From: Candidatus Fermentibacterota bacterium
GTDB taxonomy: Bacteria > Fermentibacterota > Fermentibacteria > Fermentibacterales > JCC-6
Assembly (NCBI GenBank): GCA_963845085.1
Contig: CAWJQI010000001.1
Location: forward strand, 64,001-128,000
Direction of reading: 5' to 3'
DNA: 64,000 bases
The position numbers were made by a program, and so were the translations under genes. Position 1 is the first letter of the stretch. Each line of letters begins with the position of its first letter. The notes under the pieces are model-generated. The model ran no database searches. It worked only from the letters and a program-made list of their open reading frames with translations, and was not told the origin of the DNA. Shown here piece after piece: positions 1 through 64,000 of this stretch.

Positions 1-207
1 CATGAACTCCGTGGTGCACACCGGCGTGAAATCCGCGGGGTGGCTGAAGAGGATCACCCATTTCCCCTCGTAATCATCGGGAAAGTTGATGGTGCCCTTC
101 GTGGTTACGGCGGTGAAGGCAGGCGCCGGGTCCCCGATGAGAGGGATGGAGGGGTAGGCATCCTCCTCGCAGCAGCACTCCGAGTCGTGCTCATGATTGT
201 CGCACAT
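1..207 (-). CDS. Peroxiredoxin (Prx6/1-Cys-like), N-terminal part; runs off the window edge
   Basis: Manual translation from ATG at 207: [83 protein letters not shown] is the peroxidatic Cys motif; AGGAG SD overlaps the katA stop. Not in the ORF track. Confidence 0.93.
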
Positions 208-210
208 ATG

Positions 211-1724
211 TCACTCCTTTCGCGGTGAGGTGGCCCTCACCCTTTCTTCCTGGCTCATTGCTGCCAGTTCACTGATTTCCTTCGGATTCAGTCCGAGAGC
301 TTCCGCCACGCTGGAGCCAAAGTCGGCGTCGGCCTTTGCGAAGAGCGCTGTCTGCCTCTTCTGGATGTGTTTGGCAGCGTTGCCGAGGTGTCCCTTCAGG
401 TTGCTTACGAGGTGCTCCCGATCGAGGTCGGTCATGACCCTTCTGTACAGCTCGCCGGCCTGGATGAAGTCAAGATCGGTGAGCGCGACAGGGTGACGGT
501 CGGCCATGCCGAAAACGTCTATCGGGGGAAGGGCCGCCCCCGCGTCGGGTGCCGGGGTTCCGTGGCTGTTCGGCCAGTAGTTGGGAGCCGCGCCGCCGTT
601 GCCGTCAACCCGCATCGCCCCGTCCCGCTGGTAGTTCACGGACCCCGCGGCTTTGGGGGCGTTCACGGGGATCAGGTGGTAATTGGGACCGAGCCTGTGC
701 CTGTGAGCGTCGTGGTAGCCGAATATCCTGGCCTGCATCATCCGGTCGGGCGACGGACCTATTCCCGGAACCAGGTTGCCGGGCGAAAATGCCGCCTGCT
801 CAACATCGGCGAAGTAGTTACCGGGGTTCCGGTTGAGCACCAGCCTTCCCACCGGGATCGGCGGAAACTCCCCGTGCGGCCAGACCTTCGTCACGTCGAA
901 GGGATCGTAGCGGAAGGTGGCTGCCTGCTCGGGCGTCATCACCTGGACCTCGAGAAGCCAGGAGGGGAACACCTCCTCCGAGATGGCATCGAAGAGGTCA
1001 CGCGTTGCTGTGTCGGGATCCGCAGCCCTCATCCTGTCGGCCTCTTCGCCCGTGAAGTTCCTGATGCCGCTCTCGGTCTTGAAGTGAAGCTTGACCCAGT
1101 TGTACTCCCCGCTCCTGTTGTACCACATGAAGGCGTGACCGCCGTAACCGTTCATCGAACGGTAGTTTTTCGGCGTGCCGCGGTCGGAGAAGAGGATGGT
1201 CACCTGGTGGACGGATTCGGGAGTGAGGCTGAGAAAGTCCCAGAAGGCGTCGGGGTCTTTCAGGTTGGTCTCCGGGTTCCTCTTCTGGGTGTGGATGAAA
1301 TCAGGGAACTTGATGGCGTCGCGTATGAAGAAGACCGGGGTGTTGTTCCCCACCATGTCGAAATTGCCCTCTTCGGTGTAGAACTTGACCGCGAAGCCGC
1401 GGGGGTCCCTCTCCGAATCGGCCGATCCCTTCTCCCCCCCACTGTCGAGAACCGTGCAAAGACATCCGTCTTCTTCCCCACCCCGGACAGGAAGGAGGCA
1501 CAGGTGAGTTTCGAGACGTCATGAGTCACCTCGAAGAAACCGAAGGCTCCGGCTCCCTTGGCATGAACGACGCGTTCGGGGATCCTCTCCCTGTTGAAGT
1601 GGGCAAGCTTTTCGACGAGATGAACATCCTCGATGAGAACGGGCCCCCTGGGACCGGTCGTCATCGAGGTGAGATCGCTGTCGACAGGCTTTCCGAAGTT
1701 GGTCGTCAGTGCTTTTTTGTTCAC
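211..1724 (-). CDS. katA: Monofunctional heme catalase (small subunit), split by a frameshift at a G7 run (1434-1440)
   Basis: ORF 1260..1724 gives [23 protein letters not shown]. Adding one G restores [26 protein letters not shown] and joins ORF 211..1356 ([24 protein letters not shown]). Confidence 0.93.
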
Positions 1725-2176
1725 TTCGCTCCTCCCTTCTCCTCCTTCTCAAGACAGCTCCTGCAAACTCCCCTTACCTCGATTCGGGAACCCCTCACAA
1801 GACCGATGGCCGCTGCCTGCTCGGGCACCGGGACAGCGTCAAGCTCGGGGCAGACAAAATCGTACGCCCTGCCGCACAAAACGCACAGGAAGTGGTGATG
1901 CGGGCTGGGATCGGCATCGAAACGCACCCTCTCGCTGGATGATCCGACGGGGTGGATCACTCCAAGGCCGGAGAGGGTCCTCATGGTCCTGTAGACTGTG
2001 TCGAGCGATATCGAGGGCACCCTGGTCCGAACCGCATCGTAAACTTCGCCCACGCTGGGATGCCCCTTCGCATAGACTATCTCACGGATTATCTCAAGGC
2101 GCTGCCGTGTGATCTTGATTCCGGCCTGCCTGAGGGTGTTTCGAAGGCACTGCACCATGTCCGCCCGATCGCTCAC
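1721..2176 (-). CDS. perR: Fur-family transcriptional regulator, PerR-like
   Basis: [32 protein letters not shown] and CRSC motifs; coupled to katA. Start moved to GTG 2176 (or ATG 2158) because the ORF-track TTG lies in a -35 box. Confidence 0.88.
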
Positions 2177-2199
2177 GACCCTCGTTTCTTCAGAGTTAT

Positions 2200-2236
2200 C
2201 GTAATAAGAATAATTATTGTTTAACCGGATTGTCAA
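2200..2236 (-). promoter_or_regulatory. Sigma70-type promoter with overlapping AT-rich palindrome (putative Per/Fur box)
   Basis: Minus strand TTGACA-18nt-TATTCT; perfect palindrome AATAATTATT (2209-2218) overlaps the -10. Confidence 0.6.
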
Positions 2237-2280
2237 TCCTCGCCGGGAAGTGCCGTGCGATGACCCTTCGGGCCCGCCTT

Positions 2281-3534
2281 TTACCGGCCGGCCCCGATGA
2301 TCCGGCCCCAGAAAGCGGAAAGCTCTCCTGCGTATCTTGATATGTTAAAGTCGGACCGGACTTTCCGCCTGCCGTTCTCCCCGAGGCGGCCCGCCAGATC
2401 CCGGTCTGTGATAAGCTTTTCAAGCGCCCCGGCGAGCGCTGCGGCGTCACCGGGTTCAACGAGCAGCCCTGACACGCCGTCCTCGATCAGTTCGGGGATG
2501 CCGGAAAGCCTTGTCGACACGGATGGCGCCCCCATTCCCATGGCTTCCATCAGTGCGACGGGAATACCGTCCATGTCGCCGTTCGGAGCGGTGACACAGG
2601 GAAGCGCGAAAACAGAACAGCCCGCCACCCTGCCGAGTGCCTCGGTGACGGGCAGCACTCCGGCAAAGCTCACCCTGTCCGAAAGCCCCCGCTCCCCCGC
2701 GATCCTCCTGAAACGGTCGAGCTCCGTTCCTTCGGGGTCCGAGCCGATGACCTCGCATGAGAAGTCGACACCACTGTCGGCCAGAATGCGGCAGGCCTCC
2801 AGCAGGACCGGTACGCCTTTTTTCGGCACGAGGCCGCTTGCGATGCAGACCACCCTCGGAACCCCGGGGCAGGGCTTCCATTCGGGGAGTGCGCCGGGAT
2901 CCAGGCCGAGCCTTGAGACCATGATGCCCCCGCGCAGGGAGTCTCCCCATCTGTCCGCCATGAAATCCCTGTTGAAGGACGATATGGTATGAATGCCGGA
3001 AGCGGCGCCAAGGAGCATTGCGACCCTGCCGGGGTCCTTCGGACAGAAGATGTCGGTCGCGTGGGTTGTCACCGTGAAGGGCAGACCGATCAGCCTGGAA
3101 ACGTAGTGGGCAACGTGGGCGGTGTCCTTTGCGAAGTGCGTGTGAAGAAGCGCTGAACCCCGAACCCCTCCCCCTGCTGCCAGACGGACGGCAACAAGAA
3201 AATAGCGGAACGTGCCGGAACGGATCGACTGCAGCGCAAGCGCGGCCGTTCTGAAGGGTCTGCGCAGAAAGCTCACCACAAGCCAGGGCAATGCCTTCGG
3301 AAGAAGGCTGTGAGCGGGCAGCGCGCACCAGTCGAGGCGGATGTCACATATGCAGCCCCTGGAACCGCCTTCGAGTATCCTTTCCCAGAGGCCGGTGAAG
3401 GGGGTGCCCACCGGCAGATGGACCTCAAGCGGCACGGACAGTTTTGAAAGCTCCTCCAGTTCACGTGCAACATAGGTCGGAAGAAAGCTCAGCAGGTAGC
3501 AGATGCGCCCCGGGGCGGCTTCATCGGTCCGCAT
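2281..3534 (-). CDS. Glycosyltransferase family 4 (WcaL-like)
   Basis: HTHFA, TTHATDIF, KKG, DMDGIPVALMEAM and GIPELIEDGVSGLLV motifs; start at MRTDE (3534). Confidence 0.9.
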   Translation of the reverse strand: MRTDEAAPGRICYLLSFLPTYVARELEELSKLSVPLEVHLPVGTPFTGLWERILEGGSRGCICDIRLDWCALPAHSLLPKALPWLVVSFLRRPFRTAALALQSIRSGTFRYFLVAVRLAAGGGVRGSALLHTHFAKDTAHVAHYVSRLIGLPFTVTTHATDIFCPKDPGRVAMLLGAASGIHTISSFNRDFMADRWGDSLRGGIMVSRLGLDPGALPEWKPCPGVPRVVCIASGLVPKKGVPVLLEACRILADSGVDFSCEVIGSDPEGTELDRFRRIAGERGLSDRVSFAGVLPVTEALGRVAGCSVFALPCVTAPNGDMDGIPVALMEAMGMGAPSVSTRLSGIPELIEDGVSGLLVEPGDAAALAGALEKLITDRDLAGRLGENGRRKVRSDFNISRYAGELSAFWGRIIGAGR

Positions 3535-4849
3535 CCCGCCCCCCGTCTTTCGCCCTGTGCGCCTTTCGCTTCCCCCTGCAGGCCGATACCTCGTCCAGAA
3601 AGGCTGCGAACCGCTTCGTGATGTTCCTTGCGTCAAACGTGCCGGCCACATCGGCAAGGTCGACCGCACGCGCGAGGCTTCCGCTCTTCCAGGCTTCGAG
3701 CGCCGTGGAAAGAGCCGCTGCAAAGCCTTCGGCCGTTGGGGGATGGACCCATCCGGCATTGAATCTCCTGATGTGCGCGGTCAGGTCCCCTTCGGGCGCC
3801 AGCGCAATTATCGGCTTCCCGGTCCTCAGGTATTCCGCCAGTTTGGAGGGAGTTTTAAGCTCTGAACCCGGAAGGTCCGAAAGAACAGCAAGCAGAACAT
3901 CAGAGGCCATCTGCACTTCCGGCACTTTCTGGAACGGCACCGTGCCCGTCAGCTCCAGATGCCCGCTCAGCCCTTCCGCGAAACCGCCCCGAAGTGAGGG
4001 ACACTGCGAGTTCCCGACGAAACGCACCAGCAGCGGCGCTTCAGGGTTCGATTCGAGAAACATCCTGAGACCCCTGACAAGGAATTCAGGGCTGTTCGTT
4101 CCGAAAAAATTCCCCGTATATGTGACGATCATGCGGGAACCCCTGCCCACGGGCGGTGCAGGGAGTTCAATCGCCGGGTCGTACCCGTTCTCAACAACCT
4201 GTGCGGCGGGGCAGCCTTTTCCGTAGGTTTTCCTGAAGTACTCAACGGATCCGACGGTGGTCGCCGCGATCCCATCGGCCCGGGTGACGATGAAACGCTC
4301 GAGCACCGATGCGGCAGCCCTGTGAAAGGCTGAGGGCCAGCTCACATACGAATCCTTCACCCACAGGTCGCCGAAAAAGGGCACATGGGGGATTCCTGCG
4401 AACCGCGCAATGAGCCTCCCGTGAAGGTGAAGCGAGTGATGCGGCCCGAACGACACCACTGCCGAAGCGCCTTCCCGGTGCGCTTTCCTGATCCCGGCCG
4501 GAACTACGAACGGCATCCATGCGACAAGCCTGTCCGGGATGAAAAGGGTGTTCATCAGCCCTGAGGGACTGGACGACTGTGCCTCGGAATCCGCCCTCCG
4601 TGCTCCGTCCAGCCTGGTGCGTCGAAACAGCGCCGCAGGATCGGGGTTCGTAACCCTTGTTACGGAAAGGCCCGCCGGAAGGCTTTTCTCCAGGGTGGAA
4701 TCGGCGGGCAGGCCGCGCGGTCGCTTCAGCGTGAGGGGCAACATCTCCCAGCCCGACAGGGGCATGTACGTCGAAAGGTTCAGGATGACGGGGGTTGCCC
4801 CGCTTGTGAGGGGGGGGAAATTGCTGCAGATGAAGATGAACCTTTTCAT
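3521..4849 (-). CDS. Glycosyltransferase family 4
   Basis: FPP N-terminal motif, ENGYD, YTGNF, TPSKLAEYLRTGKPII. Confidence 0.88.
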   Translation of the reverse strand: MKRFIFICSNFPPLTSGATPVILNLSTYMPLSGWEMLPLTLKRPRGLPADSTLEKSLPAGLSVTRVTNPDPAALFRRTRLDGARRADSEAQSSSPSGLMNTLFIPDRLVAWMPFVVPAGIRKAHREGASAVVSFGPHHSLHLHGRLIARFAGIPHVPFFGDLWVKDSYVSWPSAFHRAAASVLERFIVTRADGIAATTVGSVEYFRKTYGKGCPAAQVVENGYDPAIELPAPPVGRGSRMIVTYTGNFFGTNSPEFLVRGLRMFLESNPEAPLLVRFVGNSQCPSLRGGFAEGLSGHLELTGTVPFQKVPEVQMASDVLLAVLSDLPGSELKTPSKLAEYLRTGKPIIALAPEGDLTAHIRRFNAGWVHPPTAEGFAAALSTALEAWKSGSLARAVDLADVAGTFDARNITKRFAAFLDEVSACRGKRKAHRAKDGGRDADR

Positions 4850-6108
4850 GGCCTCAGGCTTTCATATAGCTTCTGCAGCCTGCCGGCCTGGACGGGCCAG
4901 TTGTAACGTTCGAGCGCCGCGGCCCTTCCCCTCTCGCCCATTTTCTTCATCTCGAGCGGAGAGCCTGTCATTTCCGTTATGGCATCAGCGATCGACCGGG
5001 GGTCCTGGTCCTGAAGAAGGATTCCGCACCTGCTTTCCTCGATCACCCTCCTCATCTCGGGAAAGCCGCTGGCTATGACGGGCACCCCGGCCATCATGTA
5101 CTCGTAGAGCTTGTTGGGAAGCGAGTAATAGTGATTGAGGCAGGTGTTCCTGAAAAGGATCAAGCCTGCATCCGCCGAGACGGTGACCTCGGGCAGCCTT
5201 TCGGAGGGAACGGGCGGCAGAAGGAATACTTTTCCCTCAAGACCCATCTCGCGGTGCAGCTCATGAAGATGCCCCCCCCAGGCATCGTGGCCCACTATCA
5301 CGATGGCCGCCGAACCGGGAGCGAGAAGGGCGGCCGCCTGCAGCAGCTCCTCGAGCCCCCTTTCCGGGCAGATGATCCCCTGGTACAGCACAACTGGAGT
5401 CCCTGCGGGAATGCCGAGCTTCCCGTGAAGCGATTCCCGAACCGGGAAAAGGTCGAAAGGTTCAGCGCTGTTCTCAACGATGGTCACCCTGCCCCTCAGC
5501 GAGGGGTACATCTCCTCCATGGCGGCCCCCCTTGAAGGAGTGACCGCAATAACGGCATCGGCACGGCCGATGAGACGGCGCTCGGTCAGCCTGTACCTAA
5601 GCCTGTTGAGCGCCCCCGTCTCGCGCAGATACCGGGCCGACTCCAGCCACAGCTCGTGCGAATCGTACACAAGCCTGGCCTTGAGGCGACGGGCTGCCGC
5701 TGCGGAAACGAAAAGCGTGTCGAGATCGTTCGCATGAACGATGTCCGCCCCCGTCGACAGCACGGCGCGGTACAGCCTGTACTCCCAGGGAAGGTCCCTT
5801 TTCAGGTTCGTGAGCATTATTCGAATGGGGTTCCGCCTGATGAAGCGAAGAACCGCCGCCGCGAACGAGCGCTTTCCGGGCTCGGTGGCCTCGAGAACCC
5901 GCTTTCTGAGGCTGATCCTCGCGTCAGAGTCCATCCGGGGCCGGAGCACCCTGACACCGTTCCACTGCTCTTCGGAAGGGTGCCCCTCCTCCGGCTTGGA
6001 AACGATGGTCACGGCGAATCCGCAGTTTGAAAGACACAGCGCTTCCTTCTTCACCCTCGCATCGTTCCAGAGCTGGTTCTTGACCAGCATGCAGACTTTG
6101 ACTTTCAC
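4846..6108 (-). CDS. Glycosyltransferase family 4
   Basis: DARVKKEA, HANDLDTL, YDSHE, SLPNKLYEYMMAGVPV; GTG start at 6108 overlaps the flippase stop. Confidence 0.9.
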   Translation of the reverse strand: MKVKVCMLVKNQLWNDARVKKEALCLSNCGFAVTIVSKPEEGHPSEEQWNGVRVLRPRMDSDARISLRKRVLEATEPGKRSFAAAVLRFIRRNPIRIMLTNLKRDLPWEYRLYRAVLSTGADIVHANDLDTLFVSAAAARRLKARLVYDSHELWLESARYLRETGALNRLRYRLTERRLIGRADAVIAVTPSRGAAMEEMYPSLRGRVTIVENSAEPFDLFPVRESLHGKLGIPAGTPVVLYQGIICPERGLEELLQAAALLAPGSAAIVIVGHDAWGGHLHELHREMGLEGKVFLLPPVPSERLPEVTVSADAGLILFRNTCLNHYYSLPNKLYEYMMAGVPVIASGFPEMRRVIEESRCGILLQDQDPRSIADAITEMTGSPLEMKKMGERGRAAALERYNWPVQAGRLQKLYESLRP

Positions 6109-7400
6109 GGCGTGGTCACCGCCTGCCCGCTTTCGACACGGCCCACGTATCTGCATGTGATCCTGATCACCCATACCGTGCCCAACACCACTGCCACCGC
6201 GGTTGCGACAGCCGCGCCGAAGCCGCCGTAATCGCGGATGAGAAGAAGATTGAGAACCACGTTGAGAAGGGAGGATACGAGAACGGAGTAAAGCGAGTAG
6301 AGGGGCTTTCCTATGGCCAGGGCCGCCGTGGAGAAGAAACTTCCGAGAGGCCGGACGAGCATGAGGGCGCCAAGCACGACGGTGATGGGCCAGCCGTCGA
6401 CATACTTGCCGCTGAAGACGATCCCCAGTATCTGTGACGGGAACAGGACGAGTGCAACGACCGCCGGAAAGAGGATGAGTTCCGCGACCAGCACGCTGCT
6501 CCAGGTCCTGCTCACTATCATGTCACGGCGGCCCTGCTTCCACATTTGGGACAGAAGAGGCAGCAGTACCATGTTTCCTGCGGCGTTCACCATGGCGAAA
6601 ACGCCTGTCAGCGACCTGACCGCACCGTATGCGCCCACATCCTGCGGGGCTATTTTGCCGAGCATCATGATGTCGGTGCTCGTGTAGATGTAATTCGCCG
6701 CCGCGGTTCCGAGGCACACCACGGAAAACGAAAGGACCTTCCTGAAAGCCGCCGCGGATACAGCGGTTCCGACGAAGAAAAACCTTCCCGCAAGCAAAAA
6801 GCTGAGGACGAGCGACAGCATGTTCGCCGCAATGGTGGCGGCGAAGATCTGATGCCCCGTCCGCAGGCTTCCGTTCAGTATGAGGAAGCCGATTATCACG
6901 CCCCTGATCATGAACTGCAGGAGGTCGACATACATCACGTCCCTTATCCTGCGAACCGAAAGCAGGAGCGCGCGCGGTATGCCGGCCAGCGCCGCGGAAA
7001 CCACCACTCCGGCCAGAAGGGGGGCAAGCCCGGCAAGGTCCACGCCGCTGTAGAAACCCCGGGCAAGCCCTCCGGTTGCCAGCAGGGCACCGGCGGATAG
7101 AACCGCGAACACCAGCGTTAGAAGAATGCCGGCGTTCGCAAGCTCATGCTCCCGGCGTGTGTCGCCTTCGGAGACCATTTTCAGAATGGCCTGCTGGATG
7201 AATCCGCCGCCCAGAAGAAGCCCGAATGTCTCCATGGTTCGCGCCAGTGCATAGGCCGAGAATGCGTCCTCGGGTATCGCCCTGATGATGAAGATATGAA
7301 CGATACCCCAGACCGCCATCGTTCCGCGGCTTACCAGGGCGGGGGTGCCGAATCTCACGATCTTGTGCCGAAGGCTGTAAAGGTTCCTGAAGAAGTGCAT
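6105..7400 (-). CDS. wzx: Oligosaccharide flippase (Wzx/MATE superfamily)
   Basis: About 12 hydrophobic segments, TDIMMLG..VGAYG, NVVLNLLLIRDYGGFGAAVAT; first gene of the GT4 operon. Confidence 0.85.
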   Translation of the reverse strand: MHFFRNLYSLRHKIVRFGTPALVSRGTMAVWGIVHIFIIRAIPEDAFSAYALARTMETFGLLLGGGFIQQAILKMVSEGDTRREHELANAGILLTLVFAVLSAGALLATGGLARGFYSGVDLAGLAPLLAGVVVSAALAGIPRALLLSVRRIRDVMYVDLLQFMIRGVIIGFLILNGSLRTGHQIFAATIAANMLSLVLSFLLAGRFFFVGTAVSAAAFRKVLSFSVVCLGTAAANYIYTSTDIMMLGKIAPQDVGAYGAVRSLTGVFAMVNAAGNMVLLPLLSQMWKQGRRDMIVSRTWSSVLVAELILFPAVVALVLFPSQILGIVFSGKYVDGWPITVVLGALMLVRPLGSFFSTAALAIGKPLYSLYSVLVSSLLNVVLNLLLIRDYGGFGAAVATAVAVVLGTVWVIRITCRYVGRVESGQAVTTP

Positions 7401-7570
7401 GGTTCCTTCCGTAACAGTTCGACGGCGGTCCGGACCGGAAAGGCAGGCTGGAAAATACCCCAATCGCCGTGACGGAGCCAGAGAGTCTTTCTTTATTGAC
7501 CTCACTGCACTCCTCTATTCTATTATTCGCATTGTCAGGCAGGATCATCTCACCATCGAAGGGGTCGTCC

Positions 7571-10207
7571 ATGAACAGCACCCGGCTCGGCTTCAACCTT
7601 GCAATCGCTTTGGTCCTTTTGGCTTCCGCGTCAGCCACCGCCGGCATCACCGGAACTCTCGCAGGCAGGGTGACTGACACCGGCGGTACGCCGGTGGTCG
7701 GGGCAACGGTTATCGTCGAGGGCACTCCGTTTGGTGCGATGACCGACAACAACGGCGAATACGCTGTCATTGCCCTCGACCCGGGCACCTACACGGTCAC
7801 GGCCAGGATGGTCGGCATGGAGACCCGCATCACCGACGGGGTTATCGTGGTCGCCGACCAGGTATCGAGGGTCGACTTCAGGATGGGAATAGATCCGGCC
7901 GGAAACACCGTCATCCGGGTAACACAGAGCCGGAGCAACGTGCTTCACGACCTGCCTGCAACCCTGCACATCATCGACCCCGATGAACTGCGCACCACCC
8001 CCACCGGGCGGATCATAGACATCCTCGCCTCGAAGCCGGGCGTTGTTGCGGGCAGCGGCGGGATCCATGTACGCGGTGGCAGGACGGGCGAGGTTGACTA
8101 CCTGCTCGATGGCATCTCGATGCGCTCCCCGATGAGCAACACCTTCAGCGCCGGCATTCCACTGGGCTCCATCTCGGGCGCCTCCATCATGACGGGCGGG
8201 CTCAGCGCGGAATACGGCAACGCGATGTCGGGCATCGTGAACCTGGTGGGCGACGAGGGCTCGGATGAATACCATGCCTCGGTTACCGGGGCTTACGGCG
8301 GAATGATGGGCCAGTCATCCGACGACGGTCAAAGGGTCTACATGGAGCAGAGCGACCTGGACCTCAGCCGCATCGGATGCAGGATCGCCGAAGTAAAGCT
8401 CTCCGGCCCCGAACCCTTTTCGAACACCGTGCTGCCGGCTCTCGGGCTTTCGCTCCCCGGCTCCACCACCTTCAGTTTCTCGGGAAGGGCGAACATCAGC
8501 GGGCGCGACACGCTCGACAGCAGGGGCTGGTGGGAGAACAACTGGCAGTCCGATGCATCAGGGATAATGAAGGTGACGTACAGGCCAACGCCCCGCACGA
8601 GTGTTTCAGTCTCCGGGCTATATTCATACGCGGAGAGGGGCTGGAACGAGTGGTCATGGTCGCGCTTCCATCGTCCCGGCTTCATCGAAGGCGTTCCCTA
8701 CCTCGGCAGAAGCCAGGATTATGCACTGCCCGTGCGTTTCTCGGAGAACTACGGTTTGAACGGCACTGTCAACCGTCTGATCAGCGATGAGACCAGCATC
8801 CGGCTGACATTGAGCTCACGGCGCTTCATGGACTGGCAGCGCATCCGCGCCATCGACGGCGGTTACATCGGCGAAGGGCTTCCGCCGGCCTACTGGCTGA
8901 CCCAGTTCGTGCCCGAAGCCAGACTCGCCGACTCCCTTGGCTTCTATCACACCGGAATCCATCCGAACGTCTGGCTTGACAGCAGGGCCGACGTGAACAC
9001 AGTAAAACTCGATTTCGACAGCCATCCCACGAACAGGTTCTGGTACAAATCCGGGCTTTCGGCAAGCCTTTACGACCTGTACGAGTTCAACGTCTACGCC
9101 CTCAATTACGGAGGCGTCTACGTCGCCCAGTGGGATGCCGAACCGTACTCCATGTCCGGCTTCTTCCAGGGGAATTTCAGGCTTTCCGGGGGAGTTGTGG
9201 CAACAGCCGGCTTGAGGCTCGACGGTTTCGATGCCAACAGGTCAGCATTCTCGCAGGAGGAGGGCACCGTTCGGGATGTCGAACCGAAGTGGCAGCTCAG
9301 CCCGAGGGTGGCACTGTCAGTCCCCTTCGGGGAAAGATCGGTGTTCTTCAGCACCTACGGCCACTACTTCCAGATGCCGCCCATGAGCTACCTGTTCCTT
9401 GAAAGCTCCTACAATTTCTCACAGGGAAGGGCCATCACAGGCAATCCCGATCTCGACGCCGAACGAACGAAGGCATTCGAGGTGGGCACGCGCTACATGC
9501 TCGCCGACCGGACAGAACTTTCGATGGCGGTCTACTACAAGGACATCACCGGCCTTGTCAGCACCGAGCAGCATCTCGAGGGCGCCTACTATTACTTCGA
9601 GAACGACGACAGCCATGGCATGGCCCGCGGGTTCGAGATCACTCTGGCCCGCGAGACCGGCGGGACACTCTCGGGCTACGTGTCCTACAGCATGGGAATT
9701 GCCAAGGGCAGGTTCTCGACTGCGTTCGATCCGTACAACTACGGCATCAGCGGGGTGGCGCTCTTTTCGCGGGAGGACAACTACCTCGACTGGGACCAGC
9801 TTCATACCGCAAGCGCCTCACTGGAACTTACGGGATTTGAGGGCGACGGCCCTTCCCTGGGCGGTTTCCGTCCGTTCGAGAACTCCTCGGCTGCCATCGG
9901 CTGGAATTACGGAAGCGGTCTTCCCTACACTCTCCCGCCGGACGGAGAAGAGCTTATCGACCTCAACACAGAGAGATACCCCTACACCATGCAGACCGAC
10001 ATCAGGTGCTCAAGAAGGGTTCCGCTGGGGGGATTGACCGCCGAGATCCAGCTTGCGGTGCAGAACCTTTTCAACAGGCGGGACGTTTTCAGGATCTACG
10101 ACAGCGCGCTTTTCAGAAGCACGGGTGACCCGACGGGAGAAATGGGCAACCCACGGGCATGGTCTCCCTCCCGGCTCATCATGCTCAGCGCATCGGTGGC
10201 GTTTTAG
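7571..10207 (+). CDS. TonB-dependent receptor with N-terminal carboxypeptidase-regulatory-like domain
   Basis: Signal peptide, GTLAGRVTD..GATVIVEGT, plug IHVRGGRTGEVDYLLDGI, GGLSAEYGNAMSGIVN, GNPDLDAERT, NLFN, C-terminal Phe. Confidence 0.92.
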   Translation: MNSTRLGFNLAIALVLLASASATAGITGTLAGRVTDTGGTPVVGATVIVEGTPFGAMTDNNGEYAVIALDPGTYTVTARMVGMETRITDGVIVVADQVSRVDFRMGIDPAGNTVIRVTQSRSNVLHDLPATLHIIDPDELRTTPTGRIIDILASKPGVVAGSGGIHVRGGRTGEVDYLLDGISMRSPMSNTFSAGIPLGSISGASIMTGGLSAEYGNAMSGIVNLVGDEGSDEYHASVTGAYGGMMGQSSDDGQRVYMEQSDLDLSRIGCRIAEVKLSGPEPFSNTVLPALGLSLPGSTTFSFSGRANISGRDTLDSRGWWENNWQSDASGIMKVTYRPTPRTSVSVSGLYSYAERGWNEWSWSRFHRPGFIEGVPYLGRSQDYALPVRFSENYGLNGTVNRLISDETSIRLTLSSRRFMDWQRIRAIDGGYIGEGLPPAYWLTQFVPEARLADSLGFYHTGIHPNVWLDSRADVNTVKLDFDSHPTNRFWYKSGLSASLYDLYEFNVYALNYGGVYVAQWDAEPYSMSGFFQGNFRLSGGVVATAGLRLDGFDANRSAFSQEEGTVRDVEPKWQLSPRVALSVPFGERSVFFSTYGHYFQMPPMSYLFLESSYNFSQGRAITGNPDLDAERTKAFEVGTRYMLADRTELSMAVYYKDITGLVSTEQHLEGAYYYFENDDSHGMARGFEITLARETGGTLSGYVSYSMGIAKGRFSTAFDPYNYGISGVALFSREDNYLDWDQLHTASASLELTGFEGDGPSLGGFRPFENSSAAIGWNYGSGLPYTLPPDGEELIDLNTERYPYTMQTDIRCSRRVPLGGLTAEIQLAVQNLFNRRDVFRIYDSALFRSTGDPTGEMGNPRAWSPSRLIMLSASVAF

Positions 10208-11264
10208 AAAGCAGTTCCACTGCAGCTTCAAGAACGGGGTCGATCCCTGCCGCAAAGTCTTCGGGGGTCACTGTGACAGGGATGTCGGGAGTCACCCCCA
10301 CCCCCGCGACAGCATTCATGGATGTATCGTAGATCACCACCCCGGACAGGTAGAGCAGCGTTCGGTCATTGGGGTCAACCGGGTTGTTGAGGGGAAAGGG
10401 CCTTGAAATGTCGGGCGCACCTGCAGTAATGTCGCCAACAAGGTTCACATAAGACGGAGTGGAGATCAGAAGGGCCAGCACTTCAGCGAAACCCGCCGTT
10501 CCCCTGCCCGTCAGCACGAGCACCGGCCCTGTGAACTGCCAGCCGCCCTGCCTGAAGGTATAAACCGGGTATGGTTCGTCCAGGTCGAGCCTTCCCGGCC
10601 CGTTCCTGTACTGCCTGTAGAGGCCGAGATAAGCCTGGTCCATGAACCTGCCGGAGATCTGGAGCGCATCGTAGAAACCCGAAGTGCCTGTGCAGTTTCG
10701 CAGGTCGATGATGATGCCGGAGCAGGCCTGCATCGATGAAGTGACATCGTAGAACACGGGATACAACTGGTCCTCGTCCAGCGCGTTGGTGGAAATGCAG
10801 ACGTATCCGATAGCGCTGTCGGGTGTTGCGAACCCGTAGGTGAGGCCGGAGAACGAAAGCTGGTTGCAGTTCCATTCCTGCATGTAGGCGTTCCAGACAT
10901 CACTGTCGAAATTGATGAAGTGATCCGGCCGGTATGCAGGGATCATCGTGTTGTCATGGAAAATGAATATCTGTCCGTCCGACAGGGTTGAGAAGAGGTC
11001 TGCAAGCAGGTCATTCAGCTGATCCCTGTCTGTAAGGGCCATCGCCTGGGCTCTTCTCTCCAGAAACTCCGCGTCCCAGTCGACATCCTGATGGACAACG
11101 AAGGAGGAGTAGTACTGGTCCGCCAGATTCCAGGCCAGAGTGTATTCGGAGAAAAGGGAGTCGGGCAGACCCACAGAATAGGGCTGGTGAAAGCAGGCCG
11201 TCGAAGAGAGCGACAGGACGGCCACAAGAAGAAGCACCGCAACCGGCACCCATTTTTTTGCCAT
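10185..11264 (-). CDS. S41-family peptidase-like lipoprotein (copy 1), catalytic Ser apparently replaced by Gly
   Basis: Lipobox STAC; VDWD, IGYVCI, IIIDLRNC, PVLVLTGRGTAGFAE, VGDITAG, GVGVTPDIPV, DPVLEAA. Confidence 0.85.
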   Translation of the reverse strand: MAKKWVPVAVLLLVAVLSLSSTACFHQPYSVGLPDSLFSEYTLAWNLADQYYSSFVVHQDVDWDAEFLERRAQAMALTDRDQLNDLLADLFSTLSDGQIFIFHDNTMIPAYRPDHFINFDSDVWNAYMQEWNCNQLSFSGLTYGFATPDSAIGYVCISTNALDEDQLYPVFYDVTSSMQACSGIIIDLRNCTGTSGFYDALQISGRFMDQAYLGLYRQYRNGPGRLDLDEPYPVYTFRQGGWQFTGPVLVLTGRGTAGFAEVLALLISTPSYVNLVGDITAGAPDISRPFPLNNPVDPNDRTLLYLSGVVIYDTSMNAVAGVGVTPDIPVTVTPEDFAAGIDPVLEAAVELLSKTPPMR

Positions 11265-11360
11265 TAGTTCCTCCCTGCTGTCATCAGCCTTTCCTTTACG
11301 GTGCCGAATATGTATTATCCTGAAGTTGAAGCCAATCAGCCATTCAACAGGGAGGTCATC

Positions 11361-12347
11361 TTGTCCATGCGTCCCGTTGCAGCCGTTTCCGCCGCCCTTC
11401 TTCTTGCTGCCTGCAACAACTTCAGCGAGTACTCATCCGCTCCGCAGGCCGGCCTGATCTTTCTCGACCCGATCACGCTTGCAGTCGAGGGAACGCTGGA
11501 CGGCGTCGAGGGCGGAACCTCCATCTGCGCAACGGGTCCGACAACGTTCTGCGTCGCGAGCAACACCGGGCGCATGTTCCTCTACGACGCGGATACAATG
11601 ACGCCCGACACCTCATTCGTCATCGGCCTTGAGCAGAGCGCGGGGTACGGTGACATGCTCTACGTCCCCTGGAAGTCAAGCATCTACATCATCGGAGCGA
11701 TGGGCAGCATACTCGAGATAGGCATTCCCGGCGGAGAGGAGAAGGCTGAACTTACGTTCGCCTCGAACCCCTCCCATCTCTCGATGAACCAGACCGCCAC
11801 ATTCCTTTACGTAACCGACCCGTCCAACCGCAGCGTATACAGGATGAGCATCTCGAGCAATGTCTTGTACAAGACTTTCGTTCTGGAAAGAACTCCTGTC
11901 GGCACAGCATGCTGCACGCGCGGTCTTGACACGCTTCTCATTGCCACCAGCGACCCGGCTGGGGTGGGGTACGTTCAACCCGTCGAGTCGGTATTCCGCA
12001 GGGAGGTGGCGTATCGGCCGACGGTCGATATCGAGGCCACGACCCCCTTTCACGGGCTGATATGCGGGCTTCACGCGAATCCCAGCGGGAGCGGTACGCT
12101 GAGCCTCGTGGATTCGCTCCAACCTTTCAGCATCGCACGGAATGTTGTTTTTCCGGGAACACCGCGGGTGCTTTACAACCACACCGACGAGCAGCGCCTG
12201 TACATCATCTCGGTCGAAGAGGTCGGAACCTTCCGCGTGATGTGCTACAACAAGGACTTCGAGCAGTTCGAGAACAGCGTGGAACTCCCGGGATACCCGG
12301 TCGACATGACCTCGGCGGGAAACCGCCTCGTGATCCTCACATACTAG
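11361..12347 (+). CDS. Beta-propeller (YncE/YVTN-like) lipoprotein (copy 1)
   Basis: GGAGG-5nt-TTG start, lipobox LAAC, beta-rich blades (LYVTDPSN, RLYII); paralog of 13497..14486. Confidence 0.75.
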   Translation: MSMRPVAAVSAALLLAACNNFSEYSSAPQAGLIFLDPITLAVEGTLDGVEGGTSICATGPTTFCVASNTGRMFLYDADTMTPDTSFVIGLEQSAGYGDMLYVPWKSSIYIIGAMGSILEIGIPGGEEKAELTFASNPSHLSMNQTATFLYVTDPSNRSVYRMSISSNVLYKTFVLERTPVGTACCTRGLDTLLIATSDPAGVGYVQPVESVFRREVAYRPTVDIEATTPFHGLICGLHANPSGSGTLSLVDSLQPFSIARNVVFPGTPRVLYNHTDEQRLYIISVEEVGTFRVMCYNKDFEQFENSVELPGYPVDMTSAGNRLVILTY

Positions 12348-13395
12348 CGAACTGCGAAAGCGCTGCTTCCAGAACGGGGTCGATGCCTGACGCGAAGTCT
12401 TCCGGTGTCACTGTGACAGGAATGTCCGGTACGATGCCGGTTCCGGAAATCGGGTTCATCTCCGTGTCGAGCACAACGAAACCCGGAAGGTAGAGCCACA
12501 ACTCATCCGAAGGAGTATCGTTCAAGAGGTACCCGACTCCCACGTTGGGAGCGCCGAACGTGGTGTCACCCATAAGCGTGACATGATCCTGTGTCGCGAG
12601 GAACAGGGTCATCAACTCCCCGGCGCCGTCGGTACCCCTTCCAGTGAGCACAATGACGGGCACGCTGAACTGCCAGCTCCCCTGCTTTGTAACGAGTGCG
12701 GGCTGGGGTTCAGCCATGTCGAGTCGGCCGGGTCCCGAACGGAACTGCCTGTAGAAGGCCGTCTGCAAGGCTTCCTGCACGAAGCGGCCCGACGTGTAAT
12801 AGGCGCTGAGGTAATCCCCCACCCCGCCGCAGGTTCTCAGATCGAGAATAATGCCCCGGCATGTACTCACTTCGACGGTCATATAAAGAAAACTGATCCA
12901 GTCGTAACCCGATCCCATGTCCCTGATGCACAGGTAACCTATGCTTTCTTCGGGAACGATCGCATAGCCGTAGACACCTCCCGGGGCTGCCTCGTAATCC
13001 CAGTCTTCCATGTAGCCCTGCCAGACCGTCTGGTCGAAATTCTCGAAGTATCCCGGCTCATACGGCCTTGTCACCTCGCCTGTCGACCGGACAAGCATGA
13101 CCTGGCCGTCTTCGAGCACGGCGAGCATTTCCGTGATGAGGGAGTAAAGCTCCCACCTGTCCGCGAGCGAGCCCGCCTGCCCGCACCATGCCTCGAATTC
13201 CCGGTCCCAGTCGACTTCGGGAGACAGAACGAACGATGCATGATTTGCATTTGCCAGGTCCCAGGCCAGAGCGAATTCGGAATAAAGCGGGTCGGGAGTT
13301 CCCACCGAGTAGGGCGACGGAAAACAACCGGAAAACGAGGCCGCCATGAATACTGAGACCCCGGCGGAAACAATCACGGCAACGAACTTCCTCAT
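12337..13395 (-). CDS. S41-family peptidase-like lipoprotein (copy 2), catalytic Ser apparently replaced by Gly
   Basis: Lipobox FSGC; IGYLCI, IILDLRTCGG, PVIVLTGRGTDGAGE, GDTTFG, GTGIVPDIPV. Confidence 0.85.
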   Translation of the reverse strand: MRKFVAVIVSAGVSVFMAASFSGCFPSPYSVGTPDPLYSEFALAWDLANANHASFVLSPEVDWDREFEAWCGQAGSLADRWELYSLITEMLAVLEDGQVMLVRSTGEVTRPYEPGYFENFDQTVWQGYMEDWDYEAAPGGVYGYAIVPEESIGYLCIRDMGSGYDWISFLYMTVEVSTCRGIILDLRTCGGVGDYLSAYYTSGRFVQEALQTAFYRQFRSGPGRLDMAEPQPALVTKQGSWQFSVPVIVLTGRGTDGAGELMTLFLATQDHVTLMGDTTFGAPNVGVGYLLNDTPSDELWLYLPGFVVLDTEMNPISGTGIVPDIPVTVTPEDFASGIDPVLEAALSQFASM

Positions 13396-13496
13396 GGGCT
13401 TCCCCTCTGATGGTGCAGTAAGGACACATGGTGTCTTTCGTATTATACTCCGCCAATGTTGTGAGACAAAACACCCTCACTGCAATGGAGGTTCCC

Positions 13497-14486
13497 TTGA
13501 CTCGCGTGATCCCGTTCGCAGTTCTTGCAGCGGTCCTTCTTTCGGGATGCAGCAATTTCACGGAATACTCCGGAACGCCTTCCGCAGGGCTCCTTTTCGT
13601 GGATCCCGACAACCTCGAGCTTCTGGGGGCCATCGACGGCATTGAGGGGGGCAGGGCACTCTGCGCGGGCGGCGGAACTTCATTCTTCGTGACCGCCACG
13701 AGCGGCGAGTTCCATATCTGCGACTCCGGCACGATGTCCATCGACACATCATTCGTGATCGGGCCGGGAGCGAGCGCCGGATACGGGTCAATGGCCTGGA
13801 TACCCGGAAAAAACACGGTCTACGTGATAGGTGCGCTCGGAAACATACTCGAGGTGCAGCCGTCAACCGGTCTTGTGATAGACGAGATAACTGCAGGGTC
13901 ATCACCCACCTGCATGGTTCCGTCAAGAAATGTCGACTTCGTCTATGTCACCGACCCCCTGAACAACAAGGTTCATGCGATAAGAACCTCGACAAACGCT
14001 GTCCTGAAAACCTGGCTTCTCCAGGGAACCCCTACCGTGATGTGCACCAGCGCCTTTGGAAGCGATACCCTGCTCATCTCCACCAACGATTCGAAGAATG
14101 TGGCCTACATCCAGCCCGCCGATTTCGGTTCCCTGGCCAGGAAGGTCAACCTTCCCCCGGCATCCGACCTGAACGCATCTGACTCGCTCGAGCTGCTTTT
14201 CGCAGCCCACCCGGGATACGGTTATTCCTCGGGATCGGTTTCCGTTATAGATTCGCTCTTCCCGTTCAGTATAAGGAATACCATATCCGTCCCGGGAAAC
14301 CCGACATACCTTGAGGTCAACGACAACCAGATGAACCTCTTCATTCTGTCCTCCACCGAATCCGGCGATTGCACCCTGTACTGCTACGGCCTGTCCCAGT
14401 CGATACTTCTCGACAGCATCGACCTTCCCGGCACACCCGTCGACATGGTGATGGCCGGCAACCGTCTGGTCATCCTCACGTACTGA
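13497..14486 (+). CDS. Beta-propeller (YncE/YVTN-like) lipoprotein (copy 2)
   Basis: GGAGG-5nt-TTG start, lipobox LSGC, VYVTDPLNN; shares the C-terminal AGNRLVILTY with copy 1. Confidence 0.78.
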   Translation: MTRVIPFAVLAAVLLSGCSNFTEYSGTPSAGLLFVDPDNLELLGAIDGIEGGRALCAGGGTSFFVTATSGEFHICDSGTMSIDTSFVIGPGASAGYGSMAWIPGKNTVYVIGALGNILEVQPSTGLVIDEITAGSSPTCMVPSRNVDFVYVTDPLNNKVHAIRTSTNAVLKTWLLQGTPTVMCTSAFGSDTLLISTNDSKNVAYIQPADFGSLARKVNLPPASDLNASDSLELLFAAHPGYGYSSGSVSVIDSLFPFSIRNTISVPGNPTYLEVNDNQMNLFILSSTESGDCTLYCYGLSQSILLDSIDLPGTPVDMVMAGNRLVILTY

Positions 14487-14487
14487 C

Positions 14488-15396
14488 ATGAGCGACGCGA
14501 TCACGCTCAACCGCCTGTCAAAGAGATACGGAAGCGTGAAGGCCCTTTCCGATGTCAGCCTGTCGATTCCCGAGGGATCGGCGATGGCTGTTCTTGGAGA
14601 GAATGGCGCCGGCAAGACCACAATGATACGCATAATCCTCGGCCTGGCTTCGCTCGACAGCGGGACGGCAAGCATCCGCGGCACTTCCGTCAGCGACCAC
14701 CTGGCCCGCAGCAATGTTCGCTACCTTCCCGAACGGGTCCAGTTTCCTGAGTGGGCCACTCCAACCGATGTATTCCGCCACATGGAGCGCATCAGAAGGG
14801 AATCCACGACCGCGGAGTTCATCGAAAGGGCCAACGAACTGGAGTGCGGCGACCTCATGAACCGGAAGTTCGGCAAGATGTCCAAGGGACAGCGCCAGCG
14901 GCTCGCCCTTGCGCTTGCAACCGCCGGCGTTCCCCAGATGGCCATTCTTGACGAACCATCCTCGGGTCTCGATCCGATGGGTCGCATCCTCGTGAGAAAG
15001 ACCGTTGCGAAGCTTGCCGGCCAGGGGGCGACGATCCTCCTCTGCTCCCATCTTCTTGGAGAGGTCGAGCAGGTCTGCAGCCACGCCGCCTTCCTGAACA
15101 GGGGGCGCCTCGTGGCCAACGACAGCCTTGAGAAGCTGTCCCGGTTCACAGGCGTGGCCGAAATAGAGACAGGTGAACCTGAAAAAATGGTCGCAGGGCT
15201 TTCTGAAAGGGGTTTCGTCTGCAGAACTGAACAGGGTGTGGCAATCGCCGCCCTCGACGATGACAAGGCCATAAACGGGCTTGCAGCGGCAGCCGCGGAA
15301 ACGGGTATTCCATTCACGGCCATCCGGATGAAGCGAGAGACTCTCGAGGACGTGTTCATGCGGGTGACGGATCGGAGCGGCGACAGTGTTTCTTAA
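14488..15396 (+). CDS. ABC transporter ATP-binding protein (ABC-2 exporter type)
   Basis: GENGAGKTT, MSKGQRQR, ILDEPSSGLDP, SHLLGEVE. Confidence 0.93.
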   Translation: MSDAITLNRLSKRYGSVKALSDVSLSIPEGSAMAVLGENGAGKTTMIRIILGLASLDSGTASIRGTSVSDHLARSNVRYLPERVQFPEWATPTDVFRHMERIRRESTTAEFIERANELECGDLMNRKFGKMSKGQRQRLALALATAGVPQMAILDEPSSGLDPMGRILVRKTVAKLAGQGATILLCSHLLGEVEQVCSHAAFLNRGRLVANDSLEKLSRFTGVAEIETGEPEKMVAGLSERGFVCRTEQGVAIAALDDDKAINGLAAAAAETGIPFTAIRMKRETLEDVFMRVTDRSGDSVS

Positions 15397-16237
15397 CGCA
15401 CTTGAACACCTTCTCAGAAGAAAGCTGCTCACCGTGGCCCTTGTCGTATTCGCTGTGTTCATGCTGCTTTTCTGGTGGGGGCTGTCGAGTTCCGCAAAGG
15501 AAGTCAACGACTTCCAGGCTGTTGAAGGCGATGCGGTTCATAACCTGATGACATCGGAAGACAAGGCATGGATGGCCATGGCGACCTCGGGTCCCATGCT
15601 CGCCACGATCCTTATCGGCCTCACCATAATCATGGGCGCAAGCGTCCTGCCCGACGAGATCGCCTCGGGAAGGCTCTCGCTCTGGGCCAGTCTGCCACTG
15701 TCGCGGCGAAGGCTCTTTGCTGGAACCACGCTGGCCCCGCTTGCCCTTTCAACCGCGCTCGGATACGTGTTTTTCCTTTCGGCGGCCCTGCTGATACGGG
15801 CGTACTTTCCCTACGCGCCCGCCAACATCCTCGTGGCCCTGGTGGCCATGCCGATCTGGATCGCGGTCACCTGGGCGGCCGTGACAACTCTGTCGCTTGT
15901 CATGGGAAAGATCCCCGCAATGCTCGTGACATTCATACTCGGCGGTTTCAGCGCCACTATGGGGAGCATTGTCGAGCTGGGAAAGACAATCCCCGAGGTG
16001 AACGAGTCGGGCATCTACGTCGTCGCCAACACCGTTACGATGATCTTCCCGATCGACAGGGGCTATCGTGCAATACTTTCGGGCCTTCTTCCGACCCGCA
16101 GCACCATAGATGAGTTCCTGGCCCTCATGGGCTACTCGGGTGAATTCTCGACAATCGAGCTTTTGTATCCGCTCATCTGGTCAGCGCTGCTCTGCTTCCT
16201 CGGTTTCGTGATCTTCAGGAAGATGGAGATACAGTAG
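15386..16237 (+). CDS. ABC-2 type permease subunit
   Basis: About 6 TM segments, DEIASG..PLSRRRL motif; overlaps the ATPase stop. Confidence 0.85.
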   Translation: MFLNALEHLLRRKLLTVALVVFAVFMLLFWWGLSSSAKEVNDFQAVEGDAVHNLMTSEDKAWMAMATSGPMLATILIGLTIIMGASVLPDEIASGRLSLWASLPLSRRRLFAGTTLAPLALSTALGYVFFLSAALLIRAYFPYAPANILVALVAMPIWIAVTWAAVTTLSLVMGKIPAMLVTFILGGFSATMGSIVELGKTIPEVNESGIYVVANTVTMIFPIDRGYRAILSGLLPTRSTIDEFLALMGYSGEFSTIELLYPLIWSALLCFLGFVIFRKMEIQ

Positions 16238-16286
16238 AGAGGTTGCCGGCACCCCTTTTACAGTGCTGGTGCCAGCGATCCGTTCC

Positions 16287-17825
16287 TCAGGCTGGTGTCT
16301 CCGGTTGAGGCGGGCGGTGGGTTACGGAGGGCAGTTTCGGTTCCCTGCCGGCTCCCACGGCATCGATCGCAGCGGCCAGAGTGATCATGTCTTCAAGCAG
16401 CGGCTCGATGTCCGCGGGATCAAGGTACCTGCCCCCGGTGTCCATGACATCCACGTGCCCCGGCAGAAGATGTGCCTGAACGCTTGACCAGTCCACCATA
16501 AGCCTTCCGATCTTCGGTTCCCATCTGTCGAGGAACCACCTGAACGGGGCGAGCACCTTCTTCTCCTCCTCCCGGGACTTTCTCATCCGTTCAACCGTTT
16601 CCGCAGAGGCGTAGCGGATCGGAAACAGGCCGTTGAACCCCGGATCGCCCGAAGTGAACCGCTGCATCGACTCGGGAGGGTAGCCGGGCGGATCTGTCCT
16701 GAGATAGAAAACTGATTCATCGATCCCGACCTCGACAGCGTACTCGTCGGACGGATCTATCTCGATGTCGCGGCCCCTGTATTTCTCCATAACGCTTCCG
16801 ATGCAGCCCTTGATCCCGGCACCCTCATGCTTCCAGCCGTGCCTGAGCGACAGCTCCGCTAGTGCCGTTTTGCATGCCCCGCCCATTCCAGTTCGTCCCG
16901 CGAACAGGGTGCGGACAACCATCATCACGGGGATCATGATGATGATTGCCGTGATGAAAACCGGCCCGAAGTTCGACATGAAACCCCCGCCATCGCCGCC
17001 CAGAGTGCTTATCAGGGCGATTAAGAGCGCAATAGCGGCGGCAATGCCCAAACTGGGAAGGAGAGGCCTCACCCCCCTTGTGATCATGCGCGGAGCGCTC
17101 CTTGCCTTCCATGCGGCAAGCTCCCTCTTCTCCTCCTCTTCATCCTGCAGCCTGCGCTCAGCCTGCAGCTGCTTCCTGCTCTTTCCGGAGAGGATGACGA
17201 ACCATTCCACGGCAGTCCTGACGGGGTGCATTTTTTTCCAGAGGTCGTCGGGAACGTACACTTCGGAGCTGCAGTACCCGCATTTGGTAACCCTTTCGCT
17301 CTTCGTGGAGATCGACAGTGCTCCGCTGCACTGCGGACAGCCCATTACGACGGGCGTCCGTGAGTTCTCGTCCACCGTGAGCGGTTCGCCCCCGTCCTTC
17401 TCCGGTCCCGCCTGCGTCGTCACGCAGAAGACCGCCGGGGGAACCTCCCTTGAAAGCCATTCCGGTGCGGGATAGCAGTGAACAGGGCTGCCGCACTTTT
17501 CACAGGTTGAAGCGGCGGGTTCCATGAGGTCAGGGGCAGGAAGGGGGGTTTTGCATGCGGGACATCGCGGGGAAAGCCTCCACAGGCTGTAATTGTAGGT
17601 GCCGCTGCCGCTCATGAGCGTGCCGCCCGTGCCCTCCCCTTCTGCAAGGCCTTCGTATTCCTCCTCGAAGTCGTTCAGAAGGTCACCGATGATGTCGCCG
17701 GGCACGGCCGTCTCCCTGAAACAGGCCGAACAATTGAAGCTCCGGTACGGGCCGTTCATGGGGATCGGCTGTCCGCAGCCGGCACACACGGTTCGGAGCT
17801 CAAGGCAGACTGATCTTTGCTGCAT
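16287..17825 (-). CDS. Multi-zinc-ribbon membrane protein, function unknown
   Basis: Six CxxC motifs (CAGC, CSAC, CPAC, CEKC, CPQC, CGYC), a charged helix, two TM helices and a C-terminal globular region. Confidence 0.75.
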   Translation of the reverse strand: MQQRSVCLELRTVCAGCGQPIPMNGPYRSFNCSACFRETAVPGDIIGDLLNDFEEEYEGLAEGEGTGGTLMSGSGTYNYSLWRLSPRCPACKTPLPAPDLMEPAASTCEKCGSPVHCYPAPEWLSREVPPAVFCVTTQAGPEKDGGEPLTVDENSRTPVVMGCPQCSGALSISTKSERVTKCGYCSSEVYVPDDLWKKMHPVRTAVEWFVILSGKSRKQLQAERRLQDEEEEKRELAAWKARSAPRMITRGVRPLLPSLGIAAAIALLIALISTLGGDGGGFMSNFGPVFITAIIIMIPVMMVVRTLFAGRTGMGGACKTALAELSLRHGWKHEGAGIKGCIGSVMEKYRGRDIEIDPSDEYAVEVGIDESVFYLRTDPPGYPPESMQRFTSGDPGFNGLFPIRYASAETVERMRKSREEEKKVLAPFRWFLDRWEPKIGRLMVDWSSVQAHLLPGHVDVMDTGGRYLDPADIEPLLEDMITLAAAIDAVGAGREPKLPSVTHRPPQPETPA

Positions 17826-17904
17826 CGGCCCCCCTTAGTGCTTCCTGTTCGCAGACTAAGGCCGCCGGTCACCGCGGAACACAAGGCCGGAACAGCCAGC
17901 GTGC

Positions 17905-18297
17905 TCAGGTGACCGAGACAACCGCCGTGTTGACAATGAAAACCCTGATGGTGTTGCTTTCCGAGTCCGCCGGTGTGAGGAAGAAGCCGCCGTGCGCCGG
18001 GTTGAAAACGAGGGAATAGCCCGCCATCCGCTCGCCGTCCTCGAACTCAACCATCAGCTTTTTTCCGATGGCCGGGACATCGGGATCGAAATCGTTCCTG
18101 TCCACCCTGCCGGGGTCGCCGTGAAAATCCTTCACGAAGAACACCGCTTTCAGGTCTGCGATGGCGACTTCCGTGATGTCTCTCGGGTTGTTCATGGAGA
18201 TGAGATGGAATGTTTTCTTACCGGGGGCGAAATCGTTCGCGCTCCCTTTCAGCAAACGACCGTCACGGTACCTTGCGATCAGTTTGTTTACTCCCAT
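17905..18297 (-). CDS. Conserved hypothetical protein (DUF6982-like)
   Basis: MGVNKLIARYRDGRLLKG..DF..LKAVFFVKDF..VEFEDGE..GFFLTPAD; GGAGG SD before ATG 18297. Confidence 0.8.
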   Translation of the reverse strand: MGVNKLIARYRDGRLLKGSANDFAPGKKTFHLISMNNPRDITEVAIADLKAVFFVKDFHGDPGRVDRNDFDPDVPAIGKKLMVEFEDGERMAGYSLVFNPAHGGFFLTPADSESNTIRVFIVNTAVVSVT

Positions 18298-18445
18298 TTT
18301 ACCCTCCGGCTGAACCAGGACAGAACAATTCAGGGCAATGATTCCCAACCATGTAAACAAAATGCCATTGAACGGCCCGGCGGTCAATGGCGGGGCCGTG
18401 GGCGGGCACACGACGACCGCCGGAACAACCCCTTGGGAAAAACGC

Positions 18446-18916
18446 CTACAGCTGCTTCTCTTCGGATACAGCGCTCTCGAGCGCGGCACCGCACGCCGAA
18501 CACGTTTCCTCGTACCAGCTGAAACGCCTTCCACACGACGGGCACGACCAGCGCCCCGCTTCATGTTTGAGCCAGGCGTCAATGCCGGTCTCCCTGATCC
18601 GCTCAAGGTTCCTGAAAACCGCTGAATGGTGGGGAGCTGCATCGTTTTTGAAAGCCGACAACGCCTCGCATGGATAATCAGTGCACTGGAAGCAGAACTC
18701 GTGCCCCTTCGAAACGGCGCAGACCCTCATCGCGCACCTTGCGCAGAATGGCACCGTAATGTCGCCCTTGCAGCCGCCGCAGCGCAGCTCGGACGGTTTG
18801 AGCTCCCACTCGATGGCCATCTTCTGCAAGCCCTCGGAATCGTCCAGTTCGTTGGCCAGCCCGACCGGACATGCGCCGCAATCGAGCCCGCAGTATGAAT
18901 CACGCCTGACGTTCAT
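18446..18916 (-). CDS. DUF3795-family Cys-rich protein with C-terminal zinc ribbon
   Basis: YCGLDCGAC, CGGC, C..R.CA...G..FCFQC..YPC, WSCPSCG..CSACG. Confidence 0.85.
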   Translation of the reverse strand: MNVRRDSYCGLDCGACPVGLANELDDSEGLQKMAIEWELKPSELRCGGCKGDITVPFCARCAMRVCAVSKGHEFCFQCTDYPCEALSAFKNDAAPHHSAVFRNLERIRETGIDAWLKHEAGRWSCPSCGRRFSWYEETCSACGAALESAVSEEKQL

Positions 18917-18934
18917 CCCAGCCTCCGGTCTGTT

Positions 18935-21085
18935 TCATCCCTCCAGCACTTCCCTGACCCTTGCAGCCAGCTCCGCCATCTTGTAGGGCTTTCCAATGAA
19001 ACCGGCCGCCATCGAGGCCATATCCTCACCGTTCCGACCGAACGCGGAGTGGCCGCTCACGATCAGAATGCGCGTTCCCGGTTTCATCCTCTGAAGCTCG
19101 CGCATGCAGTGGTATCCCCCCATGCCCGGCATGTTCAGGTCGAGGATCACAAGATCGATCCCGCCTGTTTTGAAGAACACATCCAGGGCCATTTCGCCAG
19201 TATCCGCGGTGATCACCCGGTAGCCGCACGCCGACAGCAGTTCGACGGTCTGCCTCAGTATGTCCGGCTCGTCGTCCACAACGAGTATCGTCTCGCTGCC
19301 TCGCGGGAGCACGCCACTCCGGGGTTCCTCAGCTGCCGCAGGCGCTTTTTCACCGGTGACGACGGGAAGGAAGACTTTGAATGTCGTACCTTCGCCGACC
19401 GTGCTCCGGCAAAGCACTCCGCCTCCGTGGTTCTTGACTATGCCGTAGACCGAGGCGAGCCCGAGACCGGTCCCCCGCCCGGGTTCCTTCGTTGTGAAGA
19501 AGGGGTTGAACACCTTGTCAATCATTTCCGGAGGGATGCCGCACCCCGTGTCGGTCACGGAGAGCATCACGAACGGTCCGGGTTTCAGGTCTTCGAGCTC
19601 ATGGCAGGCGCTTTCGTCAAGAATGGTGTTCGCGGTGCGGAAGAAGAGCTTTCCGCCCGAGGGCATCGCATCCACGGAGTTGCCCGCAAGATTCAGTATC
19701 AGCTGCTCCATGTGAACGGGATCGGCCTGCACCAGGCGGAGTTCCGGATCGAGCTCGAGCGAGATCTCGATCATCCGGGGAATGGTCTGCTGCAATATCT
19801 GGGCCGCATTCGTGACCTCGTGGTTAAGGTTGAGGCTGGTCTTCCTGCTCTCCATGTTCCTGCTGAAGGCAAGCAGCTGGCTTATCAGGGCGGCCGCCCT
19901 TCTGCTCGCTCCGAGGATCTGCGCGAGCTCCCTGTGATCGGGATCGTCCTCTGATCTCCTTGCGAGGAGCAGCTGGGCGTATCCGCCGATCACCTGCAGG
20001 ATGTTGTTGAAATCATGGGCGATACCCCCGGACAGGGTTCCCAGTGCCTCCATCTTCTCGGCATGCTGCAGACGCTGCGATTGATCGAGGAGTTCCTGCT
20101 GAGCGAGTTCCAGGCTCGCGACCTTCTCCATCAGCCTGCGTTTGAGCAGCAGGCTGACTGCAGTCAGGCAGACCAGCAGCACCGCGGTGAAAAGCGCCAC
20201 AAGTTTGAGCGTCTGCATCGCCTCGGGGCTGAGCCCCTCATGCATCTCCATGGAGATCCATCGCTTCTGAAGGGCTTCGAGCTCCCTGTCGGAGATGTCC
20301 GAAAGCGCCTTCTGCACGGAACTGAAGAGCAGCGGGTACTCCCTGCTGATCCCGATGCTCCACTCGAAGAAATAATCGGTCGTACCCGCGACCCGCAGGT
20401 TTGAAAGCCCCTCCTGATCAGCGTAGTAGGCGGCGACCGCAAGGTTCTCAACGAAGGCGTCCGCCTCTCCGAAGGCCACCGCTCTGAGCCCCTCCGGTAC
20501 GTTCCAGAGGGCTCTGACCTCGAAAAGCCCCCGGCTGTGGCTTCGCACGTACTCCTCTGATGCAAAACCCGACACAACCGCAACGCGATTGCCGGCCAGG
20601 TCGTCGAGGGTCAGCCTTCCCTGCCTCGCGCGCGAGGTTATGATAACGACGGGAACCCTCGCGTAGGGTTCGGTGAAGTAGGCGAAACGCTCGCGCTCGA
20701 CGGTTCGAACGATGGTCGGGGCCACGGCGCATTCGCCATCGGCCAGAGCCTGCAGATGCCTGTTCCAGTCGTCGCAGGGCTGCTTCACGAACGTGATGCC
20801 GAGCCTCTGCTCGACTGCGGCGATCACATCCGCTCCAAGCCCCGTGAAACTCCCTTCGGGAGAAGCGAACTCGACCGGCGGGAAATCCGTGTTGTAGTAC
20901 AGGACAAGACTGTCGCCGTGCTCATCCAGCCAGGCCAGCTCCTCCTGGGATAGAAGGGTTCCCCGTTCTCCCTGAAAGAGCTTCGGCAGGAAAAGAAGGG
21001 CAACGGTCAGGATGGAGGCTGCGGTCACGAAGTACAGCGCGATGAGCAGTCTGCCTCCCGGCCTTCCGGTCATCGGTTGTTCCAT
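18935..21085 (-). CDS. Hybrid sensor histidine kinase (periplasmic solute-binding domain, HisKA, HATPase, REC)
   Basis: PBP type-2 domain (DFPPVEF), LGTLSGGIAHDFNNIL, PFFTTKEPGRGTGLGL, ILVVDDE..LDLNMPGMGG..KPY. Confidence 0.94.
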   Translation of the reverse strand: MEQPMTGRPGGRLLIALYFVTAASILTVALLFLPKLFQGERGTLLSQEELAWLDEHGDSLVLYYNTDFPPVEFASPEGSFTGLGADVIAAVEQRLGITFVKQPCDDWNRHLQALADGECAVAPTIVRTVERERFAYFTEPYARVPVVIITSRARQGRLTLDDLAGNRVAVVSGFASEEYVRSHSRGLFEVRALWNVPEGLRAVAFGEADAFVENLAVAAYYADQEGLSNLRVAGTTDYFFEWSIGISREYPLLFSSVQKALSDISDRELEALQKRWISMEMHEGLSPEAMQTLKLVALFTAVLLVCLTAVSLLLKRRLMEKVASLELAQQELLDQSQRLQHAEKMEALGTLSGGIAHDFNNILQVIGGYAQLLLARRSEDDPDHRELAQILGASRRAAALISQLLAFSRNMESRKTSLNLNHEVTNAAQILQQTIPRMIEISLELDPELRLVQADPVHMEQLILNLAGNSVDAMPSGGKLFFRTANTILDESACHELEDLKPGPFVMLSVTDTGCGIPPEMIDKVFNPFFTTKEPGRGTGLGLASVYGIVKNHGGGVLCRSTVGEGTTFKVFLPVVTGEKAPAAAEEPRSGVLPRGSETILVVDDEPDILRQTVELLSACGYRVITADTGEMALDVFFKTGGIDLVILDLNMPGMGGYHCMRELQRMKPGTRILIVSGHSAFGRNGEDMASMAAGFIGKPYKMAELAARVREVLEG

Positions 21086-21205
21086 TGTTCGAACAAGCAG
21101 CCTCCAGCATCGAAGTCAGGACCGGCTGATCGGTCATGCACAGGATCGAAGCAGACCAGCCGCCATGATACAAGACGCCACCCTGTCAGTCAAACCCCGC
21201 AAAAC

Positions 21206-21243
21206 GAAAAAAGGACCCCGAAAGCCGATACTTTCGGGGTCCC
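21206..21243 (-). terminator. Intrinsic terminator after RRM gene 1
   Basis: Plus strand GGACCCCGAAAG-ccgata-CTTTCGGGGTCC preceded by an A run (U-tract on minus). Confidence 0.85.
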
Positions 21244-21256
21244 TGCGTGCTGTTGA

Positions 21257-21541
21257 CTAGTAGCGGGGTCTTCTGGGTCCGGCGTTCCTGGGGCGCTCTT
21301 CGCGAGGACGGGCCTCGTTGACCCTGATGTCGCGGCCGCCGACTTCCCTGCCGTCGAGGGCGCTGATGGCGGATTCCGCGGCTGCCTTGTCGGCCATCTC
21401 AACAAAACCGAAGCCCTTGGGCCTACCGGTGTCCCTGTCGGTGATGATTCTTGCGCTTGTCACCTCTCCGAATTCGGCGAAAAGGTCTTCAAGCTGCTTC
21501 TCGGTCATGTCATACGACAGGTTTCCAACGTAGATGTTCAT
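21257..21541 (-). CDS. RRM RNA-binding protein (Rbp family), copy 1
   Basis: RNP2 IYVGNL, RNP1 KGFGFVEM, RVNEARPRE. Confidence 0.96.
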   Translation of the reverse strand: MNIYVGNLSYDMTEKQLEDLFAEFGEVTSARIITDRDTGRPKGFGFVEMADKAAAESAISALDGREVGGRDIRVNEARPREERPRNAGPRRPRY

Positions 21542-21641
21542 TTCTCTCCTAAGTGCAAAAAAGCACCCTCATTGAGGGCCAGACCATACTGAACATCGTT
21601 GTTCAGCACGCGAAACTAATCAACGAAAAAAAGTGCGTCAA
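21542..21641 (-). promoter_or_regulatory. Sigma70 promoter and structured 5' leader of RRM gene 1
   Basis: TTGACG-17-TAGTTT, then 5 nt, GCTGAACA-ACGA-TGTTCAGT, CCCTCA-A-TGAGGG hairpin, T6, AGGAG. Confidence 0.7.
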
Positions 21642-21666
21642 GTATTCCGCACATGGCCCTGTAACA

Positions 21667-21704
21667 GGAAAAGGCCCCGAAGGTTTGAGCCTTCGGGGCC
21701 TTCC
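21667..21704 (-). terminator. Intrinsic terminator after RRM gene 2
   Basis: Plus strand AAGGCCCCGAAGG-tttgag-CCTTCGGGGCCTT with a short U-tract on minus. Confidence 0.8.
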
Positions 21705-21715
21705 GGAACCGTTCT

Positions 21716-22012
21716 TTAGAAACGGGGCCTTCTGGGGCCGTTGCTGCTGCTGCTGCTCCGGGGACGATCTTCCCTGGGGGTAGCTTCGTTGACCCTGAGG
21801 TCACGACCGCCGACTTCCCTGCCGTCGAGCGAGCTGATGGCGGACTCGGCGGCTGCCTTGTCGGCCATTTCCACGAACCCGAAGCCCTTAGGTCTTCCGG
21901 TGTCCCTGTCGGTTATAAGACGGGCGCTTGTAACCTCTCCGAATTCGGCAAAGAGGGCTTCAAGCTGCTTCTCAGTGATGTCGTACGACAGGTTTCCCAC
22001 GTAAATGTTCAT
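21716..22012 (-). CDS. RRM RNA-binding protein (Rbp family), copy 2
   Basis: MNIYVGNLSY..KGFGFVEM; near-identical protein to copy 1; AGGAG SD. Confidence 0.96.
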   Translation of the reverse strand: MNIYVGNLSYDITEKQLEALFAEFGEVTSARLITDRDTGRPKGFGFVEMADKAAAESAISSLDGREVGGRDLRVNEATPREDRPRSSSSSNGPRRPRF

Positions 22013-22105
22013 TTCACTCCTAAAAAAGACGCCCGTTATGGGCTGATTCAACTGAACATAGTTGTTCAGCCCCCAATGATAGTGATTTCATAACCTCGGT
22101 GTCAA
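22013..22105 (-). promoter_or_regulatory. Sigma70 promoter and structured 5' leader of RRM gene 2
   Basis: TTGACA-18-TATCAT, then 5 nt, GCTGAACA-ACTA-TGTTCAGT, GCCC-ATAAC-GGGC hairpin, T6, AGGAG. Confidence 0.72.
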
Positions 22106-22219
22106 GTGTAAAATGCAGGGGCACCTCCGGGAAGAAAACCGTGGCCGCCTGCCGGCCGGAATCCGGGACGGACCGGTCATCCATCTGCATATTCGCGTGT
22201 CGCACACGGGAGGAAGGCA

Positions 22220-22876
22220 TTGCTCGAACTGAGGGGTCTCGCGGTTTCGGCGGGTGGAATCATGTTGTTGTCGGGCATCGACCTCACCCTCTCGAAGGGT
22301 GAGATGATCGCCGTGTGCGGACCGTCGGGGTGCGGCAAAACCAGCCTTCTCCGAGCGGTGGCGGGGCTCGACGACCCTGCGGCGGGAACGGTCCTGCTGG
22401 ATGGCTCCTCCCCTTTCGCAACGGGCTGGCCGCGTTTCAGACGCAGAGTGGTTCTGGTTGACCAGAGGCCGGTTCTGATCCCCGGGACCGTGCGCGACAA
22501 CCTGATGCTGCCCTTCCGGTACTCCATATCCGGGGGCCTCGGCTTTCCCGCCGGGGAGGCCCTCTCCCTTCTTGAAACGTTCGGCGTGTCGGGGGACCGG
22601 TTCTCACAGGAGGCCCGAACCCTCTCCCAGGGTCAGCAGCAGCGGGTCTGTCTTGTCAGGTCATTTTTGTTGAAACCGGACGTCCTTCTTCTCGACGAAC
22701 CGACCAGCGCTCTCGACCCCGGTGCGGTGTCATCCGTCGAGAAAACGCTGGCGGACGAAACACGCCGGAGGGGGCTCTCCGCACTCGTCGTCACCCACGA
22801 CAGGGAGCAGGCCGGAAGGCTCTGCGACAGGGTGCTGGACCTGTCCGCGTACGGGGCGGTGGAACATGTCTCCTGA
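22220..22876 (+). CDS. fetA: ABC transporter ATP-binding protein (FetA/YbbL-like)
   Basis: GPSGCGKT, LSQGQQQR, LLLDEPTSALD, VTHD; upstream of a UPF0014 permease. Confidence 0.85.
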   Translation: MLELRGLAVSAGGIMLLSGIDLTLSKGEMIAVCGPSGCGKTSLLRAVAGLDDPAAGTVLLDGSSPFATGWPRFRRRVVLVDQRPVLIPGTVRDNLMLPFRYSISGGLGFPAGEALSLLETFGVSGDRFSQEARTLSQGQQQRVCLVRSFLLKPDVLLLDEPTSALDPGAVSSVEKTLADETRRRGLSALVVTHDREQAGRLCDRVLDLSAYGAVEHVS

Positions 22877-23675
22877 AAACGCTGTGATCGACCTTTCCGC
22901 AGGTGACGTTGCGATCTCCGCCGCACTCGTTCTCGTGTCGGGAGGGATCAGCATCGCCCTGAAACTCGGCATGGAGAAAAAACTTGCGCTCGCCTCGATC
23001 AGAACGGTGACCCAGTTGCTGCTGATCGGTTTCGTTCTGCAGAGGGTGTTCGAGATCAGCACCCTTCCCGCACTGCTGCCGGTGCTGCTGCTGATGCTTG
23101 TCGCCGCTGCACACACAGCGGTTGGAAGACCGGCCCGCACCTTCTCCGGCCTGGGGCCGCTGGCTTTCGGCACAATGGCCGTAACAAGCCTTGCGGTGAC
23201 CATTACGGCCACGGGCCTGATCGTCGGGGTTGAGCCCTGGTACAAGCCATCCTATCTGATCCCCCTGATGGGCATGGTGCTGGGAAACACGATGAACGGT
23301 GTCTCGCTCGCAACGGATCACTTCCTTGAAACCCTTTCGGAGCGAAGGCACGAGGTGGAGATGGAACTTGCCATGGGGGCCACCCGATGGGAGGCCGCCC
23401 GAAGACCTGTGGCCGAGTCGGTGCGCCGCGGGATGATACCCATAATCAACAGCATGATGGTCGTGGGGGTCGTTTCACTGCCTGGGATGATGACGGGACA
23501 GATTCTCGCAGGCACCGATCCGGCGGTTGCGGTAAGGTATCAGATAATGATAATGTTCATGATAGCGTCAGGCGCCTCGATGGGTTCGATGGGAATGGTT
23601 CTGCTTGCGTACAGGCGGCTTTTCAACTCCAGGCACCAGCTGCTTTTCGGGCGCATCAGGGGGAGAAGGAAATGA
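22866..23675 (+). CDS. fetB: ABC permease, UPF0014/FetB family
   Basis: RTVTQLLLIG, YLIPLMGMVLGN, LAMGATRWEA, VGVVSLPGMMTGQILAG..AVRYQIMIMF. Confidence 0.92.
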   Translation: MSPENAVIDLSAGDVAISAALVLVSGGISIALKLGMEKKLALASIRTVTQLLLIGFVLQRVFEISTLPALLPVLLLMLVAAAHTAVGRPARTFSGLGPLAFGTMAVTSLAVTITATGLIVGVEPWYKPSYLIPLMGMVLGNTMNGVSLATDHFLETLSERRHEVEMELAMGATRWEAARRPVAESVRRGMIPIINSMMVVGVVSLPGMMTGQILAGTDPAVAVRYQIMIMFMIASGASMGSMGMVLLAYRRLFNSRHQLLFGRIRGRRK

Positions 23676-23708
23676 CCCTTGCCGGCTGGAACACCTGAGG
23701 AGGTTCTT

Positions 23709-25130
23709 GTGCTGATAAAACATTTTATTACACCGAAGATCGCGCACAGTTCGTACATCCTCGCGGGAAGCGGCTCGTGCGCCGTGGTGGATCCCTCGAG
23801 GGACAGCCATGCCTACATCAGGGCCGCGGACGAGCTTGGCGTCCGGATCACCCATGTTCTCGAAACGCACCTCCACGCGGACTTCGTTTCGGGCCACCGC
23901 GATCTGGCTGCCCTTACCGGCGCAGAGATCATCGCCCCCAGTGCCGCCCTGTGCGCGTTCCCCCATCGTGGCGTCAGGGAGGGCGACAGCTTTCATCTTG
24001 GCAGCGTTCTGGTTGAAGTTCTGGAAACACCCGGTCACACCCCGGAGCATGTAAGCTACGTGGTGACCGATACCGCAAGGGGAGCCTCACCGGCTGGTGT
24101 CTTCCCGGGAGACACCCTCTTTGTGGGAGATGTGGGCAGACCCGACCTTTTCCCCGGAATGGCCTCGAGCCTCGCGGCCCGTCTTTTTCAAAGCCTTGAA
24201 AAACTCATGGAGCTTCCGGATTTCTGTGAGGTGTACCCCGCTCACGCCGCCGGTTCGCTGTGCGGACGCTCCATGTCATCCAAGTACACAACTACCATTG
24301 GTTACGAAAGGATGTTCAACCCGGCACTGCTTCTCAAGGATGAGGAGAGTTTCGTCGAGTCGCTCACGACGGGGATGCCTCCCGCCCCCGATCACTTCTC
24401 CCGCTGCAGCGGGATCAACCGTCAGGGCCCCGAACTTCTTTCGACCCTGCCCCCCCCTGCACCGCTTGAGCCGGCCGCTTTCCTGCGGGCCTTATCCGAT
24501 GAAAACCACTTCGTCCTCGACGTGAGAAGGTATGACGCCTTTGCCGCCCAGCACGTTCCCGGAGCCTGGAGCATTGATTTCACGGGCAACCTTCCCACCT
24601 TTGCGGGCTGGGTCACACCACCCGACCGCGACATCCTCCTGGTGGCCACCGGTCCCGAAGAGGCCCGGGAGGCAGCGCTCTGGCTCCGCAGGGTCGGGCT
24701 GGACAGGGTATCCGGATACCTCGAGGGCGGAATGTTCTCCTGGGCGGTAAACGGTCTGCCGACGGCGCACATGGGGCTTGTGTCAGTTCAGGAGGCCAGC
24801 GCCGCGGCATCCGGAGGTACCAGGCTCATACTCGACGTTCGTGCGCCCTCGGAGTTCGAAGACTTCCACTTCCCCGGTTCCCTGAACATCCCCGCTCCCG
24901 ACCTCCGGAGCCGCTACGGCGAGCTCGACCCCCGGGGGGATTACCTCGTCCTGTGCAGCACGGGCCAGAGATCTGCCCTCGCAGGCAGCATTCTTCTGTC
25001 AAAGGGGTTTTCGGAAGTATCATGCGTGGCGGGGGGCATGAGGGGATTTCAGGCTGCTTCACTGGCCCCGGCATGCCCATTGTGTTCACTCCCCCACGGC
25101 CCCAGGGAGAAGCGTTCAGGCGACAGGTGA
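23709..25130 (+). CDS. MBL-fold metallohydrolase with two rhodanese domains (persulfide dioxygenase-like)
   Basis: ETHLHADFVSG, TPGHTPEH, GDTLFVGDVGRPDL, PAHAAGSLCG, two LDVR rhodanese repeats, CSTGQRS. Confidence 0.92.
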   Translation: MLIKHFITPKIAHSSYILAGSGSCAVVDPSRDSHAYIRAADELGVRITHVLETHLHADFVSGHRDLAALTGAEIIAPSAALCAFPHRGVREGDSFHLGSVLVEVLETPGHTPEHVSYVVTDTARGASPAGVFPGDTLFVGDVGRPDLFPGMASSLAARLFQSLEKLMELPDFCEVYPAHAAGSLCGRSMSSKYTTTIGYERMFNPALLLKDEESFVESLTTGMPPAPDHFSRCSGINRQGPELLSTLPPPAPLEPAAFLRALSDENHFVLDVRRYDAFAAQHVPGAWSIDFTGNLPTFAGWVTPPDRDILLVATGPEEAREAALWLRRVGLDRVSGYLEGGMFSWAVNGLPTAHMGLVSVQEASAAASGGTRLILDVRAPSEFEDFHFPGSLNIPAPDLRSRYGELDPRGDYLVLCSTGQRSALAGSILLSKGFSEVSCVAGGMRGFQAASLAPACPLCSLPHGPREKRSGDR

Positions 25131-25150
25131 ATGGCGCGCGGGACCCTGCG

Positions 25151-28100
25151 TCAGGAACGGGGCCGTTCCAGGCCTGCTTCACTTTCCATGCGCTGCGCCT
25201 CACGGCTGAAGGAATCGTTCCAGGCGGCTCCGATGAGAAGGTTTTCATGGCGTTGACGGCGCAGCTCGAACCAGTCCTCCCTGCTGCCGGCTTCAGTGAG
25301 GACAGCGTCAGCCTCATGAGTCCGCCCCGTTCCGTGAAGATGAAGGGCGAGCAGCCCGGCTGCCCTGAAAGAGGCTCTGGGCGTTCCGGCAAGCATCCTT
25401 TCCCGCAGGGCCTCCGCCGGGCCGGGCGGGTTCGTGAGCCTGATCTCCATCCAAATCCGCTGCAGGTCCAGCTCATCCCTGGTGATGCTTATGCTGTTGA
25501 TGCTTATCGGGGCAAGACACCTGTCCCCCACCATCCGCAGAGCCCGCTCGACGGACTCCAGTGAAGCGCTAAGGTCCCCGGTCCGCTCCAGGATAAGTGA
25601 GTTGGTGTACAGGGCGGCAGGACAATCCGGCCGAATCTGAAGGGGTTCTTTCAGTGCTTCCGCCGCCAGCTCCACGTGACCGCCTTCCAGCAGCATCCTG
25701 CACCTGATCAGGTCCATCTCCCTCATGAACTCTGAGTCATCGAGCCGTTCGGCGCTCTTTGCCACTTCCATTGTTCCCGTTTCCACCCTGCGGTTCTGAA
25801 ATGCATGGTACGCAGCATCCACCCCCAGGGCCCGGGAGCATGTCATTCCGTAGAACGATGCCTGTTCTGTGGCAAGACGTTCGGCTTCCCCGAGGTGCTT
25901 AAGGGCAGTTACCGGCTGACCCGCAAGAAGGTAGAATTCTCCGATGTCATGGACGAAGTACCAGTGGAACGTGAAGTCGCCCTCCCTGTGCCTCAGCATG
26001 TCGCGGCATGCCTGGTAGCCCATGCCGGGCGTGTTCATTGCAATCGCGCAGAAGAGCTTCTTGTGTGCGATCTGCACAAGCAACCCACCGTGGCGGGGCA
26101 TTGACCCGTCAAGAAGCGATTCGGCCTCGGTCAGACGGTCCAGAGCCTCGGGTGCCCTGCACGCCCTGCTGAGGGAATCCGACAGTTTTATCAGCGTGTC
26201 CACCCTGTCATTCCCGGTGGTCGAGGAAAGCATCCCCTCAAGCTCATGAACCGCCTCGGGGCTTCTTCCCTGTACACGAAGGCTGTCGGCGGCAAGCAGT
26301 CTGTGCGCGGAAGCCCTCTCCGGAGCGCCGTTGGCGATGGCGTAGTCGGCTGCTTCAAGGGCTGTCTCACGCACTTTCTCCCAGTAGCCGCAGTTCACCT
26401 GGGCACGGATCAGTTCGTCATCGAGATCGAACACGTCTTCCGGAGCAACCTGTCCAGTGGCCACCAGCCCGTCGGCCTGAGCTCTGGCCCTCTCCAGGCA
26501 GGCAACACCAACTCCTGGAAGCCAGGTATTGCGGCTGGCATCGGAGCCTTCCCTGTAGTTCATGTAGGCATTGAAGGTGTTGCCGATCTTCTCGAGGTGA
26601 TACCCGGCCTCGAGAAAATCGCCGTTCTGCCTGAGTGTCCCGGCCAGCGCCGAGTGGGCTGCGATCAGAACGCTTCTGGGCGCTGAGGAATAAACAGCAA
26701 GCCTCACGGCTTCGTTCGGGTAGCGATAGCTCAGAAGAGCCTCGCGGCCGGGCGCCAGCACACCCGCCTTCACAGCGTCGTCGAGAAAACCCAGGACCTC
26801 TCCCTCGGTGAGGCCCGTACTTTCGACAAGGAAAGCAGGGTCGGGGTTCCCCCTCCGGTCTGCCGAAGCGTGCTGAAGTACGAGAAGGCACTCACGGGAG
26901 AGGGCCAGAAGCCTGCTTCCAACAATGCCTTCCACCCTCTCGGGGATCGATGAGAAAGAACCTTCGCCAGGAAGACCCTCGCCCGAAAACTCACCATCCC
27001 GGGAACAGCCCGCCCTCAGGAACTCACAGGCGAAAAGCGGGTTGCCCCCGGAGAACCTGAACACCCTGGCGGAGATATCCTGCAACGGCTTGGATGAACC
27101 GAGCCTGGCCCTCACCAGCTCGCCCACCTGATCACGGTCGAAGGGTTTCAGGTGAAGCTTTCCGAACTGTCCGGATCCGGGGAGAACGGCTGACAACTCC
27201 CCGAGGGAATCGGAGCGGGTGGCAACCACAAGCGAGAAACCCGACGGTATCCCGGCCCGAAGGGCGTAGCCGAGGAAGGATGCCGTCCCGGGATCGAGCC
27301 AGTGTGCGTTGTCAACAAGGAAAACAGTGGGAAGCCGGGTTGAAAAAAGAGACGAGAGGGCTTCGAGCACGGCCAGCGAATCGGGACGTACCAGCGGAGA
27401 TTGCGACCCGTGAAATATTCCCGGAAAGATGCCGCAAAGCACCCGGGACCATGGGGCATCAGTGTGCGAACCGGAGGCCGATACGAGACCCCTGACCCAG
27501 GGCAGCAGGGAAGCCCAGGAGATGCCTGACAACTCGGGTCTCGCCTCGATGCGGCACACCGTACCGGATGGGAAACGCGCAGCTGCCTTTTCCAGAAGAA
27601 GGGTCTTGCCTGAACCAGCGTCGCCGGTCAGAAGCAGCCCCGTGTTCACGGGTGAGGCCTGCGCCTTCAGGATAAAGGCCAGTTCGTCGTCGCGGCCCAC
27701 AAAGACGTCATCGTGCCAGAAAAGGGTCTCACCGGTCTGGTGCGCCCTCCTTATGCAGTTCCCCCCGGCACTTTTGGCCCTGTACATGGCGCGGTCGGCC
27801 GCCCTGAGAACATCACCCGCCAGAGGTCCGTGCAGGGGAAAGAGCGCCTCCCCTATGCTCACGGTGACCCCCCACCGCGGTTTCAGGGTGTTGTTGACAG
27901 CTTCGAGAAGCCGTTCGCCAACCCTGTTCCCCGAATCGGCGCCCGGAACCAGAACGACGAACTCATCCCCTCCGAACCTCACGGGACGGTCTTCGAACCG
28001 GACCCTGTTCACAAGAATCTCCCCCACCCGCTCAAGGACTGCGTCGCCCTCGGCGTGCCCCAGAGTGTCGTTCACCCGCTTGAAGCCGTCCATGTCAAGA

Positions 28101-28255
28101 AACAGGACGGAGAACTCATGATCGAGCGCAATGAGGGAATCAAGTGTGTGCAGAAGGTACCGGCGGTTGGGCAACCCCGTGAGATCGTCCATCCATGACG
28201 ATGAGCTGTGCGCCGGTATCCCGAACCTGGTCAGCAGACCGGGGCTGATGCTCAC
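25151..28255 (-). CDS. Diguanylate cyclase (GGDEF) fused to a STAND-type AAA ATPase and a TPR-like helical region
   Basis: DDLTGLPNRR, DMDGFKRVNDTLGHAEGD, RFGGDEF; FVGRDDEL, GDAGSGKT, VDNAHWLD, SGGNPLF; helical C-terminal half. Confidence 0.88.
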   Translation of the reverse strand: MSISPGLLTRFGIPAHSSSSWMDDLTGLPNRRYLLHTLDSLIALDHEFSVLFLDMDGFKRVNDTLGHAEGDAVLERVGEILVNRVRFEDRPVRFGGDEFVVLVPGADSGNRVGERLLEAVNNTLKPRWGVTVSIGEALFPLHGPLAGDVLRAADRAMYRAKSAGGNCIRRAHQTGETLFWHDDVFVGRDDELAFILKAQASPVNTGLLLTGDAGSGKTLLLEKAAARFPSGTVCRIEARPELSGISWASLLPWVRGLVSASGSHTDAPWSRVLCGIFPGIFHGSQSPLVRPDSLAVLEALSSLFSTRLPTVFLVDNAHWLDPGTASFLGYALRAGIPSGFSLVVATRSDSLGELSAVLPGSGQFGKLHLKPFDRDQVGELVRARLGSSKPLQDISARVFRFSGGNPLFACEFLRAGCSRDGEFSGEGLPGEGSFSSIPERVEGIVGSRLLALSRECLLVLQHASADRRGNPDPAFLVESTGLTEGEVLGFLDDAVKAGVLAPGREALLSYRYPNEAVRLAVYSSAPRSVLIAAHSALAGTLRQNGDFLEAGYHLEKIGNTFNAYMNYREGSDASRNTWLPGVGVACLERARAQADGLVATGQVAPEDVFDLDDELIRAQVNCGYWEKVRETALEAADYAIANGAPERASAHRLLAADSLRVQGRSPEAVHELEGMLSSTTGNDRVDTLIKLSDSLSRACRAPEALDRLTEAESLLDGSMPRHGGLLVQIAHKKLFCAIAMNTPGMGYQACRDMLRHREGDFTFHWYFVHDIGEFYLLAGQPVTALKHLGEAERLATEQASFYGMTCSRALGVDAAYHAFQNRRVETGTMEVAKSAERLDDSEFMREMDLIRCRMLLEGGHVELAAEALKEPLQIRPDCPAALYTNSLILERTGDLSASLESVERALRMVGDRCLAPISINSISITRDELDLQRIWMEIRLTNPPGPAEALRERMLAGTPRASFRAAGLLALHLHGTGRTHEADAVLTEAGSREDWFELRRQRHENLLIGAAWNDSFSREAQRMESEAGLERPRS

Positions 28256-28327
28256 CAAAACCTCCCTTGCTGGAGTGTTTTCTGCGAAGAAAGGCCTGGC
28301 AAGTCAAGGCTTAAAGAATGGGTTCGA

Positions 28328-28362
28328 CGCTCCGCCCCTCCCCGGACTGGAGAGGCGGAGCG
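28328..28362 (-). terminator. GC-rich hairpin downstream of the FG-GAP gene (no clear U-tract)
   Basis: CGCTCCGCCCCTCC-ccggact-GGAGAGGCGGAGCG. Confidence 0.45.
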
Positions 28363-28374
28363 CCTTGAAGAGTG

Positions 28375-29535
28375 TTACAGCTTCACGATCCTGAGCGTGG
28401 ATGACCCTGAAGCGTCGGACACCCTCACCAGGTAGGCTCCCTGGGGAGCGGCGGACGCATCCCAGACGAGGCTTCCGTTGAACGGCCCGCAGAGAAGGGC
28501 TCGACCGGAGAGGTCGAACACCTGCAACGTGGCCCCGGAAAAGCCTGTGCCAGTGATCATGACAGAGCCCATGAACGGGTTCTCACCCGCAGCGAGGGTT
28601 CTCTCCTGGACAGGAGCGACTCCGCCCCCGATCCCGGTCAAGTTCTGGATCCACACCCAGACGAAACCGTTGTAGTCGCTCGTGAGCATGTCGGGAAGGC
28701 CGTCTTCGTTCCAGTCATCTATCCAGAGCCTCATGCCGGAGTACTTGGTGGCTATGGAAACGCCGCCGTTGAACAGAGGCGCATCGTTCGTTCCGGTGTT
28801 TTCGTAGTAGTAGACGTTGCTGTTGTCGGCACCGCAGAGCAGGTCCTTCATCCCGTCGCCGTTCATGTCGTATACCTGCGGGCAGTTCCTGTAGTGGGCG
28901 ATCGCGGTTGAACCGCTCTGCACGAGGCTGTAGCTGCTGAACACGGGTGCGGAATCGCTTCCGTCGTTGATGTAGAGCCTGACGTTCCCGGGGCTCTCGT
29001 TCCCCAGGAGCATGTCGAGTTCGCCGTCCTCGTTCCAGTCAACAACCACCGGGGCGGAGTTCGAACCGACATTGATCAATCACACCGGCGCAGTTGATCT
29101 TGGGCATCTGGGTCAGAGTGATTGGGCTGTCGGAGGTTCTGCGGAAATAGTTGACGTAGCCGTTCCGGTCGCCAACGATGATGTCGAGCATGCCGTCGTT
29201 GTTCCAATCCACGACCTGTGGATTCGTCGAGCCGGTGCATCAACCGTAGGGCAGCGTTATGGGGCTGCCGTCGGCGTAAAGAGCGAAGAGGTGTAGAAGA
29301 CGGGGTTCTCGTTGGTTCCCTCGTTCCTGTAGAAATTTATGTTGCCGTTCGTGAACTGCCCCAGCACGAGGTCCTTAAGGCCGTCGCCGTCCCAGTCGAC
29401 CACACATGGTGCGCCGTAGTAGCCCACATCGATGAAGGTCCCGGCGCATGTGAGCTGATAGGATGGCTGCCAGTCCGGCATCCAGGCCATTGCGACAGCT
29501 GCTGCAAGGAGCGTCAGAGTGATCGTTGCCTTCAT
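28375..29535 (-). CDS. Secreted FG-GAP/VCBS-repeat protein with T9SS-type C-terminal domain; probable selenoprotein (UGA at 29240-29242); two compensating 1-bp indels
   Basis: Signal peptide MKATITLTLLAAAVAMA; repeats DWDGDGLKD, DWNNDGMLD, DWNEDGELD, DMNGDGMKD, DWNEDGLPD; CTD NPF..VFDLSGR..WDA..GAYLVRV. The middle segment (29080-29278) reads YADGSPITLPYG*CTGSTNPQVVDWNNDG in a shifted frame. Confidence 0.82.
29206..29242 (-). promoter_or_regulatory. Putative bacterial SECIS element after an in-frame UGA
   Basis: UGA-UGCACCGGCUCGACG-AAUCCAC-AGGUC-GUGGAUU: perfect 7-bp stem; the loop starts 22 nt after the UGA; loop AGGUC resembles the E. coli fdhF SECIS apical loop. Confidence 0.72.
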
Positions 29536-29664
29536 CTGCCCTTCCCTTCCAATGGCGGTTGAGGCTGTAAATGAGTTGCCCGGTTGTGTTTCCGGAAACC
29601 TTGCTGATATATCCGGACTTGCGCTTCCCAAGTCAACGGCAGGAACGAAGGCGGCCGGCGGTTC

Positions 29665-30936
29665 TCACGCCTTGAACGGTATCTCCGCGCTCATGTGCAC
29701 CTTCATGCACTCCATCATCTTCCTGTGGTCAAGCGCCCCGCTGGTTTCCCGTATGGAATGCATGGCCAGCATGGGGTTGCCCACGTCGACGGTCGGAATG
29801 CCCGTTCGTGTAGCCGTGATGGGTCCTATTGTGCTTCCGGCCTGGGAATCGGTTCTGCCCGTGAACTCCTGAAGGGTGACACCCGCCGCCTTTGCGCACC
29901 TGAAGAAGTAGGCCCCCGTCTCCACCCCTGTCGCGTAGTTCTGCATCGCGCTGCGCTTGACAGCGGGTCCGCCGTTCAGCTTCGGCTTCGACTGGGCGCT
30001 GTGCCTGTTCGCCCAGTCGGGATGGACGGCGTGGGCGCAGTCGGCGCTCACCATGACGCTCCGCGAGACAGCCCTGAAGTACTCATCACGGCTCCCGCTC
30101 AGCCGCTCGAGCAGGGTTTCGAGGAAAGGGCCGGCGGCGCCGGCGGTTGTCCTGCTGCCGACCTCCTCGTTGTCGAAGATGATCGCGATGGCCGTCGCTT
30201 CGGGGCTCCCTGCCTGAACCAGCGCGTTGAGCGAGGCATGACAGCTCGCCAGATCGTCGATCCTCGAAGAAACCAGGAAATCCCGGTTGATCCCCGCGAG
30301 CACCGCTGCCTCGAGGCTGACAAGCTCGGCGGAGAAGAACGAAAGTTCGTCCGTTCCAAGCCCGGCGGCGTCGGCAACGGCCTTCCTGAGCGCCGGGTAG
30401 TCGTCGGCCGACGAGAAAATGGGGTGCATTTCGCTTTCGGGATTGGCGCTGAACCCCTTTTTGTTCACCTCGCGGTTCAGATGGATGGCCGGCGAGACTA
30501 TCCTGAGAAATGGCTCGCGGATGTGGTACAGGACCACTCTGCCGTCCCCGGTCACCGCCCTACCGGCAAGCCCCAGGTCCCTGTCGAACCATGTGCTGAA
30601 CAGGGGACCGCCGTAGACCTCGATGCCCAGGGTTGCGAGCCCCTCTCGGTAGGAGAAGGGATCGCTCTTCAGGTGGAGCCCCGGAGCGTCGGTGTGCGCG
30701 CCGGTGATTCGGAAACCCGACTCAGAAGGCTTTTTTCGGCCCGTCACGAAGGCGGCGAGGGTGGACGGCGAGTACATGGTGAAATAGCCCTTTCCGGGGA
30801 CGGTTTTCCATTGATCCCCGGGGTTGAGCCTCTGAAAGCCGTTCTGCTCGAGAAATCCGGCGCTCACCGCTCCCGCGTGGGCGGCTGTGGGACTTTGGTC
30901 GAGGTATGGCAGCAACGATTCCAGAATGGGCTCCAT
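29665..30936 (-). CDS. apeB: M18-family (aspartyl) aminopeptidase
   Basis: GAHTDAPG, EVYGG..WFDRDLGLAG, AIHLNRE, RIDDL, FDNEEVGS, SADCAHAVHP, GSTIGP, MHSIRE. Confidence 0.93.
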   Translation of the reverse strand: MEPILESLLPYLDQSPTAAHAGAVSAGFLEQNGFQRLNPGDQWKTVPGKGYFTMYSPSTLAAFVTGRKKPSESGFRITGAHTDAPGLHLKSDPFSYREGLATLGIEVYGGPLFSTWFDRDLGLAGRAVTGDGRVVLYHIREPFLRIVSPAIHLNREVNKKGFSANPESEMHPIFSSADDYPALRKAVADAAGLGTDELSFFSAELVSLEAAVLAGINRDFLVSSRIDDLASCHASLNALVQAGSPEATAIAIIFDNEEVGSRTTAGAAGPFLETLLERLSGSRDEYFRAVSRSVMVSADCAHAVHPDWANRHSAQSKPKLNGGPAVKRSAMQNYATGVETGAYFFRCAKAAGVTLQEFTGRTDSQAGSTIGPITATRTGIPTVDVGNPMLAMHSIRETSGALDHRKMMECMKVHMSAEIPFKA

Positions 30937-30937
30937 G

Positions 30938-33900
30938 TCAGTCTCCGTTCTTCTCTGCGTATTTCTTGACCTGAAAGATGAAGGCCTCGAGCCTCGATGA
31001 GTTGTCGGTGTCTTCCTGGCCGTCAAAAGCCAGGTTGAGCCACGGAAGGTCGGGCCTGTCCCTTCTTATCCTTCGTGACACCGCTGTAACAACTGTTCCC
31101 GGCAGACAGCCGAAGGGAAGCACGTTGACCGCCCCCTGAATGCCACCGTGGGTCATCAGGGCGAGCGGCGCGCCGATGCACAGTATTGCCTCGCCGCCGA
31201 TGTTCTCCGGCATGTAGGGCTCGGCAGCCCTGAGCACGGCTTCGGCACCGGCGTGGGGAGTGTCGGCGAAAAGCCTTTCAAAGGGCTTGTCGACGGGGCG
31301 CTTCATCATCGCCATGACTCCGGCCTTGAGTTTTCCGGCAACCACGTTGCCGTTGCGTCCCAGTCTTTTCGACTTCTCGATGAAGCTGAGATTAACGAAT
31401 TCCAGCCACTCGGCAACCGGGCTGTACACAACCTCGGCGCCAAGCGCCTCGATGCGGTCGAGGGTGAAGTCGTTCGCGTAGGGGTCGTTCCTGATGTAGA
31501 TCTCACCGAAAACCGCCACTCTGGGTTTTCTTCGGGTGTCATCCATCGGAATGGCCGAAAAAGCCTTTGCGGCTTCGGCTGCCGCCTTTCCGAGGCTTCC
31601 CCCCTTCTCCGCCCTTTCGCAGACCCTTTCGAGGTGTTCGCCGTAGACCCTGTCCGTCTCGCCCGGGTTCTTCTCGTACGGGCGGATCCTGAGCCTGGCC
31701 CTGTAGAGGTTGTCTACAAGGCTGATCCCCTGATACAGCGTTTTCTGCCTGTTGAACGTTGAGAAACCCTCGACGCTCGAATAGCTGTCGCTGCTGCTGG
31801 ACGTGACAATGGGCACGTTCGGGTACCCCAGCCGTTCAAGGATCATCCCGTGATAGTGGCAGTACTGCCCGAACCGGCATGGTCCGCTTGCCGTTCCCAT
31901 GAAAAACGCGGTTTTCTCCGGAGGGTTGTTCTCAAGTATTTCCATCATGCTGCCCGAGGTGATGATGGCGGGGTAGCACTCCCGGCCGCTGGTGACGCTT
32001 CTGCCAAGCGCAACCGTCCGGCCGGTCGTGGGCGGGGCCACGCGCGCATCATGGCCTGCGCTTCTGGCGACGGCCGCCGCGAGGTAACTGGCATCACTGA
32101 GATAGGGTATCCAGAGAGTCCTGCCCCCGAGCGATTGTTCCAAGGGAGGGCATGGAGCGGGCTCCTCCCCACGCATAGGTCTTTCCGCCTCAAGGGAGTC
32201 AAGAAAGGCCTCGCACCTGGTGATGATCCCGGCATCGGCCGCGTGCTCGTCTATCTCGATGCCGAGATGCGGCTTGTCCCCCATGATCTCCGAGAAGATG
32301 TGCTCGATGAAGCTGTCGGGACCGCAGCCGAAATTGGATATGTAGACCGCGTTGAGGCGGTCGTCGTCACGGACGGCCATGGCCGCGGCAAGGATCTTCT
32401 GGCCGTATGCCCAGTACATGTTCCTGTGCTTCTTCCAGACCTTCTCCATCGGAAGGTCGAGGAAATCCATCGGGATCACGAGCGCACCGAGCCTGGCAAG
32501 CTTCTGGGGAAGATCGGTGTTGACCATGGGATCGTTCCCGTTGTAGGGCCTGCTCACGACGACGAAGGCGCGCCTTTCCCCGATCGAAGCCAACGCTTTC
32601 TCGCCCTCTTTCAGAAGGGCTTTCCTGAACCTTTCCTGAGCGGAGACAGCCTTCCGGCCCGCCTTTGAAACTGCTTCAGCGGAGAAACCGAGCCCCTTCG
32701 CCATCTCGACAAGGGGCATCATCCACTGCCTTCCGGGCAGGCTGAAGTCGAGAACGGGCCTGAGCGTTGTTGGTCTGGTCCTCTCCTTCAGCGACAGCCC
32801 GGCGTCGAGCAGGTACGGGGCCGCCTCGACGAAGGGACAGTTGTAACTCTCCGTGAACTCCCCCGCAGCCGGCGCATTCCGAAGGATGCTGGGGATGAAC
32901 AGGTGGTCGACCTCCATCTCGAGAAGCCTTGCCACGTGACCATGGGCTATCTTCACGGGAAAACACGTTTCGGCCGCCATGCTCTCGACCCCCCGGTGAA
33001 CCGTGGCCGAATCGGACTGCCCGCTCGTGACGACGCGGCACCCGAGTTCCCTGAAGAACGTGCCGAAGAACGGGTACAGCTCCCAGAACCACAGGGCTTC
33101 GGGTATCCCAACGACAGGTCCGTTGGGTTCAAGGCCGGATTCCTCCGCGAACTCCCTGAGAAGCTGCTCCCTGCGGGGGAAAAGGTTCTCGCCCCCTGCC
33201 GTGGTCTGGAGGCTTCCCGTCTCGTATTTCTCGCACCTTCCTCCGTAGAACAGCTTTCTGCCGTCCTGCAGAGTGACACGATGAATCTCGCAGCTGTTCG
33301 AGCAGGCCCTGCAGACGAAGCTGTCCTGCTGCCAGCTCTCGCCGGTGAGCGCGAAGCCGCGGAACAATGTTGCGGAGGGGTTCATGTCCCGCACGAGAAG
33401 CGCCGCCCCGATGGCACCCGTGACGTCGTGATGCGGTGGAACAATGACAGTCCTGTCTCCGAGAACCGCGTTGAAGGCGGCCACGACCCCCTGGTTGAAG
33501 GCTGTGCCCCCCTGGAAGAATATCTTCCTGCCGATCGGGCGCCTTCCCACGACCCGGTGCAGGTAGTTCCTGACGACAGAAACACAGAGGCCGGCCACGA
33601 TGTCGCGAAGCGGAACCCCGTCGGACTGGTGGCTGACCACATCGGTTTCCATGAAGACGGTGCAGCGTTCGCCGAGCCTTGCCGGTGCGAGGGATTCGAG
33701 TGCAAGCGGCCCGAAATCCGTGATGGGGATGCCGAGCTTTTCCGCCTGTTCCTCGAGGAAGCTGCCCGTGCCGGCGGCGCAGACCTTGTTCATCTCGAAA
33801 TCGACGACGCGGCCGTTTCGAAGGGAGATGAACTTCGAGTCCTGCCCGCCTATCTCGAACACGGTCTCAACGCCGGGATCAATGTGCAGCGCGGCGCGGG

Positions 33901-35068
33901 CCTGTGCCGTTATCTCGTTCCGTACCGTGTCGGCGCCCACGAAATCACCGGTCATGTACCTGCCGCTGCCTGTTGTGGCAACTCCGAGAACCTCAGGTTC
34001 GCACCCGAGGTCGGACCTGATCTCAAGAAGCCCGTCCCTCACGGCCTCGAGAGGCCGCCCTGCCGTGCGCAGGTAGACCCTGGCGACCACATTGCCATCG
34101 GGATCGACCGCGGCAAGGTTGGTGCTTATCGAACCGACATCGATGCCAAGGTATATCCCACTGCCGGCCGAGCCTGAGCAGTCGTGCCGTGCCGGCGGAA
34201 GCGCATGTGCCGCAAGGGGCTGAAGGTGCTCACCGGCATGCCCGGTCGCCTCCGAAGCGGCTTCTTCCAACGATCCCGGGGTGACATGCACGGGTTCCTT
34301 CATCGAAAGCGCGGCCCCGGCCGCCACGAGTATCTTGAAGTGATCCGGGACGAAGAGCTGCCTTCCGTCGACAGCCTCACGGAATGCCCGGATCATCGCC
34401 TGGTTGGCCGCGACTCCGCCGACAAAGGCGACGGGTCCCCGGAATTCCCTGCCTGCGGCAATGGTGCTTCTGAAGTTCCTCGCGACGGCGAAGCAGAGCC
34501 CGGCTGCTATCTCCTCGACGGTTGCGCCGATCTGCTGGAGGTGGATCATGTCGCTTTTTGCAAAGACGCTGCAGCGGCCGGCGATCCTGGGAGGCTTCCT
34601 GCACCCCTGGGCGAGTTCCCCCATCTCCTCCGGGGACAGACCGAGCCTCGCAGCCTGCTGGTCAAGAAAGCTTCCTGTGCCCGCAGCGCAGATCGTGTTG
34701 GTAGCAAAATCGTCGAAGACGGGACCTTCGCCGCCGTCATGACGGAACTGGAGCAGCTTCGAGTCCTGCCCCCCCATCTCCACAACACTGCCCGCACCGG
34801 GAACGAAGGCCTTCACCGCAGCGGCAAGTGCAACCACCTCGTTGACCGGGTCAACACCCAGGGCACGGGCGAGCCTCATGGCTCCGCTTCCTGTAAGGGC
34901 TGCCGGCATGGAACTCCACCCCGGGACCTGCCCGAGAAGGATGGAGAGGGCTCCAAGGGGATCACCCCTGTGCCTGGCGTATCCCTCCTGAATTATCGAT
35001 CCGCGTTCAAGCACGGCGAACTTCGCGCTCACCGAGCCGAGGTCGATGCCGATGACCCGGCTGTTCAT
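30938..35068 (-). CDS. CoA-substrate-specific enzyme activase fusion (2x BadF/BadG/BcrA/BcrD ATPase + DUF2229), 2-hydroxyacyl-CoA dehydratase activator-like
   Basis: GIDLGSVS / GIDVGSIST, EMGGQDSK / EIGGQDSK, CAAGTGSFL x2, RCSVFAKSD, ETCFPVKIAHGH, FGCGPDSF, GPCRFGQY. Confidence 0.92.
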   Translation of the reverse strand: MNSRVIGIDLGSVSAKFAVLERGSIIQEGYARHRGDPLGALSILLGQVPGWSSMPAALTGSGAMRLARALGVDPVNEVVALAAAVKAFVPGAGSVVEMGGQDSKLLQFRHDGGEGPVFDDFATNTICAAGTGSFLDQQAARLGLSPEEMGELAQGCRKPPRIAGRCSVFAKSDMIHLQQIGATVEEIAAGLCFAVARNFRSTIAAGREFRGPVAFVGGVAANQAMIRAFREAVDGRQLFVPDHFKILVAAGAALSMKEPVHVTPGSLEEAASEATGHAGEHLQPLAAHALPPARHDCSGSAGSGIYLGIDVGSISTNLAAVDPDGNVVARVYLRTAGRPLEAVRDGLLEIRSDLGCEPEVLGVATTGSGRYMTGDFVGADTVRNEITAQARAALHIDPGVETVFEIGGQDSKFISLRNGRVVDFEMNKVCAAGTGSFLEEQAEKLGIPITDFGPLALESLAPARLGERCTVFMETDVVSHQSDGVPLRDIVAGLCVSVVRNYLHRVVGRRPIGRKIFFQGGTAFNQGVVAAFNAVLGDRTVIVPPHHDVTGAIGAALLVRDMNPSATLFRGFALTGESWQQDSFVCRACSNSCEIHRVTLQDGRKLFYGGRCEKYETGSLQTTAGGENLFPRREQLLREFAEESGLEPNGPVVGIPEALWFWELYPFFGTFFRELGCRVVTSGQSDSATVHRGVESMAAETCFPVKIAHGHVARLLEMEVDHLFIPSILRNAPAAGEFTESYNCPFVEAAPYLLDAGLSLKERTRPTTLRPVLDFSLPGRQWMMPLVEMAKGLGFSAEAVSKAGRKAVSAQERFRKALLKEGEKALASIGERRAFVVVSRPYNGNDPMVNTDLPQKLARLGALVIPMDFLDLPMEKVWKKHRNMYWAYGQKILAAAMAVRDDDRLNAVYISNFGCGPDSFIEHIFSEIMGDKPHLGIEIDEHAADAGIITRCEAFLDSLEAERPMRGEEPAPCPPLEQSLGGRTLWIPYLSDASYLAAAVARSAGHDARVAPPTTGRTVALGRSVTSGRECYPAIITSGSMMEILENNPPEKTAFFMGTASGPCRFGQYCHYHGMILERLGYPNVPIVTSSSSDSYSSVEGFSTFNRQKTLYQGISLVDNLYRARLRIRPYEKNPGETDRVYGEHLERVCERAEKGGSLGKAAAEAAKAFSAIPMDDTRRKPRVAVFGEIYIRNDPYANDFTLDRIEALGAEVVYSPVAEWLEFVNLSFIEKSKRLGRNGNVVAGKLKAGVMAMMKRPVDKPFERLFADTPHAGAEAVLRAAEPYMPENIGGEAILCIGAPLALMTHGGIQGAVNVLPFGCLPGTVVTAVSRRIRRDRPDLPWLNLAFDGQEDTDNSSRLEAFIFQVKKYAEKNGD

Positions 35069-35225
35069 TGTGCCTCCAAGGGAAGATGAGAGGTGCAAAT
35101 ATACCTTTGGGAGCCTTTCCGACGCTACCGGCCCGTGAACCGCTGCGCAGCGTTGTCGGGGCAATGGCCGGCTGCGCTTTTTACCTTATAGTTGGAGGTG
35201 GCTCAAACCTGGGAGGGCGGGCGCA

Positions 35226-36923
35226 ATGGGCGGAGAATCAGACAGGCCGGTCATTTATGGATCGGGCGGCATCGGGGGAAAAGCCTCGGGCCTTTTTTTT
35301 GCCATGAAAACCCTTGCCGAATCGAATCCGGAGATCGGCTCCCCCCTGGTCCCTACGTTCGTGCCTTCCTTCCGGGTGATCACAACCGAGTACTTCGATG
35401 ATTTCCTCAAGAGGAACGACCTTCCCGGCGACAGCGTGGGCGACGAGCCTGACGACAGGATCGCGGCGGCATTCATGAAGGGCGAGATCTCCCCGATCCT
35501 GGTGGGCGACCTGATGAACTACATGAGGGAAACGCGAAGCCCCGTCGCCGTGCGTTCCTCCAGCCTTCTCGAGGACGCGAGGAATGAGCCGTTCGCAGGC
35601 ATCTACCAGACAAAGATGATCCCGAACAACCAGCCCTCCGACACGGAGCGGTTCAGGAAGCTCACCGAGGCGATCAAGTTCGTCTGGGCTTCCACGTTCT
35701 TCCAGGCCGCGAGGGATTACCTCGGCGCCACGGGCCACACCCCGGCCGACGAGAAGATGGCCGTCATCCTGCAGGATGTTGTGGGCTGCCGTTTCGATGA
35801 AAGGTTCTACCCCGTCATCTCGGGGGTGTGCCGCTCGTTCAATTACTACGCCTTCGGAAGGGCGAAGCCCGCAGACGGCGTGGTCAACCTTGCGCTCGGG
35901 CTTGGAAAATCCATCGTCGAGGGCGACCCCGTCTGGAGCTACAGCCCGGCTCATCCCCGCGTTCATCCCCCATACGGCAACCTGAAGGATCTGATGAAGA
36001 TGACCCAGACCTCCTTCTGGGCCGTGAACATGGGAAGGCCCCCGGCCTACGACCCCCTCCTCGAGACCGAGTACATGCTGAAGTGCCCGCTCTCCGACGC
36101 CGATTACGACAACACGCTTCGTCTTGTCGCTTCCACATACGATCCGTCATCGGACCGGCTGGTTCACGGTGTACAGGAGCAGGGAGCAAGGGTAGTAACC
36201 TTCGACCCGCTTCTGCGGGACTCGATGGTGCCGCTGAACGATGTTCTGAGAAACCTCATGAAACTCTGCGAGGAAAAGTCGGGCTCTCCCGTCGAGATCG
36301 AGTTCGCCGTGGAGGGGTACACTCCGGGCTCGCCATCGAGGCTCGGCTTCCTTCAGGTGCGGCCGATCGTTGCAACCGACAGTGTGGTGAACATTTCCGC
36401 CGATGAGGAAAAGGGGGGGGCGCTTCTCGTAAAAAGCGCAAAGGCAATGGGCAACGGGGAAAGGCGCGACATCAGGTGCATCGTCTACATGAAGCCGGGA
36501 TCATTCGACGCCTCGAAGACGCCCCTCATCGCAAGGCAGATATCCGAGATCAACCGCTCGCTCGTCCGGGATGAGATGCCCTACCTGCTGATGGGCTTCG
36601 GCAGATGGGGAAGCTCTGACCCCTGGCTGGGCGTCGGCGTGACATGGGGGCAGATCTCGGGCGCCAGGGTGATGGTAGAGATCAGCGGTGGAAAGATGAA
36701 GGTAGACCTTAGCCAGGGCTCCCATTTCTTCCACAATCTCACAAGCTTCGGCGTCACCTACTTTTCCGTGAGTGAGGCCGTTGACGGCAGGATCGACTGG
36801 GACTGGCTCGAAACAGCGGGCGAAACAGTCTCGGAAACCGAGTTCCTCAGATGCATTACCTTGAAGGAACCCCTATTGGTCAAGATAGACGGACGATTGG
36901 GAAAGGGCGTGATTCTCAAATGA
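35226..36923 (+). CDS. PEP/pyruvate-binding (PPDK_N ATP-grasp) domain protein without a phospho-His domain
   Basis: GGIGGKASGL, AVRSSSLLED..FAGIY, EKMAVILQDVVG, LGLGK, PVEIEFA, FLQVRP; C-terminal GFGRWGSSDPWLG..SQGSHFF. Confidence 0.88.
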   Translation: MGGESDRPVIYGSGGIGGKASGLFFAMKTLAESNPEIGSPLVPTFVPSFRVITTEYFDDFLKRNDLPGDSVGDEPDDRIAAAFMKGEISPILVGDLMNYMRETRSPVAVRSSSLLEDARNEPFAGIYQTKMIPNNQPSDTERFRKLTEAIKFVWASTFFQAARDYLGATGHTPADEKMAVILQDVVGCRFDERFYPVISGVCRSFNYYAFGRAKPADGVVNLALGLGKSIVEGDPVWSYSPAHPRVHPPYGNLKDLMKMTQTSFWAVNMGRPPAYDPLLETEYMLKCPLSDADYDNTLRLVASTYDPSSDRLVHGVQEQGARVVTFDPLLRDSMVPLNDVLRNLMKLCEEKSGSPVEIEFAVEGYTPGSPSRLGFLQVRPIVATDSVVNISADEEKGGALLVKSAKAMGNGERRDIRCIVYMKPGSFDASKTPLIARQISEINRSLVRDEMPYLLMGFGRWGSSDPWLGVGVTWGQISGARVMVEISGGKMKVDLSQGSHFFHNLTSFGVTYFSVSEAVDGRIDWDWLETAGETVSETEFLRCITLKEPLLVKIDGRLGKGVILK

Positions 36924-39900
36924 CTGACGAAGCCTCCCGCTCTCAGAGCCTGATCACCTCCCTCAGGGAGAGGGCCAAGGAATTGAGCTGCCTCTACAGG
37001 GTGGATGAGATCCTCCTTTCGCCGGAAACCCTCGACAACAAGCTCCACCAGGCTGCCGAAGCGATCCCGAGCGGATGGTTCAGCCCTGAACTGTGCGAGG
37101 CGAGGATCCGCTACATGGGAATGACATACCAGTCCAAGGGTTTCAGGGAGGGCGGCGTGTACCTCACCGAAGACCTCAATGTTCAGGGCAACACCGTTGG
37201 CACGCTGACCGTCTCATACCCTCTGGAAGCGCCCGGAATGGACGGCGGTCCCTTCCTGCCCGAGGAGAAAAAGCTTATCCGCACTCTCAGCCAGCGCCTG
37301 TCGCACACCATTCTCCATGAAAACCTCGCCCAGGTGTTCCAGGGGGAGGAGAACGCAAGCAGGACCTGGAGGGCGGGCACCGAATCATGGCGCTCCATAC
37401 TGGAGATGCTTTTCATAACGGACAGAAAGCTCTACAAGACGCTGTGCAGAAGGCTTCTCAACTACCTCAACTTCATCGGCGTCCCCCAGGCGCAGGACCT
37501 GCTGAACAAATGGGTGGGGCAGACATCCGACGGCACCGAGCCTGATCACGAGGGCATCAACCAGCCCATCCCGAAACACATGATCGACATCAACCCGAAG
37601 ATCGTCGAGGAGATACTCGAGATCACAAGCTCGGTTCTCTCCGACGACCAGCTCATGAAGCTTCTTCAGCGCTGGGTCGGAGAAAACCGGATCGAGCACT
37701 TCATCAACGTGCTTGACGACCACGCCAGCGCAATCAGCGAGATCATCCAGGCAATGGATTCCCACAAGACGATAGTGACGGAGGAACTCGCCCTCTCGCC
37801 CCCGGTCCTCAACGCGGTGAAGGTTTCCCTGATCAGGCGGTTCATCAGCAGAAGGCTTGACTACATCAGCACGCTGAAGGACTACGTAACCCTGAACGAC
37901 TTCTACGAACTGAGCAGGTACCTTGTATTCCCGGCCCGCAGCCACGGCCAGCTCGGGGGGAAGGGTGCGGGCATCTTCCTCGCGGGCCAGATCCTGAAGC
38001 ACGTGACCCAGGACGATCCGGTCCTGAGCAGCATAAAGACTCCGAAAACATGGTACATCTGCTCCGACGGCATACTCGACTTTGTTCACTGCAACAGGCT
38101 TGAAGAGCTTCTTGAATACCGCTACAGGTACATCGAGGAGATCAGGATGGAGTACCCAAACCTGATCCAGCTCTTCAAGAACTGCGCGTTCAGCCCGGAG
38201 ATGATGCAGGGGCTTTCCATGGCCCTCGACGACCTGGGCGAGAAACCCCTGATCGTAAGAAGCTCGAGCCTGCTCGAGGACAGCAGCGAGGCCGCCTTCA
38301 GCGGAAAGTACAAGAGCCTCTTCCTTGCCAATCAGGGCACGAAGAAGGAGAGGCTGGAAGCTCTCACAGACGCCATCAGCGAGGTCTACGCCTCGATGTT
38401 CGGCCCCGACCCGATCGAGTACCGCGGGGAAAGGAAGCTCCTCGATTTCCAGGAGGAGATGGGCATCCTGATCCAGGAGGTCGTCGGCGCCCACATGGGT
38501 GATTACTTCGCACCCGCCTTCGGCGGGGTGGCATTCAGCCGCAACGAGTTCCGGTGGTCGAGCCGCATCAAGACCAACGACGGCCTGGTCAGAATGGTGC
38601 CGGGTCTTGGAACCAGGGCTGTCGACCGTCTCGGCGACGACTACCCGATACTGCTCGCCCCCGGTCAGCCCGGTCTGAGGGTCAACACGTCCATCGACGA
38701 AACCATTCGCTACGCCCCGAAATACATGGACGTCATCAACCTGAAGAAGCGCCGCATCGAAACGGTGAGTGTCGAGGACATGATCAAGGCGTACGGGAGC
38801 AGCTATCCCCAGTACGAGAAGGTCTTCTCCGTATTCCGCGACGGAATGCTCCACCAGGTGAACCCGATGACCGACTACGAAAAGGATTTCGTTCTCCCGA
38901 CCTTCGAGGGGCTGATGGGCGGCAGCGACTTCGTTCCGATGATGAGGCGGCTTCTGACGCTCCTCGAGCAGCGGTGCGGCTTCCCCGTAGACATCGAGTT
39001 CGCGGTTGACGACACAAGCGTCTACCTTCTTCAGTGCAGGGCCCAGAGTTCGTGGCAGAAGGAGGAGAACATCCAGCTCCCCGAGCGGCCGTCATCGGAA
39101 AACCTTCTGTTCACCGCCGAGAAGTTCGTCTCGGACGGTCTTGTTCCGGCTGTCACTCATGTCGTCTACGTAGTTCCCGAGGCGTACGACAACCTGAAGG
39201 ACATGAACTCGCTCATCAACGTGGGCAGGATGGTCGGCCGGCTGAACGGCATTCTCCCCCGCGGAAGGTTCGTGCTGATGGGACCGGGGCGCTGGGGCAG
39301 CAGGGGCGACGTCAAACTGGGCGTCAGGGTGACCTACTCCGACATAAACAACACGGCGGCGCTGATCGAAATGGCCTTCCGAAAGGGCAACTACGTCCCG
39401 GACCTCTCCTTCGGCACCCACTTCTTCCAGGACCTTGTCGAGGCTTCGATCCGCTACCTTCCCCTCTACCCCGACGATGACGGTATCGTGTTCAACAGGG
39501 CCTTCTTCGAGAACAGCGAGAACTCCCTCGAGAAAATCCTTCCGGAAGCATCAGGGCTGTCGGACGTGATCAGGGTCATCGACATCCCTGCCGTAACCAA
39601 CGGAAGGTTTTTGCGCATAGCGATGAGCGGCGACGAGGGAAGGGCGATGGCCTATCTCGTGACCGAGGAAACCGCATCGGCGCCCGAAGCCCTCAGAAAG
39701 ATTGCGGGAAGGGAGGCCGACCGAATCAGCGAGGACGAGCACTGGATCTGGCGGCAGACAATGGCCGAGAAACTTGCGTCCTCCATCGATCCCGAGCAGT
39801 ACGGGGTCAAGGGGGCATACCTCTTCGGCAGCACCAAGAACGCCACGGCCGGCCCGTGCAGCGACATAGACCTTCTGATCCACATCACCGGAACTGACAC

Positions 39901-40144
39901 GCAGAAGAAGCTTCTGATGGCATATCTGAACGGCTGGGACCTCTGCCTTAGCGAGATGAACTACATCCGCACCGGCATAAAGACCAAGGGCATCCTCGAT
40001 GTTCACATAATCACCGACGAGGACATCGAGCGAAAGAACTCCTACGCTTCCAGGATAGGCGCCGTGACCGACCCCGCGAGACCTCTGGACATGATGAAGA
40101 GCAGGAGGACGCCGACCAAAGCCCCGGTCATACCAGCTCCCTGA
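36920..40144 (+). CDS. PEP/pyruvate-binding domain protein with N-terminal GAF-like region and C-terminal Pol-beta nucleotidyltransferase domain
   Basis: LRERAKELSCLY..FLPEE; LGGKGAG, IVRSSSLLED..FSGKYKS, GLGTRAVDR, PVDIEFA, GPGRWGS..SFGTHFFQDL; YLFGSTKNATAGPCSDIDLL. ATG overlaps the previous stop. Confidence 0.88.
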   Translation: MTDEASRSQSLITSLRERAKELSCLYRVDEILLSPETLDNKLHQAAEAIPSGWFSPELCEARIRYMGMTYQSKGFREGGVYLTEDLNVQGNTVGTLTVSYPLEAPGMDGGPFLPEEKKLIRTLSQRLSHTILHENLAQVFQGEENASRTWRAGTESWRSILEMLFITDRKLYKTLCRRLLNYLNFIGVPQAQDLLNKWVGQTSDGTEPDHEGINQPIPKHMIDINPKIVEEILEITSSVLSDDQLMKLLQRWVGENRIEHFINVLDDHASAISEIIQAMDSHKTIVTEELALSPPVLNAVKVSLIRRFISRRLDYISTLKDYVTLNDFYELSRYLVFPARSHGQLGGKGAGIFLAGQILKHVTQDDPVLSSIKTPKTWYICSDGILDFVHCNRLEELLEYRYRYIEEIRMEYPNLIQLFKNCAFSPEMMQGLSMALDDLGEKPLIVRSSSLLEDSSEAAFSGKYKSLFLANQGTKKERLEALTDAISEVYASMFGPDPIEYRGERKLLDFQEEMGILIQEVVGAHMGDYFAPAFGGVAFSRNEFRWSSRIKTNDGLVRMVPGLGTRAVDRLGDDYPILLAPGQPGLRVNTSIDETIRYAPKYMDVINLKKRRIETVSVEDMIKAYGSSYPQYEKVFSVFRDGMLHQVNPMTDYEKDFVLPTFEGLMGGSDFVPMMRRLLTLLEQRCGFPVDIEFAVDDTSVYLLQCRAQSSWQKEENIQLPERPSSENLLFTAEKFVSDGLVPAVTHVVYVVPEAYDNLKDMNSLINVGRMVGRLNGILPRGRFVLMGPGRWGSRGDVKLGVRVTYSDINNTAALIEMAFRKGNYVPDLSFGTHFFQDLVEASIRYLPLYPDDDGIVFNRAFFENSENSLEKILPEASGLSDVIRVIDIPAVTNGRFLRIAMSGDEGRAMAYLVTEETASAPEALRKIAGREADRISEDEHWIWRQTMAEKLASSIDPEQYGVKGAYLFGSTKNATAGPCSDIDLLIHITGTDTQKKLLMAYLNGWDLCLSEMNYIRTGIKTKGILDVHIITDEDIERKNSYASRIGAVTDPARPLDMMKSRRTPTKAPVIPAP

Positions 40145-40991
40145 CGGCCCGGGCCGAATCGTGCGGATCGAACCTCACAAGGGCCAGTTCCGGCCCGTCG
40201 TGAGCAGCGTTGATCATCACGGTCGGCCCGCATGTCTCCATCCACATTCCGGTCAGCGAAGCAGATTCATGGATGTGGCCGTGAAGGGTCAGCATGGGGG
40301 CCCTTTTCATGATGAAGCGTTTTATTGCAATGCTTCCGACATGCACGTCGAGCGGCACGAAATCAACGAATTTCCCGTCCAGGGCAGCCCTGTCGAGCGC
40401 GGTTCGGTAGGGAGGCGAATGGAAGAGGAAGACCGCCTTTGAAAGGTCATCGCTCCCTGCGAGTTCCGCAAGGTCTTCCTGTATCGTTGCATAGCATGAT
40501 TCATACTCGGAGACCGGCACGGTGAACATTCCTTCACCGGGGTGGGTGCACCCCGGATCAACGAAGCGCGAGACATCGTAGCGTTCCCAGTCCTTCAGGA
40601 GGAACGGGCTTGGAGGGATGAACGAATAGCCGTAGACCATGAATTCCCCGAAGGGGATCTTCCTGCCGTGGGCGTACTCCCAGATGCCCCTCGAGGCGGC
40701 GTCGAGCACCGCCGCTTCCTGAAAGCGGCCGTCATCGTTCCCGAGTATGACGAACACCCTGGGATACCGCTCCCCCATGCGCTCTTTCATGGCTTCAAGC
40801 CTGCGGCACAGGAACTCGTTAACGAAATCGCGATGATCGGCGCGCGCTTCGAGCAGCCTGACCGCGCCCGGAAGAAGATCCCCGCCGATGAACAGCGCCG
40901 CAGGACGCTCGGTCTCGACAAGCCCGAAGAGCTTTTCGTATCGGGCCGTATCACCGTGGAGGTCGGTTGCGAAGAAACAATTCCCGTTCAT
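40128..40991 (-). CDS. Metallophosphoesterase (calcineurin-like, Icc-related)
   Basis: TDLHG, GGDL, LGNDD, HSPP, HVGS, LHGHIHES. Confidence 0.92.
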   Translation of the reverse strand: MNGNCFFATDLHGDTARYEKLFGLVETERPAALFIGGDLLPGAVRLLEARADHRDFVNEFLCRRLEAMKERMGERYPRVFVILGNDDGRFQEAAVLDAASRGIWEYAHGRKIPFGEFMVYGYSFIPPSPFLLKDWERYDVSRFVDPGCTHPGEGMFTVPVSEYESCYATIQEDLAELAGSDDLSKAVFLFHSPPYRTALDRAALDGKFVDFVPLDVHVGSIAIKRFIMKRAPMLTLHGHIHESASLTGMWMETCGPTVMINAAHDGPELALVRFDPHDSARAVRELV

Positions 40992-41006
40992 GGGGGGGAA
41001 GATATG

Positions 41007-41031
41007 AAAAGGGGGGTCCGAAGACCCCCCT
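41007..41031 (-). terminator. Intrinsic terminator after gdh
   Basis: AGGGGGGTC-CGAA-GACCCCCCT with TTTT on the minus strand. Confidence 0.75.
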
Positions 41032-41046
41032 CGAAGGCAACAGGGC

Positions 41047-42333
41047 TCAGATCCAGCCCCGCACCCTGCAGGCCTCGACCACGCGGCTGACGCTGATCAT
41101 GTAGGCGGCGTCGCGCATGTAGAGTTTCTGCTTCCGGGCGAGTTCGCTCACTGCGAGGAACGCGTCCGTCATCTTGACGTCCAGTTTGCCGAGGACTTCG
41201 TCCTTGGGCCAGAAGTAGTTCATGTTGCACTGGACCTGCTCGAAGTAGCTGCAGGTGACTCCGCCTGCGTTGGCAAGGAAGTCGGGGATGAGGAAGATGC
41301 CCTTTTCCTGGATGACCTTGTCGGCTTCGGGGGTCGTGGGGCCGTTGGCGCCTTCGGCGATGAGCCTGACGCGGGGCGAGATCCTTCCGACGTTGTCTTT
41401 GTGGATCTGGTTCTCGAGGGCGCAGGGGAACAGGATGTCAACGTCCTGATCGATCCAGTTCTCACCCGGAAGAACTTCGTAGCCGATCTCCCTGGCCTTG
41501 TCCTTGTTTATGCCGCCGAACTTGTCGGTGATCGCGAGAAGAGCATCGATGTCGACGCCGTCCATCTTCCTGAAGGAGTAGGATGTCTGGTCGGTCTGGT
41601 CCCAGGAGCTGACGCAGATGACCTTGCCGCCGAGCTGCGTGTAGAGCCTGATGGCGTACTGGGCCACGTTGCCGAAGCCCTGAACGCTTGCCTTTGTGTC
41701 GGAGGGGCGGATGCCGAGTTCCTTGAGGGCTTCACGAACGGTGAATACGACACCGTAACCGGTGGCCTCGGTGCGGCCCAGGGAACCGCCCATGCCGACC
41801 GGCTTGCCCGTGATCATGCCGGGGTACTTCGCGCCGGTGATGACTTCGTACTCGTCCATCATCCAGAGCATGTGCTGGGCGTTGGTCATGACGTCGGGTG
41901 CGGGCACGTCCTGAAGCGGGCCGACGTTTCTGGCGATCTGACGGATGTAACCCCTGCAGATCCTTTCCTGTTCCCGCTGGCTGAGATCGTGGGGGTCGCA
42001 GATGACGCCGCCCTTGCCGCCGCCGAGGGGAATGTCGACCACCGAGCACTTCCATGTCATCCACATGGAGAGGGCTCTGACGGTGTCAACGGTTTCCATG
42101 GGGTGGAAGCGTATGCCGCCCTTGGCGGGGCCGCGGGAGTCGTTGTGCTGGCATCTGAAGGCCTTGAAGACCTTGACGGTTCCGTCATCCATGCGCACCG
42201 GGATGCTGAAATGGAATTCCCTCATGGGGAAGCGAAGGAAGTCCCGGGCGCCCTGATCCAGTTTGAGGTAATCAGCAACCTTGTCAAACTGCTCCTGTGC
42301 CATTTGGAACGCGTTGAAGGTTCCGGTTGACAT
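41047..42333 (-). CDS. gdhA: Glu/Leu/Phe/Val dehydrogenase, glutamate dehydrogenase
   Basis: RGPAKGGIRFHP, MTWKC..GGGKGG, DVPAPD, TGKP..GGSLGRTEATG, QGFGNV, EGANGPTT, PDFLANAGGVTCSYFE. Confidence 0.95.
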   Translation of the reverse strand: MSTGTFNAFQMAQEQFDKVADYLKLDQGARDFLRFPMREFHFSIPVRMDDGTVKVFKAFRCQHNDSRGPAKGGIRFHPMETVDTVRALSMWMTWKCSVVDIPLGGGKGGVICDPHDLSQREQERICRGYIRQIARNVGPLQDVPAPDVMTNAQHMLWMMDEYEVITGAKYPGMITGKPVGMGGSLGRTEATGYGVVFTVREALKELGIRPSDTKASVQGFGNVAQYAIRLYTQLGGKVICVSSWDQTDQTSYSFRKMDGVDIDALLAITDKFGGINKDKAREIGYEVLPGENWIDQDVDILFPCALENQIHKDNVGRISPRVRLIAEGANGPTTPEADKVIQEKGIFLIPDFLANAGGVTCSYFEQVQCNMNYFWPKDEVLGKLDVKMTDAFLAVSELARKQKLYMRDAAYMISVSRVVEACRVRGWI

Positions 42334-42360
42334 CAGAAACTCCTCTCTTTGTGAATGCCC

Positions 42361-42434
42361 TTCAACGGACCGTCCGTTGAACGGCTTGGTTTCCTACCCT
42401 GTAAAACTTTACCCATCATGGAATTAAGGGTCAA
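42361..42434 (-). promoter_or_regulatory. gdh promoter and a 10-1-10 palindrome in the leader
   Basis: TTGACC-17-TAAAGT (42434-42406); TTCAACGGAC-C-GTCCGTTGAA at 42361-42381. Confidence 0.6.
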
Positions 42435-42570
42435 GAGAGCATGTGGACGATGAAATATTACAGAGCACTGCAAATCTACGAAAAAAGGAACGCGGGGGGA
42501 AGTGTCTGTCAATTCACAGCAAGTTGCCTGTGATCGAATCTGCTCGTTTCACACTGATACAGCCACCTCG

Positions 42571-42918
42571 TCAGAACTCGTAACCCACGCTCAATTCATC
42601 TCTTGAAAAGAATACGGAAACCTTCTTGGATTCCTGGGCGCGCGCGATCGTAAGGAAATCGAAGCTCTCCGTTCTTCCGCTCTCAGCCCAGGTGAGGGTG
42701 CACTGGGTCTCGCCGGCAGGCAACTCGAGATGGGAGTTGAATGTTTCGTCGGTCTCGATGTCGGTCCAGGTCTGCGATTCCCCGCCGATGGTCAGTGTGA
42801 CGGATTCAAGGTTCCGTCCCGTGCCGTTGTTGAGCGAGATCTTCCCCTCCTTGCCGCATGAGGCGAACACAAGAAGAAAAAGCAGGCTGCTGTAGGTGAA
42901 CCCCTTCTTCACGAGCAT
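42571..42918 (-). CDS. Small lipoprotein, Ig-like beta fold
   Basis: Lipobox FASC; beta-rich sequence. Confidence 0.75.
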   Translation of the reverse strand: MLVKKGFTYSSLLFLLVFASCGKEGKISLNNGTGRNLESVTLTIGGESQTWTDIETDETFNSHLELPAGETQCTLTWAESGRTESFDFLTIARAQESKKVSVFFSRDELSVGYEF

Positions 42919-42996
42919 CTCCCTTCTGGAACGATATTCCCACGGAATGATAGTTGGAAGTATAATTCAATGTGTCGGTTCTCGGAAAGGAACGCA

Positions 42997-44970
42997 TTGA
43001 AGGCTGTCCTCATTCTCCTGCTGCTTGCAACAGCCCTGCCTGCAATCGGTTACGTGGGTCCGGGCGCCGGCTTCGGCATTGTGACAAGCCTGATGGTTTT
43101 CGTGAACGCCCTCGCGGTCTCCCTGATGTCGTTCCTTTTCTGGCCTGTGCTTGCGCTGGTTCGCAGGGCAAGGCAGCTGAGGCGACCCCTGAAGCCGAAG
43201 GCGAAAAGGCTTGTCATTCTGGGTCTCGACGGCCTTTCCCCCCTGCTTGTCGAGAAGATGTGGGAAAAGGGTGAACTCCCCAACCTGAAACGTCTCGCGG
43301 AAACCGGTGCATTCAGCCACCTCACCACCACCACTCCGGGTGTCTCCCCGGTGGCCTGGTCGAGCTTCCAGACCGGCGTCAACCCCGGCAAGCACGGCAT
43401 TTTCGATTTCCTTTCGCCCGACAGGAAACGCTACCTTGCAGTTCTCTCCTCGGTGCGGACCGTCACTGCAATGAAAAGGGGCTTCCTCGGCAGGAAGCGC
43501 CCGCACACCGTCCAGACCCTTTTAAGGAAAAGCAGGCCTTTCTGGAGCTACCTTGGAAAGTACGGCGTGAGATCCGCGGTGTTGAGGGTGCCCATCACAT
43601 TCCCCCCCGAACCGCTCGACGGACACCTGCTTTCCGGGATGTGCGTTCCGGATCTGAGGGGAAGCCAGGGTTCCTATACGGTGCTCACCGCCTCTGAACC
43701 GCTCGAAATGACGGGGGGTGTTCAAACCCGGCTCACGCCTGACGGCGAGAACCGCTGGAAGGGCGCCATACCGGGTCCCGAGGGTTCGCTTCCCTGCGAA
43801 GTCCGGCTCGACCTCGGCGGCAGGCACCCCAGGCTCCGCCTTCCCGGTGAGACGGTCAGGCTTTCCATGAACAGGCTGACCCCCTGGACCCAGCTCACAT
43901 TCAGACTGGGCGGCAGAAAGGTCCGGGGCATATCAAGGTTCATGCTCTCCGACGGACCGGTTCTCTACTGCAGCGCAATTCATGTCGATCCCTCGTCGCC
44001 GGCCGTTCCCCTGGGTCATCCCGTCCATTACTCCAGGTACCTGGCGGGAGTCGTGGGTCCCTATGCAACCCTCGGCCTTGCCGAGGATACATGGGCCCTG
44101 TCCAACGGCCATCTCGATGACGATTCCTTCATGACGCAGTGCACCGACATCTTCGGGGAAAGGGAGAGGATGTTCTTCGACGCCCTCTCCAAAAACCCCG
44201 CCGGTCTTGTTGTGTGCGTGTTCGACACACCCGACAGGGTGCAGCACATGTTCTGGGGAGACGGCTTCAGGGAAGGCTCCCCCATCAGGCGCATCTACGC
44301 CGAGATGGACGCCCTCGCCGGCAGGGTGATGAAAAAGCTGGGAAAGAACGACCGGCTGATCATCCTGAGCGACCATGGCTTCACCTCGTTCCACACATGT
44401 GTCGATTTCAACAGATGGCTCGTGCAGAACGGGTACATGACCCTCAAGGAAGGCGTTGAAACCGTCGGAACCTCCTTCAACGGGGTCGACTGGGAAAAGA
44501 CAAGGGCATACTCGATGGGTCTTTCCGGCATCAATATCAATCAGAGGGGCAGGGAAGCCCTGGGAACCGTCAGCCCGGAAGATTCCCCGGCCCTTGTCGC
44601 GGAGATAGCGGCCAGGCTCGAAAAGCTCGTGACAGACAAGGGCGAACGGGTCATACGAAGGGTCAGAACCGCAGCCACCGAGTACTCCGGACCCTACGCA
44701 GCCGACGGCCCCGACATAATCCCGGGCACTGCGAGGGGTTTCAGGGCGGGATGGAACTGCGTGACAGGCGGTGTGGGCAGGACCGTGATATCCCCGAACG
44801 AACACCACTGGAACGGCGACCACAGCTGCGACCCCGACCTCGTGAAGGGGGTTCTTTTCACAAGCTGGAAGCACCAGTGTGAATCCCCCTCCATTACGGA
44901 CATAGCACCCACGGCGCTTTCCATTCTCGGCGTTGCGCCCCCTCCTCACATGGACGGGAGCCCCCTGTGA
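42997..44970 (+). CDS. Alkaline phosphatase superfamily (nucleotide pyrophosphatase/phosphodiesterase-type) protein with N-terminal membrane segment
   Basis: VILGLDG, SPVAWSSFQTGVNPGKHGIFDF, DRVQHMFW, ILSDHGF, WNGDH; TTG start after AAAGGA. Confidence 0.9.
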   Translation: MKAVLILLLLATALPAIGYVGPGAGFGIVTSLMVFVNALAVSLMSFLFWPVLALVRRARQLRRPLKPKAKRLVILGLDGLSPLLVEKMWEKGELPNLKRLAETGAFSHLTTTTPGVSPVAWSSFQTGVNPGKHGIFDFLSPDRKRYLAVLSSVRTVTAMKRGFLGRKRPHTVQTLLRKSRPFWSYLGKYGVRSAVLRVPITFPPEPLDGHLLSGMCVPDLRGSQGSYTVLTASEPLEMTGGVQTRLTPDGENRWKGAIPGPEGSLPCEVRLDLGGRHPRLRLPGETVRLSMNRLTPWTQLTFRLGGRKVRGISRFMLSDGPVLYCSAIHVDPSSPAVPLGHPVHYSRYLAGVVGPYATLGLAEDTWALSNGHLDDDSFMTQCTDIFGERERMFFDALSKNPAGLVVCVFDTPDRVQHMFWGDGFREGSPIRRIYAEMDALAGRVMKKLGKNDRLIILSDHGFTSFHTCVDFNRWLVQNGYMTLKEGVETVGTSFNGVDWEKTRAYSMGLSGININQRGREALGTVSPEDSPALVAEIAARLEKLVTDKGERVIRRVRTAATEYSGPYAADGPDIIPGTARGFRAGWNCVTGGVGRTVISPNEHHWNGDHSCDPDLVKGVLFTSWKHQCESPSITDIAPTALSILGVAPPPHMDGSPL

Positions 44971-46898
44971 ACCGGAGGGAGTTCCTCAAGACCGCCGCAG
45001 CGGGCTCGGCCCTCCTAGCACTGAGGGCCGGTTGCGGCGGCGGCGTCCTGCCGGGTGGAAAAAGGGTTCTCGTGGTTGCATTTGACGGCCTCGATCCCGG
45101 TCTGGTGGGAAGGTACGTTGCCGCTGGTCTCATGCCGAACACAAAAAGGCTGATCGAAATGGGCTCCCTGAGAAACCTCGCCACATCGAACCCGCCCCAG
45201 AGCCCGGTTGCCTGGTCCGGTTTCATCACCGGAAAGGGCCCCGACGTCCACGGCATATTCGACTTCGTGCAGAGAAACCCGGCGGACATGAAACCGTTCC
45301 TCTCCACCTCGAGGGTCAACCCCCCCGACAGGACGCTGAACGCAGGCAGCCTGAGGCTGCCGCTCTCCGGGGGCGGCGTGGAACTCCTGCGGCAGGGCGA
45401 TCCGTTCTGGAGGGGCATTCTGAACCAGGGCATACCGGTTACGATGATCAACCTTCCGGTTGACTTCCCCGCTCCGCAGGACCGCGGAGGTCGCTTCCTC
45501 TCGGGCATGGGCACGCCGGACATACAGGGAAGCCAGGGCAGCTTCACCTTCTACACCGACGACCCCAGGTCGCTCAGCGATGACACGGCAGGCGGAACCA
45601 TTGTCCCGGTCAGGGATTACGGCGACAATTGCTACAGGTGCAGGGTGGCGGGTCCGGCCAACTCCCTCATGGAGGGCGCCCCGATCATGGACACCACCGC
45701 CGAGGTCTGGGCCGACAGGGAGGCCGGAGCAGTGCGCATCGATGTGCAGGGCCGTTCCTTCGTGGTCGGTGAAAGGCAGTGGTCGCCGTGGGTTCGCTTC
45801 GCTTTCCCCGCAATACCGGGCATTTCTACGGTTCACGCCATCGGCAGGTTCTACCTCAAAGAGCTCTCCCCGAAACTCAAGCTCTACCTCTCCCCCCTCA
45901 ACATCGATCCGGAGAATCCCGCCCTTCCAATTTCGGGTCCCGACTGGTTTGCCAGAAGCATTGCCGAGAAAGTCGGGCTCTTCTACACGCAGGGTTTCCC
46001 GGAAGACACGAAGGCTCTCTCACGGGGCGTCTTCAACGACGACGACTACCACTCCCAGGCCGCCAACGTTTTCGACGAACGGCTCAGGATGTTCACAAGC
46101 GCGCTGAACGACTGGAACGACGGCCTGCTTTTCTTCTACTTCTCGTGCACCGACCTGAACCAGCACATGTTCTACCGCACCATCGAAACCGAGAGCCCCC
46201 TCTATTCATCAGTGGCCCCGCGGTTCAGGAACATCATGGGCGAGCTCTACGCAAAAGCCGACAGGGCGATCGGGCAGGCCATGGAGTTCATCGATTCCAC
46301 CACCGAGCTCATGATCATCTCCGACCACGGCTTCGCCCCGTTCAACAGGGGCTTCGGCCTCAACAGCTGGCTCGCCGCCGAGGGTTACGCCCACATCTCC
46401 ATTCCCGAGGACCGCAACAAGGACATGTTCGCCTGCCTTGACTGGAGCCGTACCGCCGCTTACGGCCTGGGTCTCAACGGCCTGTACATCAACCAGGCGG
46501 GCAGGGAGCCCGACGGCATTGTTACCGCCGATGAAAAGCCCTCCCTTCTTCAAAGGCTTGCAGCCGACCTCGAAAGGGCCGTCGACCCCATGAACGGACG
46601 GCGTCCGGTGGAAAAGGCCTATATCGTGAGCGAGCTCTTCCCCGGAGCCGTGATTCCCCCCTTCGCCCCCGACATTATCGTGGGCTACTCGAGGGGGTAC
46701 AGGTGCAGCTGGAAGACCGCACTCGGGGCATTTCCCGAAGAGGTCATAACCGACAACACCGATCCCTGGAGCGGCGATCATTGCATCGCCCCTAACCTCT
46801 GCCCCGGAAGCCTCCTGACAAGCACACCCATGCCCGGTGGTCTATCCCTGCTGGACATGGGCGGGGTGATCACCAGAACCCTCACGGGTGAAACATGA
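44967..46898 (+). CDS. Alkaline phosphatase superfamily phosphodiesterase-type protein, Tat-exported lipoprotein
   Basis: MNRREFLK twin-arginine motif then RAGC; AFDGLD, QSPVAWSGFITG..HGIFDF, ISDHGF, WSGDHC. Confidence 0.9.
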   Translation: MNRREFLKTAAAGSALLALRAGCGGGVLPGGKRVLVVAFDGLDPGLVGRYVAAGLMPNTKRLIEMGSLRNLATSNPPQSPVAWSGFITGKGPDVHGIFDFVQRNPADMKPFLSTSRVNPPDRTLNAGSLRLPLSGGGVELLRQGDPFWRGILNQGIPVTMINLPVDFPAPQDRGGRFLSGMGTPDIQGSQGSFTFYTDDPRSLSDDTAGGTIVPVRDYGDNCYRCRVAGPANSLMEGAPIMDTTAEVWADREAGAVRIDVQGRSFVVGERQWSPWVRFAFPAIPGISTVHAIGRFYLKELSPKLKLYLSPLNIDPENPALPISGPDWFARSIAEKVGLFYTQGFPEDTKALSRGVFNDDDYHSQAANVFDERLRMFTSALNDWNDGLLFFYFSCTDLNQHMFYRTIETESPLYSSVAPRFRNIMGELYAKADRAIGQAMEFIDSTTELMIISDHGFAPFNRGFGLNSWLAAEGYAHISIPEDRNKDMFACLDWSRTAAYGLGLNGLYINQAGREPDGIVTADEKPSLLQRLAADLERAVDPMNGRRPVEKAYIVSELFPGAVIPPFAPDIIVGYSRGYRCSWKTALGAFPEEVITDNTDPWSGDHCIAPNLCPGSLLTSTPMPGGLSLLDMGGVITRTLTGET

Positions 46899-47680
46899 CG
46901 CCCCTGTTCAACACCATCCTCTCCCCCCTGCGCGGCATGTACCCGTTCGCCGGCCTGCTCGCCGTCTCACTCGTGTTCGGGGTGTTCATGATCGTGGTTT
47001 TCAGGTTCACATCGGACCAGAAGGCCATCGGCAGGATAAGAAGACGGATGGGCGCAAGGGCCCTCGGCATGCTTCTTCACCTCCACTCCCCTCTCACCGT
47101 GCTGAAATCGGCAGCCGCCCTGATGGCCGACAATTTCGCATACCTCTGGCTGATCCTCAGACCCATGCTCGTGATGGCGATCCCGTTCCTCATCACCGCC
47201 GCACAGCTCGATGCAAGGTACGGCACCATGCCCATGCCGCGGGGAACCTCCACCACCGTCACGGTCACCTGGAACGAAATGCCCGCCAGGAACAGCCTGA
47301 CAATCGGTGGAACCGGCCTTTCCGTGATCGAGCCTGTCGTGTTCATCGACACACTCGGCGAGACGAGTTTCAGGGTTTCTTCGGGATTACCTGGTGCCGT
47401 CATAACCATCGGGGACGACTCATTCCCCGCGGGCGCCTCCGCGGAAGGTTCAGGCCGCATCATCTACCGGGGGGCAGCCCGCGGCGGCTTTCCCGGACGA
47501 CTCATGACGCCGTTCCTCTCCGGGATCGACGAGGGCAGCCCGGTCAGCGCGCTTCGGATCGACCTCGCCGAAGCCCGTTACAGGATCCTCGGCGGCAGAT
47601 GGAGCTGGCTCGGTGTATTCCTGTTCTACAGCAGCCTCTCCGCCATTGCGGGCGCAGCGGCTTTCAAGGTGAAGGTGTAA
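46895..47680 (+). CDS. Membrane protein (N-terminus loosely DUF106/EMC3-like)
   Basis: TM - FRFTSDQKAI coil - TM - soluble domain - C-terminal WSWL TM; translationally coupled to the upstream gene. Confidence 0.65.
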   Translation: MTPLFNTILSPLRGMYPFAGLLAVSLVFGVFMIVVFRFTSDQKAIGRIRRRMGARALGMLLHLHSPLTVLKSAAALMADNFAYLWLILRPMLVMAIPFLITAAQLDARYGTMPMPRGTSTTVTVTWNEMPARNSLTIGGTGLSVIEPVVFIDTLGETSFRVSSGLPGAVITIGDDSFPAGASAEGSGRIIYRGAARGGFPGRLMTPFLSGIDEGSPVSALRIDLAEARYRILGGRWSWLGVFLFYSSLSAIAGAAAFKVKV

Positions 47681-47683
47681 ATC

Positions 47684-47881
47684 ATGGCAAAGCTCAAGAT
47701 GAAGTTCGAGGGTGAATTCATGGCGAGGCTTGTGAAAGTCGCCGGAATCGGCGGCTACTCCTCTGTCGATGAGTTCGTTCTGCACGTTCTTGAACGCGAG
47801 ATGGACAAGCTCGATCCCCAAAAGGGCGAATCCGAGGAATCGATAAAAAAGAAGCTTGAGGGGCTCGGCTATATCTCCTGA
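47684..47881 (+). CDS. Small ribbon-helix-helix-like protein with C-terminal LxxLGY motif
   Basis: GYSSVDEFVLHVLE; EESIKKKLEGLGYIS; AAGGTG SD. Confidence 0.8.
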   Translation: MAKLKMKFEGEFMARLVKVAGIGGYSSVDEFVLHVLEREMDKLDPQKGESEESIKKKLEGLGYIS

Positions 47882-47997
47882 GCAATGGCCCCGGGAGGAT
47901 GGACGGCAGCCTTATCCACATGTGTTCTCGGAGATACCCGCAAAGGGTATTCGTTCATTCACATCGTGTTACACAGGAGATATCGCCCGGCTTCCGC

Positions 47998-49356
47998 CTA
48001 TCTCAGAAGCAGAAGCTCTTCGCAGTCTGAGTTGGTGCAGGAAGTCAAGCGGACGAAATACAGCCCGGAAGGCAGCGGGTTCCCGGACTGGTCTGCAGCA
48101 TCCCAGAGCATTGACTGCATGCTTTCTCCGGCGTCAACAGACCATTCCCTCAGAATCCTTCCGGCAAGGTCGACAACAGCGAGCTCGGAGCCCGGCTGTC
48201 CCGTGAAAAACTCGATTCGAGCTGCCTGTGTTACGGGATTGGGCGTTATTGACCCGATGCGGAGGTTCCCGGGGCTGACCTGCACACCGGTCTCCCACGT
48301 TGAGACCGCTGGCTCCAGTCTGTTGAGAAAGGCATGTCCGCTACCATACCCTGCAATGATGTACCCGCCGTCACCGGTTTGTGCGATGTCGTGGGTGGCA
48401 CACCCGTCTGGTTCATACGTACCAACCCATTCAACAGTGCCGAGCGAATCGATTTTCATGACAATGACTACTCCATTGCCGCCGGCAACGATGAAGCCGC
48501 CGTCGATTGTCTGAATCAGTTCGCGTGCCGATTCTATTTCAGCGTAGCTGTGCTCCCATATGACATTGCCAAGGGAATCCGTCCTTACTACGTATGAACC
48601 GCCGCACATGATGAATCCGTTGTCGGAAGTTTCCTGAACAGCCTGAAAACGGCCGTATCCAAACGCCCTGCTCCAAAGCCAGTTGCCTGATGCATCAAGA
48701 CGGGCAAGAAGAAACTTGTCGCCCGTGGTGTAGGGAGTTGTTCCCATGTAGCCGACAGCTGCGTAACCATCGCCGCCTGCATGGCAGATCGAGAAGAATT
48801 CGTCGTTGTAGGCGCTGAAGATGATGGTTTTCTGGTACTGCAGCGCGCCGATGGCGTTGGTGAAAAAGATTGCGGCGTCGATATCCGGATTGGTGTTTGT
48901 GTGCCCGCGTCCTGCAACAGTGAAGCCTCCGTCACTGCGTTCAAGAAGGGAGGCTCCGGCCTCGAATAAATAGCCTCCGAATGCCCTGGTCCACAGAAGG
49001 GCTCCATCCGTCGAAACCTTCATGAGCAGAACATCCATGTTCGAGTTCACGTAGGTATAGCCAGTGGTCACGATGCACCCGTCGCCCGTGATAACGTGCT
49101 CGTAGGCAGTGTCATTACCCATCAGCCCAGATTGGCGGGTCCAGACAGTGGCGCCGTCGGCATCGATCCTCGCCACCAATGCATCGGTATTGCTGGCTTC
49201 GCCCAGGTCACCGCTTATGATATATTCCGACATGTAGCTGGTTACTGCCCTGAAACAACGATAGTTATGATAAACAATACTCCAGAGGCTTTCGGGTGGC
49301 TGTGCGCCAACCCTTGAACAGAATGCTGCGAGCAGCAACGGGATGAACGCCTTCAT
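47998..49356 (-). CDS. Secreted beta-propeller-like repeat protein with T9SS/FlgD-Ig C-terminal domain
   Basis: Signal peptide; repeats DG..LWTRAFGG and DGGFIVAG; CTD PNPVT..VDLAGRIL..WDAADQSGNPLPSGLYFVRL. Confidence 0.85.
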   Translation of the reverse strand: MKAFIPLLLAAFCSRVGAQPPESLWSIVYHNYRCFRAVTSYMSEYIISGDLGEASNTDALVARIDADGATVWTRQSGLMGNDTAYEHVITGDGCIVTTGYTYVNSNMDVLLMKVSTDGALLWTRAFGGYLFEAGASLLERSDGGFTVAGRGHTNTNPDIDAAIFFTNAIGALQYQKTIIFSAYNDEFFSICHAGGDGYAAVGYMGTTPYTTGDKFLLARLDASGNWLWSRAFGYGRFQAVQETSDNGFIMCGGSYVVRTDSLGNVIWEHSYAEIESARELIQTIDGGFIVAGGNGVVIVMKIDSLGTVEWVGTYEPDGCATHDIAQTGDGGYIIAGYGSGHAFLNRLEPAVSTWETGVQVSPGNLRIGSITPNPVTQAARIEFFTGQPGSELAVVDLAGRILREWSVDAGESMQSMLWDAADQSGNPLPSGLYFVRLTSCTNSDCEELLLLR

Positions 49357-49460
49357 TGTGCCCCTCCCCTGAACAATAATGCCCAATCAGCATTCAATTC
49401 ATACAGCATTCCATTGTGATGTCAATCAGCGTAACGAATGTTAATCGCCCCCCCCACCCC

Positions 49461-50693
49461 CTACCTCACCAGCACAACCCGGGCCGATGCCTGCTGTTCA
49501 TTGCTTCGCAGTCTTATAAGGTATACGCCCGAGGCGAACCCGGAGCCTTCGGAATCAAGGCAGGCCCATTGGATTGAGTGTTCGCCCTCCGGCGAATCCC
49601 CGATGTCCACGGTTCCGACAAGGCGTCCGCTTGTGTCGTACACCTCAAGTGCTGCCCCGGTGAGCCCCGGCGAATTGAACAGGACGGTAAGCGTGCTGCT
49701 GCACGGATTGGGATGCACCGATGAAATGCTGAGAATGTTCGGAGAAGCGGAACCCGCGATCCCGGTATCCGTGGACTTCACTCCGAGGCTGTGAAGCCCT
49801 CCGCCGGCAAGCGCGACGAAGCTTTCATTGGGTGCGGGAACGTTCAGCTGGCCTCTGTCATTGAGCCCCCATGCTACAATCGATCCGAAGGATTTCAGGC
49901 CGAGGCTGTGCTGCCTTCCGCCCGCCAGGGCCACGAAATCGATGTTCGGTACGGGAACATTGCACTGGCCGTCATCGTTTCTTCCCCAGGCGGTAATTGA
50001 ACCGTCATCCCTCAGCCCGAGGCTGTGCTGGGCGCCAGCCGCAACGGCAATAAAACCCATGTTTGGAGAAGGGACTTCGCACTCGCCGTACATGTTCCTT
50101 CCCCATGCCACGATGGAGCCGTCGGACTTGAGGCCGAGGCTGTGATCGTAACCGGCTGCGATCGCGACGAAACCCTGGTTCGGCTCGGGCACGTTGCACT
50201 GCTCGTAGTAGTTCTGCCCCCAGGCCACGATGGAGCCGTCGGACTTTAGGCCGAGGCTGTGACCCCACCCGCCGGCAACCGCGATGAAGCCGGTGTTGGG
50301 ATATGGAACGCTGGACTGGCCGAACGTGTTGTCACCCCAGGCGACGATTGTTCCGTCCTGTCTGAGACCGAGGCTGTGGTAATTGCCCGAGGCAACCATG
50401 ATGTATCCGGTATTCGGCATGGGAACCTCGGACTGACCCTCGTCGTTCCTGCCCCATGCGGCAATGGAACCGTCCGCCCTGAGGCCAAGACTGTGGTACA
50501 TGCCTGCGGCAACGGCCACAAAACCCTCATTGGGCTCGGGAACCACGCACTGCCCATAATGCGGAAAGCCCGACTGACCTGGACCGCCCGCACCCCAGGC
50601 CACAACCTCGCCGTTGTACAGCCCCGGCGCGGCGCCTGAAACCAGAAGCAAGACCAGGGATGCGGGAAGCATGGAAACCTTGTGATGCCCCAT
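49461..50693 (-). CDS. Secreted RCC1-repeat protein with T9SS/FlgD-Ig C-terminal domain
   Basis: About 7 tandem ~39-aa repeats F.AVAAG..HSLGL..DGSIVAWG.N..GQ..VP.PN; CTD PNPC..VYDTSGRLV..SGVYLIRL. Confidence 0.9.
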   Translation of the reverse strand: MGHHKVSMLPASLVLLLVSGAAPGLYNGEVVAWGAGGPGQSGFPHYGQCVVPEPNEGFVAVAAGMYHSLGLRADGSIAAWGRNDEGQSEVPMPNTGYIMVASGNYHSLGLRQDGTIVAWGDNTFGQSSVPYPNTGFIAVAGGWGHSLGLKSDGSIVAWGQNYYEQCNVPEPNQGFVAIAAGYDHSLGLKSDGSIVAWGRNMYGECEVPSPNMGFIAVAAGAQHSLGLRDDGSITAWGRNDDGQCNVPVPNIDFVALAGGRQHSLGLKSFGSIVAWGLNDRGQLNVPAPNESFVALAGGGLHSLGVKSTDTGIAGSASPNILSISSVHPNPCSSTLTVLFNSPGLTGAALEVYDTSGRLVGTVDIGDSPEGEHSIQWACLDSEGSGFASGVYLIRLRSNEQQASARVVLVR

Positions 50694-51143
50694 TCTCTCC
50701 TCCTTCGGTACCAGTTCACCCACTGCCTGGTATTTGCCGCACCTGGAGCCGCAAGTCAAGAGCTCGCCGGGGGTCTCGGAACAGGGGGAACGCTCGTCAT
50801 CCCGTCGATGACGGGCTCGCTCCTGAAAGCCCGGATGAAACACAAAAGCTTACCCGCAGGAAGGTTTTCCCGGAGAATTGATATTGACCGCAGTGGCTCC
50901 GGGTGATAGTTTTCGGCTGCGATGTGCCTTTCGGGGTGCATCGCAGCCAAGTGTTCGAAAGAGAAGGTTTTGTCGAGGGGAAAGCTTTGTCATCGGACCT
51001 GGTTTCGTGTCAGGGCGGCAGGTTACGGTGATAACGGCGGATTCATGGTGAAAAAGGTGAAGCCCACCCCGGTATGACATGTCATGTTCTTATTACTCAA
51101 TAATGCCTTTGTTTCAAACCGCTTCATAATGAGAGGAAGCTCC

Positions 51144-51542
51144 ATGAGCAACAAGGTAAAAGTCCTGCTGGTGGACGATGACCCCGACTTCATCGAAGCG
51201 CACACGATCGTCCTGGAAGCCAGCGGCTTCGAGGTCATCTCAGCTTCGAGCGGAGCCGAAGGGCTCGCGAGGGTCAGGGATGACAGACCCGACATCGTGA
51301 TCCTCGATGTGATGATGGAAAACACGGACGAGGGGTTTGCCGTCGCCAGGAACATCAGGCGCACCCTCAACAGCGCCGTTCCCATCATCATGCTCACCTC
51401 GGTGGGCAAGGTGACGGGCTACGACTACAAACCTGACGAGCATCCGGATTTCTTCCCCGTCGAGGTCTTCCTCGAGAAGCCTGTCCAGCCTTCCGTTCTT
51501 GTCAGCAGGATCAGGGAACTCACCGGCAAGGGAGGGAACTAG
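51144..51542 (+). CDS. Single-domain response regulator (REC)
   Basis: VLLVDDDPDF, ILDVMME, IIMLTS, FLEKP; coupled to the nuoE-like gene. Confidence 0.92.
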   Translation: MSNKVKVLLVDDDPDFIEAHTIVLEASGFEVISASSGAEGLARVRDDRPDIVILDVMMENTDEGFAVARNIRRTLNSAVPIIMLTSVGKVTGYDYKPDEHPDFFPVEVFLEKPVQPSVLVSRIRELTGKGGN

Positions 51543-52018
51543 TGGCGCGTCCTGTCGCAGAAATAGTGCGCGATGGTGCGAACCGCTGCGGCGCTCTCCG
51601 AAGCAGCGTTCTCATGCTGCTCACGGATGTGAACCGCGAGCTGGGGTTCGTGCCGGACGAGGCGGTCCGCGAGATCGCCAGGGTCTGCGGAACCAACATC
51701 GCAGACGTTCTCGGTGTGGCCACGTTCTATTCCTTCATCTCCCTTGAGCCCCGCGGCAGACATATCATCCGTCTCTGCGAAACGATAAGCTGCGCCATGA
51801 AGGGCGGGCCCGACATCCTCACCGCCATCGAGGAGGAACTCGGGATAAAGGCCGGAGAAACGACCCCCGACGGGCTTATCACGCTTGAAACTACGAGCTG
51901 CCTCGGGCTCTGCGACCAGAGCCCGGCCATGCTGATCGACGACACCCCGCACTCAAGGCTTACCCCGGAAAAAGCCTGTGAGATAGTCCGCGGGCTCAGA
52001 CAGGGAGGAAGGGCATGA
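51542..52018 (+). CDS. nuoE: NuoE/HydC-like [2Fe-2S] subunit
   Basis: GVATFYS, CETISC, CLGLCDQSPAM. Confidence 0.9.
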   Translation: MARPVAEIVRDGANRCGALRSSVLMLLTDVNRELGFVPDEAVREIARVCGTNIADVLGVATFYSFISLEPRGRHIIRLCETISCAMKGGPDILTAIEEELGIKAGETTPDGLITLETTSCLGLCDQSPAMLIDDTPHSRLTPEKACEIVRGLRQGGRA

Positions 52019-53223
52019 AGAGGGAGGTTCTTCTTTCCGTAAACCAGCCCGAACTGGGCGGCGCCCTGCGCAAGGCGCTGGGCATGACGCCTGCCGACGT
52101 AGCGTTCGAGGTCAGGAACGCGAAGCTTCAGGGGCGCGGTGGTGCCGGTTTCCCGGCGGGAGTGAAGTGGGTGCTCGCGGGCGGTGCATCGGGCGCGCAG
52201 AAGTACGTGGTTTGCAACGCTGATGAGGGCGAGCCCGGAACATTCAAGGACAGGATCCTGATCGAAAAGTACTCCGACCGCCTCATCGAGGGCATGACCC
52301 TGGCCGGTTACGCCATCGGCTCCGACAGGGGGCTCATCTATCTCAGGGCCGAGTACCCCTACCTTGTCCCGGTGATCGAGGAGGCCGCCGCGCGAATGCG
52401 GAAGGCCGGGCTGCTCGGAAACGCCATTCTGGGCGGCAAATTCTCTTTCGACATCGAGATCCGCATGGGCGCCGGCGCCTACGTATGCGGTGAGGAGACT
52501 GCACTTCTCGACAGCATGGAGGGCAAGCGCGGCGAACCCCGAAACAAACCGCCATTCCCGGTAAACACCGGCTACCATGGCTGCCCGACCATCATCAACA
52601 ACGTTGAGACCTTTGTAACCGTGCCGCACATAATCCTCAACGGGGCGGACTGGTTCCTCGCGCTCGGCGAGGGAGGCGACTCCGGCACAAAGCTTTTCAG
52701 CATCTCCGGAGACGTTGAGAGACCCGGCGTCTACGAGCTTGCCATGGGCTCGACCATCGGCGAGCTTCTGGACCTCGCGGGCGCGAAGGACGTACAGGCG
52801 ATCCAGGTCGGCGGCGCGAGCGGAAGGACGATAAAGGGAAGCGACACGACCCGTGTCCTCTCCTTCCGAGACCTGCCCCCCGGCGGCAGTGTAATCGTCT
52901 TCAACCACACCCGCGACATGCTGCAGGTGCTCGAGAATTTCATGGAGTTCTTCGTGCACGAATCATGCGGTCAGTGCACGCCCTGCCGCGAGGGCAACCT
53001 TCAGCTCCTCCATGCGGTCGACACCCTCATCGAGGGCGGTTTCTGCTGCAGAAAGTCCCTCGAGGATTTCATGACGCTTGCCGAGGTCATGAGGGGCACG
53101 AGCAAGTGCGGTTTCGGCCAGACCTCATCCAACTGTTTCGTCGACATCGTCCGCGATTTCGTCGACCTTCCGGAAGACTGCGCGAGCAGCGGCGGCTGCT
53201 GCTGCGATGGAGGTGACTCGTGA
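52015..53223 (+). CDS. nuoF: NuoF/HydB-like NADH-binding FMN subunit (short form)
   Basis: GRGGAGFP, CNADEGEPGTFKDR, GAYVCGEETAL, ESCGQCTPCREG..CGFG. Confidence 0.92.
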   Translation: MKREVLLSVNQPELGGALRKALGMTPADVAFEVRNAKLQGRGGAGFPAGVKWVLAGGASGAQKYVVCNADEGEPGTFKDRILIEKYSDRLIEGMTLAGYAIGSDRGLIYLRAEYPYLVPVIEEAAARMRKAGLLGNAILGGKFSFDIEIRMGAGAYVCGEETALLDSMEGKRGEPRNKPPFPVNTGYHGCPTIINNVETFVTVPHIILNGADWFLALGEGGDSGTKLFSISGDVERPGVYELAMGSTIGELLDLAGAKDVQAIQVGGASGRTIKGSDTTRVLSFRDLPPGGSVIVFNHTRDMLQVLENFMEFFVHESCGQCTPCREGNLQLLHAVDTLIEGGFCCRKSLEDFMTLAEVMRGTSKCGFGQTSSNCFVDIVRDFVDLPEDCASSGGCCCDGGDS

Positions 53224-55919
53224 TGCCCAGCATCAACATCAATATCAATGGGAGGGACTTCTCCGTCCGCGAAGGCACAACGATCCTGGGAGCATGCAGT
53301 GAGGCGGGCATCCACATCCCCGTCCTCTGCTACCACCCCAGGCTCAAGATAGCCGGCAACTGCCGTCTTTGCTGCGTCGAGGTCGAGGGCATGAGAACCC
53401 TCCAGCCGGCATGCGTAACCCCCATCACCCCCGGAATGGTGGTCAAAACCGACAGCCCCCGGGTGATGCGGGCAAGGAAGACGATCGTGAACCTTCTGCT
53501 TGCGGCCCACAACTGCGACTGCCTCGTCTGCGAGGCGGCCGGCGCCTGCGAACTTCAGAAGGCCGCCTACGAGCTGGGGCTCGATGTGCGCTCCAGGCAG
53601 TTCTTCACGTTCGATGACGATCTGCCCGAGATAGACGATTCATCGCCGGTGCTGCAGTACGATCTCTCCAAGTGCATCAAGTGCACGCGCTGCATACGTG
53701 CCTGCGGCGAGATCCAGGGCAAGGAGATCATCTCCGCGATCCACCGCAGCGCCGAGGTCAGGGTTGCCGCCGGAATCGAAAGCTGGAGCGACTCCAGGTG
53801 CGACGGCTGCGGGGAGTGCATCCAGATCTGCCCGACGGGCGCTCTCAGCCAGAAATCATCCCCCGGCGTGAGGATCTGGGATGCGAAGAAGGTTCGCACC
53901 AGCTGCGCATACTGCGGGGTCGGCTGCCAGCTCGACATGTGGGTCCACGAAGGCAGGCTGGTGAAGGTCGAGGGCGCCGACATCGTTCCGAACTTCGGTT
54001 CCACCTGCGTAAAGGGCCGTTTCGGCCACGACTTCATCAACAGCGAAGACCGCCTCAAAACCCCCATGATCAGGCGGAACGGCGTTCTCGTCGAGGCCAC
54101 ATGGGATGAGGCTCTCGCCGAGATAGCTTTGAAACTCGGCAAAATACGGGATGAGCACGGTCCCGAGGCTGTGGCCGGGCTTGCGTCGGCAAGGGTTTCC
54201 AACGAGGAGAACTACCTCTTCCAGAAGATGATCCGTGCGGGATTCGGCACCAACAATGTCGACCACTGCGCACGCCTCTGCCACGCTTCCACCGTTGCGG
54301 GGCTCGCTGCCGCATTCGGCTCGGGCGCCATGACGAACTCCATAGCCGAGCTCGAGCATGCTAAGTGCATCCTGGTGACCGGCTCGAACACGACCGAAAC
54401 GCATCCCGTCATCGCGACGGTGATCAGGCGTGCGGTGCGCGAGCACGGTGCGAAGCTGATCGTGGTCGACCCCAGAAGGATAGACCTGGTCGACAATGCA
54501 GCGCTCTGGCTCCGCCAGAGGAACGGCACCGATGTCGCCTGGATGAACGGAATGATGAACGTCATCCTGACCGAGAACCTGCAGAACCAGGACTTCATCG
54601 ACCAGCGCACGGAGGGCTTCGAGGAGTTCCGCAGGGTGATCGAGAAATTCACCCCCGAGAGGGTCGAGGAGATCTCCGGCATCCCTGCGGACAAGCTCAG
54701 GGAGGCCGCAAGACTCTACGCCACCTCCGAAGCCTCGTCGATCATCTACTCCATGGGCATAACCCAGCATATAACCGGCACCGACAACGTCCTCTCTACA
54801 GCAAACCTGGCCATGATCACCGGCCAGATCGGCAAACCCTCGAGCGGCGTCAACCCTCTCCGCGGGCAGAACAACGTTCAGGGTGCATGTGACGTCGGCG
54901 CCCTGCCAAACGTGTACCCCGGCTACCAGAAGGTCAACGATCCGGCGATGCAGGAGAAGTTCGAGAAGGCCTGGGGAAGAAAGCTCTCCCCGAACATCGG
55001 CCTTACGATCATCGAGATGATGAACGCGCTCGAGCACGGCAAGGTCAGGGGAATGATCGTCATGGGCGAAAACCCCATGGTGTCCGACCCCAACCTCACC
55101 CATGTCGAGAAGGCGCTCCGCTCTGCCGAGTTCCTTGTTGTGATGGATATCTTCATGTCCGAAACCGCAGCGATCGCTGACGTGGTCCTCCCGGCAACCT
55201 CCTTCGCCGAGAAGCAGGGCACCTTCACGAACACCGAGCGCAGGGTCATTCTCCTTCGCGAGGTGCTCCCGCCCCCGGGTGAATCACGCCCCGACTGGAA
55301 GATCATCTGCGACCTTTCGACCGCACTCGGGTACCCCATGCACTACTCAAACGCGGCCGAGATCATGGACGAAATAGCCACCGTGACACCCATTTACGGC
55401 GGCATCCATCATCACAGGCTCTCCGAGACGGGTCTCCAGTGGCCGTGCCCCGGCAACGACCACCCCGGAACCGTCTTCCTCCACCGCGACAAGTTCAGCC
55501 GCGGTCTCGGCAAATTCCATCCCGTCGACTTCATCAACCCCGACGAGATGCCCGATGACGAGTATCCCTTCATCCTCTCAACGGGCAGGATTCTCTTCCA
55601 CTACCACACGGGAACGATGTCGAGACGGGTCGACGCGCTCAACGAGTACGTCGGGGAGGGTTACGCCGAGATCCATCCGAAGGACGCCGCACGTCTCGGG
55701 CTTGTGGATGGCGGAAGAGTGCTTGTAGCCACCCGAAGGGGAAGGATCGAAACCAAGGTCATGGCGACCGAACGTGTCGCCGAGGGATCGGTCTTCATTC
55801 CGTTCCACTTCGTCGAGGCGGCTGCGAACATGCTTACGAACGACGCCCTTGATCCGGTTGCGAAGATCCCGGAATTCAAGGTCGCGGCCTGCAGTCTCTC
55901 GAAGGTTGTCAACGGTTGA
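53220..55919 (+). CDS. fdhF: Formate dehydrogenase alpha subunit (Mo/W-bis-PGD), Cys-type, with N-terminal NuoG-like Fe-S domains
   Basis: CRLC, HNCDCLVC, two 4Fe-4S motifs, CAYCGVGC, DHCARLCHASTV, LRGQNNVQG, GTFTNTERR, KIPEFK. Confidence 0.95.
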   Translation: MMPSINININGRDFSVREGTTILGACSEAGIHIPVLCYHPRLKIAGNCRLCCVEVEGMRTLQPACVTPITPGMVVKTDSPRVMRARKTIVNLLLAAHNCDCLVCEAAGACELQKAAYELGLDVRSRQFFTFDDDLPEIDDSSPVLQYDLSKCIKCTRCIRACGEIQGKEIISAIHRSAEVRVAAGIESWSDSRCDGCGECIQICPTGALSQKSSPGVRIWDAKKVRTSCAYCGVGCQLDMWVHEGRLVKVEGADIVPNFGSTCVKGRFGHDFINSEDRLKTPMIRRNGVLVEATWDEALAEIALKLGKIRDEHGPEAVAGLASARVSNEENYLFQKMIRAGFGTNNVDHCARLCHASTVAGLAAAFGSGAMTNSIAELEHAKCILVTGSNTTETHPVIATVIRRAVREHGAKLIVVDPRRIDLVDNAALWLRQRNGTDVAWMNGMMNVILTENLQNQDFIDQRTEGFEEFRRVIEKFTPERVEEISGIPADKLREAARLYATSEASSIIYSMGITQHITGTDNVLSTANLAMITGQIGKPSSGVNPLRGQNNVQGACDVGALPNVYPGYQKVNDPAMQEKFEKAWGRKLSPNIGLTIIEMMNALEHGKVRGMIVMGENPMVSDPNLTHVEKALRSAEFLVVMDIFMSETAAIADVVLPATSFAEKQGTFTNTERRVILLREVLPPPGESRPDWKIICDLSTALGYPMHYSNAAEIMDEIATVTPIYGGIHHHRLSETGLQWPCPGNDHPGTVFLHRDKFSRGLGKFHPVDFINPDEMPDDEYPFILSTGRILFHYHTGTMSRRVDALNEYVGEGYAEIHPKDAARLGLVDGGRVLVATRRGRIETKVMATERVAEGSVFIPFHFVEAAANMLTNDALDPVAKIPEFKVAACSLSKVVNG

Positions 55920-55955
55920 TGGTGCCCAGAAACACTCACAAGGAGAGTAAGAACG

Positions 55956-57279
55956 GTGACTGAACAGAAAAAGACAGTGAACAGGTGGCTTGTGGCCATC
56001 ATGGGGACGGTCCTTCAGATCTGTCTGGGGACCATCTACGCCTGGAGCTTCTTCCAGAACCCCCTCATGGCCTACGCAGGCTGGACCAACCAGCAGGTCG
56101 CATGGATCCTTTCCCTCGCAATCTGCTTCCTCGGACTCTCGGCAGCGGTAGGGGGCACTCTCCTGCCCAAGTTCGGCCCGCGCAAGCTCGCCATCACCGG
56201 CATCCTTCTGTATGCCCTCGGCTGGGTCATCGGTGGAATGGCCCTGGGGATGAAGAGCCTGCCTCTCCTCTACATCGGCTTGGGCGCCATCGGCGGCATC
56301 GGCCTCGGCCTCGGCTATGTGACGCCGGTTGCCACGGCCGCCAAGTGGTTCCCCGACAAGAAGGGTTTCATCACCGGCATGGTCGTCATGGGCTTCGGCC
56401 TTGGCGCACTTCTGATGAGCAAGGTGATCGCCCCCGTGTTCGTTGACGCCTTCACCACCACTCCCGCCGGCGGCGGCGACCCCGTCACCGCATGGCCTTC
56501 GGTCTTCTACTTCATCGCACTTGCCCTTGGAGTTCCGGGGCTCATCGCGGCATCGATCATGCAGAACCCCGTGGCGGGCTTCGTGCCCGCAGGCTGGAAA
56601 CCCTCCGTGGCCGAATCCGCAGCCAATGCAACGATCCCCGTCCAGCCCCGCCCGTGCGTTCTCTCGAAGAGGTTCGCCCTCATGTGGGTCTATCTTCTTC
56701 TGCAACATCACGGCCGGGATCATGTTCATCGGCTTCCAGTCCCCCCTTCTCCAGGACCTTCTCAAGCTCGAGGATCCCGGCATGGCTCCCGCAGCCCTTG
56801 CAGCAGCTGGCGCGACCCTCATCGGTATCAGCTCGCTGTTCAACGGCATCGGCCGCTTCTTCTGGGGCGGCATCTCCGACAAGATCGGCCGCACCCAGAC
56901 CTTCAGGCTGCTTCTCGGAACCCAGATCCTCGTTTTTGTGGCGCTTGTGTTCATCAAGAGCCCCATCCTCTTCAGCGTCTTCGTCTGCTACATCCTGCTG
57001 TGCTACGGCGGCGGCTTCGGAACAGCGCCCTCTTTCGTGATGACCGTGTTCGGCAGCAAGGTAATGGCCGTTGTGTACGGCTGCCTGCTCACGGCCTGGT
57101 CGATGGCCGGCATAGTGGGACCCCAGGTCGCGGCACGCATCAAGGACTCCTTCCCCGCCGATCCCATGAAGGCGGCTTCCACCACATTCCTCGTGGGCGC
57201 CGGGTTCCTGACTCTCGGCTTCATTGTTTCCCTGTTCGTGAACAACAAGCCCTTTGCAGCAACCTGCAAAAAGGCCTGA
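55956..57279 (+). CDS. OFA-family (oxalate/formate antiporter) MFS transporter, frameshift near 56691
   Basis: LGTIYAWS, GGIGLGLGYVTPV..KWFPDKKGFITG in the first frame; IFFCNITAG, FNGIGRFFWGGISDKIGR, CYGGGFG in the second frame. Confidence 0.88.
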
Positions 57280-57293
57280 TCCTGAAACCTGCT

Positions 57294-57317
57294 CCGGGGG
57301 ACCTGCGGGTCCCCCGG
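57294..57317 (+). terminator. GC hairpin between the OFA transporter and fdhD (terminator or stabiliser)
   Basis: CCGGGGGACC-TGCG-GGTCCCCCGG; no strong U-tract. Confidence 0.45.
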
Positions 57318-57379
57318 CCCCCCTTCACGGTGCAAACCACTCCCCAGCCGGCTTTCAGCCGGGTGACCAAAACGATCGG

Positions 57380-58084
57380 ATGGCGATGCATCCCACCGCT
57401 TCGAGAGACATCCTGACACTGCGGGCCGGAATGGTCGAACGCCACTCCGATGTGCTGGTGCAGCAGATCAGCCGCACCTTCATCGTGAACGGTTCACCGG
57501 CTGGGGTGTCCGTGTGCAGCCCCGGCGATGCGGAAAACCACTGTCTGGGTTTTCTTCTGACCGAAGGCCTCCTTGCGCCCGGCGAGTCTCCGCTTTCAAT
57601 GCGGATAGATGGCGAGGATGCAAGCGTGGTTCTGCGCGACCGGACCGAACCCCTGCCCCCGCTTCCGGTGACCTCCGACCTGGTCATCCCGGTGGGAGCG
57701 CTTCTCAAAATGACCGCATTGGCAGCCGGACTTTCCGAAATCCACAAGACAACCGGGGGAACCCATTCAGCCTGCATCTTTTTCGAGGGTGCACCGCGGT
57801 GCCACTTCGAGGATATCAGCAGGAGCGCGGCATTCGAGAAAGCAGCAGGGGCAGCTGCGGCCGCGGGAATCCCGCTCGATCGCTCCATGCTCTGCCTTTC
57901 ATCCAGGGTGCCCGAGGGTTTCATCCACAAGGCTGCGCGGGCTCGCATCCCCATAATCTCCGCAGTATCGGCGCCCACCCTTCAGGCGGCGGAAGAAGCT
58001 GACAGGCTCGGCATATGCCTCTGCGGTTTCGTCCGGGGTTCCAGGGCCAACATCTATTCCTGCCCCTATCGGGTCGGATCATGA
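57380..58084 (+). CDS. fdhD: FdhD-family formate dehydrogenase accessory protein (atypical)
   Basis: LGFLLTEGL, TGGTHSA, EDISR, SSR, SAPT..A, GFVRG..NIY. Confidence 0.85.
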   Translation: MAMHPTASRDILTLRAGMVERHSDVLVQQISRTFIVNGSPAGVSVCSPGDAENHCLGFLLTEGLLAPGESPLSMRIDGEDASVVLRDRTEPLPPLPVTSDLVIPVGALLKMTALAAGLSEIHKTTGGTHSACIFFEGAPRCHFEDISRSAAFEKAAGAAAAAGIPLDRSMLCLSSRVPEGFIHKAARARIPIISAVSAPTLQAAEEADRLGICLCGFVRGSRANIYSCPYRVGS

Positions 58085-58671
58085 CCCCGTCTGAGATGAC
58101 GCTTCTCATCCTGGCGGGCGGCGAGTCCACCAGAATGGGTACGCCCAAACACCTGCTGCCCGTTCCGGAAGGAACAATGCTCGACCGCATAATCGCCCGG
58201 ATCGGCGGCATGTTCAGTGAGGTTGTGGTGGTCGGCCGGAGCATTCAGCCTCCGGCTGAGGGCATCCTCGTCGCAGACGACATCCGAAGCGAACGGTGCC
58301 CGCTGGTCGGCATACTCTCCGGGCTCCTGGTCTCCAAGAGCGCCTTCTCATTCGTGCTCGCATGCGACATGCCGTTCGTCGAGCCCCCGATCATCGAGCT
58401 GATCGCCTCGAAGGCGGGTGCGGGAGGGGAAGTGGTGGTCCCCGTGATCAGGGGGCTCTTTGAACCGCTCTGCGCGGTGTACGGACGTTCCGTCACAGGC
58501 AGGATTACCGAATGCCTCGACGCCGGCAGGACCAAGACAACATGCTTCTACCCCCTGGTCAGCGTCGCGAAGGTTCCCGAGGCGGAGATCCGCCTGATCG
58601 ACCCCGAACTCGCCTCGTTCGTGAATCTCAACACACCCTCTGACTATCGAAGACATTGCGCCACTTCCTGA
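58081..58671 (+). CDS. mobA: Molybdenum cofactor guanylyltransferase
   Basis: ILAGGESTRMGTPK, PLVGI, ACDMPF, EPLCAVY, NLNTP. Confidence 0.93.
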   Translation: MTPSEMTLLILAGGESTRMGTPKHLLPVPEGTMLDRIIARIGGMFSEVVVVGRSIQPPAEGILVADDIRSERCPLVGILSGLLVSKSAFSFVLACDMPFVEPPIIELIASKAGAGGEVVVPVIRGLFEPLCAVYGRSVTGRITECLDAGRTKTTCFYPLVSVAKVPEAEIRLIDPELASFVNLNTPSDYRRHCATS

Positions 58672-58800
58672 ACCTTCCTTCTCAAAGGGGATGTGACGCC
58701 GCCGTGGAATGACCGCCGGGAAGCTGACACCCGGCATTTTTCGTTCTATGTTCAGCCCTTGTCCGGCATCAGAATGGGCCACACGCGCAGGAGGAACCAC

Positions 58801-60444
58801 ATGAGCGACATCCGTTGGTCTGTAAGCCCCGGGGGTGAGAAATTCCCCCTCCCCGTCCCGGAGGACTACCCGAAAGAGCTTGAACGGCTTCGCACCATCG
58901 CCGACGCCAACAGGGCGTTGGGAAGGGAGATCGTGGCCGTTGTCGGCCTTGGATTCGTGGGGGCTGTGATGGCCGCGGTGGTGGCCGACTCGACCCGGGC
59001 CGACGGCACTCCGGGAAAATTCGTTATCGGAATGCAGAGACCCAGCACAAGAAGCTATTGGAAAACCCCCCTGATGAACCGCGGCATTTCGCCGGTCACC
59101 GCCGAAGACCCCGAGGTGGCCCCGATGATCGCTCGGTGCGTTCTTGACAAAAAAACGCTCGTCGCGACCTACACCGAGGAAGCCCTGGGGCTTGTAGACA
59201 CGGTGGTGGTCGACGTTCAGTGCGACTACCTCAAGAACCGCTTCGGGAACTGCAGGGACGGCTCCGCCGACATGGCCGCCCTCGAGGAGTCGCTCGGGGT
59301 GATAGCGCAGCACATTAGGCCGTCGGCCCTGGTTCTCATCGAGACAACGGTCCCCCCCGGAACGACCGAGCAGATCGCGTATCCGATAATGAAGAAGGTG
59401 TTCGAGAAGAGGGGCATCAACAGTGAACCCCTCCTCGCCCACAGCTACGAGAGGGTGATGCCCGGCCGCAATTACGTGGCCTCGATCAGGGATTTCTGGC
59501 GGGTTTGCAGCGGCGTGAACGCCGAGGCACGCGAACGTGTCTCGAAGTTCCTCACCGAGGTCCTCAACACGAAGGATTTCCCTCTTACGGTTCTCGACCG
59601 TCCCATCGAGTCCGAGACTGCGAAGATCATCGAGAACAGCTACCGGGCCACCATACTCGCATTCCTTGACGAATGGTCGGTTTTCGCGGAGAGAAACGGT
59701 GTCGATCTGAACAAGGTCATCAGTGCGATCAAGGTGCGGCCGACCCACTCGAACATGATCTTTCCGGGTCCCGGGATCGGCGGTTACTGCCTTCCCAAAG
59801 ACGGCGGTCTCGGCGTCTGGGCATACCGGCACATCATGGGCTTCGAGGATGACATCTTCAAGATCACGCCCATGGCGGTGGACATCAACGACACTCGCTC
59901 TCTCAGGGTTCCACAGATGGTGCGCGACGCCCTGCGGAACATGAACCGCGGCATCTCGTCCGCCGACATCCTTGTGCTCGGCGCCTCCTACCGCGAAGAC
60001 GTGGGCGACTCCCGCTACAGCGGTTCGGAGATCATCGTGCGGAAGCTCAGTGAGATGGGCGCCGACGTTAAGGTGCACGACCCCTACCTCGAACACTGGT
60101 GGGAGTTCGAGGCCCAGGATTCCTACCCGAAACCAGGCTTCAGCTGGGCGAGGTTCTTCCACAGACAGGCTCCGCTTGCAAATCTCAGGATCTCAAAGGA
60201 CCTCTGGGGGGCAATGAAGGGGGCCGATGCCATAGTGCTTGCAGTGCGCCATTCGGAGTACCTCGCCCTCGAACCTGATCAGGTCTTCGAAGCCGTGGGA
60301 AGGCCGTTCGCCGTGGTCGACTGCTTCTGTATCCTGTCCGATGCGAAGATTCGCCGTTACCTCGAGCTCGGATGCGAGGTCAAGGGCCTCGGCCGCGGCC
60401 ACATCAGACGGATGAAGGAAAGCGTGAAAACCGGGGCGCGATAG
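58801..60444 (+). CDS. Nucleotide-sugar dehydrogenase (UDP-glucose/GDP-mannose dehydrogenase family)
   Basis: GLGFVG, ETTVPPGTT, ERVMPG, KIIENSYR, PGPGIGGYCLPKD, GASYREDVGDSR. Confidence 0.92.
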   Translation: MSDIRWSVSPGGEKFPLPVPEDYPKELERLRTIADANRALGREIVAVVGLGFVGAVMAAVVADSTRADGTPGKFVIGMQRPSTRSYWKTPLMNRGISPVTAEDPEVAPMIARCVLDKKTLVATYTEEALGLVDTVVVDVQCDYLKNRFGNCRDGSADMAALEESLGVIAQHIRPSALVLIETTVPPGTTEQIAYPIMKKVFEKRGINSEPLLAHSYERVMPGRNYVASIRDFWRVCSGVNAEARERVSKFLTEVLNTKDFPLTVLDRPIESETAKIIENSYRATILAFLDEWSVFAERNGVDLNKVISAIKVRPTHSNMIFPGPGIGGYCLPKDGGLGVWAYRHIMGFEDDIFKITPMAVDINDTRSLRVPQMVRDALRNMNRGISSADILVLGASYREDVGDSRYSGSEIIVRKLSEMGADVKVHDPYLEHWWEFEAQDSYPKPGFSWARFFHRQAPLANLRISKDLWGAMKGADAIVLAVRHSEYLALEPDQVFEAVGRPFAVVDCFCILSDAKIRRYLELGCEVKGLGRGHIRRMKESVKTGAR

Positions 60445-60470
60445 CCCCGATCATCATCCCTTCTGCGGAC

Positions 60471-60502
60471 AACGGCCCTCGTCAAATGACGGGGGCCGTT
60501 TT
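60471..60502 (+). terminator. Intrinsic terminator
   Basis: AACGGCCCTCGTCA-AA-TGACGGGGGCCGTT followed by TT; lies between convergent genes. Confidence 0.7.
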
Positions 60503-60542
60503 CACAACGTTTTACTGCCGGAAATGATCCTGGGGCCTGCGG

Positions 60543-61133
60543 TCACTCCACGCTGTTGACCGCTCCGGGGGTACCCCAGCATTTGTCGTCGCCTGTGTCG
60601 GGATCGGGGCGGGGACAGTCGTAGTCAACAGACGGACCCCAGTTGAAGGCCTCGTTCGGCCCCCTGATGTCGATCTTTTCAAGCGAGGAACCGGTTCCGT
60701 CCGCGGCGCTTCTCGGGTCGCTCTCCCCCATGCCCCACTGGTCGGTGTATGACAGCATGTCCTGCATCATCCCGAAACGGTCGCTGAGGGTGATCATGTC
60801 GGATGAGTTGGCCAGCCCCGGCCACTCGCCCGTCCAGGAGACCACTGGAACCCTTGTGCCGTAGGCACCGACGAACGATTCCATGTCGGCGGGCACGACA
60901 ACCCTGGCGCCCGGCGAAAGCTCGAAGGCATCAAGCACAAGCCCGTTGCCCCGGTCGCTTACAATCATGCCGGCGAGCTGGATCGGAGCACTGGTGAGGT
61001 TGCAGAGCTCTATCCACTCGTACAGGCTGTCAGGGCCGAGGGTGGGGCCATCGGTGTTGTACATTATCTCGGTGATGACCACATCGTTCGTGGCGGACAG
61101 AACGGCAAGAGATATAAGCAGACCCGAAATCAT
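60543..61133 (-). CDS. Secreted lamin-tail-domain protein
   Basis: Signal peptide, VVITEIMYN, EWIELCN, LANSSD, GSSLE, GTPGAVNS. Confidence 0.88.
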   Translation of the reverse strand: MISGLLISLAVLSATNDVVITEIMYNTDGPTLGPDSLYEWIELCNLTSAPIQLAGMIVSDRGNGLVLDAFELSPGARVVVPADMESFVGAYGTRVPVVSWTGEWPGLANSSDMITLSDRFGMMQDMLSYTDQWGMGESDPRSAADGTGSSLEKIDIRGPNEAFNWGPSVDYDCPRPDPDTGDDKCWGTPGAVNSVE

Positions 61134-61170
61134 TCGAACCTCCGATGAACCGCAGTCCCGTTCACTGCTG

Positions 61171-61854
61171 TCAGAACTTGAGATAACTCCCTATTCTAAC
61201 ATAGGGTCCCGAAAAATCGACCGAGAAGTCTCCAGTGTGCTCCCCTTCGAGCTTCACGCTGCACCCGCGGTAACCGCCCTCGGCGCCGAAAACAAGGGGG
61301 ATGCCCAGAATACCGCCGGACTCCTGGTCTATCCGCAGGCCGGCCGTGAAACCGATCCCTGAGGCGGTTTCCGAAGACGAGGTGTTGGGGGTGTCGATGC
61401 TCCTCGTGACCATGGCAAGGGACGGACCGCCGCCCACGGAAACGGACGGGTTTCCGGTTAGCTTGTAGTACGCTGACAAATCAATATTTACGGAATTGTC
61501 ATCAATCGCCACCACTTCATCCTTCGGGTCGCCGAAGAGGAAGCCCAGCCCCCCCGTCAGTATGCCTATCAGTATGTAGCTGCCGGGATCGTAATTCTCC
61601 TCGTACGAGCCGTTGAACCTGCTGACCGAGACAGCGCCCCTCAGCCTGATGTTCCGCGATACGTCCCCCAGGGCTTCAAGACCGCCGGTCCACGCCATTC
61701 CGTCGAGTTTGACGGGCAGACCGCCCTCGGCAAGCAAATCGGCGTAGTCCTTTTCGTCGGCCATTGAGGGAAAACCGCCGTCAAACGTGAAACCAATCCT
61801 GAAAGAGCTTCCCGTCAGCGCGAGAAGCGCCATGGTCGAGATGATCCCTGTCAT
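61171..61854 (-). CDS. Outer-membrane beta-barrel-like protein
   Basis: Alternating beta strands, DFSGPYVRIG, C-terminal YLKF. Confidence 0.7.
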   Translation of the reverse strand: MTGIISTMALLALTGSSFRIGFTFDGGFPSMADEKDYADLLAEGGLPVKLDGMAWTGGLEALGDVSRNIRLRGAVSVSRFNGSYEENYDPGSYILIGILTGGLGFLFGDPKDEVVAIDDNSVNIDLSAYYKLTGNPSVSVGGGPSLAMVTRSIDTPNTSSSETASGIGFTAGLRIDQESGGILGIPLVFGAEGGYRGCSVKLEGEHTGDFSVDFSGPYVRIGSYLKF

Positions 61855-62189
61855 TGTCTGTTGACCTCCAGGATGGTTACGGAAACCCTTTCGCCCTCGA
61901 GATACACTTCCACCGTATAAAGGCCGTCGCCAGGGTATTCTCCGGAGTCATCCATCAGGTCCCACGTTACGGAGTGGTCGCCCGCGCCCTGTTCCTCCCC
62001 GGAAACAAGGGTGCGGACCGTCATCATGCAGCTGTTCTGCACAAGAATATCGACCGTGCCGGAAGCCCCCAGCGTGTAGGGGACATCGACCTGATCCTCG
62101 ACCACGATGAACGGGTACCCCGTGTCATCGCAGGAGAGGAACAGCATCGGAAGAAGCAGGCAGAGAAAGCGCACCGGGTTTCCAATCAT
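61851..62189 (-). CDS. Lipoprotein with FlgD Ig-like domain
   Basis: Lipobox FLSC; VRTLV..AGDHSVTWDLMDDSGE..DGLYTV. Confidence 0.8.
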   Translation of the reverse strand: MIGNPVRFLCLLLPMLFLSCDDTGYPFIVVEDQVDVPYTLGASGTVDILVQNSCMMTVRTLVSGEEQGAGDHSVTWDLMDDSGEYPGDGLYTVEVYLEGERVSVTILEVNRQ

Positions 62190-62294
62190 GCCTTCACCCC
62201 CATTGGCGTTCGAATCCGGATGGATTCATGTAATCGGTCATTATATACCGTTCAAGGGGCGCCAACAAGTCGTTTTCCATTGGAGGGACCCGAT

Positions 62295-63005
62295 TCAGCC
62301 GGGAATGGACGCGAGCACCGTTTCGGCGTAGAGCCTTGCGCCCCGGCTGTTGAGATGGGCGCCATCCATGGTGAGATGCAGCCCCCTCCGCTTCGAAAGG
62401 TAGTCGGCGCCGGCGTCGGGGGCTGTCACAAGGTTGTCGATGATGACCGAGGAATGCCTGTCCAGGAAATAGGGGGACGGGCTGTCAATGTTTCCGAGTT
62501 CCCGTTCAAAGGCAAACGCGACGTCGGCGAGCGCAGCGCCGTGCTTCTCCGCGAGCTTTCTTATGACATCGTTGTAGCGGTTCCTGCTCTGATTCGCCTC
62601 GCTCGAAAGATCCTCCCCGAGGCAGGCTATCGTGGCAAGAACCACCCCCACGCGTGACGGCACTCCGCCCAGCATCTCGTCGAAGGTCTTCGCAAAAGCC
62701 TCCGGCGTGGTCATGGGAACGCTTCCATGGAACTGCAGGTTCATAGCCGTCTTCTTCCATCCCCCTCCGCGGCGGTGCAGAAGGGGGATGAGAATGTCGT
62801 TCGCTCCCACCTCGACAAGAAGGATGTCCGGCAGGTGCGTGGAGAGGAGGGGGTTCATCCGCCAGCGCGCCTCGGTTACCGTGGAACCGCCCCGGCCCTC
62901 TGCGAGAAGGTCGAATCCGCAACCAAGCCGGGTCATCATCATGGGGTACCCCACACCCGGGTGCCCCGCGGTAAGACTGTCTCCGAGAAGAAGGAGCTTC
63001 TTCAT
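62295..63005 (-). CDS. SGNH/GDSL hydrolase
   Basis: GDSLT, G.GG, GAND, DGAH. Confidence 0.9.
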   Translation of the reverse strand: MKKLLLLGDSLTAGHPGVGYPMMMTRLGCGFDLLAEGRGGSTVTEARWRMNPLLSTHLPDILLVEVGANDILIPLLHRRGGGWKKTAMNLQFHGSVPMTTPEAFAKTFDEMLGGVPSRVGVVLATIACLGEDLSSEANQSRNRYNDVIRKLAEKHGAALADVAFAFERELGNIDSPSPYFLDRHSSVIIDNLVTAPDAGADYLSKRRGLHLTMDGAHLNSRGARLYAETVLASIPG

Positions 63006-63048
63006 CAATTCCCTTCCGGAACGCAGCGGCGGAAGGTGCCGGACCGCA

Positions 63049-64000
63049 TCAACTGAAGGACTTGATCGACTTGCTGATGATCCCGACACAGTCGAGGATC
63101 TGCTCCCCGGTTATGACGAGGGGCGGCGCAAACCTGATGATGTCGCCGTGGGTGGGTTTGGCCAGAAGCCCGTTGCGGGCCATCTCAAGGCAGACGTCCC
63201 ACGCTTCCATGCCCTTCACCGGCTTGATGACCACGGCGTTCAGCAGGCCTTTGCCGCGTACGGCAGAGATCATCGGCGAATCGATGGCCCTGAGTTCCCT
63301 GCGAAGAACCTCGCCGAGCTTTTCAGCCCTTTCGGCGAGCTTCTCCTCGCGAACAACCTCCAGCGCGGCGATGGCAACCCTCGCTCCGACAGGGTTGCCG
63401 CCAAAGGTCGAACCATGCTGTCCGGGTTTGATCACGAGCATGATCTCGTCATCTGCGAGAACCGCGGACACCGGGTACATCCCCCCGCTGATTGCTTTCC
63501 CGAGGATCAGGATGTCGGGCCTTACATTCTCATGATCGCAGGCGAGCAGCCTGCCGGTGCGGGCGATGCCGGTCTGGACCTCGTCCGCTATGAAGAGAAC
63601 GTTCTTCCGCCTGCACAGCTCGGCGGCACCCCTGAGAAAGCCCTCATCGGGAACGAAAACGCCAGCCTCGCCCTGTATGGGTTCGACGAGAAAGCCCCCG
63701 ACCTCGGGGTCGAGGAGTGCCTCCTCGAGGGCGGAAAGATCGTTGTAGGGTATCCTCACGAAGCCGGGCGTGAAGGGGCCATAGTCGCCGTAGCCGTCAG
63801 GGTCGCTGCTGAATGAGACGATTGTTGTGGTCCGGCCGTGGAAGTTGTTCTCGCACACAATGATCTTTGCACGGTTCTCGGCAATGCCCTTGACCCTGTA
63901 CGACCACTTGCGGCAGAGCTTGATGGCGGTCTCGACGGCTTCGGCGCCGGTGTTCATGGGAAGCACCCTTGAGTAGCCGAAGTACTCCGTGACGTACTTC
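63049..64000 (-). CDS. rocD: Ornithine--oxo-acid aminotransferase (5' end outside the window)
   Basis: [63 protein letters not shown]. Confidence 0.95.

Follow-up and report, generated by a model that had tools for sequence, protein, structure and literature searches.

A probable selenoprotein family on an exported five-bladed FG-GAP propeller in Candidatus Fermentibacterota

Bacterial selenoprotein genes of the SelB/SECIS type combine an in-frame UGA and a hairpin within the open reading frame with selA, selB, selD and tRNA-Sec (PMC13188914). The rules set out for the bacterial element (bSECIS) comprise a loop of 3–9 nt, a stem of 4–16 bp, a G in the first two loop positions and a spacing of 16–37 nt, and the consensus model has a free-energy limit of −7.5 kcal/mol (PMC13188914). 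The 119-family catalogue, as given in Table 1 of the same work, includes no FG-GAP, VCBS, T9SS or propeller family by name or domain, and the accessible text of BSepDB (PMC13326102), where Fermentibacterota genomes are included, holds no such family term. Nothing relevant stood among the listed matches of full-text literature searches for selenoproteins of this architecture or lineage, and the candidates of a groundwater survey may include this family. The combination of FG-GAP and UGA is, nevertheless, already in print in another architecture: S9 Table of Kim et al. 2016 (PMC4807772) describes four ASPIC/UnbV FG-GAP selenoprotein candidates, whose genes are split at the UGA, with a SECIS element in three of the four and Gly in the closest homologue.

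The gene that we compare with these systems lies on the minus strand at 28375–29535 of a 64,000-nt stretch of Candidatus Fermentibacterota DNA (the window). Orthologue comparison and a structure model point to an exported five-bladed FG-GAP propeller selenoprotein with a T9SS type A tail. It shares the in-frame UGA, the hairpin within the ORF and the decoding genes with the bacterial SelB/SECIS selenoproteins, but differs from them by its repeat scaffold and its T9SS tail. Compared by description only, the candidates of Kim et al. are CRTAC1-like with ASPIC/UnbV, whereas the family described here has five blades and a T9SS tail, and a Pfam scan of an intact orthologue gave no ASPIC/UnbV match. 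The Omp28-related selenoprotein GOS_C (NF045500) has a similar export context, but holds the UxxC of thioredoxin-like proteins; an NCBIfam scan of the propeller gene gave no NF045500 match, and a search of the source genome (G000) matched two other places only.

Other families resemble the gene in its Se/S pair or in its fold. SaoL, SaoC, HgcA, MbdU and KCU-star, as listed in Table 1 of PMC13188914, likewise hold a vicinal pair in the form of adjacent Cys-Sec. The propeller family differs from these adjacent Cys-Sec selenoproteins by a mostly U-C order and an internal loop location, with no sequence relationship shown. Mammalian TrxR, with its GCUG, is a further protein with adjacent Cys-Sec. 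The DxDxDG repeat loops are common to the FG-GAP/VCBS (PF13517) repeats of integrin alpha and CRTAC1; integrin propellers have seven blades, in contrast to five in this family. Propellers of GH43 and GH62 share the five-bladed fold (Z up to 18.9) at 7–15% identity, which is a fold match alone. To our knowledge, none of the integrin alpha, CRTAC1 or GH43/GH62 propellers is a selenoprotein.

As assembled, the gene consists of three reading-frame pieces between an ATG at 29535 and a TAA at 28377–28375, with a purine-rich GGAAGGG (29539–29545), 3 nt before the ATG, as a putative ribosome-binding site. The start frame holds a signal-peptide-like N-terminus read by eye (29485–29535; residues 1–17, with Lys, a hydrophobic stretch and A-M-A) and blade 1, the first FG-GAP repeat (29282–29484; PF13517, E 3e-5), and is closed by a TAA at 29259–29257 after 92 aa. 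Blade 2 (29082–29281), the Sec-bearing repeat, is found in a different frame, where the sequence around the recoded codon reads ITLPYG-TGA-CTGSTNPQVVDWNNDGMLDIIVGD. The TGA (29242–29240), preceded by GGT and most likely encoding Sec as residue 99 of the precursor in view of its conservation, is directly followed by a TGC Cys codon (29237–29239), forming a U-C dyad. The 234-aa C-terminal piece is in the start frame again, and bears blades 3–5 (28630–29079), which are FG-GAP_3 repeats with DxDxDG calcium-type loops according to Pfam and the model, and the T9SS type A sorting domain (28381–28581). Just past the stop, a 16-bp GC-rich hairpin with no U tract (28326–28364; −39.1 kcal/mol in a 91-nt fold) is a possible terminator or stabiliser between the propeller gene and the GGDEF gene, although a promoter and terminator scan of the stretch called none, this hairpin included. 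An Rfam scan gave no match at E ≤ 1. No RNA data set was listed as containing the stretch, a result that carries no information on its expression.

The first-pass annotation had described two pieces joined by read-through of the TGA alone into a single protein of about 386 aa. The TGA, the Cys and the additional FG-GAP repeat were confirmed, and the length agrees with that of the intact same-genus orthologues (n = 5), which are continuous frames of 384–390 aa; two further one-base frameshifts in the window copy had been missed. In the alignment with these five orthologues, the window copy lacks one base near 29281, beside a short T run (frame break 1, 29275–29295), and has one extra base at 29077–29081 (frame break 2). 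Since the two slips cancel in length, the window span resembles 386 codons; with three frames and two one-base slips, however, the window as assembled cannot give the full protein by read-through alone.

The UGA is conserved well beyond the source genome. A search with the middle piece gave matches in 42 of 61 genomes, that is, in the source genome and in 41 of its 46 same-order relatives, and in none of 14 distant genomes. Exactly one TGA in a long frame is present in 98 of the 99 matches listed at E < 1e-12, the exception (L049) having Asp at the Sec position and no such hairpin. The codon is invariant in all 35 aligned loci, never being replaced by TAA or TAG, and homology carries on in frame downstream, as the first-pass annotation had proposed to check. 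Across the phylum, 59 of 70 genomes contain the pattern TGA-N17-hairpin, with up to 7 copies each (147 matches summed over genomes, at least one of which looks unrelated), and the reversed control gave 0. TGA homologues were also found on contigs labelled by their depositors as Stahlbacteria, Phycisphaerales, Ignavibacteriaceae and Desulfuromonas sp. SDB. Among database proteins, nearly all top matches are 250–300 aa long and start just past the TGA; this downstream part is publicly annotated as 'T9SS domain protein' and has no signal peptide. In three same-genus genomes (L021, L022, L023), a tandem paralogue with C-S-Y-G-U-C-T-G-C lies upstream of the orthologue; it was not found in the source genome, where an M18 peptidase takes that place.

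The stem-loop AAUCCAC-AGGUC-GUGGAUU (29206–29224), which overlaps the codons N-P-Q-V-V-D-W, is predicted from fold and conservation to be the upper part of a bacterial SECIS element. The perfect 7-bp stem of AAUCCAC (29224–29218) and GUGGAUU (29212–29206), the 5-nt AGGUC loop (29217–29213) and the 22-nt distance from the UGA to the loop, all noticed at first pass, were confirmed on the minus strand. Its loop, stem and spacing all lie within the ranges described for bSECIS (PMC13188914), the second and third loop nucleotides are both G, and the hairpin is of the SelD type. The free energy of the isolated 19-nt stem-loop is −7.3 kcal/mol, and −10.3 kcal/mol with flanks, compared with the limit of −7.5 given for the consensus model; the folding z-score of the 78-nt stretch is −0.05, a stability that is not unusual.

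Selection on the hairpin is seen in its codons. In a set of 34 loci, there is almost no variation in the stem codons (AAT 34/34, CCA 30/34, CAG 34/34, GTG 32/32) and GGT stands just before the TGA in 31, while synonymous sites away from the stem range from about 0.3 to 0.85, and conserved four-fold codons there from 0.3 to 0.6. This freezing of synonymous sites exactly at the stem argues for a hairpin under selection as RNA. The hairpin census covers 99 sites, after a false one (L059) was dropped from 100, and 19 of the 99 were found via the hairpin pattern. Anchored on the protein motif, at least six of the seven pairs are kept in 95 of the 99 distinct sites, compared with a mean of 14 and a maximum of 26 after synonymous recoding (n = 1000), and with 3 of 188 equivalent positions in other blades. 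If only the sites found by protein likeness are counted, 76 of 80 keep at least six pairs, and the remaining four hold a hairpin of 8 bp that differs in sequence and is displaced by one base. Double changes from A-U to G-C occur at two stem pairs, in kin that are not independent, and covariation in the core set is thin (1/7 pairs). The stem is hence kept across homologues, the lack of which would have counted against the first-pass annotation, and compensatory changes are present.

A related hairpin occurs in the selD of the source genome, where GGT-TGA precedes a stem of 7 bp around an AGGUU loop that lies nearer by one base. When hairpins were sought genome-wide with loose settings, much noise came up (423 and 127 matches among 82,009 TGA trimers); the class with 7 bp and 22–23 nt comprises only SelD, the propeller gene and one non-coding match. 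Three members of a single genus (L166, L169, L177) also share a TGA with TCCAC-AGGAA-GTGGA that lies outside the FG-GAP family and could be another conserved element or selenoprotein.

The machinery for Sec insertion, for which a search had been proposed, is complete in the source genome: selA, selB, selD and tRNA-Sec all score above curated cut-offs, and selD itself has one TGA. The gene selA is present in 44 of the 46 same-order relatives, and was not found in G037 and G046 (80% and 77% complete), both of which have TGA homologues. Beyond the same-order set, it is present in four of the five genomes with divergent TGA homologues and was not found in the fifth, G087, despite its TGA homologue.

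Two other readings concern the UGA and the state of the window copy. The TGA could be a true stop, in a two-gene or TGATG-coupled arrangement, or a Trp codon, with the hairpin serving another purpose. This is very improbable, even though TGA is the commonest stop of the source genome (646 of 961 long ORFs), an ATG overlaps the TGA, the downstream part is catalogued in databases as a separate protein, and one homologue (P0218) has Trp at the position. Homology keeps the TGA frame rather than that of the overlapping ATG, and variants with TGA-GGA, TGA-CCC or TGA-AAT have no ATG at all; on these two grounds coupling was ruled out. A real stop would also be expected to drift to TAA or TAG, and the downstream piece has no signal peptide of its own. 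Genome-wide reassignment of UGA to Trp was rejected because TGA is in use as a stop. Joining across the TGA is needed, since the signal peptide precedes it, the sorting domain follows it, and the model is one compact fold. Judged from these sequences, decoding of the UGA as Sec, giving one 386-aa precursor, is very likely. It is unlikely, though less so, that the family is a real selenoprotein while the copy of the window strain has two genuine frameshifts and became a pseudogene recently. Such a reading would account for two breaks within 200 nt of one gene, which exceeds the background rate for a 1.2-kb gene; break 1 lies outside independent contig cover, and no match was obtained in G006 and G007, both of the same genus, from which it follows that the gene can be lost. 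Yet each slip alters the length of a short T run, the TGA and the SECIS element are intact in the window copy, a near-identical contig is free of break 2, and other genes of the source genome, sprA among them, are broken mid-gene too.

The contigs in question come from four sequencing runs, compared at 80% likeness and with depths of 2–4. Contig 10 of run X2 (266 nt, 5 substitutions, spanning 28913–29176, depth 2) lacks base 29081, as the five orthologues do; a contig of run X1 spans the TGA, with no change listed at that codon, and frame break 1 has no covering contig among the four runs. The background of frame breaks was taken from 168 ORFs in 220 kb of two relatives, 131 of them non-shadow and 80 scorable on the source genome, where six of the 80 were found in two frames, one being the orthologue of the propeller gene. 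Judged by eye, mid-gene breaks affect 4 of 79 other genes of the source genome, versus 0 of 47 between the two relatives, where the three flagged comparisons of 47 were all 5' overhangs. The four broken genes, continuous in relatives, lie at about 128870–130520 and 178800–180120 of C1 and at about 691060–692380 and 695890–697210 of C5. The T9SS translocon gene sprA (G000:C1:245025–248496; L146, L147) is likewise in two frames in the assembly, probably through another indel error. Counted at the DNA level with intergenic regions included, indels in the source genome were not separable from controls (37/90 kb, 45/82 kb and 16/45 kb). Given the unbroken frames of the five orthologues and the near-identical X2 contig without the extra base, the window copy probably owes its two one-base slips to sequencing or assembly errors.

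The joined protein is predicted to fold as a single unit. The Pfam scan of the intact orthologue gave PF13517 at 90.4 bits over five FG-GAP_3 stretches, and the structure predicted from 29 read-through sequences (pLDDT 91) is one compact fold with a propeller (residues 1–285), a linker and a beta-sandwich tail. The single propeller with a C-terminal domain that the first-pass annotation looked for in a model of the joined protein is thus what the prediction gives. Its nearest folds are five-bladed GH43/GH62 propellers (Z 18.9, rmsd 3.1, 242 aligned, 10% identity), and sequence and fold searches returned generic propellers only. In blade 2, a five-residue insertion ahead of the first strand bears G-U-C-T-G. 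Among the conserved Arg residues, R107 is invariant and R199 and R252 are near-invariant (mature numbering). In propellers, calcium loops lie on one face, and the ligand face bears the linkers and 2-3 hairpins; by this topology, the insertion with Sec and Cys and the conserved Arg would both be placed on the ligand-binding face.

The T9SS C-terminal domain proposed at first pass was borne out by profile matches. The sorting-domain profile TIGR04183 (cut-off 23) scores 33.2 bits on the window gene and 39.7 bits on the orthologue, PF18962 stays just under its cut-off (26.3 bits versus 27), and a signal-peptide pattern was seen by eye in all full-length members. Of the T9SS translocon, the source genome holds SprA over cut-off, in two frames, and PorV over cut-off at four places, together with 87 matches to TIGR04183. 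Export to the cell surface through T9SS is accordingly supported as probable. The statement that a T9SS-cargo selenoprotein would be unusual did not hold as a claim of uniqueness: NF045500 exists, and an Omp28-like U-x-x-C gene (L152; G000:C4:683778–684443, minus strand) is present in the source genome too. This gene has a signal peptide, an in-frame TGA in W-D-G-U-G-T-C followed by a hairpin and, as judged by eye, a T9SS-like tail, and its match to NF045500 is weak (29 bits versus a cut-off of 200). Homologous propellers with PEP-CTERM-like or dockerin tails were also observed (P0251, P0262, P0266, P0212, P0226, P0264, P0034), from which it follows that the propeller domain is exported by different sorting systems.

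The residues around Sec vary. The 99 TGA sites comprise 84 with U-C (including three U-C-C and one C-U-C), six with C-U, three with U-x-x-C and six with no Cys within three residues of Sec; in four of the last six, which are S-T-U-G-H proteins, an insertion in blade 1 carries a Cys that is possibly the partner in space. The vicinal U-C pair of the first-pass annotation therefore applies to most members but not to all, and its redox role would be an interpretation of the motif. The sole clear Cys-for-Sec homologue, P0219, aligns G-C-C-G with G-U-C-Q-G, thereby supplying the Cys homologue that had been sought; P0218 has G-W-C-Q-G, with Trp at the Sec position. Both are known from the protein alone and group with TGA-bearing U-C-Q-G members (support 99). 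A metagenome scan with P0219 gave one weak locus, and in the Atlas the Cys homologue matched VCBS/FG-GAP clusters, of which a 94-aa cluster of 515 members, commonest in Ca. Fermentibacterota (score 0.89), offers a lead.

Other homologues have Asp, Glu or Ala at the Sec position and keep the fold (L049, P0179, P0025, P0206, P0207), and Sec is consequently dispensable for the scaffold. P0179, P0025 and P0207, with neither Sec nor Cys, nest among U-C members, which suggests losses, and the gene of P0179 retains the hairpin. Homologues with dockerin or PEP-CTERM tails hold one Cys or C-x-x-C in the loop and group with a U-C-F-G-S-C member. These groupings come from a quick, effectively unrooted tree with long branches, of which only supported groups were used and no order of events was read. 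In the tandem pair L101, one copy has U-C and the other has G-E-T with a full hairpin, which reads as a recent loss of Sec after duplication.

Taken in sequence, SelB would bind the hairpin 22 nt past the UGA and bring Sec-tRNA, yielding the 386-aa precursor, which would pass the inner membrane via its signal peptide and then be directed by its C-terminal domain to a T9SS-like channel (SprA/PorV) for exit. The mature protein would be a five-bladed calcium-type FG-GAP propeller with Sec and Cys in the five-residue insertion of the linker that leads into blade 2, which would put the dyad on the ligand-binding face near the conserved Arg. The Cys partner shifts among positions −1, +1 and +3 and rarely vanishes, which argues for a functional Se-S pair. 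For its work, a reversible Se-S redox reaction with a sulfur compound or oxidant outside the cell ranks first, at somewhat under an even chance; soft-metal binding comes second, and a lectin or adhesin third.

In the second of these readings, the U-C dyad of the same selenoprotein would be a surface site that scavenges or sequesters soft metals (Hg, Cu, Ag, As(III) or Zn), with a Cys before blade 4 possibly as an extra ligand. The Cys-rich variants C-x-x-x-U-C-x-x-C, U-C-C and C-U-C, the U-G-H variant, the frequent R-C-C-P or R-N-C-P ahead of blade 4 and the presence of up to seven paralogues per genome, which suits a binding family, all fit such a site, as do the CU dyads of the metal-linked SaoL, HgcA and MbdU listed in Table 1 of PMC13188914. 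The loop also takes the canonical redox spacings U-x-x-C and C-x-x-C (L180–L182, P0034), however, and no metal-resistance genes were found by eye among the neighbour clusters, which leaves metal binding rather doubtful. Less probable still is a lectin or adhesin in which a non-catalytic Se-S bond, structural or acting as a redox switch, shapes the binding loop. The FG-GAP repeats with calcium-type loops as in integrins and CRTAC1, the sugar-binding GH43/GH62 propellers as nearest folds, the conserved Arg and aromatic residues and the persistence of non-Sec paralogues would agree with it; but fold matches at 7–15% identity say nothing on function, and upkeep of UGA and SECIS across phyla seems costly for a merely structural bond. 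A more speculative and rather unlikely reading is that the family, with other exported selenoproteins, forms a surface Se-S relay, in which Sec and a movable Cys (U-C, C-U, U-x-x-C or a blade-1-loop Cys) would be a new type of active site. Its substrates might be sulfur species, oxidants or soft metals at the surface of the anaerobic Ca. Fermentibacterota.

Altogether, the sequences support, with a probability of roughly 0.8, a real and uncatalogued selenoprotein family of Ca. Fermentibacterota, multi-copy and exported, with relatives in a few other phyla, standard Sec decoding and an unusual five-bladed propeller scaffold, whose function is read from its motifs. It adds a family on a scaffold that has no Sec association in the 119-family catalogue as tabulated (PMC13188914), and with up to seven copies it may rank among the most numerous selenoproteins of these genomes. 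In public annotation no member extends across the UGA, so selenoproteome counts for the phylum are too low. The loop series of U-C, C-U, U-x-x-C, C-C, single Cys and no Cys is a natural set for asking why Sec is kept over Cys, and bears on the role of Sec outside the cell in anoxic habitats.

Neighbour clustering of 60 loci revealed no conserved operon, only clade-specific synteny, the largest non-family cluster covering 11 loci, and paralogues of the family are often in tandem. Directly downstream on the minus strand (25151–28258), a 1035-aa protein with GGDEF, AAA_16 (STAND-like) and TPR domains also adjoins the orthologue in four loci. Directly upstream, on the same strand (29665–31026), lies an M18 aminopeptidase, which adjoins members of the family in seven loci.
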